Notes: generated by a model from the sequence alone, not told the origin. A DNA stretch of 64,000 nt from an uncultured Eubacteriales bacterium (GCA_964574445.1 CAZNNQ010000001.1:18446-82445); one strand, 5' to 3'. Positions 1 to 64,000 are shown, numbered from the stretch's first letter. Made by a program: numbers and translations.

Positions 1-220
1 AAAGAGACTTAACAGTATCTGAAGGCTTTGCACCAGTATTTAACCATTTTTCAGCTTTCTCTGAATCTATTTCAACAATAGCAGGATCAACATTTGGGTT
101 ATAGTATCCGATTTCTTCAATAAATCTTCCATCTCTTGGAGCACGAGAATCAGCTACAACAACACGGTAAAAAGGTTTCTTTTTTGAACCCATTCTTTTT
201 AATCTGATTTTAGTTGCCAT
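1..220 (-). CDS. rpsP: 30S ribosomal protein S16 (C-terminal end runs off the window start)
   Basis: Reverse complement of 1-220 reads [42 protein letters not shown]..., with a GGAGG RBS upstream. Classical ffh-rpsP synteny. Confidence 0.9.
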
Positions 221-284
221 TTTTTGTCACCTCCTTAAAAATGTATCTTCCCGAAAATAATATTTTAATCTTTATTTTAATTTA

Positions 285-1631
285 CTAAATAAAGGGGAAT
301 TTAATTTTAGACTTACCTGACTTCTTTGCTTTAGTCATTTGTCCTGAAAGTTGCTTCATCATTTTTTGTGCTTCTGAAAATTGTTTAATCAATTTATTTA
401 TATCTTGCACTCTTGTTCCAGAACCGGAAGCAATCCTTTTTCTTCTACTACCATTTATAATAGAAGGGTTTCTTCTTTCAGCCATTGTCATAGATCTTAT
501 TATTGCTTGTGTTTTTGCCATTTCTTTTTCGTTTAATTGCATGTCACCCATTTTTGCTTTATTCATACCAGGGATCATTTCCATCATTTGGTCTAGTGGT
601 CCCATATTTTTCATTTGTTCCATTTGGTCAAGAAAATCTTCCAGAGTGAACTCTGCTTTCATCATTTTCTTTTCCATCTCTTTGGCTTTTTCTTGATCAA
701 AGGATGTTTGAGCTTTCTCAATAAGAGTAAGCATGTCACCCATACCTAGAATACGGGAGGCCATACGGTCAGGGTAAAAGGGCTCTAGGGCATCCATTTT
801 TTCTCCCATACCAGCAAATTTAATAGGTTTGCCTGTTACGGATTTTACAGAGAGTGCAGCTCCACCTCTAGTATCACCATCTAGTTTTGTAAGAACAACA
901 CCTGAAATGTCTAAAAGATTATTGAAATTTTCAGCTACATTAACTGCATCCTGACCTGTCATTGAATCTACTACTAGTAAAATTTCTTTTGGTGATACTT
1001 TTTCTTTTATATTTTTCAACTCATCCATCAAGGCTTCATCAATATGAAGTCTACCTGCAGTATCAATGATAACTATATCATTTCCATATTCTTTAGCATG
1101 TTCCACTGCTTTCTCGGATATTACAACCGGTGAAACTTCTGTTCCAAGGCTGAATACCGGGAGATCAAGTTGAGTTCCAAGCACTTCTAACTGTTTTATC
1201 GCTGCTGGCCTATAAACATCACAGGCTACCAATAAAGGTCTTCTTCCTTGTTTTCTTAAATGATTAGCTAGTTTTCCAGAAGAGGTAGTTTTACCAGAAC
1301 CCTGAAGACCTACCATCATAATTACTAAAGGTGTTTTACCCGAAAGATCTAATTTACTTACTGTTCCACCCATTAGATTTGTTAATTCATCATTTACTAT
1401 TTTTATTATTTGTTGCCCTGGAGTTAGACTTTCAAGAACATCCTGTCCAAGAGCTTTTTCATTTACATTCTTTACAAAATCTTTTACAACTTTGAAGTTA
1501 ACATCCGCTTCAAGAAGAGCAATTCTTACTTCTCTGAGAACTTCTTTAAGTTCCGTTTCAGAGATTTTTCCTCTTCCTTTAAGTTTTTTTATAACTCCTT
1601 GAAGTTTATCACTTAAGCCATCAAAAGCCAT
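285..1631 (-). CDS. ffh: Signal recognition particle protein Ffh
   Basis: 448 aa with the SRP54 N/G domain (GLQGSGKTT, DTAGR, TKLDGD) and a Met-rich M domain. Confidence 0.97.
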   Translation of the reverse strand: MAFDGLSDKLQGVIKKLKGRGKISETELKEVLREVRIALLEADVNFKVVKDFVKNVNEKALGQDVLESLTPGQQIIKIVNDELTNLMGGTVSKLDLSGKTPLVIMMVGLQGSGKTTSSGKLANHLRKQGRRPLLVACDVYRPAAIKQLEVLGTQLDLPVFSLGTEVSPVVISEKAVEHAKEYGNDIVIIDTAGRLHIDEALMDELKNIKEKVSPKEILLVVDSMTGQDAVNVAENFNNLLDISGVVLTKLDGDTRGGAALSVKSVTGKPIKFAGMGEKMDALEPFYPDRMASRILGMGDMLTLIEKAQTSFDQEKAKEMEKKMMKAEFTLEDFLDQMEQMKNMGPLDQMMEMIPGMNKAKMGDMQLNEKEMAKTQAIIRSMTMAERRNPSIINGSRRKRIASGSGTRVQDINKLIKQFSEAQKMMKQLSGQMTKAKKSGKSKIKFPFI

Positions 1632-1647
1632 TTAAACACCTACTTGT

Positions 1648-2004
1648 TTATAAATTATCGGAAATTTCTTCTATATAAGTTTTGATTGCATCTATTTGGT
1701 CAAAATCCTTAGTTTCTTGTATTTCAGAAAGAACATCCACCATTTTCTTTAAATCATCTTTCGTTGTTTGGATTCTTTTTATAAAACCTAGTTTTTCTTC
1801 TATTGAAAGAAGAATACTCTCTGTTCTTTTTAAATTATCATAAACAGCGTTTCTGGATATTTTTTCTTCTTCTGCTATTTCTGCAAGAGAATAATCCTCT
1901 TGATAATAGAGAATAAAGTGTGTTTTTTGTTTTTCTGTAAGCATAGCTCCGTAAATGTCATATAGTTCATTTAGAAGCTCTCTTTTTTCAATAATATCTG
2001 TCAT
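1648..2004 (-). CDS. ylxM: YlxM/UPF0122 putative helix-turn-helix protein
   Basis: 118 aa, sigma-70 region-4-like HTH (SLAEIAEEEKISRNAVYD), directly upstream of ffh as in other Firmicutes. Confidence 0.85.
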   Translation of the reverse strand: MTDIIEKRELLNELYDIYGAMLTEKQKTHFILYYQEDYSLAEIAEEEKISRNAVYDNLKRTESILLSIEEKLGFIKRIQTTKDDLKKMVDVLSEIQETKDFDQIDAIKTYIEEISDNL

Positions 2005-2086
2005 ATAATCACCACTTGTTAAGTACTTTTGCTTAACAGATAATAATATATTATATTTTGAGCTTCAAGTCAACATTTTTTTGTCA

Positions 2087-2656
2087 TTATTGTCTATATT
2101 CTATTCCTGTTTTAACTTTATTCGAAAGATCTTCATCAAAAAACTCTTTTATTATTTCAAGGGAGAGATCTATTCCAGAAGAAACACCTGCTGAAAGCCA
2201 GATCGTTTCATTTTTAACTATTTTCTCACTTAATATTTCAACACCATACTTTTCTTGAAGTTCTCCAATAGCATTTTTGTGGGTAATTCCTTTCTTACCT
2301 TCCAGTAAGCCTGCTTCACCAAGAAAGAATGCTCCAGTACATATACTGGCAATTAGTTTCAGGTTTGGATAAACTCGTTTTATGAAATTTATAACTACTG
2401 AAGATTCTGCCTCCTCAGCTCTACCTTTGCCACCTGGAATCAGTAAAATATCTAGATCGTCATCTTTTATTTCTGTTATTAGTTTGTCCGCATGAAATTT
2501 TAACCCATTATAAGCTTTAATTTCTTTCTGATCTCGACTTATTAACATTACCCCAACTTCATTCTTTCTGATTTTGTTAATATAGTTGAACACTTCAAAT
2601 GGTCCAATAAAATCTAATTCTTCAACATTGTCATAAACATAAATACCAATTTTCAT
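2087..2656 (-). CDS. DJ-1/PfpI (ThiJ) family protein
   Basis: 189 aa; type-1 glutamine amidotransferase-like fold with a nucleophile elbow (IASICTGAFFL). Confidence 0.8.
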   Translation of the reverse strand: MKIGIYVYDNVEELDFIGPFEVFNYINKIRKNEVGVMLISRDQKEIKAYNGLKFHADKLITEIKDDDLDILLIPGGKGRAEEAESSVVINFIKRVYPNLKLIASICTGAFFLGEAGLLEGKKGITHKNAIGELQEKYGVEILSEKIVKNETIWLSAGVSSGIDLSLEIIKEFFDEDLSNKVKTGIEYRQ

Positions 2657-2702
2657 TTTCTCAACCTCCTAGCATCATTAAACTTAATACCCTAAGACGG
2701 CT

Positions 2703-2741
2703 TAATAAAAACAAAAGCACTACTGAAAACCAGTAGTGCTT
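2703..2741 (-). terminator. Rho-independent terminator after terD
   Basis: Perfect 11-bp stem AAGCACTACTG/CAGTAGTGCTT (2715-2741), followed on the minus strand by TTTTGTTTTTATT. The stem overlaps the terD stop codon. Confidence 0.8.
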
Positions 2742-3306
2742 ACATTAATCCATGAAATATTACAATATCTCTTAAACCTTCCGGAAAACCAAGTCCTTCA
2801 GTTTTAAATTTCCATTCATCATTTTTTTTAAAAATCGATCCAATGATTATACCTGTTTCCATAGAAAACTCATTTTTTAAATCAAATCTTATTAACTCAT
2901 CATTTTTTTCATCATCAATTATCTTTAAATATGAGCTTTCTACCTGACCAAAATTTTGTTTCTTTTTTTCTCCTTCATGAATGCTTACAGCGAAAACAAT
3001 TTTATGGACCTCCGAAGGCAACTTATCAAGATAAACTATTATCTCTTCTTCCCCTTCTTCCCCCGTTTTATTATCACCTAAATGTAAAATTGAACCGGAT
3101 GGATCTTGTTTGTTGTTATAAAAAACAAAATGCTTGCTGCTTAATGCCAATCCTTCCAAATTACATAAAAATACAGAAGAATCAAAATCAAACTTGTTGT
3201 TATCCTCTTTTTTGATATCCCATCCTAGAGCAATTTTTATCTTTCTTAAACCAGGATTGTTTTTTGTAATATCAATTTCCTGACCCTTCAGTACTCTTAC
3301 TGCCAA
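2740..3306 (-). CDS. terD: TerD-family stress/tellurite-resistance domain protein
   Basis: TerD domain (VLKGQEIDITK..., GWD, FDFDSSVF, GDNKTGEGEGEE-like acidic Ca-binding loop). The ORF track starts at 3324. GGGAGGG then 8 nt then TTG at 3306 gives the typical MAVRVLKGQ N-terminus. Confidence 0.85.
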   Translation of the reverse strand: MAVRVLKGQEIDITKNNPGLRKIKIALGWDIKKEDNNKFDFDSSVFLCNLEGLALSSKHFVFYNNKQDPSGSILHLGDNKTGEEGEEEIIVYLDKLPSEVHKIVFAVSIHEGEKKKQNFGQVESSYLKIIDDEKNDELIRFDLKNEFSMETGIIIGSIFKKNDEWKFKTEGLGFPEGLRDIVIFHGLM

Positions 3307-3425
3307 ATTTATACCCTCCCACAAAGGTCCTAATTCATATGATCTGTATTCATTATAAATTATAGTAATTAAATATTATTCCCTAAATTAAGAAAATTTT
3401 GTAAATTTTAGCTTTTATCAGCTTA

Positions 3426-4175
3426 CTACCATAGAACCTTCCCAATACTGTCTTTACAATAAAAAATTGCTCCTAATATTAATAGTAAAAAGAAATAACT
3501 TATATCATTAATGTTCTCTGCAGTTTCTTTAAAAAAAGGACTATTTAAAGCCAATAAATTTAGAATAACCAAAAACAAATGATTAATAATAAAATAAATT
3601 AAAAAGAAAACTCCAAAAGCTATCGCTACCATTAAAAGATCTCTTGGATTATTAAGTAGATCTTTAACAAGAAAATGAGATAATACTTTCCCTCTCAAAT
3701 TTGATTCAGGAACAAAGGGGTTTGCCCATTTAGTTGAATCGTAACTATAATTCCGATTATCTCCCATAAAAAACAAATGATCTTCTGGAACAGTTATCGG
3801 ACCATAATCTAAAGAGGATTTTTCATATATATAAGGCTCTTCTTTAAGTTCTCCATTTAAGAAAAGTTCTCCTCCTCTAAGTTCTATTGTGTCTCCACCA
3901 ATACCGATTATTCTTTTTGTTAGATAGGCATTTTTTATTTTTTCATCTGCATTAAGCACAGGATCATCTGGGGGAAGGAAGGCTACGATATCCCCCCGGT
4001 TTACATCATTAAATAAATAGTAACTTTTAAATACTACAAGATGACTTCCAACGCTAACAGTTGGAACCATTGAAGATGTCGGAACATACATATGTGAAAA
4101 TAAAAAGCTGTTTGTAAATACAAATGCTATTAGCATTGGTAAAATAAATATTAATGTTGCCACAATCTTTTTCAA
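3426..4175 (-). CDS. lepB: Signal peptidase I with extra C-terminal transmembrane segments
   Basis: S26 motifs SSMVPT, GDIVAF, TKRIIGIGGD, GDNRNYSYDS. The last ~70 aa are hydrophobic (2-3 predicted TM segments). Confidence 0.85.
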   Translation of the reverse strand: MKKIVATLIFILPMLIAFVFTNSFLFSHMYVPTSSMVPTVSVGSHLVVFKSYYLFNDVNRGDIVAFLPPDDPVLNADEKIKNAYLTKRIIGIGGDTIELRGGELFLNGELKEEPYIYEKSSLDYGPITVPEDHLFFMGDNRNYSYDSTKWANPFVPESNLRGKVLSHFLVKDLLNNPRDLLMVAIAFGVFFLIYFIINHLFLVILNLLALNSPFFKETAENINDISYFFLLLILGAIFYCKDSIGKVLW

Positions 4176-4201
4176 AGTCCATCTCTTCCTTTATTCTTAG
4201 A

Positions 4202-5230
4202 TTAATAAGTAATGACTTCTTTGTCGATTTCAGTAGATAATAATTCTCTACTAGATTCCGGAAAAGATACAATATCAACAAAACCATCACTTACATATTT
4301 TTGTTCTGGATTATCTTCAAAATATTTTATCCACTTATCTAGATTATCTTCAAAAACCTGTACTCTTTCCAAAGCATCTTGGGGAAAATTTTTATTGAAG
4401 GGTGATGGTGCAGGTGTTGAACCAACCAATAGGACTCCAATATTTTCATAGGTTTGTCCTTGATACTCACCTCTTACAGACCATTCAGTTTCTTTGGTCC
4501 CAATTCCAAAGGGTAAAGCAAAAGTTTCAACTTCATATTCCGGAACTATATCTTTTACCATTTTTACAATTAAAGCAAGTTCCTTTGCTACCTCTTCTTG
4601 AGATAATGTGTTCATCTTTAAATGATTTACAGAATGATTTCCTATATCCATCCCTGATTCAATCACATGAGCAATTTTCTTTTTTGAAAGTTCCCCACCC
4701 TGGCCAAAGGGAGTGTAATAATTAAGAAAAAATGTTGCTTCCAAGCCAAAATCGGGATAATCTTTATAAAAATTTTCTAAAACCCCTACTCCAGACTTTG
4801 GATCAACAACCATTTCTCCAACTTCATTTTCTATATATCTGAACTGACCTGGAGTTCCGTCATCAAATGTGATTACTACAGGTGTTTTTCCTTCAGGGAT
4901 ATCAATATTTCCTCTAATCATGTCATTAAGGCTAACTGAAACATACCCTGCTTCATAAAGCTTTTCTAAATCTTTTCTAAAGCTAGAATAGCTTCTTGCC
5001 CAACGGCCATCTTCTTCTCCTATAACATGATATTCTATTATCATAATACGTCCTAATTCATTAGAACCAATTTCTTCTAATTTTAAAGGCGTTGGATTTT
5101 TTTCATTTTCTTGTACTACTTGAGGTGAATTATTGGTAACCTGAGATTCATCCTTTAGGTTTTCGCTCTGATTGTTACATCCAGTTAAAATAATTGAAAT
5201 AATTACTAATAACATTATATACTTTCTCAT
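4202..5230 (-). CDS. Polysaccharide deacetylase (CE4) family lipoprotein
   Basis: Lipobox LTGC near the N-terminus; NodB-type motifs ITFDDG and GNHSVNH. Confidence 0.8.
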   Translation of the reverse strand: MRKYIMLLVIISIILTGCNNQSENLKDESQVTNNSPQVVQENEKNPTPLKLEEIGSNELGRIMIIEYHVIGEEDGRWARSYSSFRKDLEKLYEAGYVSVSLNDMIRGNIDIPEGKTPVVITFDDGTPGQFRYIENEVGEMVVDPKSGVGVLENFYKDYPDFGLEATFFLNYYTPFGQGGELSKKKIAHVIESGMDIGNHSVNHLKMNTLSQEEVAKELALIVKMVKDIVPEYEVETFALPFGIGTKETEWSVRGEYQGQTYENIGVLLVGSTPAPSPFNKNFPQDALERVQVFEDNLDKWIKYFEDNPEQKYVSDGFVDIVSFPESSRELLSTEIDKEVITY

Positions 5231-5283
5231 TTATCCATTCCTCCATAAAATTGTAAATTTTTTAAAATTAAATCTTTGGACTT

Positions 5284-5311
5284 TAATAAAAAAGCAGCCT
5301 TTAAGGCTGCT
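5284..5311 (-). terminator. Rho-independent terminator after mazF
   Basis: AGCAGCC/GGCTGCT stem followed by a T-run on the minus strand (AGCAGCCTTAAAGGCTGCTTTTTTATT). Confidence 0.75.
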
Positions 5312-5336
5312 CTTATTAATATGTATGAAATATGTA

Positions 5337-5687
5337 TTATAACTCTATGAGGCCTAAGCTAATTTCTATTGCCTTATCTACTTTAGCCATTTGCCCTTTT
5401 TGTACCTGGCTAATCTTTTCTTTAAGTCTTCCCTTGTCTATTGTTCTCAACTGTTCCAAAAGGATTACTGAGTCTTTCAGTAATCCATTCTGTTTAGCTG
5501 AGATTTCAACATGGGTTGGAAGTTTAGCCTTTGATATTTTACTAGTTATCGCCGCTATGATAGTTGTTGGACTGTACTGATTTCCAATATCATTTTGAAT
5601 AACTAGAACTGGGCGTGTACCCCCTTGCTCAGAGCCGACCACTGGACTAAGGTCGGCCATATATATTTCTCCACGTTTTACGTTCAT
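5337..5687 (-). CDS. mazF: Type II toxin, MazF/EndoA (PemK) mRNA interferase
   Basis: 116 aa; [33 protein letters not shown]...[10 protein letters not shown] is near-canonical EndoA/MazF. Confidence 0.95.
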
Positions 5688-5692
5688 CTTTT

Positions 5693-5962
5693 CTATTCTC
5701 CAAACACCTTGTCTAAGAGTTCTTGAACCTCATCCTCTAAACATAAGCCTTCACAGGCAATTGATAGATTGATACTGGCCATCTCTTGATAGCCTGAGAT
5801 CATTACATTCTTAATTTGATATCTTTCCTTTTCGTCAATGTAACTTCTCATGGCTGAGCCGACAATTTCTTTTTGAAAACTTGATACTACTTGTCTTCTC
5901 ACCTCTGGACTTGTTACAGCATTTCCATAATAAAATGTCATACTACTTTTACCTTTATCCAT
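5693..5962 (-). CDS. mazE: Type II antitoxin, MazE/EndoAI (RHH)
   Basis: 89 aa immediately upstream of mazF. The C-terminus ([19 protein letters not shown]) resembles B. subtilis EndoAI. Confidence 0.85.
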
Positions 5963-6003
5963 TAGTGCACCTCCGGCTTGTCTTCATGTTCATTATCAAT
6001 GAC

Positions 6004-6032
6004 ATTATATAAATAAAGATAGTTTTGTGCAA
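6004..6032 (-). promoter_or_regulatory. Putative sigma-A promoter for mazEF
   Basis: Minus strand reads TTGCAC, 17 nt, TATAAT, about 40 nt upstream of the mazE start. Confidence 0.5.
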
Positions 6033-6043
6033 GGGTAAATAAA

Positions 6044-7174
6044 TTATTTAAGGTATTTCCTGGGAACTCTTTCAGAAATCATACAAACTACTTCATAATT
6101 TATAGTACCCAATTTTTCGGCAATGTCATCTGCACTCTCACCATTCTTGCCCCCGCCAATAAGTATTACCTCATCACCTTTTTTTACTTCTTCTAATCCA
6201 TTCAAATCTACCATACATTGATCCATGCAGATTTTTCCTAGGATATCCTTTTTTTCTCCTTTAATTAAAACCTGGCCTTTCCCAGTAAGAAGCCTTGTAT
6301 AACCATCAGCATATCCTATAGGAATTGTCCCAATAATTGTTTCCTTGGTTGTTTTAAATACCCCTCCATAACTAACAAGTGTTTCTTTAGGTACTCTTTC
6401 AACTCTTGAAAGCCTAGCCTTTAAAGTCATAGCTGGTATAAATTTATCATCTTCAAAATTTACCTCAGCAGAAGGTTTTAATCCATAAATAATTATTCCT
6501 GCTCTAACCATATTAAAATGAGCTTCTGGAATATCTAAAATAGCAGCACTGTTAGAAATATGCTTCCACGGAATCTCTTTTCCTGATTCTTCTTCTATTT
6601 TATTTACAAAATCCGAAAATATTTTTAACTGTTTTTTTGCATAAGATTTATCTTTTTCATCTGCTTTTGAAAGATGAGAAAATATTCCTTCTACAAATAT
6701 ATTCTCAAGATTCATAATCATAATTATTTCAGCTAAGTTCCTTATATTTGGAATATAACCTATTCTTGTCATTCCCGTATCAACTTTTATGTGTATTTTC
6801 CCTTGCACACCAATTTTTTTAGCAACATTATTTAATATTAAAGCTTCTTCATAGTCATATAGACAAATTGTTATATTATTTTCTAGACATTGAAGAAAAT
6901 CTTCAGGAGGAGTCCAACCAAGAATTAAGATGTCTTCTTTAAAGCCCGCTCTTCTGAGTTCTAAAGCTTCTTCTAAAATAGCTACTGCAAATATATCAAT
7001 GTTCTCTTCTTGAAGAGCTCTTGCAGTTTCTATAGCCCCATGACCATATGCATTAGCTTTGATTACCGCAACTATTCGTTTTTTTCCAACTTTCTTTTTA
7101 ATTTCTTTAATATTATTCTTTATAGCTTTTAAATCAATTTCCGCCCAAACAGGTCTGCTAAACAAAGTCCTCAT
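6044..7174 (-). CDS. alr: Alanine racemase
   Basis: 376 aa; PLP-lysine motif VIKANAYGHG; alr-mazE-mazF order as in B. subtilis alr-ndoAI-ndoA. Confidence 0.95.
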   Translation of the reverse strand: MRTLFSRPVWAEIDLKAIKNNIKEIKKKVGKKRIVAVIKANAYGHGAIETARALQEENIDIFAVAILEEALELRRAGFKEDILILGWTPPEDFLQCLENNITICLYDYEEALILNNVAKKIGVQGKIHIKVDTGMTRIGYIPNIRNLAEIIMIMNLENIFVEGIFSHLSKADEKDKSYAKKQLKIFSDFVNKIEEESGKEIPWKHISNSAAILDIPEAHFNMVRAGIIIYGLKPSAEVNFEDDKFIPAMTLKARLSRVERVPKETLVSYGGVFKTTKETIIGTIPIGYADGYTRLLTGKGQVLIKGEKKDILGKICMDQCMVDLNGLEEVKKGDEVILIGGGKNGESADDIAEKLGTINYEVVCMISERVPRKYLK

Positions 7175-8048
7175 CTCCTTGTAAACTTATTATTGCCCGT
7201 GGCAGGTAGGTAATTAGATCAGAAGCCATAACTGAATATTCAGTAAGATCCTTTGAGGCTAACTCACCACATTTTCCATGAAGATATGCAGAAATTAGCA
7301 TGCTCTGTAAAGCCCCTGTGCCCTGAGCTGCAAAGCCAGCTATAAAGCCTGACAATACATCTCCAGTTCCTCCCTTGCTGAGAGCTGAATTACCTTGAAC
7401 ATCAAGGTAAACATCCCCTTTAGGACTCGTAATTATAGTGTTTTTGCCTTTTAATAATAAAAAGACTCTATGTTCTACTGAAAATTCTGCTGCTAATTTT
7501 TCTTTATTTTCTACTATTTCTTCTATTGATAATCCTGTTAACCTTGAAAATTCTTTAGGATGAGGGGTCAATATAATGTCTCCTTGATTTTTTGCAAATA
7601 CCTTTTTATTGTCTTTTAAAAGGTTAATACCATCACCATCAATAATTAATATTTTCTTATTATTTGCTACTAAATCTACAACAGTATTTTCTAAATCTAT
7701 ATTTTTACCAACTCCACACCCAAAAACTGTAACATCGTGGTCTTCTATTTCCTTGCCAATTTCTTTATAAAGATCTTCAGGAAATGTGTTAAATAAACTT
7801 TCATGAATTGTTTTAACAATTACTTCTGGTATATCATTTTTTAAATAAGGAGCAAAACTTTTACCCGCATAGGACCTTACTAATCCAGCTCCAGCAATAT
7901 ATGCTCCTCTAGAAACAAGACGGGAAGCTCCTGGCATTTCCTCAGAGCCGCAAATTACTGCAACCTTGCCATAACTTCCCTTGTGACTATTTTCTATACG
8001 TTGGGGTAAAATCTTATTTATTAATTTTCTCTCAACTAAAATCATCAA
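7158..8048 (-). CDS. nnrD: ADP-dependent NAD(P)H-hydrate dehydratase (dehydratase domain only)
   Basis: 296 aa YjeF C-terminal/carbohydrate-kinase-like domain (HKGSYGKV, TPHPKEF, GGTGDVLSG). No YjeF-N epimerase domain is fused. Confidence 0.85.
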   Translation of the reverse strand: MMILVERKLINKILPQRIENSHKGSYGKVAVICGSEEMPGASRLVSRGAYIAGAGLVRSYAGKSFAPYLKNDIPEVIVKTIHESLFNTFPEDLYKEIGKEIEDHDVTVFGCGVGKNIDLENTVVDLVANNKKILIIDGDGINLLKDNKKVFAKNQGDIILTPHPKEFSRLTGLSIEEIVENKEKLAAEFSVEHRVFLLLKGKNTIITSPKGDVYLDVQGNSALSKGGTGDVLSGFIAGFAAQGTGALQSMLISAYLHGKCGELASKDLTEYSVMASDLITYLPRAIISLQGDEDFV

Positions 8049-8052
8049 AAGC

Positions 8053-8427
8053 TCACCCCTGAATGACTACAAAGGCAATTGATACATCTTTGCCATGACT
8101 TAGACTTAAATGAATTTCCTTTGCACCTAGTTTTTCAAATTCTATTAAGGCATTATTTTTTAATGAAACAACAGGCTTTCCTTGTTCATCATTTAATATT
8201 TCTATATCTTGAAAAGAACAATTAGTAAAGCCAGTACCCAAAGCCTTAACTAAAGCTTCCTTTCCAGCAAATCTTGCTGAAGCAGATTGATATTTACTAC
8301 CGCTAGAAAAACAATATTCATTTTCTTTTTTTGTAAGAATTCTTTCTAGAAACCTAGGGTTTTTTTCTGCAATCTTTTTAATTCGTTCTATTTCTATAAC
8401 ATCTGTACCAATTCCAAGAATTTTCAA
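8053..8427 (-). CDS. acpS: Holo-[acyl-carrier-protein] synthase
   Basis: 124 aa; MKILGIGTDVIEIERI..., FAGKEALVKALG, SLSH motifs. Confidence 0.95.
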   Translation of the reverse strand: MKILGIGTDVIEIERIKKIAEKNPRFLERILTKKENEYCFSSGSKYQSASARFAGKEALVKALGTGFTNCSFQDIEILNDEQGKPVVSLKNNALIEFEKLGAKEIHLSLSHGKDVSIAFVVIQG

Positions 8428-9770
8428 CTTAACTCTCCAAGAATTATATTTTTTAAATCTAACGCAATTTTATTTATTTCACTCTGATCGCTTCCCTCAA
8501 CCATAACTCTTATTAGATTTTCTGTTCCAGAAGCTCTTACTAAAATTCTGCCATCACTACCAAGTACCTTTTCATATTTCTTAATTTGTTCTTGGATAAT
8601 GTTGTTTTCTTCCCAACCATCTTTATTAGCGACTTTGGCATTTTCAAGAACTTGTGGATATTTAATAAAATCCTTAAAAAGTTCTTCTGTACTCTTCCCT
8701 GTTTCTTGTAGTAAACGAAGAAAAACAAGAGCTGTTAAAATTCCATCTCCCGTTGTATTGTAATCTAAGAAAATTAAATGTCCTGATTGTTCTCCACCAA
8801 ATGAACCATTATTTTTTTTCATTTCTTCAAGAACATAACGGTCTCCAACTTTAGCCTCAATAAAATCTATTCCCAATTTTCCTAAATATTTTTTTAACCC
8901 AAGGTTGCTCATAACTGTTCCAACAACAAGATTGTTTTTTAACAATCCTTTAGTTTTCAAATCCTTTGAAACAATTGCCATTATCATATCTCCGTCAATT
9001 TCACTTCCATTATGATCAACAAATAAGACTCTGTCAGAATCTCCATCATGGGCTATACCAACATCAGCTTTTCTATTAAGTACTTCTTCTTTTAAGTTTT
9101 CAAGATGAGTAGATCCACAATTTAAATTTATATTTTTCCCATCTGGTTTATTATTTATAGCTATATAATTACATCCATTTGCCTTTAAGATTTCTGGCAT
9201 AATTTCTGAAGCAGAACCGTTAGCACAATCAACAATTATTTTTAAATCTCCTGTATTTAAAGGAAACTCTTCTAATAAAAAGTTTTTATAATGGTCTAAC
9301 AATTCTTTGCCTGAATATATCCTACCAGTATTATCCCCTGAAACACCGGAGATTGATTCTGTTTTCCCTTCCAGAATAAAGTTTTCGATAATTTCCTCTG
9401 TTTGATCTGGAAGTTTAAAACCATTACTATCAAAAAATTTAATACCATTATCAATTGCCGGGTTATGAGATGCTGAAATCATTACACCAGAGATATAATC
9501 TAAATTTTTGGTTAAGTAGGCTACTGCTGGAGTTGGACAAACACCTAGTAAGTATACGTCAACTCCCATGGAGCAGATGCCTGCTGCAATAGATGCTTCT
9601 AGCATATCCCCTGAAATGCGTGTATCTTTACCAATAATTATTCCTTTGTTTTTATGTTCCGTACCCTTTAAGACATAAGCTGCCGCTTTACCTAATTTAA
9701 AAGCCAAGTCTGATGTAAGATAAGTATTTGCTTCTCCTCTAACACCATCTGTACCAAATAATTTTCCCAT
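8424..9770 (-). CDS. glmM: Phosphoglucosamine mutase
   Basis: 448 aa; MGKLFGTDGVRG, active-site SASHNP, GDGDSDR, GGEQSGH. Confidence 0.97.
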   Translation of the reverse strand: MGKLFGTDGVRGEANTYLTSDLAFKLGKAAAYVLKGTEHKNKGIIIGKDTRISGDMLEASIAAGICSMGVDVYLLGVCPTPAVAYLTKNLDYISGVMISASHNPAIDNGIKFFDSNGFKLPDQTEEIIENFILEGKTESISGVSGDNTGRIYSGKELLDHYKNFLLEEFPLNTGDLKIIVDCANGSASEIMPEILKANGCNYIAINNKPDGKNINLNCGSTHLENLKEEVLNRKADVGIAHDGDSDRVLFVDHNGSEIDGDMIMAIVSKDLKTKGLLKNNLVVGTVMSNLGLKKYLGKLGIDFIEAKVGDRYVLEEMKKNNGSFGGEQSGHLIFLDYNTTGDGILTALVFLRLLQETGKSTEELFKDFIKYPQVLENAKVANKDGWEENNIIQEQIKKYEKVLGSDGRILVRASGTENLIRVMVEGSDQSEINKIALDLKNIILGELS

Positions 9771-9776
9771 TTTATT

Positions 9777-10976
9777 TTAATTCTCCTCTGTATTCTTATT
9801 TCCTTCTTTAAGTGTTACTTTTTCAGGTATTATATCAACTACTTCAATATTTGCTGGTTTCTCTACAATTACTTCAAACTCTTGAGTACTGTTTGTGTAA
9901 TTCGATGCATCTACGTAAACAACTAAATCTTCTAATAAGAAATCTCTAAATTCCAATTCCTCACCTTTTAATACGATAGCAACTATTTCATTACTTGGAA
10001 CCAATACTTTTCCATTTGGAGCATATTTTACTTCTATTGATTTCTGAACTCTTTTCTCAACTATATTTTTTTCAAAAAGCACTACAACCTTAAGGTTTCC
10101 CTGATGTAGAGACTTAATATTTCCCGGAATATTAAGATTAACTTCTCTTAACATTTCACTATTATGATTAGTAACATCAACTGGGGTAGTACGGATTTCT
10201 CTTATATTATCAAGAACTTCAACTGCTCCACTAATTCTAACTATTTCTGGTTCCACTACAACTCTGGATATTTTATATCCATAAGCGGGAAGTCCAGTTA
10301 TAGGAACTACCACTGGAACAGATTTACTTGGATTATCTTCTATAACTGGTATAAAAACATCAACAAGTTCAGGTTTAATTTCAAGAATATCAACATCAAA
10401 ATCTTCACTTATACCTTTGATTCTGGGGATCACCTTTAATGATAGATTTGATTCAGCATTATCAATATTTACATCAATTTCAGCGAAAGTAATCTCTTCT
10501 AAGACTTGTTCCGGGCCGCTTACTGAAATATGTGTGCTTTGCAAACTTGGCTCAAAAGCAGTAAAGCCTTCAATAGGTGTTCCGGAAAGATTAACTTTTA
10601 ATGGAACTTGTTTCTCCCCTTTGTCGTCTATATCAACAAAGATGTTTTCAGGAGAAACTGATACAAGTCTTACCCCTGGTGGAACTTCAACTTTTACTGG
10701 ATATTCATTTTCTCCTTTTTCCGCTATGCTAAGGTCTGCAACAACAGAAAAATCAGAAACTTTAAGGTTATTAACTGCTGTTTGATCTCCTCGAACACTT
10801 ATATTCACTGTTGGAGTTTTAGATGAAGGAATTAATGTTTCTTCAAGATTTACAAATTGAACATCCACAGTAATCGTTCTTTCTTGAAAAATATTTTCTT
10901 CAGCAACCACATATACCCAAAGAGATATCGCTATTAATAAAGACATCACTTGATATATTTTTTTTGAGGATTTCAC
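9777..10976 (-). CDS. cdaR: YbbR-domain regulator of diadenylate cyclase
   Basis: 399 aa with an N-terminal TM segment and repeated YbbR-like domains. Sits between cdaA and glmM (conserved cdaA-cdaR-glmM module). Confidence 0.85.
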   Translation of the reverse strand: MKSSKKIYQVMSLLIAISLWVYVVAEENIFQERTITVDVQFVNLEETLIPSSKTPTVNISVRGDQTAVNNLKVSDFSVVADLSIAEKGENEYPVKVEVPPGVRLVSVSPENIFVDIDDKGEKQVPLKVNLSGTPIEGFTAFEPSLQSTHISVSGPEQVLEEITFAEIDVNIDNAESNLSLKVIPRIKGISEDFDVDILEIKPELVDVFIPVIEDNPSKSVPVVVPITGLPAYGYKISRVVVEPEIVRISGAVEVLDNIREIRTTPVDVTNHNSEMLREVNLNIPGNIKSLHQGNLKVVVLFEKNIVEKRVQKSIEVKYAPNGKVLVPSNEIVAIVLKGEELEFRDFLLEDLVVYVDASNYTNSTQEFEVIVEKPANIEVVDIIPEKVTLKEGNKNTEEN

Positions 10977-11794
10977 TTTTTAAACCTCCAGGGAAAATAA
11001 TCTTTGACACCTTGATTGGTTTCAGTCTGGATTTTTTCAAGAAGATATTTTTTTAATTCATTTTCATTATAGTTTCTTTTTAATACGCCATCTTCCGCTG
11101 TTGATATTGTGCCTGTTTCTTCTGAAACGGCTATCACAATTGCATCAGAGTTTTCGGAAAGACCAATTGCTGCTCTGTGTCTTGTTCCTAAGTCTTTACT
11201 AATACTTGCATTAGTTGAAAGAGGAAGAAAGCATCCAGCAGCTTGAATTCTACTTTGTCTTATAATCACAGCACCATCGTGTAAAGGAGTGTTTGGATAA
11301 AATATGTTTTTTAATAATTCCTTCGTAAGTTTTGCTTCCAGTACTGTTCCTGTTTCAATAATATCGGCCAAGCCTATTTTTCTTTCAATAACCATCAAAG
11401 CACCAGTCTTTTTTGCTGAAAGGTCAGTTGCTGCTCCAACTATGTTATCAATTGTTTCTTCGGCACTTTTATCTTCCCAAAAATTTACAGAACTAATAAA
11501 GCCACCACGGCCAATTTTTTCAAGCATTCTTCTTAATTCTGGTTGAAAGACAATTGGAAGTGCAACTAACAATATGGTTTGTGCTCTTTGCAAAATCCAG
11601 TTAATCATACTTAAACCTAAATATTTACTTATACCAGTTGCAAAAAGTAATACTATCAGCCCTTTTAATAATTGTTCCGCACGGGTATCTTTAATAAGCA
11701 TGAATATTTTATAAATAAAAAATGCTACAATAATTATATCTATTAAACTAATAAAGGACACTATGCCTAATAATCTTTCAACCAAAATCTCCAC
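10973..11794 (-). CDS. cdaA: Diadenylate cyclase CdaA (c-di-AMP synthase)
   Basis: 273 aa; 3 N-terminal TM segments plus a DAC domain (TPLHDGAVII, GTRHRAAIGLSE, AVSEETG). Confidence 0.95.
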   Translation of the reverse strand: MEILVERLLGIVSFISLIDIIIVAFFIYKIFMLIKDTRAEQLLKGLIVLLFATGISKYLGLSMINWILQRAQTILLVALPIVFQPELRRMLEKIGRGGFISSVNFWEDKSAEETIDNIVGAATDLSAKKTGALMVIERKIGLADIIETGTVLEAKLTKELLKNIFYPNTPLHDGAVIIRQSRIQAAGCFLPLSTNASISKDLGTRHRAAIGLSENSDAIVIAVSEETGTISTAEDGVLKRNYNENELKKYLLEKIQTETNQGVKDYFPWRFKK

Positions 11795-11900
11795 CGTCCA
11801 AATTAAAATATATTATTAATCACTGTATTATATCAAAATTACCACAAATTTGATAGAATATAACAATAGCTTAAAATAAATTTACAAACAGGAGGATATT

Positions 11901-12620
11901 ATGAAAAAAAGTATATTTAAATTAACAATTATTACAATTTTATCTGGTTTTTTCTTTGTTTCTGTATATAATTATCAATTAATTTCAAATATAAAAAGTA
12001 ATCCTCAAAAAAACAGCTCTCTTGTTAGAATCATAGAAAATCTTGAAGAGGAAATAGTTCAAGACCAAGAACGCCTCAATGAAACAAGAGCAAGAATAGA
12101 AAACATTGAAATATTAATCTCTGATGATCAAAAAAAGATTCAGAATTTACAAAATGAACTAAACTCACAAAAGAAAGCTGCTGGCTTAGTACCTTTAAAG
12201 GGAATTGGAATTAAAGTAGTTCTAGATGATAATAAGGCAGGTCTAACAGATAATCCTGAAGATAATCCTAACGATTATATCGTTCATTATGAAAGCTTAC
12301 TAGCTCTTGTTGAAGAGCTAAAACGGGGAGGCGCTGAAGCAATCTCAATTAATGAACAAAGATTAATAACAACTTCAGATATACGTTGTGTAGGTAATGT
12401 TATTCTTGTTAATACAGCCCGAATTGCTCCACCCTTTGAAATTTCAGCAATAGGAAATCCATTGCTTTTAGAAAAATATATACTAAACTCTGGTGAATAT
12501 GAATTTTTACAAACTTCAGAAATTCCTGTTACCTATGAGGTTTTTGCTGAGGGCAACACAATAACCATTCCAAGTTACAAAAGCAACATAACCTTCAGAC
12601 ATACTCAATTAGCGAACTAA
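11901..12620 (+). CDS. DUF881 family division-associated membrane protein (YlxX/YlxW-like)
   Basis: 239 aa; N-terminal TM, coiled coil, C-terminal DUF881-type region (LKGIGIKVVLDD...GAEAISINEQR). Confidence 0.75.
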   Translation: MKKSIFKLTIITILSGFFFVSVYNYQLISNIKSNPQKNSSLVRIIENLEEEIVQDQERLNETRARIENIEILISDDQKKIQNLQNELNSQKKAAGLVPLKGIGIKVVLDDNKAGLTDNPEDNPNDYIVHYESLLALVEELKRGGAEAISINEQRLITTSDIRCVGNVILVNTARIAPPFEISAIGNPLLLEKYILNSGEYEFLQTSEIPVTYEVFAEGNTITIPSYKSNITFRHTQLAN

Positions 12621-12627
12621 ACAAGGA

Positions 12628-13002
12628 GTGTTAACTATGTGGTTCTTACCATTTCTAGGTCTTTTTGCCGGAGCGGCTCTTGGCTATTTATTAAATATTG
12701 AAATTCCGGCTCATCTAGTAAAATATTTTTCGGTTGCCTTTCTGGCAGCTCTTGATACAATTTTTGGAAGTATAAAAAGCATACAAAATGGAACCTTTCA
12801 AGGAATCTTTTTAATAACTGGCTTTTTCACCAATATGCTAGTTGCTGGTTTTTTTGCATATATAGGGGACAGTATTGGCGTGGATCTTTATCTTGCTGCT
12901 GTTTTTGCCTTTGGTGTAAGAATATTTAGTAATATCTCCAAAATAAGACACAATTTAATTTCAAAATATTTTAAAATAAATCAGGATGATAATAATGAAT
13001 AA
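12628..13002 (+). CDS. sbp: Small basic protein Sbp (DUF1290)
   Basis: 124 aa multi-TM protein flanked by two DUF881 genes, as in B. subtilis ylxX-sbp-ylxW. Confidence 0.8.
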   Translation: MLTMWFLPFLGLFAGAALGYLLNIEIPAHLVKYFSVAFLAALDTIFGSIKSIQNGTFQGIFLITGFFTNMLVAGFFAYIGDSIGVDLYLAAVFAFGVRIFSNISKIRHNLISKYFKINQDDNNE

Positions 13003-13672
13003 AAAACAAATTATATTGACAATAATTTTATTCTTTTTTGGTATTCTAACCACAACACAATACCGCTCCCATGTTAATTCTTATAACTCTCTTGAGAATC
13101 AGGAACAAGAGTACCTAGCAGCTATGGCTAGAGAGCTTACAACAAAAAAGAGACTTATAGATAGTGAAATTACAGATTTAGAAAGAAGAATGTACGAACT
13201 GGAAAATTCTAATAATTCCAGCAGGGTAATTATTGACAACCTTACTCTTGAAATTAATAATTTACAAAAAATAAATGGAACTATTCCTGTCAAAGGTCCT
13301 GGAATAATAATTAATATTGATGGAAATTCACCTATTATTTATACCGATTTGGTAAAAATCATTAATGAACTATGGAATTCTGGAGCAGAAGCTATTAGTG
13401 TAAATAATTTTAGACTAAATTCTAGATCATATTTTTACCAATCTGAAGAAACCTATCAAATGACAATTGATAATAATCTTCTTGAACCACCCTATATTAT
13501 TCATGCTATTGGTGATTCAGTAGTTCTTAAAACAGGAATTGAACTTCCAGGAGGAATTATAGATAATTTGGGAATATATGGAATCTACCCAGATATTCAA
13601 TTAGCAGAGGAACTCACACTCCCCGGAACTCAGGATGTACCAACATATTCATATGCTTATGTTGCAAATTAA
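12986..13672 (+). CDS. DUF881 family protein (second copy)
   Basis: 228 aa; VKGPGIIINIDG...GAEAISVNNFR. The true start may be ATG at 12995 (MNKKQ) after AGGA. Confidence 0.75.
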   Translation: MIIMNKKQIILTIILFFFGILTTTQYRSHVNSYNSLENQEQEYLAAMARELTTKKRLIDSEITDLERRMYELENSNNSSRVIIDNLTLEINNLQKINGTIPVKGPGIIINIDGNSPIIYTDLVKIINELWNSGAEAISVNNFRLNSRSYFYQSEETYQMTIDNNLLEPPYIIHAIGDSVVLKTGIELPGGIIDNLGIYGIYPDIQLAEELTLPGTQDVPTYSYAYVAN

Positions 13673-13713
13673 AAAGAGTGAAAATACAAAAATTGTATTT
13701 TCACTCTTTTTTT
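13671..13713. terminator. Bidirectional terminator between convergent DUF881 gene and leuB
   Basis: Near-perfect ~19-bp inverted repeat AAAAAGAGTGAAAATACAA/TTGTATTTTCACTCTTTTT filling the gap between the two stop codons. A/T runs on both sides. Confidence 0.85.
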
Positions 13714-14761
13714 ATATCTCTTCACATACTAATCTGGTAAATTCTTTTGTTCCTACTCTTTTACTATCTTTTCTTGCAATATCCCCAGTCGCATAACCTT
13801 TAGATAGAACTTTTTCAATAGCATTCTCAATAGCTTTAGCAGCATCATCTTCATCAAAAGAATTTCTTAACATCATTGCCGCAGATAAGATTGTTGCAAT
13901 TGGATTAGCCTTATCCTGCCCAGCAATATCTGGAGCTGAACCATGAGCAGGCTCATAAAGATTAATTTTACCTCCAAGACTTGCAGATGGAAGCATTCCC
14001 AAAGAACCAGCTATACTTGCTGCTTCATCAGACAAAATATCACCAAACATGTTCTCAGTTACTATGACATCAAATTGTTTTGGGTTGATTATAAGTTGAA
14101 TTGAAGCATTATCCACATAAAGATGCTCCACTTTTACTTCAGGATAATCCTTCCATACTTCTTCAACTACTTCTCTCCAAAGTCTTGAAGTTTCTAACAC
14201 ATTTGCTTTATCAATTGAATGAATCAATTTTTTTCTTTTCATTGCTGCTTCGAAGGCTTCAACTACTATTCTTCTAATCTCATCCTTTGAGTAAGAAATT
14301 GTATCATAAGCTTCATCACCATTTCTGCCTTTTTCACCAAAATAGGCTCCTCCAGTGAGCTCTCTTAAAATCACAAGATCTACACCCTCAAGATATTCCG
14401 GTTTCCAAGCAACCATGTCCGCAAGAACTGAATAATATTTTACTGGTCTTACATTACAATAAAGTCCCAATTTTTTTCTTATCTCAAGAAGGGCCGTTTC
14501 TGGTCTCATATTTCTCTCAACATTATCCCATTTAGGACCTCCAACTGATCCTAAAAGAATTGCATCTGATCTTTGAACTATTTCCCAAGTTTCCTCAGGA
14601 AATGGTTTTCCATATTTATCATATCCACTTCCACCGAAAAATGCTTCCTCATATGAAATTTCAAATTCAAATTTATCTGCTACTTTATTTAGAACCTCAA
14701 TTGCTGAATTTACAATTTCAGTCCCTATTCCATCCCCAGGTAACACTGCTATTTTATACAA
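13712..14761 (-). CDS. leuB: 3-isopropylmalate dehydrogenase
   Basis: 349 aa; MYKIAVLPGDGIG, NMFGDILSDEA, GSAPDIAG. Confidence 0.97.
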   Translation of the reverse strand: MYKIAVLPGDGIGTEIVNSAIEVLNKVADKFEFEISYEEAFFGGSGYDKYGKPFPEETWEIVQRSDAILLGSVGGPKWDNVERNMRPETALLEIRKKLGLYCNVRPVKYYSVLADMVAWKPEYLEGVDLVILRELTGGAYFGEKGRNGDEAYDTISYSKDEIRRIVVEAFEAAMKRKKLIHSIDKANVLETSRLWREVVEEVWKDYPEVKVEHLYVDNASIQLIINPKQFDVIVTENMFGDILSDEAASIAGSLGMLPSASLGGKINLYEPAHGSAPDIAGQDKANPIATILSAAMMLRNSFDEDDAAKAIENAIEKVLSKGYATGDIARKDSKRVGTKEFTRLVCEEI

Positions 14762-15256
14762 CTACTTCACCTGGCCTTTCACATAATTTAAAAGATTACC
14801 TTTTGCAATTATTTCTTTAATAAACTCTGGGAAAACTTCTGTTTTGTAGGTTTTACCCTTCGTCACGTTAACAAGTTCTCCTTTATTAACATCTATTTTT
14901 AGCTCATCACCATGTTCAATCTCATCAACAGCATCTGGTGCTGTAACAATAGGCAATCCTATATTTATAGCATTTCTATAAAAAATACGAGCGAAACTTT
15001 TTGCTACCACTACACTTACCCCGGCAGCCTTTATTGCTATTGGAGCATGTTCCCTTGAACTTCCACACCCAAAATTTTTACCAGCAACCAAAATGTCTCC
15101 TGGATTTATAACATTGGCAAAATCTTCAATAACATTTTCTAAACAATGCTTTCTCATATTTTCATCACTAGAATCATTTAAATATTTAGCTGCAATTATT
15201 AAATCAGTATCAACATCATTTCCAACTTTCCATGCCTTACCCTGATAATTAGTCAT
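14762..15256 (-). CDS. leuD: 3-isopropylmalate dehydratase small subunit
   Basis: 164 aa aconitase swivel domain (GKNFGCGSSREHA), downstream of leuC. Confidence 0.95.
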   Translation of the reverse strand: MTNYQGKAWKVGNDVDTDLIIAAKYLNDSSDENMRKHCLENVIEDFANVINPGDILVAGKNFGCGSSREHAPIAIKAAGVSVVVAKSFARIFYRNAINIGLPIVTAPDAVDEIEHGDELKIDVNKGELVNVTKGKTYKTEVFPEFIKEIIAKGNLLNYVKGQVK

Positions 15257-16525
15257 TTATTTTACCTCCTCAGGTGAACTGATCTTTCCTGTGATAGCAG
15301 AAGCTGCAGCTATAGCAGGACTAGCAAGATATACTTCACTTTCAACATGTCCCATTCTTCCAACAAAGTTTCTATTTGTTGTTGAAATAGCTCTTTCACC
15401 CTTTGCAAGTATACCCATGTAACCACCTAAGCAAGGTCCGCAAGTAGGGGTGCTGAAAACACCACCTGCATCAATAATTATGTCAACAATACCTTTTTTT
15501 ATACATTCCTTATATATTTCTTGAGTTCCTGGAATAACTATTAGTCTAACGTGTGGAGCAGCTTTTTTACCCTTTAAAATATTTGCTGCAATCTCCATAT
15601 CTTCCATTCTTCCATTTGTACATGAACCAATTACAGACTGGTCAATTCTGATATCTTCTTTAATATCATATATTGATTTTGTGTTAGATGGAAGGTGGGG
15701 AAAAGCTACCTGTGGAGTAAGTTCTGCAAGGTCAATTTCTACTTCCATTGAATAAACAGCATCAGAATCACTTTCATATCTTGTATATTCTTCTTTAAAT
15801 CTGTCCTTAATATATTCCTTTGTTAGTTCATCGACAGGAAAGATACCATTTTTTGCACCAGCTTCAATTGCCATATTTGCAATAGTCTGACGTCCGTCCA
15901 TAGTAATATATTGAAGTCCATCTCCGGTAAATTCAAGAGCCTGGTAACGAGCTCCATCAACACCAATTTTACCAATAAGATAAAGAATAACGTCTTTACC
16001 TGAAACCCATGGATCTTTTGGTTTATTTTTTACAATAACTTTAATGGATTCTGGAACTCTAAGCCAAATCTCACCTGTAGCCATTGCTGCAGCGACATCT
16101 GTGCTGCCAACTCCTGTTGAAAAGGCTCCTAGTGCACCATAAGTACAGGTATGGGAATCCGCACCAATAATAAGCTGTCCAGGTCCAACGATTCCTTGTT
16201 CAGGAAGCAAACAGTGTTCCACTCCCATTCTACCAACTTCAAAATAATGGGTCAGATCTTGTTCATTAGCAAATTCTCTTAATTCTTTACATTGTTGAGC
16301 TGATTGAATGTCTTTGTTTGGAGCAAAATGATCTGGAACCATTACCACTTTATTCTTATCAAAAACTTTCTCAGTTTCTAATTTTCTGAACTCTCTTATT
16401 GCTACGGGACCAGTAATATCATTGCTTAAAACAATGTCCGTTTTTGCAACTATTAAATCCCCTGGCTTTACTGATTCAAGACCTGCATGAGCAGCAAGAA
16501 TCTTTTCAGTCATAGTCATTCCCAT
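15257..16525 (-). CDS. leuC: 3-isopropylmalate dehydratase large subunit
   Basis: 422 aa; aconitase-family motifs [20 protein letters not shown]. Confidence 0.95.
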
Positions 16526-16540
16526 ATTGTCACATCCTTA

Positions 16541-18064
16541 TTAACTATATTTTTTTTCATAATTTAAGGCTTTGTTAATCCCATTTACATAAGAACGAGC
16601 ACTAGCTTCAATTATGTCAACACTTACACCTTTTCCAATAAATACTCTTCCTTTATAACGAACTTTTGTTAATACCTCACCTTGAGCGTCTTTTCCTGAT
16701 GTTACTGAATTAATTTTATAATCTTCAAGAACAAATTCTCCACTAACAATTGCATTAATAGCTTTGTATATAGCTTCTATTGGACCTTTACCTGGTTCAG
16801 CTTTTTCAATTAACACGTCATTAATTTTCAAGCCTACAGTTGCGGTTGCAGAAATATTTGTCCCCGAAGAAACATGCAAATATTTAAATTTATAAATTTC
16901 ATCTTCTTTTAGTATTTCTTCATCAACAAGGGCTATAAGATCCTCATCTAAAATTTCTTTTTTCTTATCACATAAATCTTTAAACTTTGCAAAGAGATCA
17001 TTCAATCTGTCTCCCTCTATTTCATAGCCTAGCTCTTGTAGTTTTGATTTAAAACCATTTCTACCAGAATGTTTTCCTAGAACCAGAGTATTAATTGGAA
17101 CACCAATCATATCTGGATTCATAATTTCATAGGTTTCCCTGTTTTTCAACATTCCATCTTGATGTATTCCAGATTCATGAGCAAAAGCATTCTTACCAAC
17201 AATAGCTTTATTAGGAGGAATAGCAATACCAGTAAGTCTACTTACTAAATTACTGGATCTGTATATTTCTTCTTTAATGATATTAGTATCTTTTTTATAG
17301 TAATCCTGTCTTGTGTATAAGGCCATTACCAATTCTTCCATAGAAGCATTTCCGGCTCTTTCTCCAAGACCATTAACCGTTGACTCCACCTGAGTAGCGC
17401 CATTTTCAATTGCTGCAAGGGAATTTGCTACCGCAAGCCCTAAATCATTATGACAGTGTACACTTATTCTCACCTTATTAATATTAGAAGTACCTTCTTT
17501 TATACTTCTTATGAATGAACCATATTCTTTTGGTGTCGCATAACCAACAGTATCCGGAATATTTATTGTTGTTGCTCCAGCCTCGATAACCTTTTCAAAC
17601 AATTCACAGAGAAAAGGAACTTCGCTTCTAAAAGCATCTTCTGCTGAAAACTCTACATTATCTAAATATTTTTTAGCATGAGAAACAGCTTTAACTGCTT
17701 GTTCTATAACTTCTTCTGGCTCCATCTTTAACTTGTATTTCATGTGAATTGGACTTGTTGCTATAAAAGTATGGATTCTTGGCTTTTTTGCATACTTTAT
17801 TGCTTCCCAACATCTATCAATATCTGCAAAATTTGCTCTGCTTAGGCCCGCAACTTCTGCATTTTTTACAACTTCCGCAACTGCTTTAACAGACTCAAAA
17901 TCTCCTGGGGATGCCATAGGGAAGCCTGCTTCTATACAGTCTACTCCCAACTTATCAAGCTGCTTTGCAATAATTATCTTTTCTTTAATATTTAAACTTA
18001 CTCCCGGAGTCTGTTCTCCATCTCGTAAAGTCGTATCAAAAATATATATTTTATTATCCACCAA
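16541..18064 (-). CDS. leuA: 2-isopropylmalate synthase
   Basis: [24 protein letters not shown]-terminal LeuA dimerisation/regulatory domain. The ORF track begins at 18097. AGGAGG (18076-18071) then 6 nt then TTG at 18064 is the better start. Confidence 0.93.
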
Positions 18065-18082
18065 AACCAACCTCCTGTTTGA

Positions 18083-18114
18083 AAAATAACGGGACAATAT
18101 TGTCCCGTTATTTT
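18083..18114 (-). other. Perfect 32-nt palindrome (intercistronic stem-loop) between ilvC and leuA
   Basis: AAAATAACGGGACAATATTGTCCCGTTATTTT with GC core ACGGGACA/TGTCCCGT, followed on the minus strand by TTATTTTT. Lies between the ilvC stop (18133) and the leuA RBS. Confidence 0.8.
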
Positions 18115-18132
18115 GTCATATTATTTAAGTAC

Positions 18133-19125
18133 TTATTTTTTTAACCAGGACATTTGATTTCTGAGGTTTCTACCTACTTCTTCAATTAAATGATTATCAT
18201 CAATTCTTTTTAATGCATTATATTTTGGTCTTTTTGCAATATTGTCAAGAAGCCATTCTTTTGCAAATACTCCTGTTTGAATATCTTTTAAAACTGCTTT
18301 CATTTCTTTTCTTACATCTTCATTTATTAATCTCTTTCCTACAATTAAGTCTCCGAATTCTGCAGTATCACTGATTGAATAACGCATGTTAGCAATTCCA
18401 CCTTCATACATTAAATCAACAATAAGCTTCATTTCATGAAGACATTCGAAATAAGCGATTTCTGGCTGGTAACCAGCTTCAACTAAAGTATCAAATCCAG
18501 CTCTTACCAACTCTGTCATACCACCACAAAGAACTGCTTGTTCACCAAACAAATCAGTTTCAGTTTCTTCTGCAAATGTTGTTTCTATTAAACCAGAACG
18601 AGTACATCCAACGCCTTTACCGAAAGCTAAAGCTCTCTTTTGACAATTTCCAGTTGCATCTTGCTCAATTGCAATTAGTCCTGGAACAGCTTGACCTTCA
18701 ACATAAAGTCTTCTTACCATATGACCAGGTCCTTTAGGAGCAATCATAAATACATCTACATCTTCTGGAGGATTAATTTGTTTAAAATGAATATTAAATC
18801 CATGAGAGAATGATAAAGCATCCCCCGCCTTTAAATTAGGCTTGATATCTTTTTCATAAACATCACCTTGGTACTCATCTGGAAGAAGGACATGAATAAT
18901 ATCCGCTTTAGCACAAGCTTCAGCTATTGAGTATACTTCTAAACCATCTTCTTTAGCCTGAGCAACAAATTTAGAACTAGGTCTTAAACCAACAATTACA
19001 TTAAGTCCACTGTCCTTCATATTTTGTGCTTGAGCGTGGCCCTGACTACCATATCCTAAAACAGCGATAGTTTGACCTTTTAAATCTTCCATATTTGCAT
19101 CATTGTCATAATAAATTTTTAACAT
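18133..19125 (-). CDS. ilvC: Ketol-acid reductoisomerase
   Basis: 330 aa class I KARI ([21 protein letters not shown]-like motifs). Confidence 0.97.
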
Positions 19126-19167
19126 TGAATTGCCTCCTTATAATATATAAATAAAAATTTTTAAATT

Positions 19168-19677
19168 TTATCTTTCTTTTTGACCTCTAACCATAGAAAT
19201 AGATCCAGTTCTTGAAAACTCAATTATTCCAAATGGTTTAAAAGTATCAATCATTGCTTTAATTTTTGTCTCATCACCTGTTGCTTCAATGATCAATGAC
19301 TTACGACCTATGTCCAGAATTCTTGCTCTGAAAATATTTGCAAGTTCAACTATCTCAACTCTGGTTCCAGTTTCAACAGATACTTTTATTAAAAGAAGTT
19401 GACGGGCAACTGTTTCTTTTCCAGTAATATCTGTTACTTTTAGAACATCTACCATCTTATTGAGCTGTTTGGCAACCTGTTCTATCACCTTATCATCCCC
19501 GGCTACTACTATAGTTAGTCTGGAAATTACAGGATCTTCTGTTTCACTAGCAATCAAGCTAATGATATTGTATCCTCTCCTTGAAAAGAGGCTTGTAACT
19601 TTTGTAAGTACACCTGGACTGTTTTCTACCATTACAACAAGAGTGTGTATTCTACTATTTTCCGTCATTATTTGCAC
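19168..19677 (-). CDS. ilvN: Acetolactate synthase small (regulatory) subunit
   Basis: 169 aa ACT domain (HTLVVMVENSPGVLTKVTSLFSRRGYNI); overlaps the ilvB stop. Confidence 0.93.
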   Translation of the reverse strand: MQIMTENSRIHTLVVMVENSPGVLTKVTSLFSRRGYNIISLIASETEDPVISRLTIVVAGDDKVIEQVAKQLNKMVDVLKVTDITGKETVARQLLLIKVSVETGTRVEIVELANIFRARILDIGRKSLIIEATGDETKIKAMIDTFKPFGIIEFSRTGSISMVRGQKER

Positions 19678-21329
19678 CCCCAGATTTCATCTAAAGCGCA
19701 TCCTGCAGGAACCATTGGGAATACATTAGCTCTACAATCAATGCGGTAGTCGAGAAATGCAGGTTCTCTGCCTTCATAATTTTCTGTGAATATTTTATCT
19801 GTATCTTCTTTAACCTCAATCTTTGAAGATTTAATTCCATAAGCTTTTGCTAATAGCTCCCAATCTGGAGAAAATTCAAACAAAGTTTGTGAATAGTTTG
19901 ATTCATGAAATAACTCTTGCCACTGACGAACCATACCAAGGCACCTATTATTCATTAGAACAATGGTAATTGGGAGACTGTATTGACGAACTATAGCTAA
20001 TTCCTGAAGATTCATTTGGAAGCTTCCATCCCCAGTTATCAATACAACTCTTTTATCAGGGTTTGCAACCTGTGCTCCTATAGCAGCAGGAAGACCATAG
20101 CCCATTGTGCCTAATCCACCAGAGGTTAAAAAAGATTTTTTCCCTTTCGGGTGAATATAGAGTGCGCTCCACATTTGATGCTGACCAACATCTGTAACAA
20201 CAATTGTTTTATCATCTATATATCCATTAATAAAATCTAATAAATTTTCTGGCTGAATTCCCTCTTTAGATATTTCTTTCTTTTTACTAACATTTTGAAT
20301 TTCTTTAATCCAATTATTTGTATTTAATGGTCCTTCGATATTTTTATCAACCTGGATTAGGAAATCTTTACAATCTGCTACAATTGGGATATCTGAAATT
20401 ACGTTTTTATCAATTTCAGCTGCTTCTATATCAACATGAATAATTTTAGCATTTGGTGCAAAACCGTCAGCACGCCCAACGACTCTATCACTAAATCTCA
20501 TTCCGATAGCAATGATAAGGTCACTTTCTTGAACGGAATAATTGCCTTTAACAGTTCCGTGCATTCCTACCATTCCTAGAAAAAGCTCATCTCCTGCTGG
20601 ATATGCTCCTTTACCCATTAATGTAACTGCAACTGGAATTCTAAGTTTTTGTGCTAATTTTTTCAACTCTTCTTCCGCATTACCAATTACTACACCACCA
20701 CCTGCAATAACAAGAGGCTTCTTACTTTTTTTAATAGCTTCATATGCTTTATTTATCTGATTTATATTCATTTTAGGTTTTGCAAGTTTCTTGATTACAT
20801 GTTTTCTAACTACCGGTCTTTTAGTTTTAGTTACTATCTGCATCAATACATCCTTAGGCACATCTATCAGGACTGGTCCTGGTCTGCCACTTTGAGCGAT
20901 ATAAAATGCTTCCTCAACAATGGCTGGTATATCCTCTGCATCTTTTACAAGATAATTATATTTTGTAGAAGATAAACTGAAACCAATTGTGTCTGCTTCT
21001 TGAAAACTATCCTTACCAATTAAATGCTGGGCAACCTGTCCTGTAATAGCGACCACAGGAACTGAGTCCATCATTGCAGTCCCCAATCCTGTAAGTAAGT
21101 TTGTAGCCCCAGGACCGGAAGTTGCAAAACAAACACCAACTTTTCCGGTAGATCTTGCATAACCATCTGCAGCATGAGCAGCACCCTGTTCATGTCTCAT
21201 TAAGATATGCTGGATATTACTTTTAGGTAACACATCATATAAAGGTAAGAGGACGCCGCCCGGGATCCCAAAAACTTTGTCTACATTTTTTTCTTCCAGG
21301 CATTTAAGCAGTAATTCTGCACCTATCAT
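19668..21329 (-). CDS. ilvB: Acetolactate synthase large subunit (ThDP-dependent)
   Basis: 553 aa; GIPGG, RHEQGAAHAADGYAR, GLGTMGYGLPAAIGA, GDGSFQMN. Confidence 0.97.
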   Translation of the reverse strand: MIGAELLLKCLEEKNVDKVFGIPGGVLLPLYDVLPKSNIQHILMRHEQGAAHAADGYARSTGKVGVCFATSGPGATNLLTGLGTAMMDSVPVVAITGQVAQHLIGKDSFQEADTIGFSLSSTKYNYLVKDAEDIPAIVEEAFYIAQSGRPGPVLIDVPKDVLMQIVTKTKRPVVRKHVIKKLAKPKMNINQINKAYEAIKKSKKPLVIAGGGVVIGNAEEELKKLAQKLRIPVAVTLMGKGAYPAGDELFLGMVGMHGTVKGNYSVQESDLIIAIGMRFSDRVVGRADGFAPNAKIIHVDIEAAEIDKNVISDIPIVADCKDFLIQVDKNIEGPLNTNNWIKEIQNVSKKKEISKEGIQPENLLDFINGYIDDKTIVVTDVGQHQMWSALYIHPKGKKSFLTSGGLGTMGYGLPAAIGAQVANPDKRVVLITGDGSFQMNLQELAIVRQYSLPITIVLMNNRCLGMVRQWQELFHESNYSQTLFEFSPDWELLAKAYGIKSSKIEVKEDTDKIFTENYEGREPAFLDYRIDCRANVFPMVPAGCALDEIWGCK

Positions 21330-21386
21330 AAAACAACATCCCCCTTATATATAATTTGTGTTATATAACAAATTGTTATTCTAAAT

Positions 21387-21415
21387 ACTATATTATAATA
21401 TTCAAATTAATACAA
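21387..21415 (-). promoter_or_regulatory. Putative promoter of the ilv-leu operon
   Basis: Minus strand reads TTGTAT, 17 nt, TATAGT, leaving a ~55-nt 5' UTR before GGGGGA-ATG. Confidence 0.4.
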
Positions 21416-21432
21416 TATGCAATTTGCTTTAT

Positions 21433-24342
21433 TTAGCTAATTTTTATAATTTTTTTAAATAGCTTTTTGTTATCTTCCAGCTTCTCTTCGCTTCCAATAA
21501 CACAGTGAATATTTTCCGTAGTTGTTGCTTCTATTACTTCTGCAAATCTATTTAGATCAGACAACTTTGTATCAAGTATTTCTTCCCTAATCTTTTGAAG
21601 ATCTTCTTGTTTAACTTCCTGGAAATAGTATAAATTTGAAACTTTTCCTTTATTACTTACACTCATCGGAGCATCATAATCACCTATTGTTCCGATAATA
21701 AACCTTTTCAAGTCTCTTTCAGCAAGTTTCAAGTTCCGGAAAAACTCTCCAGCCTGATCATATACATTAAGAGTTTCTTCAAGGTTAGGATCTCTGTAAG
21801 AACTGAAAATAAGATTGCCAATAATGGATATTGAAGCAAAACCACCATATGCTCCCCCTGTAACTCTCAACTTATTCCATAAATAGTCAGTGTTTAGTAT
21901 CTTTCCTGCAACTCTCATGCTGCCTTTATATGAAAATCCTTTGTCATAAAAACTTCCACCTTTAATTACATATTGAACTTTTGCCGGGATTCCAATCCCT
22001 TCCTGAAGATTTTCAGGATTGAAATCATATTCTACTATTGGAATTTCGCTATAAGGAAGCTGTTTAATATATTTTTCTGTTTTATCTGACACTTCATTAA
22101 TGTTTTCCTGATCATTTGTAATACTTACTGTGAGGTTATTTAATGCAAAAATGTTATTAAATACCCATTTTAGATTCGCTGTAACCTCTTCAAATTTTTC
22201 TTCAAAATTTTCTAAAATTTCTTTAAGAAAGAAATAATAATTAATATTACCTTCTTCTTGATACATACCAGATTTTGTAAAATAGGATGATAACCTTACT
22301 TGGGCAATTCCCATGGAATCTTCTAAGAATTCATTTTCCTTAATTGCTTTCAGTTCTATTAATTCCTCTTTTAATCTTTTTTTATCAGTGAATATTGTTT
22401 CTTTAATTACTTCTATTACAAGAGACAATGTTTTATCCAGATTTTCATTGAAAGTTTTTGTACTGACTCTCATCATCGGAATAATCCCTCTTGTACGATA
22501 TTGGTTTATACACATTACAGAGAAGTCAATTCCACCTGTATAAATATTTAAAAGTCTAGAAAGTTTTTGATAATCATAATTCTTTGTTGGAAGACTGGTT
22601 AAAATATCATTTAACAGAAAAATATACTTAATTTTTTCCATTGGAATTCTTTGTGTATTAAAGTATAAATCTAGATAAGCTATTTTATTAGTAAACATTG
22701 GATGAAATAAATACTTAGTATTTTCAATTGTTTTAGTTTCCAGGGGGATTTCTTCCTGTTTTTTATTAATATCATTAATGTCTATCATTGGGATGCAGTT
22801 TAACTTTTCTTGTGTATCTTCTTCGGACTGATATTTTACTAATTTTTTATTCTTATTTAAAATATCATCCATGTCCCTTTTTGACATATCATTTTTAATT
22901 TTTTCAAGTTTTTCTTTTATCATTACCGTTTTTTTCTCTTCTAATCCCGATTCTGGCAATAAGAAAATATTCGAAGCATGTTTATTATCTATAAAATATT
23001 TTTTAATTAAGTTTTCAAACCAACCAGTCTTCATATCCCTTCTCATTTCAGCAATTTCTTTTGAAAAGCTTAGGAACATCTCAGGGCTATTTCCATAAAG
23101 CCAACTATTCATAACTGATTGAGAATAATTAATACCTTTTCCAGAAGAAAGTGCATTTTCTCTTAGTTTAAACTCAATAGTGTTTAGTGCACCAATTAAT
23201 AGTTCTTCATTAATCCCCTCAGAAATTAGTTCGTTTAGATATTCATAAATAATTTTTTCAAAAACATCAAAATGTTTTTTTTCTGAATTTCTTGCAAGAA
23301 AAGTAAAGAAAGGCTGTTGGCCAAGGGTATAATAGAATCCATCAATTTCTTCAGCTATTTCTGCATTCATGAGTCTCTTTTTTAATTCAGAACCGGTTAC
23401 ATCAAAAAATATTTTTTCAAGAACCATTAAAGCTATTACTTCTTTTTTCTCAGTAATTTTTCCAGTTACATAATTTTTTGCTAAGTACGTTTTATTATCT
23501 GTTTTTTGATCTTTGCTTATCCCATAAATTCCCGTAATATTTTTTACTTCAGTAATATTTTCCTGAAGAGGAATATCATAATTTTCTTTTCTATAAACAA
23601 AGTTTTTTAGGTAGTCATTATTTAAGTATTCCAAGTATTCTAAAATGTTTAATTTCCCATATAAAAAAAAGTATGAATTTGAAGGATGGTAGTATTTTTT
23701 ATGATATTCAACAAATTCACTATACTTTAGATCTGTGATAAAGTCTGGATTTCCACCAGAATCAAGGCCATATGCATTATCTGAATACAGAGATTTTTTT
23801 ATCTCGTTAATTAATATTCTGTCTGGAGATGAATAAGCACCCTTCATTTCATTGAATACTATTCCATTATATTTAAGACTTTCATCTTCTGGAGAAAATT
23901 CATATCTCCAACCTTCCTGAAGAAATATTTCTTCTTTCTCTAATACCAAAGGATTAAATACTGCATCTAAATAGGTGTCTACAAGATTCCTGAAGTCTTT
24001 ATCATTGATGCTAGCTACAGGATACATTGTTTTATCAGAGAAAGTCATTGCGTTTAAGAAAGTACTTAGTGAGCTTTTCCTTAATTCAAGGAAAGGTGAT
24101 TTAACTGGATATTTCTTTGAACCTGACAAAACACAATGTTCAAGAATATGTGTTAATCCTGATTCGTCTGTTGGAGGAGTTTTAAATGAAACAGCAAAAG
24201 TTTTATTATCATCCTCATTTTCTATATAAAACAAACCAGCCTTAGTTTTTTCGTGTTTAAAGTAATACGTTTGACTATTTATATCTTCAATATGCTTTTT
24301 TTCTATTAACTTAAATCCGTGGTAAACATTATTTTCAATCAT
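21433..24342 (-). CDS. M16C (PreP/insulinase-like) zinc metallopeptidase
   Basis: 969 aa with the inverted zinc motif HILEHCVLSGS near the N-terminus and four-domain M16C length. Confidence 0.88.
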   Translation of the reverse strand: MIENNVYHGFKLIEKKHIEDINSQTYYFKHEKTKAGLFYIENEDDNKTFAVSFKTPPTDESGLTHILEHCVLSGSKKYPVKSPFLELRKSSLSTFLNAMTFSDKTMYPVASINDKDFRNLVDTYLDAVFNPLVLEKEEIFLQEGWRYEFSPEDESLKYNGIVFNEMKGAYSSPDRILINEIKKSLYSDNAYGLDSGGNPDFITDLKYSEFVEYHKKYYHPSNSYFFLYGKLNILEYLEYLNNDYLKNFVYRKENYDIPLQENITEVKNITGIYGISKDQKTDNKTYLAKNYVTGKITEKKEVIALMVLEKIFFDVTGSELKKRLMNAEIAEEIDGFYYTLGQQPFFTFLARNSEKKHFDVFEKIIYEYLNELISEGINEELLIGALNTIEFKLRENALSSGKGINYSQSVMNSWLYGNSPEMFLSFSKEIAEMRRDMKTGWFENLIKKYFIDNKHASNIFLLPESGLEEKKTVMIKEKLEKIKNDMSKRDMDDILNKNKKLVKYQSEEDTQEKLNCIPMIDINDINKKQEEIPLETKTIENTKYLFHPMFTNKIAYLDLYFNTQRIPMEKIKYIFLLNDILTSLPTKNYDYQKLSRLLNIYTGGIDFSVMCINQYRTRGIIPMMRVSTKTFNENLDKTLSLVIEVIKETIFTDKKRLKEELIELKAIKENEFLEDSMGIAQVRLSSYFTKSGMYQEEGNINYYFFLKEILENFEEKFEEVTANLKWVFNNIFALNNLTVSITNDQENINEVSDKTEKYIKQLPYSEIPIVEYDFNPENLQEGIGIPAKVQYVIKGGSFYDKGFSYKGSMRVAGKILNTDYLWNKLRVTGGAYGGFASISIIGNLIFSSYRDPNLEETLNVYDQAGEFFRNLKLAERDLKRFIIGTIGDYDAPMSVSNKGKVSNLYYFQEVKQEDLQKIREEILDTKLSDLNRFAEVIEATTTENIHCVIGSEEKLEDNKKLFKKIIKIS

Positions 24343-26240
24343 TATTTTCCTCCATCATGTTCTTCTAGTTTTTCTTGCAATTCTGCCCATTCTTCCATAA
24401 ATTTTTCTAATGAATCTTCATTAATCTTTAATTCTTTAGTAAAGTTTTCTGATTTTTGAAAATCCTTATAAACCTCTGGATCTGAAAGCTTTTCATTTAA
24501 ATCAATAATTTTATTTTCTGCAGTTTCAATTAAAAGTTCAAGTTCTTCAAGTCTTTTCCTAAGTTTATAAATATTAATGCCCTTTGGTTTATTAACTTTA
24601 TTAGTTTCTTGCCTTTTCTCGGTTTCATTTTTGCTTTTTTCTGCAGAATCTTTTTGTTTTTCTTCCAAATATTCTGAGTAGGATCCCTCAAAAAAATCTA
24701 TTTTTCCACTATTTACAAGCATCAACCTGGAAGAAAGAATATCAAGTAATAAGCGATCATGGGAAACAAATAAAATTGTTCCATCAAATTCCACAAGAGC
24801 TTTAATAATTATATTTTTTGACTCAATATCCAGATGATTTGTTGGCTCATCAAGAATTAAAAAATTAGGTTCTTCAAGTATCAATTTTACAAAGGCAACT
24901 CTAGATTTTTCACCACCACTTAAACTTTTTATTTTTTTATCAAGATCATCTTGGAAAAATAATACTGATGCAAGTAACTCCCTAGCTTTTTCAAAAGTGA
25001 TATTAAAATTTTCTGTAATTTCTTGAAAAATTGTTTTTTCCGGATCAAGAGAATTGTGATGTTGATCAAAATACCCAGGTTTTACCCCTGAACCAAAAAT
25101 CACATTTCCTTTATCTTGAGTCCCATTAATCAATGTATTTATTAATGTTGTTTTACCTGCTCCATTTGGACCTATAATTCCTGTTGCCTCACCTTTGGTT
25201 ATTAAAAAACTAATATCCTTAAAAATAAGCTCTGGATGGATATATTTATATAAGTTATTAACTTTTAATACTTCTTTGCCGGTATGACTCGTTTTAGAAA
25301 ATCTAAGATTAATACTTTTGTCTTGAAATACGTTTTCTAGTAACTCTCGTCTTTGAAGTTGTTTTTCTCTACCTCTAGCTTGTTTTGATTTAATTCCTGC
25401 TTTATATTTTGTTATATATTCTTGAATACTTTTAACTTCTTTTTGTTGTTTTTCAAAAGCTTTTTTATCTGCTGATTCTTTTTCACCTTTTAACATTTGA
25501 TATTTTGTATAATTTCCTGGAAAAGAGGTAATTTTGTGATTACTTACTTCTAGAACTCTTGTTACAACTTTATCTAGAAAATATGGGTCATGGGAGATAA
25601 CCAGAATAGTTCCGGAATATGATGATAAATAATCTTCAAGCCACTGGATTCCATCAAGATCTAAATGATTTGTTGGTTCGTCCAAAAGGAGAATATCAGG
25701 CTGACTAACAAGTAGCTTTGCAAGACTCAGTCTTCTCTTCTCCCCACCACTTAGGTTTAAACAGTTTTTAGAGAAATCTTCATTTTTAAACCCAAGGCCA
25801 GTTAATACTTTTCTTGTCTGAGCTTCAATACTATAACCGTTTTTCTTTTCATACTCATCTCTTAAAATCCCGTAATCATTAAGCCTATTCTCTAAATCTA
25901 CTCCCTCTATTTTAGAAATATTCTTTTCTAACTCAACAAGCCTTTCTCTCATCCTCAACACATCTGTGAAGCTTGAGATTACATAATCAAAAATTAAAAC
26001 ATCACTTTCAATTAAAGTATATTGATCAGAGTAGCCCATCCTCTTATCTGCTGAAATAAAGATCTCCCCAGAATCTGGATCTATTTCTCCTGTTATTAAT
26101 TTCAATATTGTTGTTTTCCCAGATCCATTAACACCAGTCAAAGCTACTTTTTCTCCTTGTAGGAGAGAAAAAGATGCTTCTTTCAAGATAGGAATATCCG
26201 AAAAATATTTTGTTATTTTATTAAACTGCAATACTGACAT
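24342..26240 (-). CDS. ABC-F family ATPase (two NBDs, no TM; translation-factor type)
   Basis: 632 aa; two Walker A (GVNGSGKTT, GPNGAGKTT), two LSGGE signatures, charged linker and C-terminal coiled coil. Its stop overlaps the peptidase ATG (TAATG). Confidence 0.9.
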   Translation of the reverse strand: MSVLQFNKITKYFSDIPILKEASFSLLQGEKVALTGVNGSGKTTILKLITGEIDPDSGEIFISADKRMGYSDQYTLIESDVLIFDYVISSFTDVLRMRERLVELEKNISKIEGVDLENRLNDYGILRDEYEKKNGYSIEAQTRKVLTGLGFKNEDFSKNCLNLSGGEKRRLSLAKLLVSQPDILLLDEPTNHLDLDGIQWLEDYLSSYSGTILVISHDPYFLDKVVTRVLEVSNHKITSFPGNYTKYQMLKGEKESADKKAFEKQQKEVKSIQEYITKYKAGIKSKQARGREKQLQRRELLENVFQDKSINLRFSKTSHTGKEVLKVNNLYKYIHPELIFKDISFLITKGEATGIIGPNGAGKTTLINTLINGTQDKGNVIFGSGVKPGYFDQHHNSLDPEKTIFQEITENFNITFEKARELLASVLFFQDDLDKKIKSLSGGEKSRVAFVKLILEEPNFLILDEPTNHLDIESKNIIIKALVEFDGTILFVSHDRLLLDILSSRLMLVNSGKIDFFEGSYSEYLEEKQKDSAEKSKNETEKRQETNKVNKPKGINIYKLRKRLEELELLIETAENKIIDLNEKLSDPEVYKDFQKSENFTKELKINEDSLEKFMEEWAELQEKLEEHDGGK

Positions 26241-26404
26241 TTTCTTACCACCTGTTTTATATGTATTCTTATATTTTATACTAACGGCTATAAATACTGT
26301 ATACTTTTTTTATTATTTAAAATATCATTTTTTTTTTTAAATATATGATAAAATAAACTTCATAGGACTTTTTTAATATTATAATAAGGAGGAATTAAAA
26401 AGTT

Positions 26405-27250
26405 ATGAAAGAATTAGGTTTGATTGATGGGAAAATTGTTGATCTAGGGGAACGTCTTATTTCGATGGAAGACAGAGGCTATCAATTTGGTGATGGCATC
26501 TATGAGGTAACAAGTGTCTTTGATGGCAAACTTTTTATGTTCGAGGAACATCTTGATAGACTTTATTCAAGTGCGGAAAAAATAAAACTTGAAATCCCTT
26601 ATACAAGAGATGAAATTAGAGGTTTCCATGAGCTATTACTTGAAGAGTCAGGCATCAAAAATACCGGCATTTACTTACAAATAACAAGAGGTGTTGCACC
26701 AAGAAAACATAATTTCCCTAAAGATTCAAAGCCAGTTTTAACAATGGCTATTCGCCCTGGAGACCCTCTGGGAGCTGAAAAAAGAGCAAAAGGAATTGAA
26801 ACTATATTAGTTGATGATATTCGTTGGTTAAGATGCGATATTAAGACTCTTAATCTTCTTGGTAATGTTCTTGCTAAACAAGCTGCTTATGAAGCTGGAA
26901 AAGGTGAAGCCATTCAACATAGAGATGGAATTGTAACAGAAGGCTCAAGTACAAATTTTTATGTTATTAAAGATAATGTACTTCACACTCACCCTGCAAA
27001 TAACCTTATCTTACCTGGAATTACTAGAATTGCTGTGCTTAAACTTTGCAGAGAAAACGGAATTGAAGTTGTCGAAGAACCTTTTACTATAGATTTTATG
27101 AATCAGGCAGATGAAGCATTTATTACTGGAACTACTACAGAAATAATGCCAGTAACTAAAGTTAGTGATGTAGTTATTGGAAATGGAACTAGAGGACCTA
27201 TAACAGAAAAGCTCCAGGTCCTTTATACAGAAATGATAAAAAATGCATAA
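26405..27250 (+). CDS. dat: D-amino-acid (D-alanine) aminotransferase, fold-type IV PLP enzyme
   Basis: 281 aa; EDRGYQFGDGIYEV, K in CDIKTLNLLGNVLAKQ, EGSSTNF. Confidence 0.9.
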   Translation: MKELGLIDGKIVDLGERLISMEDRGYQFGDGIYEVTSVFDGKLFMFEEHLDRLYSSAEKIKLEIPYTRDEIRGFHELLLEESGIKNTGIYLQITRGVAPRKHNFPKDSKPVLTMAIRPGDPLGAEKRAKGIETILVDDIRWLRCDIKTLNLLGNVLAKQAAYEAGKGEAIQHRDGIVTEGSSTNFYVIKDNVLHTHPANNLILPGITRIAVLKLCRENGIEVVEEPFTIDFMNQADEAFITGTTTEIMPVTKVSDVVIGNGTRGPITEKLQVLYTEMIKNA

Positions 27251-27261
27251 TTAGATATAAA

Positions 27262-27300
27262 GAAAAGAGTCCTCTTCTTATGAAGAAGGACTCTTTATTT
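27262..27300. terminator. Bidirectional terminator between dat and the hexapeptide-repeat gene
   Basis: AAAGAGTCCTCTTCTT/AAGAAGGACTCTTT inverted repeat followed by TTATTTTT (+). Lies between convergent stop codons. Confidence 0.8.
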
Positions 27301-28230
27301 TTATATTGACCATTCTGGTTTTTTTAACTTTTCATCATTTGTTCCAATTACCTTAGCAGGAAAACCTTCAAGGATTTTGTTATCTTCGAAAATACTTCTT
27401 TGTTTAACAAGAGTTCCTGACTTCACAAGAGTATTTTTTCCAAGTTTACTGTAATCACATACTATAGCACCTGATTCAATAATACTTCCAGCACCAATAG
27501 TTGTACCATGAATGATACATCCCGGACCAATTATAACATTGTCTTCAATAATTAATTCATTATCTGGAAGTAAATGTAATACTGAATTTTCGAGAATCTG
27601 AACATTCTTACCAATTCTTACCGGTCCATGAGAGTTCCCAATAATCCTTACACCTGAAGCAATAGTTGAACCCTCCTTAACTATCACATCTCCAGTTATT
27701 TCTGCAGAATCAAAAACATAAGCTGATTCAGATACTTCTGGATACTTGGAGCCAAATTCATAAAGCTTACCCATTTTATCACCATCCAAAGTAATATCAT
27801 TATTTCTCATTCTTAAAATCATATTTTTATCATTCTTTGTTAGTTTTCGAATAACTTTACCTGGTCTTCCAACCACAACGGACTCATCAGGAATAACTAC
27901 ATCTTCTGGAATTATTGTCCCTTCTCCAAAAATACACATGTTTCCTATTTTCGCCCCAGGCAAAATAATTACACCATTTCCTATTTCACAAAGATTTCCT
28001 ATGTCAGCTCCAATAGCAATACATTTATGGCCAAAAACCGTTTTACTTCCAATTTTCAAGGGTTTTTTAGGCATCCCAATAAGGACTGAATTTTCAAGAA
28101 CCATTGTTGAATATCCAATTTGGAGGGAGTTTGAAATAGAACGAAGAATTGAACCCTGAGCAACATATGATCCTTCTCCAAATTTCACTTTACCAATTAT
28201 TATGGAAGATTCATCAGTTTTTATCATCAT
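27301..28230 (-). CDS. Tandem left-handed beta-helix (hexapeptide-repeat) protein, two gamma-carbonic-anhydrase/PaaY-like halves
   Basis: 309 aa. Residues ~10-130 and ~165-300 each show [LIV]-G-x4 hexapeptide periodicity and the YrdA/PaaY-like C-terminal pattern (G.PAKVI..). Confidence 0.7.
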   Translation of the reverse strand: MMIKTDESSIIIGKVKFGEGSYVAQGSILRSISNSLQIGYSTMVLENSVLIGMPKKPLKIGSKTVFGHKCIAIGADIGNLCEIGNGVIILPGAKIGNMCIFGEGTIIPEDVVIPDESVVVGRPGKVIRKLTKNDKNMILRMRNNDITLDGDKMGKLYEFGSKYPEVSESAYVFDSAEITGDVIVKEGSTIASGVRIIGNSHGPVRIGKNVQILENSVLHLLPDNELIIEDNVIIGPGCIIHGTTIGAGSIIESGAIVCDYSKLGKNTLVKSGTLVKQRSIFEDNKILEGFPAKVIGTNDEKLKKPEWSI

Positions 28231-28597
28231 CTTTACCTTTCTTTTCCTTTAAAACATCTGTAAATTTTGTATACATCAAAATCACTGAAACAAAAATTAC
28301 TAAGTAGGATAAAACAGCTCCCGTATAATAAGAGATTATACCTGTAATAACAAAGAGATAAATAATTATTTTTAAAATATTAGATAATATATCGTATTTT
28401 TCACTTTTTATGCCTAGTTTTTTAAAAAAAGTTCTTGCAGCTTTCCCTGATTTTGAGTCTTCAGCGTGTACTGAAAATATAGTTATCAAGAAAAGAAAAC
28501 CAAAGGCCCAAACTAAAGACCAAGTATTGTTAATTATGCTATTGTAAATTATTACAAGTTCTAAGCCTGCTGTGAAAACAAATGAAATAAGTAACAT
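28214..28597 (-). CDS. Hypothetical 4-TM membrane protein
   Basis: 127 aa, four hydrophobic segments, Lys/Asp-rich tail. Overlaps the start of the hexapeptide gene by 17 nt (likely co-translated). No family recognised. Confidence 0.55.
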   Translation of the reverse strand: MLLISFVFTAGLELVIIYNSIINNTWSLVWAFGFLFLITIFSVHAEDSKSGKAARTFFKKLGIKSEKYDILSNILKIIIYLFVITGIISYYTGAVLSYLVIFVSVILMYTKFTDVLKEKKGKDDDKN

Positions 28598-28674
28598 TTT
28601 CTCTCCTTCTAACCTTGAAATAAACCCCCATACAGTATATAATTATTATTACATATAAAAAAGGAGGTTCCTTT

Positions 28675-28869
28675 ATGAAAATAACTAAAGATATGGGAAT
28701 TACTGAAACAGTACAAAAATATCCTGAAACAATTGAAGTATTTATGAGCTTTGGTATGGGTTGCATTGGTTGTGCTGCTGCAAGTTTTGAAAACATCGAG
28801 GAAGGTGCTTTAGTACATGGCATCGACCCAGATGAAATAGTTGCAAAATTAAATGAAGCTGTTCAATAA
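28675..28869 (+). CDS. DUF1858 / hybrid-cluster-protein-associated redox disulfide protein
   Basis: 64 aa; MKITKDM.I.E.V.KYPET..VF..FGMGCIGC....E.IEEGA..HG matches this small CxxC family. AGGAGG RBS. Confidence 0.8.
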   Translation: MKITKDMGITETVQKYPETIEVFMSFGMGCIGCAAASFENIEEGALVHGIDPDEIVAKLNEAVQ

Positions 28870-28893
28870 GTATTACGATTTATAACTATAATT

Positions 28894-28918
28894 AAAATCC
28901 TCTTTTGAGGATTTTTTT
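28894..28918 (+). terminator. Rho-independent terminator after DUF1858 gene
   Basis: AAAATCCTC-TTTT-GAGGATTTT followed by a T-run. Confidence 0.8.
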
Positions 28919-30101
28919 ATTGCAAAAATTTCTTCATTACTCTTCCTAATCTGCTTAGACCCTCGTCCAACTTTTCCATTGTCATGTTTGAGAAATTCAG
29001 TCTTATAGTATTTTCCATCTTCTTATTTGGGAAAAAAGATCCCCCTGGAACAAAAGCCACGCTTTCTTCTAGGGCTAATTTAAGAAGTTCTTTCGCACTT
29101 TTATCCTCTGGTAAAATTAACCAAAAGAACAACCCACCTTTAGGTATATTATATCTTACTTCCTTTGGAAATTCTTCTCTCATCTTTTTTATAACAAAAT
29201 CTCTTTTTTCTTTATAACTTCCTAAAATTCTCTTTATATGAACATCTATATCGAAATCTTCAAGATATTGATCTATATATCGTTGACTTACTGAAGAAGA
29301 GCTTAAATCAACACCAGGTTTTAGTGCTAAATATTTTGAAATTATTTCTTGTGACCCTGCAAGCCACGCAACTCTGAAACCAGGGCAGAAAATTTTTGAG
29401 AAAGATCCAAGATAAATAACCTTTTTACTATCATCTAAAGAAAAGAGAGATGGTTCTGGTTCTCCTTCAAATCTTACCTCTGAATATGCTCCGTCTTCAA
29501 TTATTGGGATGCTGTAATCTTTTAATGCTTCTAAGAATTTAATTCTTCTTTCTTTACTCCAGCACCTGCTTGTGGGGTTTTGAAAATCAGGAATTACATA
29601 AATCATTCTTACTCTGTCCTTATATTTAAGTAATTTTTCTGAAAGATCAGAAATAACCATACCTTCATCATCAGTATCAATTTCTACATACTCTGGATAA
29701 TATGAATTAAAGGCATTCATTGCTCCTAAATAAGAAGGTCTTTCACAAAAAATTACATCTTTTTCATCAAGAAAAACCATGCCAGACATATCTAACGCTT
29801 GTTGAGATCCACTTGTTATAAGAATATCTTCAGAATTAAGTTTTGTGTTCATCCTTTTATTCATTCTCAAAGCAATCTTTTCTCTCAACGGTTTATAACC
29901 ACTTGTCGAAGAATATTGTAGAGCACCTCTGTTAGCTTCGCAAAGAACTTTCACTGAGACTTTTTTCAACTCATCTAAAGGAAAAAGCTCCGGAGCTGGG
30001 AACCCCCCAGCAAAAGATATAACATCTGGTCTTTCAGCAAGCTGCATTAAATCAAGAAGCTCATTACTTTCAAATTTTTCCATTCTTTTTGCAAACTTCA
30101 T
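28917..30101 (-). CDS. PLP-dependent aminotransferase, class I/II (AspC/LysN-like)
   Basis: 394 aa; PLP-lysine context LGSFSKIFCPGFRVAW. Substrate is not assignable from the sequence alone. Confidence 0.8.
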   Translation of the reverse strand: MKFAKRMEKFESNELLDLMQLAERPDVISFAGGFPAPELFPLDELKKVSVKVLCEANRGALQYSSTSGYKPLREKIALRMNKRMNTKLNSEDILITSGSQQALDMSGMVFLDEKDVIFCERPSYLGAMNAFNSYYPEYVEIDTDDEGMVISDLSEKLLKYKDRVRMIYVIPDFQNPTSRCWSKERRIKFLEALKDYSIPIIEDGAYSEVRFEGEPEPSLFSLDDSKKVIYLGSFSKIFCPGFRVAWLAGSQEIISKYLALKPGVDLSSSSVSQRYIDQYLEDFDIDVHIKRILGSYKEKRDFVIKKMREEFPKEVRYNIPKGGLFFWLILPEDKSAKELLKLALEESVAFVPGGSFFPNKKMENTIRLNFSNMTMEKLDEGLSRLGRVMKKFLQ

Positions 30102-30125
30102 CTTTCCACCTAATTTCTAATTTTT

Positions 30126-30815
30126 TTATATTTTAACCGATATGGTTTTATTCAAAGTTATATTTTCTGGTAGTACCACAGTATCGTAAGCAAAAATTTT
30201 TACACCTTTTTGTTTTGCTTCCTCAATTCCTTCTGCAAAGGCAGGATCAGTCTCCCAATGTGGCCTAAAACTTTCTGTATTTTCCATCTGTATAATAAAA
30301 ACAAGGTAATTTTCATATCCCTCATTTACTCCATGAATTAATTCTTTTAAATGTTTTTGACCTCTTAAAGTTGGTGCATCAGGAAACATTGTTTTATTAT
30401 CTTTTTCTAAAGTAACACCTTTTATTTCAATAAATCCCTTTTTATCATTTTGTTCATAATAAAAATCGAATCTTGAGTTATTATAAGTCTTTTCTCTAAG
30501 AAAAACATCTGGATTCTTTAAAAAAGGGACTTTATTATTTAATACTCCTTCTTCAAAAACATAATTTACAATTTGGGAGTCTACATTTATTAATCTATCT
30601 TCTTTGTAAACTGCTACTAAAGAATATTTGGTTTTTCGTTTTTCTCCATTTCCTTCTTCCAAAAATATTTGTGCACCTGGTAAAAAAATTTCTCTGCATC
30701 TTCCTGTGTTTCTTACATGAACAAGTTCTTTTTTGCCATAAATTTCCACTTCAGCTATAAACCTGTTTATTCTTTTTAAAAAAATACCTGGTACAATAGA
30801 ATTTTTATATTTCAT
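30126..30815 (-). CDS. sfsA: Sugar fermentation stimulation protein SfsA
   Basis: 229 aa; RINRFIAEVEI...VHVRNTGRC and C-terminal nuclease-like fold motifs typical of SfsA. Confidence 0.88.
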   Translation of the reverse strand: MKYKNSIVPGIFLKRINRFIAEVEIYGKKELVHVRNTGRCREIFLPGAQIFLEEGNGEKRKTKYSLVAVYKEDRLINVDSQIVNYVFEEGVLNNKVPFLKNPDVFLREKTYNNSRFDFYYEQNDKKGFIEIKGVTLEKDNKTMFPDAPTLRGQKHLKELIHGVNEGYENYLVFIIQMENTESFRPHWETDPAFAEGIEEAKQKGVKIFAYDTVVLPENITLNKTISVKI

Positions 30816-30824
30816 TATTACCCC

Positions 30825-32957
30825 TTAATTATTTTTCAGAAATTCACCCAATCTAGTGTTTCTTTTGGTTATTTCATTATTTTTTACTGCTAAAAAAATT
30901 GCTTTTTTTGTTCCAACTAAAATCATAATCTTTTTAGCCCTTGTTACACAGGTATACAAAAGATTACGCTGAAGCATCATATAGTGTTGTGTAGTTAAAG
31001 GTGCTATAACCACCTTGTATTCACTTCCCTGACTCTTGTGAACTGTAACAGCATATGCCAAGATTAATTCATCTAGATCAGCACTTTCATACACAGCTTC
31101 AGTATGGTCAAATCGAACATTTATAATTCTATCCTCAAAGTTTATGTTTGAAATTATTCCAATGTCTCCGTTAAAGACACCTTTATCATAATTGTTTTTT
31201 ATCTGCATAACTTTATCGCCGATATAATATGAATTTCCCCCTTGTTCTAAACCCTGAGTATTTTTATTTAAACTTTTCTGAAGAACACGATTTAAATTTT
31301 GAGCTCCAGTCTCTCCTCTTTGCATTGGAGCAAGCACCTGTATATCATTTATAGGATCGACCTTGTAATAACGGGGTAATCTTTTAGTACAAAGATCATT
31401 AATAACTTGAACAACTTTCTCTGGTTCCTCTTCTTGAATAAAGAAAAAATCGCTATCTCTTCCTGTCTTCAGATCCGGGAAAAGTCCTTTATTTATTCTA
31501 TGTGCATTTGTAATTATTGCACTATCTTGAGCCTGTCTAAAAATACGTTCAAGTTCTATAACTTTAATACGTTTGGAGTTAATAATGTCCTTCAAGACAT
31601 TTCCAGCCCCAACGGAAGGTAATTGATCAACATCTCCAACAAGTAAAACATTCATACTAACAGGAATTGCTTTTAATAAATTATGCATCAATAATAAATC
31701 AATCATAGAAGACTCATCAATAATAAGAATATCTCCCTTTAGAGGGTTCTCGGGATTTTTCTTATATCCCTCACCCGGCTTAAACTCCAAAAGTCTATGA
31801 ATGGTTTTCGCTTCCATTCTAGTAGTTTCCGATAATCTTTTTGCTGCTCTACCTGTGGGTGCAGCCAGAATTACCTCTGCTCCCATTTGTTGAAACACCT
31901 TTATTATTCCTAAAGTTGTGGTTGTTTTCCCTGTACCCGGCCCTCCAGTAAGAACCATAAATTTAGAAAATATCGCTTCTTCGATAGCTTTTTTTTGAAT
32001 AATATCGTAAGAAATATTTTCTTCTTCCTCAATTCTATTTATAATTCCAGTTATATCTATAGAAGAATAAATCCCTTGGGCATTACTAATTTCTTTAATT
32101 TTTTTTGACACAGCAATTTCGCTATACAGCATGGGTGGCAGATAAACACATCCATTATCCATTATCAAAGATTCATCTCTTATTGAAGTAAGCAGGTGAT
32201 CATTTATTACTTCTTCTTCAATATCAAGTAATTTTTCTGCTTCCTCTATCAGGTTCTCTTTGTTTAAAAAACAATGACCCGAGGTTGTTGCTTCATTGAG
32301 GATATAAAGAAATCCAGAACGACACCGTGAATATGAAAATGGTTCAAATCCCATGTTTTCAGCTATTTTATCAGCTGATTTGAACCCTATTCCCCATATA
32401 TCATCAGCTAGCCTATATGGATTTTCCTTAAGTATTTCGATACTTTTTTTCCCGTATCTTTTAAAGATTTTTACAGCAAAAGTAGTGGAAATTCCATGGG
32501 ATTGAAGAAAGATCATAACATTTTTAATCTCTCTCTGCTCCTCCCAGCCACTTTTAATCATTTCTATCCTTTTTTCACCGATTCCTTCAATTTCATTAAG
32601 TCGGTCTGGATTTTTTTCAATTACATCTATAGTAGATAATCCAAATTTATTAATTATTTTCTTTGCATATACAGGCCCGATGCCTTTAATCAGTCCACTA
32701 CCTAAATACTTTTCTATCCCAGTTAAAGTCGATGGCATAAGTTCTTTGTATGACTTTACAGAAAATTGTTTTCCAAATTTACTGTCTGTCTTCCATTCTC
32801 CCTTAAGCATTAATTGAGTCCCCGGATTTAAAGGAGTAAGTGTACCAACAACAGTTACAAGATCATCTTTATTTTCTGTTTTTAAACGAATTACAGTAAA
32901 TCCGTTTTCTGGATTACTATAAGTAATTCTCTCAACAATTCCTTTTAAATACTCCAT
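30825..32957 (-). CDS. recD2: RecD2-type SF1B ATP-dependent DNA helicase
   Basis: 710 aa; N-terminal OB/HhH region, Walker A GGPGTGKTT, DESSMID, GDVDQLPSVGAG, C-terminal VHKSQGSE and YTCVTRAK. Confidence 0.92.
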   Translation of the reverse strand: MEYLKGIVERITYSNPENGFTVIRLKTENKDDLVTVVGTLTPLNPGTQLMLKGEWKTDSKFGKQFSVKSYKELMPSTLTGIEKYLGSGLIKGIGPVYAKKIINKFGLSTIDVIEKNPDRLNEIEGIGEKRIEMIKSGWEEQREIKNVMIFLQSHGISTTFAVKIFKRYGKKSIEILKENPYRLADDIWGIGFKSADKIAENMGFEPFSYSRCRSGFLYILNEATTSGHCFLNKENLIEEAEKLLDIEEEVINDHLLTSIRDESLIMDNGCVYLPPMLYSEIAVSKKIKEISNAQGIYSSIDITGIINRIEEEENISYDIIQKKAIEEAIFSKFMVLTGGPGTGKTTTTLGIIKVFQQMGAEVILAAPTGRAAKRLSETTRMEAKTIHRLLEFKPGEGYKKNPENPLKGDILIIDESSMIDLLLMHNLLKAIPVSMNVLLVGDVDQLPSVGAGNVLKDIINSKRIKVIELERIFRQAQDSAIITNAHRINKGLFPDLKTGRDSDFFFIQEEEPEKVVQVINDLCTKRLPRYYKVDPINDIQVLAPMQRGETGAQNLNRVLQKSLNKNTQGLEQGGNSYYIGDKVMQIKNNYDKGVFNGDIGIISNINFEDRIINVRFDHTEAVYESADLDELILAYAVTVHKSQGSEYKVVIAPLTTQHYMMLQRNLLYTCVTRAKKIMILVGTKKAIFLAVKNNEITKRNTRLGEFLKNN

Positions 32958-33011
32958 AAGAATCTTCCCCGATACTGTAAATATCCTATTATTATATCAT
33001 AATAAATTTAT

Positions 33012-33042
33012 TTTAAAAAAAACCGGACTAAAAAGTCCGGTT
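33012..33042 (-). terminator. Rho-independent terminator after nifJ
   Basis: AAACCGGACT/AGTCCGGTTT 10-bp stem followed by T8 on the minus strand. Confidence 0.85.
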
Positions 33043-33069
33043 TAATTTTATTTACTTATATTTCTCTAT

Positions 33070-36000
33070 TTATTGTGTCATTTTTAAATATTTTTCATAC
33101 TTATCTTTTGCTGTTTCTTCAGCAACTTTAAACAGATCCTGTGCTAAATGAGGGAAGGTTTTAAATAAGGATGAATATCTTACTTCTCCCATTAAGAACT
33201 CGTTAAAGGATGCTGTTGGTTCTTTTGAATCAAGTACAAATGGATTTTTACCTTCTTCTTTAAGAAGTGGGTTAAATCTCCATAGATGCCAATATCCAGA
33301 TTCAACAGCTTGTTTCATTCTTTCCATACCTTTATCCATACCCGCTGAAATGCCATGATTTATACAAGTGGAGTATGCAATAATTAATGATGGTCCTGGA
33401 TAACTTTCAGCCTCTTTAATTGCTTTTATTGTTTGATTCATGTTTGCTCCCATAGCTATTTGAGCTACATAAACATTTCCATAAGTTGTTGCCATTAGTC
33501 CTAGATCTTTTTTGGCAGATTTTTTACCAGAAGCTGCAAATTTTGCGACTGCAGCTGCAGGAGTAGATTTAGAAGCCTGGCCACCCGTATTGGAATAAAC
33601 CTCGGTATCATAAACGAAAATATTAATATCTTCGCCACTGGCAATCACGTGATCAAGACCACCATAACCAATATCATATGCCCAACCATCTCCACCAAAT
33701 ACCCAGTGAGATTTTTTAGTTAAGAAATCTGATCTTTCTAATACTTCTTTAGCTAAAAGGCTGTCTTCTTTATTTAAAAGTTCAATTATTTTTGGAGTAA
33801 GTTCAGAAGTTTTATCTCCATTATCATAATTATCCAACCACTCTTTTGCTAAAGTTTTTAATTCTTCGGATATATCTTGCTTCAAAAGATCTTTGATTTT
33901 TATTTGGATACCTTCTCTGATTTTCTTATTCGCAAGAAGAATCCCTAAACCAAACTCTGCGTTATCTTCAAATAATGAGTTAGACCATGCTGGCCCTTGA
34001 CCAGAACTATTTGTGGTATATGGAGAACTTGGGTATGCTGCACCCCAAATTGAACTACAGCCTGTTGCATTGGCAATAAACATTCTTTCTCCATATAATT
34101 GAGTGATCAATTTAACATAAGGAGTTTCACCACAACCTGCACATGCTCCGGAGAACTCAACAAGAGGTTTACTTAATTGTGAACCTTTAATTGAATCTTT
34201 TTTCATTAAAGCATCTTTTATTGATACATTTTTAGTTGCATACTCCCAATTTGGAACTTCTTGTTCTGTTTGTGTATCAATTGGTTTCATTTGAAGAGCC
34301 TTGGTTGGAGCAGGACAAACTCTTACACAACTCATACAACCAGTACAATCTAAAGTACTAACTTGTATCTTAAATTCAAGTCCTTCAAGCTGCTTTCCAT
34401 TTGCTTTAATTGTTTTAAAGTTTTCTGGAGCGTTTTTCTTTTCCTCTTCATTTAACAAGAATGGTCTGATTGAGGCATGAGGACATACGAAAGAACATTG
34501 TCCACATTGAATACAATTTTCAGGAATCCATTCAGGAACGAATAGTGCGATGCTTCTCTTTTCATAAGCTGCTGTTCCTGGAGGAATTGTTCCATCTTCT
34601 CTTCCAGCGAAAGCACTTACTGGTAATTTGTCACCTTCAAGAGCATTTACTTTATCTGCAATATTCGTAACAAATTCTGGTCTTGTTGTTTTATCTTGTT
34701 CTTCATCTTCTCCAAGATTTGACCATTCTGCCGGCACATCTATTTTAATTAAATTTTCAATAGATTTATCTACAGCATTATGGTTCATTTCTACAACTTT
34801 TTCACCTTTATTACCATAACTCTTAACTATTGCATCTTTAAGGTAAGCTATTGATTCTTCAAGGGGAAGAACTTCAGCAAGATTGAAAAATACAGTTTGC
34901 ATAATCATGTTGATACGATTACCTAATCCAACTTTTTGAGCTATTTCTGCAGCATTAATTATATAAAACTGTGCTTTTTTATCAGCAAGAGCTTTTTTTA
35001 CTTTATTTGGTACTTTTTCTTCTATTTGTTCTTTTGACCATGTTGTATTAAGAACAAATACACCATTTTCAACTAGACCATCTAAAACATCATATTTAGC
35101 TAAATAAGAATGGTTATGACATCCAATATAATCAGCATTATTAATTAGATAAGATGACTTAATTGGTTCTTTACCAAATCTTAAGTGAGATACAGTAACA
35201 CCACCTGATTTTTTAGAATCATAAGAGAAATAACCTTGTGCATATAAGTTTGTATTGTCTCCAATAATCTTAATCGCGTCTTTATTGGCCCCTACTGTTC
35301 CATCAGAACCAAGACCCCAGAACTTGCATCTTTTTGTTCCTTTTGGTTCTGTATTAATATTATCTTTTACATCTAGGCTGGTATGTGTTACATCATCAAT
35401 AATACCAACTGTAAAAGAATTTTTTGGGTTTTCAGAAGCCAGGTTATCATAAACTGCCTTAACATCATCGGAGGTAAAGTCTTTAGATCCAAGACCATAG
35501 CGTCCACCAATAATTAGTGGGTTTTCTTCTCTATCATAAAACATAGATTTAATATCTTTGTATAGACCTTCACCTAAGGATACAGGATCTTTAGATCTGT
35601 CTAATACAGAAATTCTCTTAACAGTTTTTGGAAGAGCTTGGAAAAAATATTTTTCAGAAAATGGTCTGTATAAGTGAACTTTCAATAAGCCAACTTTATA
35701 ACCATTTCCATTTAAATAGTCAATAGTTTCTTCAATTACACTTGTTGAAGATCCCATTGAAATAATAATATTTTCCGCATCTGGTGCACCATAATATACA
35801 AAAGGAGCATATTTTCTGCCTGTTTTTTCAGATATTTTTTCCATATAATCATTTACTATGTCTGGTACATTTTCATAATATTTATTTGCAGCTTCTCTGC
35901 CTTGGAAAAATACATCTGGATTTTGGTTTGTTCCTCTTGTAACTGGATGTTCGGGATTTAAGGCTCTATCTCTAAATTCTTTAATAGCTTGATAGTCTAC

Positions 36001-36582
36001 TAGTTCTTTAAAAGTATCATATTCAATTTGTTCAATTTTTTGAATCTCATGGCTTGTTCGGAAACCGTCAAAGAAATTTAAGAATGGAACCCTTGATTTT
36101 ATGGCAGCCAAATGAGCTACACCAGAAAGGTCCATAACTTCTTGAACACTTCCTGAACCAAGCATTGCAAATCCTGTTTGATCAACAGCCATAATATCAG
36201 AATGATCACCAAAAATTGAAAGAGCGTGAGTCGCAAGGGCCCTTGCGCTTACATGAAAAACTCCAGGTAACAATTCTCCTGCGATTTTATACATATTTGG
36301 AATCATTAATAGTAAACCCTGTGATGCCGTGTAGGTTGATGTAAGTGCACCTGCAGATAAAGAACCATGAACAGCTCCTGCCGCACCTGCTTCTGATTGC
36401 ATTTCAACAACACTTACTGTTTGTCCAAAAATGTTTTTTTTCCCGTTAGCACTCCATTGATCGACATGTTCCGCCATATCTGAAGAAGGTGTAATAGGAT
36501 AAATAGCAGCCACCTCTGTAAAAGCATAGGATACATAGGCCGCTGCGGTATTTCCATCCATAGTTTTAAATTTTGAACTCAT
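33070..36582 (-). CDS. nifJ: Pyruvate:ferredoxin (flavodoxin) oxidoreductase, single-polypeptide PFOR
   Basis: 1170 aa; two ferredoxin CxxCxxCxxxCP motifs (CIQCGQCSFVCP, CTGCMSCVRVCP) and a C-terminal ThDP domain (GGDGWAYDIG). Confidence 0.97.
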   Translation of the reverse strand: MSSKFKTMDGNTAAAYVSYAFTEVAAIYPITPSSDMAEHVDQWSANGKKNIFGQTVSVVEMQSEAGAAGAVHGSLSAGALTSTYTASQGLLLMIPNMYKIAGELLPGVFHVSARALATHALSIFGDHSDIMAVDQTGFAMLGSGSVQEVMDLSGVAHLAAIKSRVPFLNFFDGFRTSHEIQKIEQIEYDTFKELVDYQAIKEFRDRALNPEHPVTRGTNQNPDVFFQGREAANKYYENVPDIVNDYMEKISEKTGRKYAPFVYYGAPDAENIIISMGSSTSVIEETIDYLNGNGYKVGLLKVHLYRPFSEKYFFQALPKTVKRISVLDRSKDPVSLGEGLYKDIKSMFYDREENPLIIGGRYGLGSKDFTSDDVKAVYDNLASENPKNSFTVGIIDDVTHTSLDVKDNINTEPKGTKRCKFWGLGSDGTVGANKDAIKIIGDNTNLYAQGYFSYDSKKSGGVTVSHLRFGKEPIKSSYLINNADYIGCHNHSYLAKYDVLDGLVENGVFVLNTTWSKEQIEEKVPNKVKKALADKKAQFYIINAAEIAQKVGLGNRINMIMQTVFFNLAEVLPLEESIAYLKDAIVKSYGNKGEKVVEMNHNAVDKSIENLIKIDVPAEWSNLGEDEEQDKTTRPEFVTNIADKVNALEGDKLPVSAFAGREDGTIPPGTAAYEKRSIALFVPEWIPENCIQCGQCSFVCPHASIRPFLLNEEEKKNAPENFKTIKANGKQLEGLEFKIQVSTLDCTGCMSCVRVCPAPTKALQMKPIDTQTEQEVPNWEYATKNVSIKDALMKKDSIKGSQLSKPLVEFSGACAGCGETPYVKLITQLYGERMFIANATGCSSIWGAAYPSSPYTTNSSGQGPAWSNSLFEDNAEFGLGILLANKKIREGIQIKIKDLLKQDISEELKTLAKEWLDNYDNGDKTSELTPKIIELLNKEDSLLAKEVLERSDFLTKKSHWVFGGDGWAYDIGYGGLDHVIASGEDINIFVYDTEVYSNTGGQASKSTPAAAVAKFAASGKKSAKKDLGLMATTYGNVYVAQIAMGANMNQTIKAIKEAESYPGPSLIIAYSTCINHGISAGMDKGMERMKQAVESGYWHLWRFNPLLKEEGKNPFVLDSKEPTASFNEFLMGEVRYSSLFKTFPHLAQDLFKVAEETAKDKYEKYLKMTQ

Positions 36583-36607
36583 TTAATCACTCCCTGATTT
36601 TATATTT

Positions 36608-37336
36608 TTAAACCAGCAAGATAAATTCATCAGACTTTCTATACTTAATGTGCCCCATATAAAGAGCTCTTCCAATTACTACAGCTTCAAATTCTTCATT
36701 TGAGGCTGAACTAAGAAATTCAACATCCAGTAGAGAAGAGATGCCGCCAGCAACTATAATTTTATAGCCGATCCGGTCTGCTAGTTTTATTGCTCCCTTT
36801 AACAATGATTTGTCTTTAGGTTCTTTTTTTGTTATATCAGTTACTATTGCCATTCTTAAACCTAAATCATATAATTCCTGAAGTTTTTCTTCAGAATTTA
36901 TATGTATTGGATTATTAAATCCCTCAACTGCGAATTCTCCATTTTTCAAATCAATACCAATAATTATTTTATTGAGATTAGCATGAAAAAGTGGATCATT
37001 TATAAGGCTTTTTCGGAAATTAGAAATATTAATAACAACATAGTTTGCTCCAGCTTCCAGGGCTCTGTTCAAGTCGTATGGAGTTGAAACTCCTCCTGAA
37101 TAATAGATGGAACATTTAACTTCTTCTTTTATTTCTTTAAGTACTTCTAGATTTTGAGGAGAGCTTTTAAACAAACCATCATAGTCGGTAAAATAAATTT
37201 CTTCAGCACCTTTGTTGATCCAGTATTTTGTAACTTCAACGGGATCGTGATCTCTGAATTTTTCTTTAATGTCTTGGTTAGGAACAAAAACAACAAATTC
37301 ACCACAGCGTACATCTACAGCTGGGATAATTTTCAT
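36608..37336 (-). CDS. HisA/HisF-family (beta/alpha)8-barrel protein, divergent paralogue
   Basis: 242 aa; MKIIPAVDV, SGGVSTPYDL, IDLKNGE, VAGGISS, VIGRALY match the HisA/HisF scaffold. The usual DI.RDGT.G segment is replaced by TDITKKEPKDKS. Confidence 0.7.
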   Translation of the reverse strand: MKIIPAVDVRCGEFVVFVPNQDIKEKFRDHDPVEVTKYWINKGAEEIYFTDYDGLFKSSPQNLEVLKEIKEEVKCSIYYSGGVSTPYDLNRALEAGANYVVINISNFRKSLINDPLFHANLNKIIIGIDLKNGEFAVEGFNNPIHINSEEKLQELYDLGLRMAIVTDITKKEPKDKSLLKGAIKLADRIGYKIIVAGGISSLLDVEFLSSASNEEFEAVVIGRALYMGHIKYRKSDEFILLV

Positions 37337-37337
37337 T

Positions 37338-37655
37338 TTATCTCTCCTCTGATAATTTATTAATTACTAATTTATAACCATCTGCGCCATAATTTAAACA
37401 TTTCTTAACTCTGCTGATAGTTGCTGTACTTGCTCCGCTCTCATCAGCAATTGAATTATAACTAAGGTTTTTATCCAACATTTCAGCAACCTGCAATCGT
37501 TGAGCAAGAGATTTAAGCTCTGCAATTGTACATAAATCTTCAAAAAAACGATAACATTCTTCTTCACTTTCAAGTTTTAAAATAGCCTCAAATAAACGGT
37601 CAATTTTGTGATCTTTTAACTTGCTTTCATATTTCTTTTTCCCTTTTACACTCAT
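37338..37655 (-). CDS. yerC: YerC/YecD-family TrpR-like DNA-binding protein
   Basis: 105 aa; LCT..E...LAQRL.VA.ML....SY..I....GASTATISRV motif. The stop is 1 nt from the hisA-like ATG. Confidence 0.85.
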   Translation of the reverse strand: MSVKGKKKYESKLKDHKIDRLFEAILKLESEEECYRFFEDLCTIAELKSLAQRLQVAEMLDKNLSYNSIADESGASTATISRVKKCLNYGADGYKLVINKLSEER

Positions 37656-37668
37656 ATTATATCAATCC

Positions 37669-37709
37669 TTAAAAAAAATAGTCTATCCTTAGTATCAATG
37701 ATAGACTAT
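37669..37709 (-). terminator. Rho-independent terminator at the end of the pur operon
   Basis: ATAGTCTATC/GATAGACTAT 10-bp stem followed by T8 on the minus strand, 20 nt after the purD stop. Confidence 0.8.
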
Positions 37710-37728
37710 TCTACACTTTAGTACAATA

Positions 37729-38999
37729 CTATATTAAAGCTTTTTTACCTATATCTTTTCTATAATGAGCTCCTTTAAAAGTTACCGATTCCACTCTTTT
37801 GTAGGCATTCATTATAGCTTCCTCTATTGTTGAACCTAGGGCTGTTACTCCCAGAACCCTTCCACCGCTGGTAAGGATTTTGTCCCCATCCTTCTTTGTA
37901 CCCGCATGAAAAATAAAGGAAATATTTTTAATATCAGAAGCTGGCTCAGTAAAAAATATCTCTCTGTCTTTTGCATATTTACCTGGATATCCCTCTGCAG
38001 ACATTACGATACATACTGAGGCTGAATTTTTCCACTCGATCCTTTGATTTTCTAGGGTCTCATCTACTACAGAAATCATAATATCAACAAGGTCACTTTC
38101 AAGTCTTGTAAGAACAACTTGGGTTTCTGGATCTCCAAAACGAGCATTAAATTCTAATACTTTAACTCCTTGAGGAGTAAGCATAAGTCCTGCATAAAGC
38201 ACTCCTTTGTAAAGTCTTCCCTCATTTTTCATCCCATCTACTACAGCTTTAAATACCTTCTCATTTACAAAAGATGCAATTTCTTCTGTATACATAGGAG
38301 CTGGTGAATATGCTCCCATTCCTCCAGTATTTAGCCCCTCATCGTTATCAAAAATTCTTTTATGATCCTGAGCTGAAACCATAGGAATAATAGTTGTACC
38401 ATCTGTAAAGGCTAAAACACTCACTTCTTGCCCTTCAAGATACTCTTCGATTAAAACTCTGTTTCCCGCTTCTCCAAAACTTTTCTCACCCATAATTTCA
38501 TCTAAAGCATTTTCAGCCATTTTTTTGTCATACAAACAAAAACACCTTTACCTTGAGCAAGGCCATCTGCCTTGATAACGCATGGAATACCAACCTCATC
38601 AAGGTACTTTTTTGCTTCCTCATATTCAGTAAATACTTGATACTTTGCCGTTGGCACGTCGTATTTTTCCATTATCATCTTTGAAAAAGCTTTGCTGCCT
38701 TCTATCTCTGCTGCTGAAGCTTTCGGTCCAAATGCCTTTATGCCATTTTTTTCAAGAATATCTACAAGACCAAGAGTAAGAGGCAATTCTGGGCCAATTA
38801 CTGCAAGATCTATATTTTTTTCATTACAAAAATCAACAATTTTATCTATTTCATCTACTTCAATAGAAATATTTTCAGCTACAAGCCCTGTTCCTGCATT
38901 TCCTGGGGCACAATATACTTTTGTAACTTTTTTACTTTGAGCAATTTTCCAACATAAGGTATGTTCTCTTCCGCCACTTCCAACTACTAAAATCTTCAA
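37729..38999 (-). pseudogene. purD: Phosphoribosylamine-glycine ligase, reading frame split at an A7 run (frameshift, sequencing error or recoding)
   Basis: ORF 38502-38999 is the PurD N-domain (MKILVVGSGGREH...GKGVFVCMTKK then WLKML*). ORF 37729-38535 continues in the -1 frame with ...MAENALDEIM...EEYLEG... to a normal PurD C-terminus. The junction is ACAAAAAAATGG (T-run 38520-38526 on the plus strand). Confidence 0.9.
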
Positions 39000-39014
39000 A
39001 GAATTATCCTCCTC

Positions 39015-40547
39015 TTAATGTTTAAAATGTCTTCTCTGTGTAAAAATCATGATAATCCCACGTTCATTACAGGCTTCAATAGATTCTTTGTCCCTTATGG
39101 AGCCCCCTGGTTGTATAATTGCTTTAACACCAACTGCAGCAGCTGAATCAACTGTATCTCTAAATGGGAAAAATGCATCTGAGGCTAGATAAGCATCTTT
39201 AGTATCTTTTCCAGCTTGTTCGTAAGCTATCTTAGCAGAACCGACTCTGTTCATCTGACCTGCTCCAACGCCAACGGTGCGATAATCCTTCGCTAGGACA
39301 ATTGCATTTGATTTTACATTTTTAGCTATTTTCCAGGCAAAAATTAGTTGTTCTAAATCTTCTTTACTAGGTTTAGCTTCTGTAACAACCTCAAATAGAT
39401 CTGTATTAAGTTCCTCAGTATCTGATTCTTGCAATAAAAAACCACCACTAACTTTTTCAATCCATAGTTCTTCATTTGGCTGTTCATAGCCCATTTCAAT
39501 TAATCTAACATTTTCTTTTTTAGCAAAAATAGTTAATGCAGCATCAGAAAATTCTGGAGCTACTACAGCTTCTACAAAAATTTTGCAAATTTCTTCTGCT
39601 GTGTCTTCCTCAACTTTTGTATTTAGTCCTATAATTCCTCCGAAGGCAGAAACAGGGTCTCCTTCATAAGCTCTAATATATGCTTCTAATTGAGTTTTAC
39701 CTAAGGCGGAGCCACATGGATTTGTATGTTTTATCACCGTAACAGCGAACTCATCTTTAAAATCTTTAGCTATATTCCAAGCTGCTTCTATATCTACTAT
39801 GTTATTATATGAAAGTTCCTTACCTTGAAGCTGTTTTCCACCAGCAATAGTCCCCTCTGTATTAAAAGGAAACTTATAAAAGGCTGCTTTTTGATGGGGG
39901 TTCTCCCCATATCTTAAATCTTGAACTTTTACACCTGTAAAATTAATGGTTTCTGGAAAAAGGTTCCCTGTAAACTCTTTATTTAAATAGCTACTTATAG
40001 CTGTGTCATATTCTGCAGTATGTGTAAAAGCTTCTAAAGCAAGGATTCTTCTTGTTGATAATGAAACAGATCCATTATTTTTAATTTCGTCTATAACTTG
40101 AGTATATCTCTCAGGTTTAACAATAATTGTAACTCTGTCATGATTTTTTGCTGAAGCTCTAACCATTGCAGGTCCACCGATATCGATATTCTCAATTGCA
40201 TCCTCAAGGGTTACATCTTTTTTAAGTATTGTATTCACAAATGGATAAAGGTTTACGCAAACTATATCAATAGGAGTAATTTTATTTTCTGCCAAAACAT
40301 TCATATGTTCTTCTGTCCCTTTGGCTAAAAGTCCTCCATGAATATTTGGATGAAGAGTTTTTACCCTGCCTTCTAAAATTTCAGGAAATCCTGTAACATC
40401 CTGAACTCCTTTAACAGGAATATTGTTCTCACTTAAGTGTTTTTTTGTTCCTCCAGTTGAGATAATTTCATACCCCAATTCTATAAGTTCTCTGGCAAAT
40501 TCAACAAGATTTGTCTTATCAGAAACGCTAAGCAATGCTCTTTTCAT
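39015..40547 (-). CDS. purH: Bifunctional AICAR formyltransferase / IMP cyclohydrolase
   Basis: MKRALLSVSDK..., full-length PurH. The start is moved from 40589 to the ATG at 40547, which follows GGGGAG and removes the overlap with purN. Confidence 0.95.
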   Translation of the reverse strand: MKRALLSVSDKTNLVEFARELIELGYEIISTGGTKKHLSENNIPVKGVQDVTGFPEILEGRVKTLHPNIHGGLLAKGTEEHMNVLAENKITPIDIVCVNLYPFVNTILKKDVTLEDAIENIDIGGPAMVRASAKNHDRVTIIVKPERYTQVIDEIKNNGSVSLSTRRILALEAFTHTAEYDTAISSYLNKEFTGNLFPETINFTGVKVQDLRYGENPHQKAAFYKFPFNTEGTIAGGKQLQGKELSYNNIVDIEAAWNIAKDFKDEFAVTVIKHTNPCGSALGKTQLEAYIRAYEGDPVSAFGGIIGLNTKVEEDTAEEICKIFVEAVVAPEFSDAALTIFAKKENVRLIEMGYEQPNEELWIEKVSGGFLLQESDTEELNTDLFEVVTEAKPSKEDLEQLIFAWKIAKNVKSNAIVLAKDYRTVGVGAGQMNRVGSAKIAYEQAGKDTKDAYLASDAFFPFRDTVDSAAAVGVKAIIQPGGSIRDKESIEACNERGIIMIFTQRRHFKH

Positions 40548-40557
40548 CTTTACTCCC

Positions 40558-41145
40558 CTATCTTTTATTTTTAATCTTCCCTTGTGCATATTTATTTACT
40601 ACTTCTGTATATAATATATGTTCTTCTTTCAATATCCTTTTGGATAATGTTTCTTCATCATCTGTTTCAAGGACCGGAACAACCTTTTGTCCAATAATTA
40701 ATCCTGTATCCATTCCCTCATCAACAAAATGAACAGTACACCCAGAAAATTTTACACCATATTCCAGAGCTTGTTTTTGTGCATCAAGTCCTGGGAAAGC
40801 GGGAAGAAGAGATGGGTGTATATTTATTACATCTTTTTTCCAAGCTTTCAAAAAAGAAGGACTTAATATTCTCATATATCCCGCAAGACATACAAGGCCA
40901 CAATCATATCTATTTACTATCTCCACCATTTTATTCTCAAAGGCTTCTTTATTTTCAAAATCCTTTGGGTTTACAAAAAAGTGGGGTATACCTTCTTCTT
41001 TTGCAGTCTCCAGTGCACCAGCATTTTCTTTATCGGAAATAAGAAGAGCAATCTGAAAGAAAGAGTCTTCTTTTCTGCTGTTTTTCAGAAGAGCGGAAAA
41101 GTTTGATCCTCTTCCAGATGCAAGAACCGCAATCTTTAATTTCAT
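40558..41145 (-). CDS. purN: Phosphoribosylglycinamide formyltransferase
   Basis: 195 aa; VLASGRGSN, INIHPSLLP, HFVDEG.DTG. Confidence 0.95.
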   Translation of the reverse strand: MKLKIAVLASGRGSNFSALLKNSRKEDSFFQIALLISDKENAGALETAKEEGIPHFFVNPKDFENKEAFENKMVEIVNRYDCGLVCLAGYMRILSPSFLKAWKKDVINIHPSLLPAFPGLDAQKQALEYGVKFSGCTVHFVDEGMDTGLIIGQKVVPVLETDDEETLSKRILKEEHILYTEVVNKYAQGKIKNKR

Positions 41146-41156
41146 AATTCCACCTG

Positions 41157-42191
41157 CTATTTTATTATTGTTTTTTCACCTTTTACTATTTTTCCGATAG
41201 TATAAATTTTTTCTTCCATTTGGTTACATTGAGCAATGATTTTTTCTGCTTCTTTTTCATTGGCAATAATAACCATACCTATCCCCATATTAAAAACTCT
41301 ATACATCTCTTCATCTTCGATTTCACCAATGTTTTGAATAAATTCAAATACTGGTGGTTTAGAGAATGAGTTTCCTTCTATTTCTGCACACAATCCTTCT
41401 GGCAGTACTCTAGGTACATTTTCGACTAATCCTCCACCGGTAATGTGAGCAAGCCCTTTAATTTCTGCTGACTCAATTAATTTAAGAATAGTCTTAACAT
41501 AGATTTTCGTTGGCTCAATTAATAGTGTTCCTAAAGAAGTTCCCATACCTTCCAAGTATGAATCAGTCTGTAAAAAACCTTTTTCAAACAAAACTTTTCT
41601 AGCTAAAGAAAAACCATTGCTGTGTAATCCGCTTGAAGGTAATCCTAATACCAGATCACCTTCTTCGATATTTTTTCCGTTAATAATTTTTTTCTTGTCA
41701 ACTATTCCAACGGCAAAGCCTGCAACATCGTATTCTCCCTCAGGATAAAACCCAGGCATCTCCGCTGTTTCTCCTCCAATTAAAGAACATCCTGCTTGTA
41801 TACAACCCTCTGAAACACCTTTTACAATTTGAGTTACCTGCTCTGGATCAAGTTTCCCTACTGCTAAATAATCAAGGAAAAACAATGGTTCTGCTCCTGT
41901 GACTATAATGTCATTTACACACATTGCTACAGCATCAATCCCAATAGTATCGTGCTTGTCCATCGCAAAAGCAACCTTAAGCTTTGTTCCTACACCATCC
42001 GTTCCAGATACTAATACGGGTTCTTCATATTTATCCTTATCTAGAGCAAAGAGACCTCCAAAACCTCCTAAATCCGCAAGAACTTCTTTGCGAAAAGTTT
42101 TTTTAACGAAGGGCTTCATTTTTTCTACGCTTTCATTTCCTTTATCAATACTTACTCCTGCTTCTTCATAGGTAAGTTTCTTGTTTTCCAT
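41157..42191 (-). CDS. purM: Phosphoribosylformylglycinamidine cyclo-ligase (AIR synthetase)
   Basis: 344 aa; [23 protein letters not shown]. Confidence 0.96.
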
Positions 42192-42206
42192 ATTTTCACC
42201 TAGTTT

Positions 42207-43619
42207 CTAATTTTCTAAATTATATTTTTGCATTTTCTCAATCTCACTAATATCAATTGGGTAGTCTCCCGTAAAGCAGGCTGTACAAAATCCCGCTTTT
42301 ATTCCAAGGGCATTATATAATCCCTCAATAGACAAATAGTTTAGTGAATCTGCTTTAATAATTTTTTGAATTTCTTTTATACTTTTCTTTGCTGCAACCA
42401 ACTGTTCCTCATCCCCAGTATCAATACCATAGTAGCAGGACTTAGTTACAGGTGGGGAAGTAATAAGCATGTGAACTTCTTTTGCTCCCGCTTCTCTTAC
42501 CATTTCTATTATTTTCTTACTTGTTGTACCTCTCACGATAGAGTCATCAACTAAAGCAACTCTTTTACCCTTTATAATTTCTTTTATAGGATTTAATTTA
42601 AGTTTTACTCCAATTTCTCTAATCTTCTGCGTTGGCTGGATAAAGGTTCTGCCAGCATATCTGTTTTTTAATAGTCCAAAGGCAAACGGTTTTCCCACTG
42701 TTTCTGCATAACCAATACCTGCTACTGTACCTGAATCAGGAACAGGAATAATTACATCCACGTCTAGAGGATGCTCTTTTGCTAATTCTTCACCCATTCT
42801 TTTTCTTGCAATATTTACATTGATACCATCGATTGTACTGTCAGGACGAGCAAAATAAATATATTCAAAAATACATAATGCCTTTTTATCTGCCGTAAAG
42901 ATTCTTTTCGAGCTTACGCCATTTTCATCGATAATAATAATTTCACCAGGTTCTACATCTCTGTAGAAAGTTGCACCTATTGTATCTAAGGCACATGATT
43001 CAGAGGCAAGAACAAAACCCTTTTCCCCAATTTTCCCTATACACAAAGGTCTGTTACCATAAGGATCTCTTACTCCAACCAATTTGTCTTTATTCATTAT
43101 AACCATTGAATAAGATCCTTTAAGATCTATCATTACTTTCATAAGTGACTCTTCTATGTCTGTTTGACCATATTTTGCAATTAGATTTACAATCAATTCT
43201 GTATCAATTGAGGATTGGAAAACGGAACCACTATTAGCTAAGTTTTCTCTAAGCTGGTTGGCATTAGTAATATTTCCATTATGAGCCAAGGCAATCTGAC
43301 CAGCCAAATAGGTAGCAAGAATTGGTTGAGCATTTTGAACAATACTTGAACCTGTAGTTGAATATCTAACATGGCCAATCCCAATGCAACCTTTAAGACT
43401 ATCAATATCATTCTGATTAAAAGCTTCGGTCACTAATCCCATGGATTTGTGAAGACGGATTTTTTTGCCATCAGAAACTGCCATTCCAGCACTTTCTTGT
43501 CCTCTGTGTTGAAGAGCAAACAAACCATAATATAATGCCTGGGAAACCTCTTCTCCAGGAGTATAAATCCCTATTACACCACATTCTTCTTCCATTTTAT
43601 CTTCTTTTTCCCAATTCAA
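42207..43619 (-). CDS. purF: Amidophosphoribosyltransferase
   Basis: 470 aa; short propeptide before CGVIGIY (Ntn Cys), PRTase loop VDDSIVRGTT, C-terminal Cys ligands for a 4Fe-4S cluster. TTG start after GGAGG. Confidence 0.95.
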   Translation of the reverse strand: MNWEKEDKMEEECGVIGIYTPGEEVSQALYYGLFALQHRGQESAGMAVSDGKKIRLHKSMGLVTEAFNQNDIDSLKGCIGIGHVRYSTTGSSIVQNAQPILATYLAGQIALAHNGNITNANQLRENLANSGSVFQSSIDTELIVNLIAKYGQTDIEESLMKVMIDLKGSYSMVIMNKDKLVGVRDPYGNRPLCIGKIGEKGFVLASESCALDTIGATFYRDVEPGEIIIIDENGVSSKRIFTADKKALCIFEYIYFARPDSTIDGINVNIARKRMGEELAKEHPLDVDVIIPVPDSGTVAGIGYAETVGKPFAFGLLKNRYAGRTFIQPTQKIREIGVKLKLNPIKEIIKGKRVALVDDSIVRGTTSKKIIEMVREAGAKEVHMLITSPPVTKSCYYGIDTGDEEQLVAAKKSIKEIQKIIKADSLNYLSIEGLYNALGIKAGFCTACFTGDYPIDISEIEKMQKYNLEN

Positions 43620-43623
43620 TTTA

Positions 43624-44328
43624 TTATGCCTCCAAACGATTTAATACTTCGATATATGAATCAACAACGTTACCTAAATCTCTTCTAAAACGATCTTTAT
43701 CCATTTTTTCTCTTGTCTCAAGATCCCAGAATCTACATGTATCTGGAGAAATTTCATCTCCCAAAATAATTTTTCCATTATGGCGTCCAAACTCTAATTT
43801 AAAATCTACAAGCTCAATTTTCTTTTCTTTTAGATAAGGAACAAGAATTTCATTGATTTTTAAGCCAAGCTCTTCCATTTCTTTAAGCTCTTCGGGAGAA
43901 CAAAGTCCCATAGCTGCAATATGGTAACTGTTTATCATCGGATCTCCTAGTTCATCATCCTTGTAATATAACTCAACTACAGTTTTCTTTAGAGGGATAC
44001 CCTCTTCCATTCCCAACTTCTTCGCTAATGAACCTGCTGTGATGTTTCTAACGACTACTTCAATAGGAACAATTTCTAATGACTTAACAAGCATGTTTCT
44101 GTCATCCATTTTTTTAACAAAATGTGTTGGAATACCTTCTTTTTCAAGTAATTCAAAAAATATTGAGGCAATAGCATTATTCAAAATTCCTTTTGATTCT
44201 ATAACGTCTTTCTTTAAACCATTAAATGCGGTAGCATCATCTTTGTATTCAACAACGTAAAGATCTTTATCTTCAGTCTTGTATATTTTCTTTGCCTTAC
44301 CTTCGTATAACATTTCTAATTTTTCCAT
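43624..44328 (-). CDS. purC: SAICAR synthetase
   Basis: [16 protein letters not shown]... The start is set at the ATG at 44328 preceded by GGGGGA; the ORF track's 11-aa extension overlaps purB. Confidence 0.95.
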
Positions 44329-44345
44329 TAAAATATCCCCCTTTA

Positions 44346-45641
44346 TTATTCTAATCCACATCTTTTGAATATTGTATCTACGTGTTTTGTGTGATAATCA
44401 AAATCAAATATTTTTTCAATCTCTTCTTCACTTAAGTGTTCTCTTATTTCAGGGTTGCCTTTAACAATGTCTTTAAATTGAATTTTTTCATCCCAGGCCT
44501 TCATTGCACCTTCTTGCACCCATTTATATACAGTATCTCTTGGAACTCCTTTTTCAACAATGCTAAGCATTACTCTTTGAGAGAATACCAGGCCAAGATT
44601 TGCATCAAGATTTTCTAACATTCTATCTTTATTTACCACAAGGCCATCTACAACTTTTATAAATAGATCTAGAATATAGTCAAGTAGAATTGTACTGTCC
44701 GGTAAGATTATTCTTTCAACGGATGACTGAGTAAGATCTCTTTCATGCCACAAGGCAACATTCTCAAGAGCTGGAATAGTATTTCCTCTAATTACTCTTG
44801 CCAACCCTGCAACTCTTTCTGATTGCATAGGATTTCTTTTGTGAGGCATTGCAGAAGATCCTTTTTGTCCTTTAGAAAACTCTTCCATTACCTCAAAGGT
44901 TTCACTTTTTTGTAATCCTCTGATTTCTGTTGCAAACTTATCAAGGGAACTGGCAATTACTGCTAAAGTAAGCATATACTCTGCATGTCTGTCTCTTTGA
45001 ATAATTTGAGTTGATACTTTTGCCGGGTTAAGAGATAGCTTCTCACATACATACTCTTCTATTCTTGGATCAATATTAGCAAAAGTACCAACTGCTCCAG
45101 AGATAGCACCAACACTTATAGTTTCAATTGCTTGTTCCATTCTTATTATGGATCTTTCTGTTTCTGTATACCATACAGCCATCTTCAATCCAAAAGTAAC
45201 TGGCTCAGCATGAATTCCATGAGTTCTACCCATCATTAATGTATATTTATTTTCTAAAGCTTTTCTTTTAATTACCTCTTTAAGTTTATATAATTTTTCT
45301 AAAATGATTTCTCCAGCTTGTTTCATTTGAACAGAAAGAGCAGTATCAAGGACATCAGATGAAGTCATTCCCATATGAATATATTGAGATTCTTTCCCCA
45401 CATATTCTGATACGTTAGTCAAGAAAGCGATAACATCATGTTTAGTTTCTCTTTCAATTTCTTTTATACGATCAATATCAAAGTCAGCTTTTTCTCGAAT
45501 AATTTTTGCTGCCTCTTTTGGGATTTGACCAATTTCTGCCATTCCTTCGCAAGCTAATACTTCAACTTCAAGCATTACTTTTAATCGATTTTCCTCTGAC
45601 CATACTTTTCCTATTTCAGGCAATGTGTATCTATTAATCAT
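44346..45641 (-). CDS. purB: Adenylosuccinate lyase
   Basis: 431 aa; fumarase/ASL signature [11 protein letters not shown]. Confidence 0.96.
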
Positions 45642-45708
45642 TTTTATTCCTCCTAATTAAGACAAAAACCGGGCTTTTATAAAAAAGATTATAAAGATGC
45701 CCGGGAAT

Positions 45709-46203
45709 TTATTTTATTTTTTTATTTACTTTCTCTGATTTTTCAATAACTTCCTTAGACATTTTTTCTTTAAACTCAACTAATTTAGCTTCAATATTTT
45801 TATCACTTAAAGCCAAAATTTGTAAAGCAAGTATACCGGCATTTTTTGCTCCGTTAATTGCTACAGAAGCAACTGGAACACCTGATGGCATTTGCACTAT
45901 TGAATAAAGAGAATCCACCCCTTTTAGAGGTGTTGCATCTATGGGAACTCCAATTACAGGAAGTGTTGTAACTGCTGCAAGAACCCCACCAAGATGAGCT
46001 GCTGCACCTGCTCCAGCAATAATTACCTTTATTCCTTTTTCCTTTGCCTCTTCAGCATACTTCAATGCTCTATAAGGTGTTCTATGGGCCGATGCAACAA
46101 TAACTTCACTTTCAACACCAAAATCCCTAAGTACATCATAAGCCTTTTCCATAATATCAAAATCACTGTCACTGCCCATTACAATAGCAACTTTTGCTGA
46201 CAA
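45709..46203 (-). CDS. purE: N5-CAIR mutase-type PurE (class I-like motif)
   Basis: 164 aa; VAIVMGSDSD, ASAHRTP, GAAAHLGGVLAA.T.LPVIGVP. TTG start after GGAGGG. Confidence 0.93.
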   Translation of the reverse strand: MSAKVAIVMGSDSDFDIMEKAYDVLRDFGVESEVIVASAHRTPYRALKYAEEAKEKGIKVIIAGAGAAAHLGGVLAAVTTLPVIGVPIDATPLKGVDSLYSIVQMPSGVPVASVAINGAKNAGILALQILALSDKNIEAKLVEFKEKMSKEVIEKSEKVNKKIK

Positions 46204-46238
46204 AATAATTCCCTCCAGTCAATATATTGTACAAAAAA

Positions 46239-46268
46239 ATATTACCATAACAAGATTTGTTTAGTCAA
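46239..46268 (-). promoter_or_regulatory. Putative pur operon promoter
   Basis: Minus strand reads TTGACT, 18 nt, TAATAT; about 30-nt 5' UTR to the purE TTG. Confidence 0.55.
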
Positions 46269-46365
46269 CGAAAAAGCGAACTTTTATCATGTAAATAAAA
46301 AATATTTTTCATATATTTCTTTCATTTACGAACTATGTAGTTGTTCGTCGCTTAATTGTTCGTTT
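46269..46365 (-). promoter_or_regulatory. Array of CGAAC/GTTCG PurBox-like motifs (candidate PurR operator)
   Basis: Minus strand reads AAAACGAACAATTAAGCGACGAACAACTACATAGTTCGTAAAT ... AAAGTTCGCTTTTTCGTTGACT. This gives four CGAAC cores in A/T context, including the inverted pair ACGAAC-N9-GTTCGT (46328-46348), abutting the -35. Confidence 0.5.
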
Positions 46366-46373
46366 TTTTTGAA

Positions 46374-46408
46374 CAAAAAAAAGGATATATCTTTTTACGG
46401 ATATACCC
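46374..46408 (-). terminator. Rho-independent terminator after the nucleoside ABC operon
   Basis: Minus strand reads GGGTATATC-CGTAAAAA-GATATATCC followed by T8. Confidence 0.75.
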
Positions 46409-46429
46409 TAGGTTGCTTTTTTATAAACT

Positions 46430-47365
46430 TTATCGTTCTTCCCTGAAATAGGGAACGCTGAGTCCTGCTGGTGGAGAATTTTTCTTTGATTTTCTAAAGG
46501 ATATTGTAACAAGAACTATAATAGTAACAAGATAAGGAAGCATATTAATAAAATATTGGTTAATTACAAGGGCAGAGCCCTGGATTCTAAAGCCAATAAT
46601 ATCAAGTCCTCCAAACAAATATGATCCAAATAGTGCTTTATATGGATTCCATGTTGCAAAAATAACCAAGGCTACTGCAATCCATCCTCTTCCAGCTGTA
46701 ATATTTTCTTGCCATGCAGGAACATAAACCAGTGATAAATATGCTCCTCCTAATCCACAAAGAGCACCTCCTAGAAGAATATGAACATATTTATATAGAG
46801 AAACACTAATACTTGCAACATCGGCTGCTGCCGGGTTTTCACCAACTGCAGTTAGATTTAGACCCCAGGTTGTCTTATACAAATATATTCCAAGTATTAT
46901 TGCAAGAATATAACCTAGATATACAAACATGTCCTGATGAAAAAACACCTGTCCAATAACAGGAATTTTACTTAAAATAGGAACTTCAACAGGAGCAAAA
47001 AAGTTTCTAATATCTACCGTCATGATTTCTCCAACTAGACTTTTGCCTATAAACCCAGAAAAACCAGTACCAAAAATTGTAAGCGTTAAACCTGAAACAA
47101 CTTGATTTGCTCTTAAGGTTACAGTAAGAAAAGCATAGATAAAAGCTCCAAAGCCCCCAGCAATTGCCGCTGCCAGAAGAGCAAGTAATGGACTATTTGT
47201 TTTTAGCCCCACCATAAACCCCATAACAGCTCCCATTAGCATCATACCTTCAACGCCAAGGTTTAAATTTCCTGCCTTTTCAGTTATTATTTCTCCTAAT
47301 GTGGCAAAAAGCAAAGGTGTTCCTGCCACAATAGCTGCAGAAAAAAACGCAGCGGTTAATATCAT
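46430..47365 (-). CDS. ABC transporter permease (BMP/nucleoside-type, NupQ/YufQ-like)
   Basis: 311 aa, ~8-9 TM, BPD/Rbs-type permease downstream of a paralogous permease and a duplicated-NBD ATPase. Confidence 0.85.
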   Translation of the reverse strand: MILTAAFFSAAIVAGTPLLFATLGEIITEKAGNLNLGVEGMMLMGAVMGFMVGLKTNSPLLALLAAAIAGGFGAFIYAFLTVTLRANQVVSGLTLTIFGTGFSGFIGKSLVGEIMTVDIRNFFAPVEVPILSKIPVIGQVFFHQDMFVYLGYILAIILGIYLYKTTWGLNLTAVGENPAAADVASISVSLYKYVHILLGGALCGLGGAYLSLVYVPAWQENITAGRGWIAVALVIFATWNPYKALFGSYLFGGLDIIGFRIQGSALVINQYFINMLPYLVTIIVLVTISFRKSKKNSPPAGLSVPYFREER

Positions 47366-47383
47366 AAGTTAACCCTCATTTAA

Positions 47384-48430
47384 TTAATTTTTTTTAAAGC
47401 TGATGTTGTATCTAATAAAAAATTCACTGCCAAGAACAAAAAACAGAATTAAAGATTGTAAAATTGTACTTGCCGCGTCAGGAATTCCAAAAGCGATCTG
47501 AATATAAGAAGCTCCTTGAACAAGGGCTGCGAATAAAAATGAAACAACTAAAATTACTGGAACCTTAAGGTTAGATAACCAACTTGTAATTATTGCAGTA
47601 AATCCAACACCCGCCGTTAGCTGAACACTTAGGTTACCACTAACACCAGTTGCCTGAACAAATCCCGTTATTCCACATAATGCTCCACTAATAAATACCG
47701 CTGTTATTATTGTCTTGGGAACGTTAATACCAGCATAATTAGCTGTATTTTCACTTTCACCAAGAACGGCTATCTCATAACCCATTTTACTGTAATTCAT
47801 AAAGAAATACATAATTAATATTAATACCAAAGTTATTACCCAACCAATATGAATACCAAAAAGTTTTGGCAAAAGAGCATTCTCTGTATAAGGAGCTATC
47901 TTAGCAAAACCCATAGCATTTGGATCTTTCCAAGCACTATATTGAAGATAGGTTATCCATTTTAAAGCAACATAATTCATCATCAAAGTAATGATAGTTT
48001 CATTTGTTCTCCATTTTGCCCTGAAAAATGCAGGGATAAGAGCCCATAATCCTCCACCTATCATAGCCGCGATTATCATTAATAAAAGCATAATTGGTCT
48101 GCTTAATTCTGGGAAAGTTCTAAATACTACCGTAGCAAGATAAGCGCCCATAATAATCTGGCCTTCTCCGCCTATATTCCAGAACTTCATTTTAAAAGCT
48201 ACTGAAATTCCTAGAGAAGTAATTACTAATGGTATAGCTTTAATAATCGTTGACTTTAAACGGTGAGTATTACCCAAAGCTCCATCTGCCATTCCTGCAA
48301 ATACTTCAAATGGATTGTGGCTTAGGATTAAAATAAACAGTCCTGACGTAATCAACGCAAAAAGTATAGATAATGATCTTATTTTTATTTCTTCTTTTCT
48401 GCTAACTTCCGGCTTCTTGGTTATCCTCAT
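47384..48430 (-). CDS. ABC transporter permease (NupP/YufP-like)
   Basis: 348 aa multi-TM permease; its start overlaps the ATPase stop. Confidence 0.85.
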   Translation of the reverse strand: MRITKKPEVSRKEEIKIRSLSILFALITSGLFILILSHNPFEVFAGMADGALGNTHRLKSTIIKAIPLVITSLGISVAFKMKFWNIGGEGQIIMGAYLATVVFRTFPELSRPIMLLLMIIAAMIGGGLWALIPAFFRAKWRTNETIITLMMNYVALKWITYLQYSAWKDPNAMGFAKIAPYTENALLPKLFGIHIGWVITLVLILIMYFFMNYSKMGYEIAVLGESENTANYAGINVPKTIITAVFISGALCGITGFVQATGVSGNLSVQLTAGVGFTAIITSWLSNLKVPVILVVSFLFAALVQGASYIQIAFGIPDAASTILQSLILFFVLGSEFFIRYNISFKKN

Positions 48431-49944
48431 TTTTTCTCTCCAAGCATCATAAGACCTAATTCTTCTTTTGTTGTTTCTGAGGCATTTACTATTCCCATTA
48501 TTTCTCCGTTATTAATAACCATTATTCTGTCACTTAGTTCAATGAGTGCATCTAAATCTTCGCCAATATAGAGAATAGCAACACCTTTTTTCTTTTCCTG
48601 ATTAAGAAGGTCATAAATTTTATAACACGTATTAATATCAAGACCTCTAACAGGATAAGCTGTAATAAGCAATTCAGGATTTGAATCCAATTCTCTTCCT
48701 AAAAGTACTTTTTGTATATTCCCACCAGAAAGGTTTTTTATTGGGTGATTAATTCCAGGGGTTTTAATTTCTAATTTTTCTACTATTTCTTTAGCTTTAA
48801 CCTTAGATGGTTTTCTATCAATAAAAAAACCTGATTTTTTTTGATATTGTTTTAATAAAATGTTATCAACAATATCCATACTTGCAACAAGACCCATCCC
48901 AAGGCGGTCCTCTGGTATAAAGCTCATGCTTATTCCTTTTTTAATTATTTCTTTTGGGGTTTTCCCAACCATTTCTTCCCCTTTAAACTTGATTGATCCA
49001 GAAGAAACTTTATATAAACCTGCTATTGCTTCACATAATTCTTTTTGACCACTGCCAGCTATACCAGCAATACTTAATATTTCTCCTGAATATAAAGAGA
49101 AGGAAACATCCTTTAATACTTGAACCCCATCATTTGTATATGAGTTAAGATTATCCATGCGAAATACTTCTTCTTTATAATCATAAGTTTCTCTATTAAT
49201 TTCTAATTTTATAGGGTATCCAACCATTATTTCTGTCAATTCTTGTGGGTTAGTCTCCTTAGTTAAAAGGGTTTTAATACTTCTTCCCTTTAATAAAACA
49301 GTAGTTTTATCAGAAATAGTCATAACTTCATTCATTTTATGACTGATAAAAATCACTGCACAGCCTTCTTCTTTTAACTTCAACATTATTTTAAATAATT
49401 TTTCTGTTTCTTGAGGAGTTAATACTGCTGTTGGTTCGTCAAGTACAAGGATTTTTGCACCTCTGTATAAAACCTTCAGAATTTCTAAATTCTGTTTTTC
49501 TCCTACAGACATTTCATAAACATTTTTATTTAAATCAATATCAAGAGAAAATTTTTCTGATAGTTCCTTGATCTCAATATATTTCTTTTTCTTATTTAAA
49601 AAAAGCGTTTTTTCATTCCCCAAAAGAACATTCTCAAGTGCGGACTGAACCTCCACTAGCTTAAAATGCTGGTGGATCATTCCAACTCCTCTGGACATGC
49701 TGTCTCTTGGTGAAGAAAAAAACACTTCTTCCCCATTTATATATATTGAACCGCTATCTGGAGTATATACTCCAGATAGCATGTTCATTAATGTACTTTT
49801 CCCTGCTCCGTTTTCACCTAGAAGGGCATGAATTTCTCCTGCACCAACGCTAAAATTAACTTTATCATTAGCTAATATAGTGCCAAATCTTTTGCTAATA
49901 TTTTTCATTGAAACTAACGCAGGAGTCTGATTCATAAATACCAC
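48427..49944 (-). CDS. ABC transporter ATP-binding protein with duplicated NBDs (NupO/YufO-like)
   Basis: 505 aa; Walker A GENGAGKST, signature MSVGEKQ/LSGGNIQ; Rbs/Mgl-type fused ATPase. Confidence 0.9.
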   Translation of the reverse strand: MVFMNQTPALVSMKNISKRFGTILANDKVNFSVGAGEIHALLGENGAGKSTLMNMLSGVYTPDSGSIYINGEEVFFSSPRDSMSRGVGMIHQHFKLVEVQSALENVLLGNEKTLFLNKKKKYIEIKELSEKFSLDIDLNKNVYEMSVGEKQNLEILKVLYRGAKILVLDEPTAVLTPQETEKLFKIMLKLKEEGCAVIFISHKMNEVMTISDKTTVLLKGRSIKTLLTKETNPQELTEIMVGYPIKLEINRETYDYKEEVFRMDNLNSYTNDGVQVLKDVSFSLYSGEILSIAGIAGSGQKELCEAIAGLYKVSSGSIKFKGEEMVGKTPKEIIKKGISMSFIPEDRLGMGLVASMDIVDNILLKQYQKKSGFFIDRKPSKVKAKEIVEKLEIKTPGINHPIKNLSGGNIQKVLLGRELDSNPELLITAYPVRGLDINTCYKIYDLLNQEKKKGVAILYIGEDLDALIELSDRIMVINNGEIMGIVNASETTKEELGLMMLGEKK

Positions 49945-49947
49945 CTT

Positions 49948-51033
49948 TTATTTTTGTACACCTTCAACAAACCAATCCATTGAAAGCATTTCTTCGTCTG
50001 TTAATTTTTGTCCTTCAGCAACCTTTAAATTACCTTGGTTATCATTGATTGGACCAACAAATACATCTGTTTCTCCTGAAACAAATTTTGCTTTTGCTGC
50101 ATCAATTAATTCAGCAGCTTCTGCTGGAGCTAATTCTGTAAGTGGAGCAAGGTCAACTATATTGTCTGCCATTCCACCCCAGTAACTTTCTGGCGCCCAG
50201 TTACCATCAATAACTGCTTGAACTTGAGCCACATAATATGGTCCCCAATTCCAAATTGGAGCTGTCATGTATGCTCCTGGTGCTGCTGCTTTCATGTCTG
50301 TGTTATATCCAATTGAGAAAGCACCCGCTTCTTCAGCAGCTTGTTGTGGACCTGCTGTATCTTGGTGCTGTGCAATTACATCAGCGCCTGCATCAAGAAG
50401 AGCTTTTGCAGCTTCTTTTTCAGTTGCAGGGTCATACCAAGTTTGAGTTGTTTTAAAGTTAACAACAGCTTCTGGGTTAACTGATTTTACACCTAGTGTA
50501 AAAGCATTAAGCCCTCTTACTACCTCAGGGATTTCAAAAGCACCTACATAACCAATGTTATTTGTTTCTGTCTTAAGACCAGCCACAATACCTGAAAGAT
50601 ATCTTGCTTGGTACATTCTTCCAAAATAGTTACCCATGTTTTCTGTCATTTTAAATCCAGAACAATGCATGAATGCAACTTCAGGATAATCCTTTGAAGA
50701 TTTTTCCATTCCATCCATAAAACCAAAACTTGTTCCAAAAATCACTGTTGCTCCTTGATCAACCATGTCTGCTACTGCATTCATAACTTCCTGATCATCT
50801 TCTGCAACGTTCTCTTTGTATAAAGTTTTTACGCCAAGTTGCTCTTCAAGATATAATCTTCCTTCGTTGTGAGCATAAGTATAACCGCCATCACCAATTG
50901 GTCCTACATAAATAAAACCAACAATTAGATCTTTTTCCTCTGGAGTTGGAGCTGGTGTCTTTCCACCACAGCCAGCAAGAACAAGAGATAAAACTAGTGC
51001 TGCAACCAACAAGAAACTTAACTGCTTTTTCAT
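49948..51033 (-). CDS. BMP-family (PnrA/Med/NupN-like) nucleoside-binding lipoprotein
   Basis: 361 aa; lipobox LAGC; BMP motifs VGFIYVGPIGDGGY, FGTSFGF. Confidence 0.88.
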   Translation of the reverse strand: MKKQLSFLLVAALVLSLVLAGCGGKTPAPTPEEKDLIVGFIYVGPIGDGGYTYAHNEGRLYLEEQLGVKTLYKENVAEDDQEVMNAVADMVDQGATVIFGTSFGFMDGMEKSSKDYPEVAFMHCSGFKMTENMGNYFGRMYQARYLSGIVAGLKTETNNIGYVGAFEIPEVVRGLNAFTLGVKSVNPEAVVNFKTTQTWYDPATEKEAAKALLDAGADVIAQHQDTAGPQQAAEEAGAFSIGYNTDMKAAAPGAYMTAPIWNWGPYYVAQVQAVIDGNWAPESYWGGMADNIVDLAPLTELAPAEAAELIDAAKAKFVSGETDVFVGPINDNQGNLKVAEGQKLTDEEMLSMDWFVEGVQK

Positions 51034-51075
51034 TTAAAAATTTACCCCCTTTTTAATATATGTTTAGATCAGTTT

Positions 51076-51651
51076 TTACTGATCAAAAACAACTTTGTTG
51101 TCACAAAACTCTTTAACTATTACTAGTGACTCAACTTGAATGTTGTTTTCTTGAAGCATTTTTCTACCGTTTTGAAATCCTTTTTCAATAACAGCACCAA
51201 CTCCAACTAGTAATGCATCACCAGATTTTACAATATTTGCAAGACCCATAGCTGCATTTCCGTTTGCCAGGAAATCATCTATTATCAAAATGTTTTCTCC
51301 TGGTTTTATGTATCTTTTATCAACCATAATTTCATATTCTTTTCCCTTTGTATAAGAAAAAACCTTGCTTGAAAAAGCGTTAGGATTATTAAAACACCCA
51401 TCTTTTTTCTTTGCAAAAACAACAGGAATATTATCAAAAGCTAAAGAAACTGCAAAGGCAACTCCAATACCTGAAGATTCAATAGTAAGTATTTTATCTA
51501 TTTTTTTATCAAAAAATCTTTTTTTAAATTCTTTTCCCATTTCTAAAAACAAAGAAACATCTATTTGATGATTAAGAAAATTATCAACCTTTAAGATGCA
51601 ATTTTCTTCTACTCTTCCTTCGCACTTAATTCGCTCTTTCAATAATTCCAT
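51076..51651 (-). CDS. xpt: Xanthine phosphoribosyltransferase
   Basis: 191 aa; MELLKERI...G.V....ILKVD.FLNHQID and PRPP loop ILIIDDFLANG. Confidence 0.95.
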   Translation of the reverse strand: MELLKERIKCEGRVEENCILKVDNFLNHQIDVSLFLEMGKEFKKRFFDKKIDKILTIESSGIGVAFAVSLAFDNIPVVFAKKKDGCFNNPNAFSSKVFSYTKGKEYEIMVDKRYIKPGENILIIDDFLANGNAAMGLANIVKSGDALLVGVGAVIEKGFQNGRKMLQENNIQVESLVIVKEFCDNKVVFDQ

Positions 51652-51670
51652 CTTTTACCATCCCATTATA

Positions 51671-51708
51671 TAAAATAAAAATACCTAGAACAAGGTTGTC
51701 CTAGGTAT
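51671..51708 (-). terminator. Intrinsic terminator inside the xpt 5' leader (attenuator)
   Basis: Minus strand reads ATACCTAGGAC-AACCTT-GTTCTAGGTAT (11 bp, one G-U) followed by TTTTTATTTT, about 20 nt upstream of the xpt RBS. Confidence 0.85.
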
Positions 51709-51818
51709 AAGTCAAAGCTAATACCCTTTGATTGTCAATTCCCGAATATAATTTGGCTTTTACCAAAAATCGTTCACTTATCAAAGATTATATTAGTCTA
51801 TTCATATTCAAAAATCAA
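51709..51818 (-). promoter_or_regulatory. xpt promoter plus structured leader (unclassified riboswitch/attenuator candidate)
   Basis: TTGATT (51818-51813), 17 nt, TAATAT (51795-51790). The leader contains mutually exclusive helices (see findings). The canonical purine-riboswitch core is not recognisable. Confidence 0.5.
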
Positions 51819-51836
51819 GTTAAAAATTTAAAAACA

Positions 51837-52220
51837 TCATCTAATATCGCCATGGATTTCTACATCTGAAATATCCACAACTTTATTATCTTTGGACACA
51901 AAAACAACTTTAGGTTCATGTTTTCCATGATCTTTTTCTTCAATCCAGGTATATGAGATTATAATAACTTCATCTCCTGGTTGAGTTAGTCTTGCAGCTG
52001 CACCATTAATACAAATAACCCCAGAACCTCTTTCTCCTTTGATGATATAGGTTTCTAGTCTTGCTCCGTTATTGTTGTTAACAATTGCTACCTTTTCATT
52101 CTCATACATTCCTGCTGCATCAAGTAAGTCCTCATCAATAGTTACTGAACCTACATACTGTAAATTTGCCTCGGTAACATAACATTTGTGGATCTTGCTT
52201 TTCATAAGATTTATTAACAT
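51837..52220 (-). CDS. panD: Aspartate 1-decarboxylase
   Basis: 127 aa; MKSKIHK..VTEANL.Y.GSVTID (Gly-Ser self-processing site). Confidence 0.96.
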
Positions 52221-53065
52221 TATTTAACCTCCAAAATTTTATTATCAATTAATCTGGTTTGACCCAGTTTTACCGCTATCCCAATCAAGATGGTGCCTTC
52301 AATTTTTTCTATTTCTTCCAAATTTTCAAAATCAAGAATTTCTATATAGTCCACTTCACAAAGAGGATGAGATTCTATGAATTCCTTCATTTTTGAAATA
52401 ACTTTTCCAACTTTTTTTTCTCCTTGTGATATTAGTTTTTCTGCTAATTGAAGAGATTTGCTTAATGCAAGTGCTTCTTTTCTTTCCTCTGGGTTAAGGT
52501 ATACATTTCTGGAACTCATAGCTAAACCATCTTCTTCTCTTATTATGGGGCAAACCTTTATTTCAAGATCAAAATTTAAATCTTCTACCATTCTTTTTAT
52601 TACTGCTACTTGCTGAGCATCTTTCTGACCAAAATATGCTCTATCTGGAGCTACAATATTAAATAATTTAGATACAATTGTTGTTACTCCTTTAAAGTGC
52701 CCCGGCCTTTTTTTACCACACAATCTTTCTGTGAGTCCGTCAACCTGCACACCTGTTTTAAGAGGCTTAGGGAACATCTCTGATACCTCAGGATTGAATA
52801 TAAGATCACAACCTGCTTCCACTGCAAGTTTTGTATCCCTTTCAATATCTCTTGGATATTTTTCTAAGTCTTCATTTGGCCCAAATTGAATAGGATTTAC
52901 AAATATACTAACTATTACAAAGTCATTCTCTTCTTTTGCCTTTTTAATTAGAGATAAATGACCTTGGTGAAGGTAGCCCATTGTTGGAACAAAACCAACA
53001 TTTCCTCCCTTTGCTTTTATAACTTTGACTGCTTCTCTTATTTCATTAATTTTTTTTAAAATCAT
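52220..53065 (-). CDS. panC: Pantoate-beta-alanine ligase
   Basis: 281 aa; [25 protein letters not shown]. Confidence 0.96.
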
Positions 53066-53079
53066 TTATCATATCTCCA

Positions 53080-53916
53080 TTAATATAATTTTTCTATAAC
53101 TTCATCATCTATAGTAAAAACATGCTCTTTTGCAGGAAATTCAGTAGTTTTTACTTGTTTAATATATTCCTTAATCGCATCCTTGGTATTTGCTCCGATA
53201 TTTCCAAAGGTTTTAACAAACTTTGGTTTAAAATCCGTAAAAGTTCCAAGCATATCTTGGGCAACCAGAACTTGACCATCACAAACATTTCCTGCGCCAA
53301 TTCCTATAGTAGGAATTCTTAATTTTTTCGTAATTAATTCCGATAACCTTTCTGGTACACATTCAAGAACAACTGCAAAAACTCCCGCTTCTTGTAAAAG
53401 TAATGCATCCTCCATGATTTTCTGAGCATTCTCAAATTCTTTTCCCTGAACTTTAAAACCTCCAAACACATTTACAGATTGTGGAGTTAGTCCAAGATGA
53501 GCTACAACAGGGATTTGGGCTTTAATAATGCCTTCAATAGCCGGAATCATTTCTCTTCCACCCTCTAATTTTACTGCTTGAGCTCCACCTTCTTGAATTA
53601 ATCTTCCAGCATTTCTAACTGCTTCTTCTACTGAAATGTGATAGCTTAGAAAAGGAAGATCCGCAATAACCATCGCCTCAGACGCACCCCTAACTACAGC
53701 TTTGGTATGATGAATCATATCCTCCATGGTAACTTTCAATGTACTGTCATAACCGAGCATAACCATACCCAGGGAATCCCCAACAAGGATAGAATCAATT
53801 CCTACTTGATCCATTAATTTTGCTGTTGAATAATCATAGGCGGTGAGCATTGTAATTTTTTCCCCTTCATGCTTAGCTTTTGCAAACCAACTTGTTGTTT
53901 TTTTCAATTTCATCAT
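53080..53916 (-). CDS. panB: 3-methyl-2-oxobutanoate hydroxymethyltransferase
   Basis: 278 aa; [30 protein letters not shown]. Confidence 0.96.
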
Positions 53917-54767
53917 TCCTTTAATAAAATTTTTATCTTATTAATTTTTTCATCATCTCTTAATAATTTTTTTGTAGCAAGATTTAAAGTTTCTTTCCCA
54001 AGAACTTTATACAGGTTTTCAATATCAGCATCATACTTTTTCAAATTATTTATATGGGTAGATATAGTCTGTATATCCCCTCTGGCGATTGGTCCAGTCA
54101 AGGAATTTTCAGGACCCTTTTTAAAGGTATTTTCAACTGTCCCTTTAACCAAGGGCTCTAGCATAACTCTTGCTTCATTTTCGTTAATACCAATATCTTT
54201 AAATATTTTTATACTCTTTTCTAAAATTGTTGTTAAATAATTTGATGCAAAAACGCATGCACCATGATAAGGGGCTTTACTATCTGGTTCTATTCTTAAT
54301 ATTTTATTCCCTACTGGTTCTAAAATTTCTCTAATTTTAAAAACTGCTTCATTATCTCCCTCTATTGTAAATACAACATCTTTTAAAGAACTATTGTCCT
54401 TTTGCTCTCCAGAAAAAGAGTACATGGGATGTAAGGAGAAACAGGGACATTCAGGAAAAATATTTTTTAAAACTTTGGAATTATGCAACCCACTTAAATG
54501 ACCAACTATTTTTTTCTTATTTTTTAAAACTTCCTTAAGCTCATTTCCAGCATTTGCTATATAATCATCGCCGGTACTGATAAAAATAACTTCTGACGAG
54601 TCTACTAATTCATTTAAATTTAAAAAGCTCTTTGTATTTGTGAGGTCTGATGCATCTCTGCTACATTCTATATTTATGTCATAATATCCGGATAGTTTTA
54701 TTCCGGCTTCAGTAAAATATAAGCCTAAACCTTTTCCAGCTCTTCCAGCTCCAATAAACGCAATCAA
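53913..54767 (-). CDS. Rossmann-fold + DUF2520-type protein, candidate ketopantoate reductase
   Basis: 284 aa; N-terminal [10 protein letters not shown] dinucleotide-binding motif. First gene of the pan operon, overlapping the panB start. TTG start after AGGTGA. The function is inferred from context only. Confidence 0.6.
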
Positions 54768-54780
54768 GAAATCACCTACT

Positions 54781-54826
54781 TTAATAAAATAAAAAACCCT
54801 TTTTCTGCAAATAGACAGAAAAAGGG
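54781..54826 (-). terminator. Intrinsic terminator inside the pan operon leader (attenuator)
   Basis: Perfect 11-bp stem CCCTTTTTCTG/CAGAAAAAGGG (54826-54816 / 54807-54797), 8-nt loop, then TTTTTTATTTTATT on the minus strand, ending ~15 nt before the RBS. Confidence 0.85.
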
Positions 54827-54994
54827 CATAGTATCCTTATAAAAAAATAAAATTTTCCTTTCCCGTCTCGGTCCCTTACAGGCTCAGAGCAGAAGTAAAA
54901 ACATTCAAATATTCATTTTTTAATTTTTAAGATAAAGTATGACTCCAAAGGATGCCATCTAGGCAATATTAAAATACACAAATATATTTGTCAA
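54827..54994 (-). promoter_or_regulatory. pan operon promoter and ~130-nt upstream leader (unclassified cis-regulatory RNA candidate)
   Basis: TTGACA (54994-54989), 17 nt, TAATAT (54971-54966). The 5' GGCATCCTT (54956-54948) can pair with AAGGAT..GCC (54838-54825), which overlaps the terminator 5' arm. Confidence 0.5.
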
Positions 54995-55016
54995 CAATTT
55001 TATTTTGTAATATAAT
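54988..55016 (+). promoter_or_regulatory. Putative promoter of the Rrf2 gene, -35 overlapping the pan -35 on the other strand
   Basis: TTGTCA (54988-54993), 17 nt, TATAAT (55011-55016). Confidence 0.5.
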
Positions 55017-55050
55017 AAAACATATAATTTTACTATGTAAAGGAGATCTC

Positions 55051-55497
55051 ATGCGTATATCAACTAAAGGCAAATATGGACTTGCTGCTATGGTGTTCTT
55101 AGGAGAAAAAGAAAATTCCCCAGAGCCAGTAACAATAGCTACTATAGCTGGGGAACTTAAAATATCAAAAATCTATTTAGAACAAATATTTTCTCTTCTT
55201 AAAAAACAAAATCTTGTTCAGTCTGTAAAAGGTTCACAGGGTGGATATTTCTTAGGAAAAAAATCCGATGAAATAACCGTGTTAATGATTTTGAAAGGAA
55301 TTGAAATTGGTCTTTTTGAAAAGGTTCAACCCTTTCTTTCTAATAATTATGACCATATCACTTCTACACTTGATCAACTAGTTTGGGAGAAACTTGATGA
55401 AAAGATAATAGATACTTTAAGCAAAACAACTTTAAAAGACCTTATAAATAAGGGTAATACTCTTTCAAAGGGTAGTGCTTCAATGTTTTATATTTAG
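55051..55497 (+). CDS. Rrf2-family transcriptional regulator without Cys ligands (CymR-like)
   Basis: MRISTKGKYGLAAMVFL... winged-helix Rrf2 N-terminus. No cysteine anywhere in the 148 aa. ATG at 55051 follows AAGGAG; the ORF-track start at 54988 lies in the promoter. Confidence 0.88.
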   Translation: MRISTKGKYGLAAMVFLGEKENSPEPVTIATIAGELKISKIYLEQIFSLLKKQNLVQSVKGSQGGYFLGKKSDEITVLMILKGIEIGLFEKVQPFLSNNYDHITSTLDQLVWEKLDEKIIDTLSKTTLKDLINKGNTLSKGSASMFYI

Positions 55498-55501
55498 TAT
55501 T

Positions 55502-56437
55502 TTATTCATAATCAAATAAACCCGTTGATAAATACCTTTCTCCTGTATCAGGCAATAATACTACAATTTTTTTGTCTTTATTTTCTTCTCTTTTGCTTAT
55601 TTCCACGGCAGCATATAACGCTGCACCGGAAGAAACCCCGGCAAGAATACCTTCTGTTTTAGCAAGGACTCTTGCAGTATTAATTGCCTCTTCTCCAGGA
55701 ACTGGAATTATCTCATCGATTATCTCTCTGTTGAAATTTCCTGGAACAAACCCTGCTCCAATCCCTTGAATTTTATGAGGACCTTTTTCTCCCCCTGATA
55801 AAACAGATGATTCTTTAGGTTCAACCGCAATAATCTTTATTTTTGGATTTTTTTCTTTTAAATATTTTCCTATCCCAGAAATTGTTCCACCTGTACCAAC
55901 ACCCGCAATAAAGAAATCTATTTTCCCCTCTGTATCTCTCCAAATTTCAGGACCAGTAGTTAAATAATGTGTTTTTGGATTTGATGGATTATTGAATTGT
56001 TGAGGCATAAAGGAACCAGGAATTTCTTTTAGTAAGGCTTCTGCTTTATTAATAGCACCTGTCATTCCCTCACTCCCTGGAGTTAATACTAATTCAGCCC
56101 CAAAAGCCTTTAATAAACTTCTTCTTTCTAAACTCATCGTATCCGGCATAGTAAGAATTAAACGATATTTTCTTGCCGCCGAAATGTAAGCTAATGCTAT
56201 CCCAGTATTTCCACTTGTTGGTTCCACAATAACAGCACCTTCTTTAAGTAATCCCTTTTTTTCAGCATCCTCAATCATTGCAAGACCGATTCTGTCTTTT
56301 ACACTTGATGCAGGGTTAAAGGATTCGATCTTTGCTATTATCGAATTTTCTATATTTTTATTTTTACTGAAATTACCAATTTCAAGAAGAGGTGTATTTC
56401 CTATCAACTCAGTTATACTTTTTGCTATTTTATTCAT
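55502..56437 (-). CDS. cysK: Cysteine synthase A (O-acetylserine sulfhydrylase)
   Basis: 311 aa; PLP-lysine SVKDR, TSGNTG, GTGGT. Confidence 0.95.
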
Positions 56438-56481
56438 AATAAAACTTCCTTTCTTTTATACATAGTATACCTATATGTTTA

Positions 56482-56509
56482 ATTATACATGTTTAGCGAT
56501 TTTTGTCAA
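56482..56509 (-). promoter_or_regulatory. Putative cysK promoter
   Basis: Minus strand reads TTGACA, 16 nt, (TG)TATAAT, immediately after the upstream terminator. Confidence 0.55.
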
Positions 56510-56542
56510 TAAAAAAAGCAGAGAGGCATAATCCTCTCTGCT
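56509..56542 (-). terminator. Rho-independent terminator after the amino-acid ABC operon
   Basis: AGCAGAGAGG/CCTCTCTGCT 10-bp stem followed by T7 on the minus strand. Confidence 0.85.
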
Positions 56543-56561
56543 AATAATATCTTCAAGTTTA

Positions 56562-57296
56562 TTATTCCAAGGTTCTTTTTAAGAATTCCCTTGTACGTTC
56601 CGTTTTTGGATTATTGAAAATTTGTTCCGGCGGTCCTTCTTCTTCAATAACACCTTTATCCATGAAAACAACTCGATCAGCAACTTCTTTAGCAAAACCC
56701 ATTTCATGGGTTACAACTAACATAGTGAGCCCGCTTTCTACCAAGGTTTTCATTACTTTTAATACTTCCCCAACCATTTCCGGGTCTAATGCTGATGTTG
56801 GTTCATCAAAAAGCATAACATCAGGTTCCATAGACAAAGCACGGGCGATAGCAACACGTTGTTTTTGCCCTCCAGACAATTGTTTTGGTTTTGCAGTTAC
56901 ATATTGATCCATACCTACAACTTTTAAATATTTCAAGGCAACTTTTTCAGCCTCTTCTTTGGAGCGTTTTAGAATTTTTGTCTGACCAACAACACAATTT
57001 CCTAAAACATCTAAATTATTAAAAAGATTAAATTGTTGAAAAACCATTCCTAATTTTGTACGATATTGAAAAATATCATGTTTATCATCAAGGATGTTTT
57101 CTCCTTTATAAATAATTTGCCCTCCGCTTGGCTTCTCCAGTAAATTTATACAACGAAGAAGTGTAGATTTTCCAGATCCTGAAGATCCGATAATACAAAC
57201 TACCTCACCCTCATTTACTGCGAAATCAATATCTTTCAACACTTCATTAGTTCCGAAGGACTTACTTAAGTGTTGAACCTCTATTATCTTTTCCAT
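56562..57296 (-). CDS. Polar amino-acid ABC transporter ATP-binding protein
   Basis: 244 aa GlnQ/ArtP-type; [34 protein letters not shown]. Confidence 0.93.
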
Positions 57297-57321
57297 AATT
57301 CACCTCCCGGGCAGGATTTAC

Positions 57322-58050
57322 TTAAAGTTGCATTTGATTCCCACCTAAAGTAAAGGAATCCGGTCCATCGATTTTTCTTTCAATTGAGCGTAATATCCAT
57401 GTAACTGTTAGTGTCATTATTAAATAAATAACACAAGCTACAAAGAAAGATTCAAAGTATCTAAAATTATTTCCGGCAATTGATTTTGTCTGGAAGAATA
57501 ATTCTGATACGGCAATAACATTCAGAACCGAAGTATCTTTAATGTTAATAATAAATTCATTACCCGTAGCCGGTAAGATGTTTCTAATTACCTGAGGTAA
57601 TACAATATTTATCATTGTCTGTAAATGATTCATACCTATTGCTTGAGCTGCCTCAAACTGTCCTTTGTCAATGGAAATAATACCACCACGAACAATTTCA
57701 GACATGTAAGCACCTGTATTGATTGAAACAATAAATAATGCCGCTACTAAACGGTCAACATTTATATCAAAAGCTAAAGCCGAACCATAATATATAACCA
57801 TGGCCTGAACAATCATTGGTGTTCCTCTGAAAAATTCAATATATGCGGTAAGAAACATATTTACTATTTTTAGGATTATTTTTTTTATTCCTTTGTCGGC
57901 CTTTGGAATTGTACGAACTACCCCTATTAACAATCCAATAAAAGAACCAATTAAGGTTCCTGTTAAGGCAATATAAAGAGTAATCCCCGCTCCGCGCAAA
58001 TACATTGGCCAGTTATCTACGAAGATCTTTACCAACCATTCTAAGGTCAT
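57322..58050 (-). CDS. Polar amino-acid ABC transporter permease (His/Glu/Gln/Arg family)
   Basis: 242 aa; 5 TM segments with the EAA-like loop (EAAQAIGM). Confidence 0.9.
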   Translation of the reverse strand: MTLEWLVKIFVDNWPMYLRGAGITLYIALTGTLIGSFIGLLIGVVRTIPKADKGIKKIILKIVNMFLTAYIEFFRGTPMIVQAMVIYYGSALAFDINVDRLVAALFIVSINTGAYMSEIVRGGIISIDKGQFEAAQAIGMNHLQTMINIVLPQVIRNILPATGNEFIINIKDTSVLNVIAVSELFFQTKSIAGNNFRYFESFFVACVIYLIMTLTVTWILRSIERKIDGPDSFTLGGNQMQL

Positions 58051-58074
58051 AGTTTTCCTCCTTATGCGTAATTA

Positions 58075-58103
58075 AACCGGTTGTATTTGAAATACAACCG
58101 GTT
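58075..58103 (-). other. Intercistronic 14-bp stem-loop after the binding-protein gene
   Basis: AACCGGTTGTATTT/AAATACAACCGGTT perfect inverted repeat between the SBP stop (58112) and the permease RBS. Only a weak U-tract follows. Confidence 0.75.
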
Positions 58104-58111
58104 AATTTATA

Positions 58112-58936
58112 CTAATTTGATGATGGTTGATTTAATATTGCATCTTCCATAATTGCTATTTGTTCTTCTAAAGAAATACCAGCAAGAACTTCATTGATTT
58201 TTTCTGTAAGATCACTATCTTTCTGAAGACCAACAGCAATTGCTGTGTCGTCATCTGAAGTAGCAAATCCATCAGTAAATTCAACTACTGCAAACTTCTC
58301 ATTAGCTGCTGCTGCACTGATTCCTTCTGGACGTTCAGAAACGTAACCATCAATCATGCCAGACTCTAAAGCAACTCTCATTGCCGGGAAGTTATCCATT
58401 GCAGTTTCTTTTTCAACACCTTCAATTTGATCAATTACTGAATAATGGAAAGTGTTTAACTGAGCTGTAACTTTTGCTCCAGAAAAATCATTTATTGAAG
58501 TAGCCTCTGCATATTCTCCATCTTTTAAAACAACCATGATTAAATCTGATTTGTAATAGTTGTCTGAAAAATCGATTGTTTCTTTGCGTTCAGCTGTTGG
58601 TGACATACCAGCAATTATTGCATCTATCTTCCCTGATAAAAGAGCTGGAACAAGACCGTCCCATTCCGTTTTTACAATTACTAATTCTTTTCCTAAACCA
58701 TCAGCAATTTGTTTTGCGATTTCCACATCATAACCACCAGCAAACTCAGGACTGCCATCAATCTTAACAGCACCGTTAGCATCTCCAGTTTGTGTCCAGT
58801 TGAATGGAGGATATCCAGCTTCCATTCCTACCTTAAATGTTTCAACTTCTGTTTCTACTTTTTTACCGGCACAACCTGTAAACAGCATTACTACTGCAAG
58901 GGTAACTACCAATGCCAAAACTAAACTCTTCTTCAT
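58112..58936 (-). CDS. Amino-acid ABC transporter substrate-binding lipoprotein (family 3 SBP)
   Basis: 274 aa; lipobox FTGC; SBP_bac_3-type motifs (GYPPF, DAIIAGMS). Confidence 0.9.
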   Translation of the reverse strand: MKKSLVLALVVTLAVVMLFTGCAGKKVETEVETFKVGMEAGYPPFNWTQTGDANGAVKIDGSPEFAGGYDVEIAKQIADGLGKELVIVKTEWDGLVPALLSGKIDAIIAGMSPTAERKETIDFSDNYYKSDLIMVVLKDGEYAEATSINDFSGAKVTAQLNTFHYSVIDQIEGVEKETAMDNFPAMRVALESGMIDGYVSERPEGISAAAANEKFAVVEFTDGFATSDDDTAIAVGLQKDSDLTEKINEVLAGISLEEQIAIMEDAILNQPSSN

Positions 58937-58976
58937 AAAATAACCCTCTTTTCTTTAATTTTTAATGTTTTTTTTG

Positions 58977-59284
58977 CAAAAAAAGACCTGAGGTAATCTC
59001 AGGCCTTAAAAATACATTATCTCCCAAAACCCCTACTTCCCAAACGAGATAGCTCAACCCTGTAAACCGGGATGTTTACGGGACAGTGTTACAGATATTT
59101 TCTGCAACCCCAGCAAGTAACTTTGAGTTCGTTATCTGCTTCGGCGATCTTTCCTTCCCTTTAGTTTCTAAGTTTCTCAGACTCCACTAAAGGCTGTTAA
59201 AAACCGCTCCTCTACCTCACTAAGTTTTAAAGTGAGGTTATACTTATCAGATAAAATTATACATCAATACAACTTATAAAACAA
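58977..59284 (-). promoter_or_regulatory. Lysine riboswitch (L-box) with promoter and terminator
   Basis: Minus strand carries TTGTTT, 17 nt, TATAAT (59284-59256). L-box core (59218-59046): GAGGTAGAGGAGCG...GCCTTTAGTGGAG...AAAGGGAAGG..ATCGCCGAAGCAG...TTGCTGGGGTTGCAG...CTGTAACACTGTCC...CTATCTC. Terminator GGCCTGAG-ATTAC-CTCAGGTC plus T7 (59005-58977). Confidence 0.9.
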
Positions 59285-59313
59285 CATTAAAAGAATTAAT
59301 CATTAGGTAATTT

Positions 59314-61224
59314 TTATAGGCTTCTTTCTATTGTCTCTTTTAATACTCTTGCCTTAAACTCTTCCAAAGCTACGGCCCCAAGGTCACCCTCGCCTCTTTT
59401 TCTTAAACCAACCGCATTATTTTCAACTTCCTTATCTCCAATAATTAACATATAAGGAACTTTTTGCAGCTGAGCTTCTCTGATTTTAAAGCCAATCTTT
59501 TCATTTCTATTGTCAATCTCTGTTCTGATTCCAGCACTTCTTAATTCATTATATACTTTTTGGGCATATTCATTATGTTTATCTGTTAATGTTAAAATTT
59601 TTGCCTGAACTGGAGCAAGCCATACAGGGAAAGCTCCTGCAAAGTGTTCAATTAATATCCCAATAAATCTTTCTATACTACCAAAGGCTACAGTATGAAT
59701 TGTAATTGGACGATGTTTTTCATTATCCTTACCAATATAAGTAAGATCAAAACGTTGAGGCATTTGGAAATCCAATTGAATTGTGCCACACTGCCATGTT
59801 CTGCCAAGACAATCTTCTAGTTTAAAGTCAATCTTAGGACCATAAAAAGCTCCATCACCTTCATTAATTGTAAAGGGTTTACCTAGCTCTTCAAGAGCTT
59901 TTTTCAATGATTCTTCAGCATTTTCCCAATCTTCATCAGCACCCATTGAATCCTCTGGTCTCGTAGAAAGCTCAATTTTATATTTAAATCCAAATTTTTC
60001 ATAAATTTCATCAATTTTATTAACTACATTTTTAATTTCATCTTTAATTTGCTCTGGAAGCATAAAGATGTGGGCATCATCTTGAGTAAATGCTCTTACT
60101 CTCATTAAACCATGAAGTGCCCCTGAAAGCTCATGACGATGAACTCTACCAATTTCACCAAGTCTTATTGGGAATTCTCTATAAGAATGAAGATCACTTC
60201 TATAAACCATAAATGCTCCTGGGCAGTTCATTGGCTTTATTGCATAATCTTCATCATCAATTTTCAAAGTATACATGTTATCTCTATAATGATCCCAATG
60301 TCCAGAAGTTTCCCAAAGTTTTTTATTTAAAATTATTGGTGTCTCAATTTCAACATAGTTTTCTCTTTCATGAACCTCTCTCCAATATTGAAGAAGAAGA
60401 TTTTTTACTTTTGTACCTTTTGGAAGAAAGAAGGGAAATCCGGGACCCTCTTCCATAAGAGTGAACAATCCTAATTCTTGTCCGAGTTTTCTATGGTCTC
60501 TCTTTTTTGCTTCTTCAATAAGGTTTAAATAGTTTTCTAAATCACTTTTCTTTGGAAAAGATGTACCATATATCCTTTGAAGCATTTTATTATCTGAATT
60601 CCCTCTCCAATATGCCCCAGCAACATTTAAAAGTTTAACAGCCTTAACATGGCCAGTTGAAGGAAGGTGTGGACCTGCACAAAGGTCGATAAATCCTCCA
60701 TCAGTATAAACACTAATCTGAGTATCTTCTGGAAGATCTTTAATTAACTCAACCTTATAGTCTTCCCCAATTTCTTTAAATAATTTTATTGCTTCATCTC
60801 TAGGGAGTTCTTTCCTTACAAACTCATGGTTTTCTTTTACGATTCTTTCCATTTCTTTTTCAATTTTTTCTAAATCTTCTGGTGTAAAAATATGTTCAGA
60901 ATCAAAATCATAATAAAAGCCGTCTTTTATCGCAGGACCAATAGCAATCTTAGTTCCTGGAAAAAGTTTTTTTACTGCCTGAGCCAATATGTGGGAAGAA
61001 CTATGACGAAAAGTATCTTCACCTTCTTCATCTTCAAAGGTTAAAAGACTTAATTCTGAATCTTTATCTATTGGAAAATCCAGATCAACGACTTTCCCAT
61101 CTACTTTTGCTGCAAGAGCTTTTTTCTGCAATCCCCTGCTGATATCTCCCGCTACTTCAAAAGGAGTAACAAAATCTTTTTCAAACTCTCTAACTGAACC
61201 ATCTGGTAATTTAATTTTTAACAT
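59314..61224 (-). CDS. thrS: Threonyl-tRNA synthetase
   Basis: MLKIKLPDGSVREFEK... (TGS domain), class II motifs, C-terminal anticodon-binding domain. ATG at 61224 follows GAAAGGTGAG. The 35-aa ORF-track extension lies in the T-box leader. Confidence 0.96.
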   Translation of the reverse strand: MLKIKLPDGSVREFEKDFVTPFEVAGDISRGLQKKALAAKVDGKVVDLDFPIDKDSELSLLTFEDEEGEDTFRHSSSHILAQAVKKLFPGTKIAIGPAIKDGFYYDFDSEHIFTPEDLEKIEKEMERIVKENHEFVRKELPRDEAIKLFKEIGEDYKVELIKDLPEDTQISVYTDGGFIDLCAGPHLPSTGHVKAVKLLNVAGAYWRGNSDNKMLQRIYGTSFPKKSDLENYLNLIEEAKKRDHRKLGQELGLFTLMEEGPGFPFFLPKGTKVKNLLLQYWREVHERENYVEIETPIILNKKLWETSGHWDHYRDNMYTLKIDDEDYAIKPMNCPGAFMVYRSDLHSYREFPIRLGEIGRVHRHELSGALHGLMRVRAFTQDDAHIFMLPEQIKDEIKNVVNKIDEIYEKFGFKYKIELSTRPEDSMGADEDWENAEESLKKALEELGKPFTINEGDGAFYGPKIDFKLEDCLGRTWQCGTIQLDFQMPQRFDLTYIGKDNEKHRPITIHTVAFGSIERFIGILIEHFAGAFPVWLAPVQAKILTLTDKHNEYAQKVYNELRSAGIRTEIDNRNEKIGFKIREAQLQKVPYMLIIGDKEVENNAVGLRKRGEGDLGAVALEEFKARVLKETIERSL

Positions 61225-61243
61225 AGTTCTCTCACCTTTCCTA

Positions 61244-61472
61244 TAAAATAAAAAATACCCCTCAATCCCAATGGGACGAGAAGTATCGCGGTTCCACCCA
61301 AATTGCACTATATGAATATATAGTACCACTCAATACTCTTTAACGCAGAAATACGGTTGTCATTAAACAACAGCTCCAAGGTGGTATGCTCCAAATATTT
61401 CCTAAGAAAACTTCCAGCCTCGGTTTTCTCTCTCTGTAAGGTTTATTTAAAACACTTGTCCTCTTCAATGCT
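61244..61472 (-). promoter_or_regulatory. T-box riboswitch, Thr (ACC) specifier
   Basis: Minus strand shows stem I with AGAGAGAG/GGAAG motifs, specifier loop GCATACCACC (ACC at 61385-61383), T-box sequence AATTTGGGTGGAACCGCG (about 61304-61287), and terminator CTCGTCCCA/TGGGATTGAG plus a T-run. Confidence 0.92.
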
Positions 61473-61497
61473 TAATATTTTATTTAGCTATAAATAG

Positions 61498-61525
61498 ATT
61501 ATATTTTTATTTTAAAAAATGTCAA
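61498..61525 (-). promoter_or_regulatory. Putative thrS promoter
   Basis: TTGACA (overlapping the stop codon of the DtxR-family gene), 16 nt, TATAAT. Confidence 0.55.
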
Positions 61526-61971
61526 ATCTTCAATGTTTTTATTTTTTCCGCATAAATTTCTTTCAACTTATTTTTTTTCGAAAATTCTTCAAGGTGTCCA
61601 GACTTATTTAAATATTCAGCAAAATAAATAAAGGTTTCCTCACTTAAAGCATGTTCAATTAGGCAAGCATCATTTTCAGCCGTATCTTTATTAACTCCAA
61701 GAATATTCTCAAAAAAATATTTTAACAAATAATGTTTTATTTTTACTCGCTCAGCTTCTTCAAGCCCCTTCGAAGTTAGATAAACAGGACCATATCTTTC
61801 CCTTAAAACAAGTCCTTCCTCAGAAAGAATATTAATAGCTTGGGTAACACTTGCTTTTTTTATATTAAGTTTGTTAGCAATATCAGTAACCCTAACACCA
61901 CTATTTTCCGTAGAGAGCTCAAGAATAGCTTCTAGATAGTCCTGACTTGAAGAAGACAATATTTTTTCCAT
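61522..61971 (-). CDS. DtxR/MntR-family metal-dependent transcriptional regulator (no SH3 domain)
   Basis: 149 aa; QDYLEAILEL, VRVTDIANKLNIKKASVTQAI, HYLLKYFF..ILGV, EHALSEE. Confidence 0.85.
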   Translation of the reverse strand: MEKILSSSSQDYLEAILELSTENSGVRVTDIANKLNIKKASVTQAINILSEEGLVLRERYGPVYLTSKGLEEAERVKIKHYLLKYFFENILGVNKDTAENDACLIEHALSEETFIYFAEYLNKSGHLEEFSKKNKLKEIYAEKIKTLKI

Positions 61972-61984
61972 TTGTACACCCCTG

Positions 61985-63106
61985 TTAAGTTCTGTGTTTT
62001 AATAGTAGAGCAGATATAATTGCTGTAATAGGTATGGTGGCAACTAAAGCTATTGTTCCTATTAGAGCTCTAATAATTTCATCTGCTAGCATCTCAAAAT
62101 TTATCAAATGTAAAAAAGGTAAATCATAAGCCATAAGTAAAAGGAGTAAGGGAAGCGAAGCCCCTGTGTAGGCCAATACTAAAGTATTTGTCATTGTACC
62201 CATGATATCGTTACCCACATTCATTCCGGCTTTAAACAAACGAGGGAAAGTCATTTTTTCCCCTGCAGTAGCTATCTCTTCGATACTTGATGCTATGGAC
62301 ATACAAACATCCATTACAGCTCCAAGTGCTCCAAGAATAATTCCAGCTAACAAAATTCCTTTCATATTATATTCGGCAAACTCTGGTACATAAAAAAGCA
62401 TCTTGGATTCTTCAGAGCTTAGTCCAGTCAAGTTTGCAGCATTACTTACAATAATAGCAAGAATTGCTGCAAAAACTAAACCAAATGCTGTTCCTAAAAA
62501 TGCTGCTAAGGACTTTCTAGTAAGTCCACTAACTATTGCAAAGGTTATAAAAGCTATTATAATTGCAGAAAAAATTGTTACTAAGACCGGACTTCTTCCG
62601 GCAAATATTTGAGGTATCATGATTTTATAAATAACTAAAAATGTTATCCCCAGAGAAATAATCCCTTTAAGTCCTTTGCTTCTTCCTATAGCAAGCATAA
62701 GGAACATAAAAACACCAATTAGCAAATAAATATAAGTATCTCTTACAAAATCAACAACATATGCTTTTTGATATCCGGATTCATCATATAAAACAGAAAG
62801 TAGAACTCGGTCCCCTTCTTGAACATATATTTCATAACCAGGTGAATTTATATAACTGTTTTCTATTTGTACTTTATTTCCCTTAAAATCTCCAGAGGTT
62901 ATTTCTACCAATATTCTCTGATAATTTTCTAGTATTCCTTCGGATATTTCTTTTTCAAGTTCTTCTTCATATATTTCTAAAACTTTCCCTTTTGCATATT
63001 CTTCAGACAAATTGAATTCATCAATTTCTTCTACTCCAAAACTAATCCCAATAATTGGACTAATTATAAAAAACAATAAAAATAAAATGATTATCTTTTT
63101 ATTCAT
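61985..63106 (-). CDS. YibE/F-family integral membrane protein
   Basis: 373 aa; N-terminal signal/TM, ~110-aa extracytoplasmic domain, then ~7 TM segments typical of the YibE/F family. 13 nt upstream of the DtxR-family gene. Confidence 0.7.
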   Translation of the reverse strand: MNKKIIILFLLFFIISPIIGISFGVEEIDEFNLSEEYAKGKVLEIYEEELEKEISEGILENYQRILVEITSGDFKGNKVQIENSYINSPGYEIYVQEGDRVLLSVLYDESGYQKAYVVDFVRDTYIYLLIGVFMFLMLAIGRSKGLKGIISLGITFLVIYKIMIPQIFAGRSPVLVTIFSAIIIAFITFAIVSGLTRKSLAAFLGTAFGLVFAAILAIIVSNAANLTGLSSEESKMLFYVPEFAEYNMKGILLAGIILGALGAVMDVCMSIASSIEEIATAGEKMTFPRLFKAGMNVGNDIMGTMTNTLVLAYTGASLPLLLLLMAYDLPFLHLINFEMLADEIIRALIGTIALVATIPITAIISALLLKHRT

Positions 63107-63163
63107 AGAAAACTCCTTTTCAATACTATCAAGATTATAGTCTCTTAAAATCCCTTATTTTTA

Positions 63164-63193
63164 TTGCTATATATCATACTTTTCTGTTATAAT
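63164..63193 (+). promoter_or_regulatory. Putative extended -10 promoter for the tRNA-like RNA
   Basis: TTGCTA (63164-63169), 18 nt, TGtTATAAT (63185-63193). Confidence 0.5.
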
Positions 63194-63204
63194 TTAATCA
63201 AATA

Positions 63205-63291
63205 GCTGAAGGAATTTTGTGGTGAAATGGTATCATCTAGGTTCGTGGCACCTAGGTTAAAGGTTCGAGTCCTTTCTAACTTCCTTGTAGC
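63205..63291 (+). ncRNA. tRNA-like RNA (cloverleaf with canonical T-arm and D-loop GG, His-like GUG loop, non-canonical extended acceptor, no CCA)
   Basis: Helices read directly from the sequence: 63205-16/63278-91, 63220-23/63232-35, 63237-42/63250-55 (loop TCGTGGC), 63259-63/63271-75 (loop TTCGAGT). Flanked by a promoter and a terminator. Confidence 0.6.
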
Positions 63292-63292
63292 A

Positions 63293-63320
63293 GCGCATCC
63301 AAGGGGTGCGTTTTTTTTTG
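63293..63320 (+). terminator. Rho-independent terminator of the tRNA-like RNA
   Basis: GCGCATCC-AA(G)-GGGTGCG followed by T9. Confidence 0.75.
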
Positions 63321-63357
63321 CAAAAATTACCCCGGATAATTATAGCTACTCCGGGGT
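63321..63357 (-). terminator. Terminator after pgsA / small ORF
   Basis: ACCCCGGA/TCCGGGGT 8-bp stem (63329-36/63350-57) followed on the minus strand by AATTTTTG. Confidence 0.6.
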
Positions 63358-63362
63358 CAAAA

Positions 63363-63461
63363 TTATCCAATATTAAAGAAATTTAATAAAAGCCTTATTG
63401 AAACAACGCCAACTATAATTCCAATTATAAGAAACAGCCAGTCTTTTTTTATCTGATCCAT
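63363..63461 (-). CDS. Unannotated 32-aa single-TM micro-ORF downstream of pgsA
   Basis: AAGGAGAGG RBS then 6 nt then ATG. Reads MDQIKKDWLFLIIGIIVGVVSIRLLLNFFNIG*, followed by a terminator hairpin. Too short for the ORF track. Confidence 0.4.
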   Translation of the reverse strand: MDQIKKDWLFLIIGIIVGVVSIRLLLNFFNIG

Positions 63462-63477
63462 AAAACCTCTCCTTTAA

Positions 63478-64000
63478 TCAAATATCATCAATTTTTATTT
63501 TAGTATTAAGCTTTCTTACATAGTCAACACCTGACCATAAGGTAAAAAACAAAGCAATATAAAGAAATGCTTCTCCTATTGGAAAATTAATAAATTGACT
63601 GTAAAAATCTTCTAATAGTATCAGCGAAATCGCTATAATTTGTGTTACAGTTTTTATCTTTCCAAGATGACTTGCCGAAACGACAACACCTTCAGCAGCA
63701 GCAACACTTCTTAGACCAGTTATTGCGAATTCTCTGCCTAATATTATGAAGGCAGGCCAAGCGCTGATTTCACCTAATTGTACTAATGATATCAGTGCAG
63801 CTGTAACAAGCAATTTGTCAGCAAGAGGATCCATAATCTTGCCAAAATTTGTAATTTGTTTTCTTTTTCTTGCAATATAACCATCGAGTCCATCTGTACT
63901 AGCAGCAAGAATAAATATAAAGGCAGCTAAATATTTACCATAGGTTATTTTTACAAGTAAGAAGAACATAAAAACAGGAATTAAAAAAATCCTGCCAAGA
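63478..64000 (-). CDS. pgsA: CDP-diacylglycerol-glycerol-3-phosphate 3-phosphatidyltransferase (N-terminus beyond window end)
   Basis: CDP-alcohol phosphatidyltransferase motif DGLDGYIARK....FGKIMDPLADK. The reading frame stays open to position 64000 (..LGRIFLIPVFMFF..). Confidence 0.9.
   Translation of the reverse strand, partial: LGRIFLIPVFMFFLLVKITYGKYLAAFIFILAASTDGLDGYIARKRKQITNFGKIMDPLADKLLVTAALISLVQLGEISAWPAFIILGREFAITGLRSVAAAEGVVVSASHLGKIKTVTQIIAISLILLEDFYSQFINFPIGEAFLYIALFFTLWSGVDYVRKLNTKIKIDDI

Follow-up and report, generated by a model that had tools for sequence, protein, structure and literature searches.

The 64,000-nt stretch of DNA analysed here (the window) carries, in the 370-bp gap between a YibE/F gene and pgsA, a small RNA unit that tRNA finders call tRNA-His. 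The question raised by this locus is whether the RNA is an ordinary decoding tRNA or a tRNA derivative with another job. We find that the element is real and conserved, confined to one lineage, and unusual for a tRNA-His-like gene. Given what comparison of its sequence among relatives shows, we lean toward reading it as a small RNA that derives from tRNA-His, does not decode, and keeps its acceptor end closed. The unit and its surroundings comprise the following features.

61269-61477: T-box upstream of thrS (an ORF with TGS/tRNA_SAD/tRNA-synt_2b domains)
Between YibE/F (61985-63106, minus strand) and pgsA (63478-63969, minus strand), plus strand: tRNA-His-like RNA unit, opposite both neighbours
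63164-63193, plus strand: sigma-70-type promoter from the promoter scan, with -35 TTGCTA (63164-69), an 18-nt spacer, TG (63185-86), and -10 TATAAT (63188-93)
63200-63212, plus strand: leader AAAUAGCUGAAGG, read from the sequence, its 5' start at about 63200 inferred from the position of the -10; it includes the clamp strand GCU (63205-07) and the strand AAGG (63209-12), with G-1 at 63212
63213-19 and 63276-82, plus strand: 5' and 3' strands of the acceptor in the ARAGORN/Infernal register (A1 is 63213)
63220, plus strand: U8
63222-36, plus strand: D arm, stem GUGA/UCAU and loop AAUGGUA
63238-54, plus strand: anticodon arm, 5-bp stem plus a C26-G44 pair
63243-63249, plus strand: anticodon loop U32-C33-G34-U35-G36-G37-C38, with C33 at 63244 and GUG at 63245-47
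63255-58, plus strand: variable loop of 4 nt
63259-75, plus strand: T arm AAAGG-UUCGAGU-CCUUU
63283, plus strand: C73 (discriminator), paired with G-1 (63212); the next letters are CUU, not CCA
63284-63291, plus strand: trailer CUUGUAGC, without CCA, read from the sequence
63292-63320, plus strand: intrinsic terminator from the terminator scan, hairpin GCGCAUCC / GGGUGCG core and a U run
63329-63357: terminator hairpin of the 32-aa ORF
63363-63461, minus strand: conserved 32-aa ORF between the RNA and pgsA

Both ends of this transcription unit were recovered as an earlier interpretation (the sequence-only reading) had drawn them. The promoter scan found TTGCTA-18-TATAAT with the upstream TG, and the terminator scan found a hairpin of nine pairs at 63292-63312 running into a T9 run at 63311-63319; the strand, opposite to YibE/F and pgsA, is also as described. 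The gap does hold the RNA unit that had been placed there, and in addition it holds the 32-aa ORF with a terminator hairpin of its own, which had been overlooked. Independent transcription is the best explanation of this arrangement, with a predicted transcript of about 115-120 nt. A small-peptide reading, starting from the SD-like AAGGA followed by GUG/AUG, was rejected: its frames continue across the terminator, and one relative has no AUG (L005, AACGG).

ARAGORN reports a tRNA-His(GUG) at 63213-63284, and the Rfam tRNA model (RF00005), run with Infernal, matches 63213-63283 with 41.7 bits (threshold 29; E = 2e-05 with the whole window as the search space) while marking two non-standard acceptor pairs. 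By its score above the RF00005 threshold and the anticodon assigned by ARAGORN, the RNA belongs to the tRNA family. Two features expected of a decoding tRNA-His were not found in the window: U33, which is replaced by C33, and a regular 7-bp acceptor, since the seven acceptor positions include two non-pairs, U3.C70 and U6.U67, in the Infernal alignment. E. coli hisR scored in the same way reaches 69.7 bits, and the Rfam tRNA scores of the variants described below range from 30.2 to 51.4 bits. Neither ARAGORN nor Rfam reported a tmRNA in the window.

The 7-position acceptor and the G-1:C73 pair given by ARAGORN and Infernal indicate that the register drawn by eye was partly wrong. The D arm had been read as TGGT/ATCA, where both programs give GUGA/UCAU; the discriminator had been said to be missing, and C73 is there, paired with G-1; and the two unpaired nucleotides that had been placed between T stem and acceptor are the start of the acceptor 3' strand at 63276. 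The claim of degraded identity elements was overstated for the window, where G-1:C73 and GUG are intact. Correctly read were the anticodon loop UCGUGGC with C33 and GUG, the T arm, the lack of an encoded CCA (true of every variant as well), and a helix that extends past the tRNA end, with leader 63205-63212 pairing with a trailer that runs up to 63291. A call as an ordinary tRNA by such programs had been named as the result that would speak against a tRNA mimic. Half of this was found, in that a tRNA-His with a 7-position acceptor is called; the other half was not, with 41.7 bits here and 30-51 in the family against 69.7 for E. coli hisR.

Scanning genome contigs for the YibE/F protein yielded five loci from uncultured Clostridia, Eubacteriales, and Peptococcia, with the gene at the same place in four of the five. 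L003 is uninformative: its contig begins inside MatE, just upstream of YibE/F, and the pgsA contig of the same MAG (L026) ends just past pgsA. Further variants were obtained through pgsA homologues and their contigs, bringing the set to ten (the window, L001, L008, L004, L002, L029, L005, L013, L027, and L028). All variants share one locus order: pgsA, the 32-aa ORF, the RNA on the opposite strand, MatE in some, YibE_F, a DtxR/MntR-type regulator, and T-box-thrS. The covariance model derived from the ten variants matches once, and only once, in each member locus and has no match in the outgroup loci. These outgroups (Desulfonispora and Peptococcaceae MAGs, with pgsA 70-74% identical) have no tRNA at the locus and show the order pgsA-pgpA-...-cinA-recA instead, which indicates that the gene arrived there in the ancestor of a narrow clade. 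Among the loci compared, the gene is restricted to this one Clostridia/Peptococcia clade.

Wider searches extended the family very little. A pattern scan for a His loop with C33 together with a T loop added a single member from the metagenome collection, and no viral contig yielded one; the pattern demanded U32, and so was blind to loops like those of L013 (C32) and L028 (A32). The remaining pattern matches were set aside as tmRNA-3'-end-like or chance. No match was obtained by blastn against phage genomes, and we found no description of such an RNA in the literature on C33 tRNA-His, bacterial pseudo-tRNAs, and T-box decoys. No other tRNA is present in about 30 loci from the clade and outgroups (~20-kb pieces, roughly 0.5 Mb) or in another 20 kb of L004's complete chromosome, reached via an IS transposase; a second, canonical tRNA-His was thus not found within those ~20-kb pieces of clade genomes. 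A complete genome is available for the clade (OZ245787.1, 1,898,514 bp), with the RNA located between 637,033 and 658,148; clade MAGs include RZYW01, CAZXPJ01, CAZUPR01, and SKKY01.

By Pfam, the ORFs of the window include ffh, cdaA-glmM, leu/ilv, pur, pan, cysK, an amino-acid ABC transporter, thrS, an MntR-like regulator, YibE_F, and pgsA. No TROVE/Rsr, RtcB, HisRS, aminoacyl-transferase, or integrase was found among the ORFs of the 64-kb window, and the related loci also lack TROVE/Rsr, RtcB, and aminoacyl-transferase (MprF-like or Fem-like) genes. Nearly all genes in the window lie on the minus strand, and the GC skew of the plus strand is negative throughout (-0.12 to -0.24 in 4-kb windows); together, these biases place the RNA gene head-on to the presumed direction of replication. 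Such a head-on (lagging-strand) orientation is unusual for tRNA genes of Firmicutes. A link between the RNA and the T-box at 61269-61477 was considered and rejected, as this T-box belongs to thrS and is conserved with thrS in relatives.

We then compared what is kept and what is lost across the ten variants. The -35, the extended -10, and their spacing are kept in all ten, as is the terminator, whose stem is 100% paired. U8, G18-G19, and the T loop, which form the D/T elbow, are also kept in 10/10, and so is C33-GUG-G37-C38; position 32 is U, C, or A. Among other distinct tRNAs compared, 57 of 59 have U33 and the two with C33 are phage tRNAs. All six other tRNA-His genes compared have U33 and encode CCA, which none of the ten variants does. 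Pairing is complete (100%) in the D and T stems and reaches 96% in the anticodon stem, with changes on both sides at 27:43, 31:39, 50:64, and 51:63. The sequence-only reading had proposed scoring relatives for compensatory changes, and they are indeed present in the anticodon and T stems; with relatives this close, only a small number of such events can be counted. In the T stem, most variants have A-U or G.U at 49:65, 50:64, and 51:63.

The acceptor behaves differently. In a structure-aware alignment, which was fitted to our own structure model and hence favours that structure, pairs 3:70, 4:69, and 6:67 are unpaired in 4-5 of the ten variants, whereas 1:72, 2:71, and the leader/trailer pairs -1:73 to -4:76 are almost always paired. 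In the window, these outer pairs are G63212:C63283, G63211:C63284, A63210:U63285, and A63209:U63286, followed by an outer clamp in which GCU (63205-07) pairs with AGC (63289-91). As a GCU/RGC clamp this stem is 100% paired across variants, and leader/trailer pair -3:75 shows a double change from AU to GC. The strand lengths vary as well: L001, L004, and L008 have one extra nucleotide in the acceptor 3' strand, and the L027 acceptor is one pair shorter. The L001 type holds the G-1:C73 register only with a bulge. L013 has three consecutive pyrimidine-pyrimidine mismatches. G-1:C73 is present in the window and most variants and is lost in two: L029 has A at -1, with G:C at -1:73 only if a U is bulged, and L028 has a fully paired 7-bp acceptor, but U73.

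In the minimum free energy (MFE) folds of full transcripts, the closing helix and the terminator form in 10/10 and the leader pairs with the trailer in 10/10. With leader and trailer included, the acceptor helix has a folding energy of -8.5 to -13.1 kcal/mol. For seven of the eight types, a minihelix of the processed acceptor (G-1 to 7 with 66 to 73, plus CCA) has no more than -2.3 to -5.8 kcal/mol, and in four of those types the acceptor helix is not the MFE fold; the acceptors of tRNA-His from E. coli and B. subtilis, which serve as approximate references, give -14.1 and -12.7 kcal/mol. Considered on their own, leader/trailer duplexes do not clearly outdo shuffled controls, since 6-536 of 1000 trailer shuffles match them; support for the extension therefore comes from its conservation and from the whole-transcript folds.

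What do these data say about the function of the RNA? Each variant has one copy at a single syntenic locus, with its own conserved promoter and terminator. The acceptor arm is a long irregular helix whose interior (3-6 with 67-70) is loose and whose ends are paired through G-1:C73, three to four more pairs, and the GCU/RGC clamp, leading straight into the terminator hairpin. In a pre-tRNA, the 7-bp acceptor is expected to be conserved while leader and trailer drift; the loose acceptor and well-kept leader and trailer seen here are the reverse of that expectation. Together with the invariant C33, the acceptor indels, the loss of G-1 or C73 in two lineages, and the absence of CCA, this pattern suggests that the RNA is most likely not a standard decoder. 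The earlier claim of a mimic rather than a working tRNA is thus favoured by the comparative data (invariant C33, loose acceptor, no CCA, leader and trailer kept better than pairs 3-6) and falls short of proof. That the RNA is not the ordinary decoder is the part of our explanation supported by the data.

Several observations pull the other way, and they define a rival that we take seriously as a minority possibility: that this is the clade's real, possibly only, tRNA-His, made as a monocistronic CCA-less precursor whose leader and trailer pair by chance. RNase P cleavage would retain G-1, and after 3' trimming and CCA addition HisRS would charge the product, which would read CAU and CAC despite C33 and a weak acceptor stem. 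ARAGORN and Rfam both call tRNA-His above threshold, and the main HisRS identity set (G-1:C73 and GUG) is intact in the window, as are G37 and the elbow nucleotides. The invariant anticodon loop, precisely what decoding would require, counts against a mimic. CCA-less tRNA genes are normal in Firmicutes. The strong, conserved promoter and terminator resemble those of a stable-RNA gene, no other tRNA-His turned up in the roughly 0.5 Mb of loci examined, the L028 acceptor is fully paired over 7 bp, and the GG/CC helix end permits G:C at -1:73 in several registers (L027, L029). Against this stand C33 in all variants, acceptor pairs 3-6 broken in about half of them, acceptor-strand indels between close relatives, A-1 in L029 and U73 in L028, leader/trailer pairs kept better than acceptor pairs, a processed acceptor helix that is barely stable, scores 20-40 bits under E. 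coli hisR, the lagging-strand orientation, and outgroups without a tRNA at the locus, which points to a clade-specific insertion or duplicate. Between genomes with ThrRS identities of 80-92%, the RNA unit itself shows 71-92% identity (a difference of 8-29%), a divergence that we infer to be fast for a sole essential tRNA. We regard as very improbable a variation on this theme, in which the RNA is charged with histidine but kept from translation and serves as donor for a tRNA-dependent aminoacyl transferase, as with the non-proteinogenic tRNA-Gly of Staphylococcus. Those cell-wall donor tRNAs are charged and have regular acceptor stems and an altered G18-G19. Like them, the RNA here would be an extra tRNA copy that keeps synthetase identity elements, with G-1:C73 in most variants, and its weak T-stem pairs would presumably make EF-Tu and the ribosome use it less; A-U or G.U at 49:65, 50:64, and 51:63 marks weak EF-Tu binders, C33 and the weak acceptor would reduce ribosomal use further, and pgsA, a membrane-lipid gene, is a neighbour. 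Unlike them, it has an irregular, closed acceptor and an intact G18-G19, the window and related loci contain no gene for an aminoacyl-transferase or an MprF-like or Fem-like protein, L029 has no G-1, and the lack of CCA and the paired ends argue against efficient maturation.

Two further explanations fare worse. We give next to no credence to a functionless relic, whether a tRNA-His pseudogene in decay or what is left of an integration site. The low tRNA score, the acceptor mismatches and indels, and the missing CCA could be read as decay, and in L004 (on a complete 1.9-Mb chromosome) IS/transposase ORFs adjoin the RNA on both sides. Even so, the L004 unit is intact from promoter to terminator, and we read the IS elements of L004 as secondary insertions and not as the origin of the gene. 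Promoter, terminator, the D, anticodon, and T arms, and their loops have been kept in genomes whose YibE/F proteins are only 74-87% identical; stem pairing with both-sided changes (27:43, 31:39, 50:64, 51:63) across ten variants disfavours decay, contradicting the pseudogene alternative that the sequence-only reading had left standing. Trailer, terminator, 32-aa ORF, and pgsA are alike in all variants, which argues that no element junction lies inside the gene, and with no integrase in the window we discarded the integration-site remnant. It is just as hard to believe in a YrlA-type Y-RNA-like RNA that would tether Ro60/Rsr through its irregular closing helix, an analogy drawn in the sequence-only reading. 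A tRNA-like module, a long, imperfect, bulged terminal helix, and a stand-alone transcription unit fit such an RNA. The YrlA model (RF02553), though, reaches 13.4 bits where its threshold is 69, with the match confined to the T arm and terminator; neither the 64-kb window nor the related loci contain a TROVE/Rsr or RtcB gene, and a Ro partner would leave the invariant His anticodon loop unexplained. In YrlA, moreover, the two ends of the RNA lie outside the acceptor-like arm.

How might a non-decoding tRNA-His derivative work? The RNA would descend from a Firmicute-type tRNA-His gene. Its closed end would probably make it a poor substrate for RNase P, for RNase Z and CCA addition, and for HisRS. 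C33 would disfavour decoding on the ribosome and would also remove the U33-G34-U35 motif used by tRNA-guanine transglycosylase. The product may then be a non-chargeable tRNA-His look-alike that offers its anticodon and elbow to some reader of tRNA-His. Stem I of a T-box reads the anticodon and elbow, and the T-box then tests for a free NCCA end. The conserved anticodon loop and elbow, without a free NCCA end, make a T-box decoy our preferred mechanism: with a His-specific T-box leader as candidate partner, the RNA would behave like a permanently 'charged' tRNA, i.e. as an anti-inducer. HisRS or another tRNA-His-binding protein is an alternative partner. The identity of a T-box partner is speculation, and no His T-box was seen in the sequences examined. 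Stated in full, as a dedicated non-chargeable tRNA-His mimic acting in trans as anti-inducer or buffer of His-responsive T-boxes or of another sensor such as HisRS, the proposal is doubtful, well on the unlikely side. A true T-box decoy would be the first known example in nature of a riboswitch targeted in trans by a tRNA decoy.

The significance of the gene depends on whether these genomes have another tRNA-His. If a canonical tRNA-His lies elsewhere, nature would offer here a clean case in which a duplicated tRNA gene has taken on a role outside decoding, with a simple, testable signature (C33, a closed acceptor end, and no CCA together with an intact anticodon loop and elbow), and a regulator able to read the His anticodon would be implied. 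To our knowledge, bacterial precedents are very few, namely B. cereus tRNA-Other and YrlA. If no other tRNA-His exists, histidine codons in a free-living bacterium are read by a tRNA that has C33 and an acceptor tolerating three consecutive mismatches, a challenge to assumptions about U33 and about the acceptor stem in its dealings with RNase P, HisRS, and EF-Tu. In either case, the plain automatic annotation 'tRNA-His' masks something unusual.

Finally, we set the RNA beside known systems. With bacterial tRNA-His (RF00005, Firmicute type with an encoded G-1) it shares the cloverleaf, U8, G18-G19, the T loop, GUG with G37-C38, G-1:C73 in the window, and a 4-nt variable loop. It differs in having C33 in place of U33, no encoded CCA, acceptor pairs 3-6 that are largely unpaired in strands whose lengths vary among relatives, a paired and conserved leader and trailer, loss of G-1 or C73 in L029 and L028, and scores of 30-51 bits compared to 69.7 for E. 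coli hisR. Canonical phage-borne tRNA-His genes share the D arm UG-GUGA-AAUGGUA-UCAY with the window RNA. A phage tRNA-His with two U.U acceptor mismatches also exists, and like the two phage tRNAs with C33 it weighs against the non-decoding reading.

Among small RNAs, both YrlA (RF02553) and the Streptococcus sRNA SpF41 (RF02435) are, like this one, stand-alone RNAs with a tRNA-like T arm and a long terminal helix. SpF41, an uncharacterised Streptococcus sRNA (PMC6064168), is the best sub-threshold resemblance in Rfam: its model aligns end to end with the transcript through closing helix, hairpin, T arm, and terminator, and the score of 20.6 bits (E = 0.35 in a 191-nt search) falls below the threshold of 52, which places the RNA outside that family.

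The closest conceptual likeness is to tRNA-Other of Bacillus cereus, a pseudo-tRNA in which a tRNA-like element lies inside a larger regulatory RNA (PMC3399842). Both are tRNA-derived genes of Firmicutes that deviate from decoding tRNAs, and the functional transcript of tRNA-Other is likewise proposed to run past both tRNA ends (PMC3399842). There is no sequence relationship between the two, and tRNA-Other flanks a genomic island and is of another isotype (PMC3399842). Whereas tRNA-Other transcripts have long 5' and 3' extensions, the RNA here, known from its sequence alone, is compact, with a leader of ~13 nt, an 8-nt trailer, and the terminator. Its paired, conserved flanks, C33, and loose acceptor lend indirect support to a pseudo-tRNA regulatory element of the tRNA-Other type. 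tRNA-Other responds to iron (PMC3399842) and the RNA here lies near a metal regulator of the DtxR/MntR family; we note this link as an observation only.

Comparison of gene order around pgsA places the tRNA-His-like RNA at a rearrangement junction. The outgroups, relatives without a tRNA at this locus (L016, L019, L031-L033), retain the common Firmicute order rimO-pgsA-pgpA-...-cinA-recA-recX-rny. In the clade that carries the RNA, by contrast, a 32-aa ORF comes next after pgsA, then the RNA, then the YibE_F-MntR-thrS block. The conserved, hydrophobic ORF directly 3' of pgsA and its terminator are as follows:

63363-63461, - strand: 32-aa ORF, MDQIKKDWLFLIIGIIVGVVSIRLLLNFFNIG
63329-63357: terminator hairpin of this ORF

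In relatives, its counterpart is annotated as a gene of 32-33 aa (43 aa at L028, a locus with a variant of the RNA). The terminators of the ORF and the RNA stand back to back, so that these convergent units stop about 10 nt or less apart.

Almost every gene in the window lies on the - strand. Among the few exceptions on the + strand is the tRNA-His-like gene; two DUF881 genes, an Aminotran_4 gene, and a gene for an Rrf2 regulator are others. GC skew on the + strand, in 4-kb windows, is negative over the whole of 1-64000 (-0.12 to -0.24), with a GC content of 31-35%.

On the complete Peptococcia chromosome that includes L004, another locus with a variant of the RNA, IS3- and ISL3-type elements and split ORFs are abundant (L004 5200-9900; L125, which is 146748-167542 of the same chromosome). 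The YibE/F gene adjoining the RNA is split in L004, and a BCCT transporter in L125 is in three pieces; these features suggest either genome decay or long-read indel errors. Despite its position between IS copies, the RNA unit of L004 is whole.

Large phage contigs in IMG/VR carry canonical tRNA-His genes with U33, G-1, C73, and CCA (L101 ~2870-2942, - strand; also L076 and L037). These genes share the D arm UGGUGAAAUGGUUAUCAC and the AGUU variable loop with the window's RNA; the acceptor stems of the L101 and L076 copies contain two U.U mismatches. C33 is also found in tRNA-Pro and tRNA-Val genes of L037. In IMG/VR, the C33-loop pattern also matched L006 8210-8242 and L007 42-74, which end in ...GGGGGTTCGAATCCCCCCCTCTCCGCCA at contig ends; they look like tmRNA 3' ends, and they are probably prophage attachment sites.

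The window also holds regulatory RNA elements:

61269-61477, - strand: T-box leader (116 bits), 5' of thrS
59314-61224, - strand: thrS, threonyl-tRNA synthetase
59042-59222, - strand: lysine riboswitch (93 bits), 5' of an amino-acid ABC transporter (SBP_bac_3 / BPD_transp_1 / ABC_tran)
54859-54961, - strand: pan motif (49.8 bits), 5' of DUF2520-panB-panC

The T-box and thrS are kept together at every related locus; this leader belongs with threonyl-tRNA synthetase and has no histidine connection.

Two further loci were noted:

37729-38535 and 38502-38999, - strand: purD (GARS), two overlapping ORFs inside the pur operon
36608-37336, - strand: lone His_biosynth-family (HisA/HisF-like) gene between a PFOR gene and purD

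GARS_N and the start of GARS_A are in one purD ORF and the remaining GARS_A and GARS_C in the other; the split is due to a frameshift or else to an error in assembly. The HisA/HisF-like gene stands apart from any his operon.
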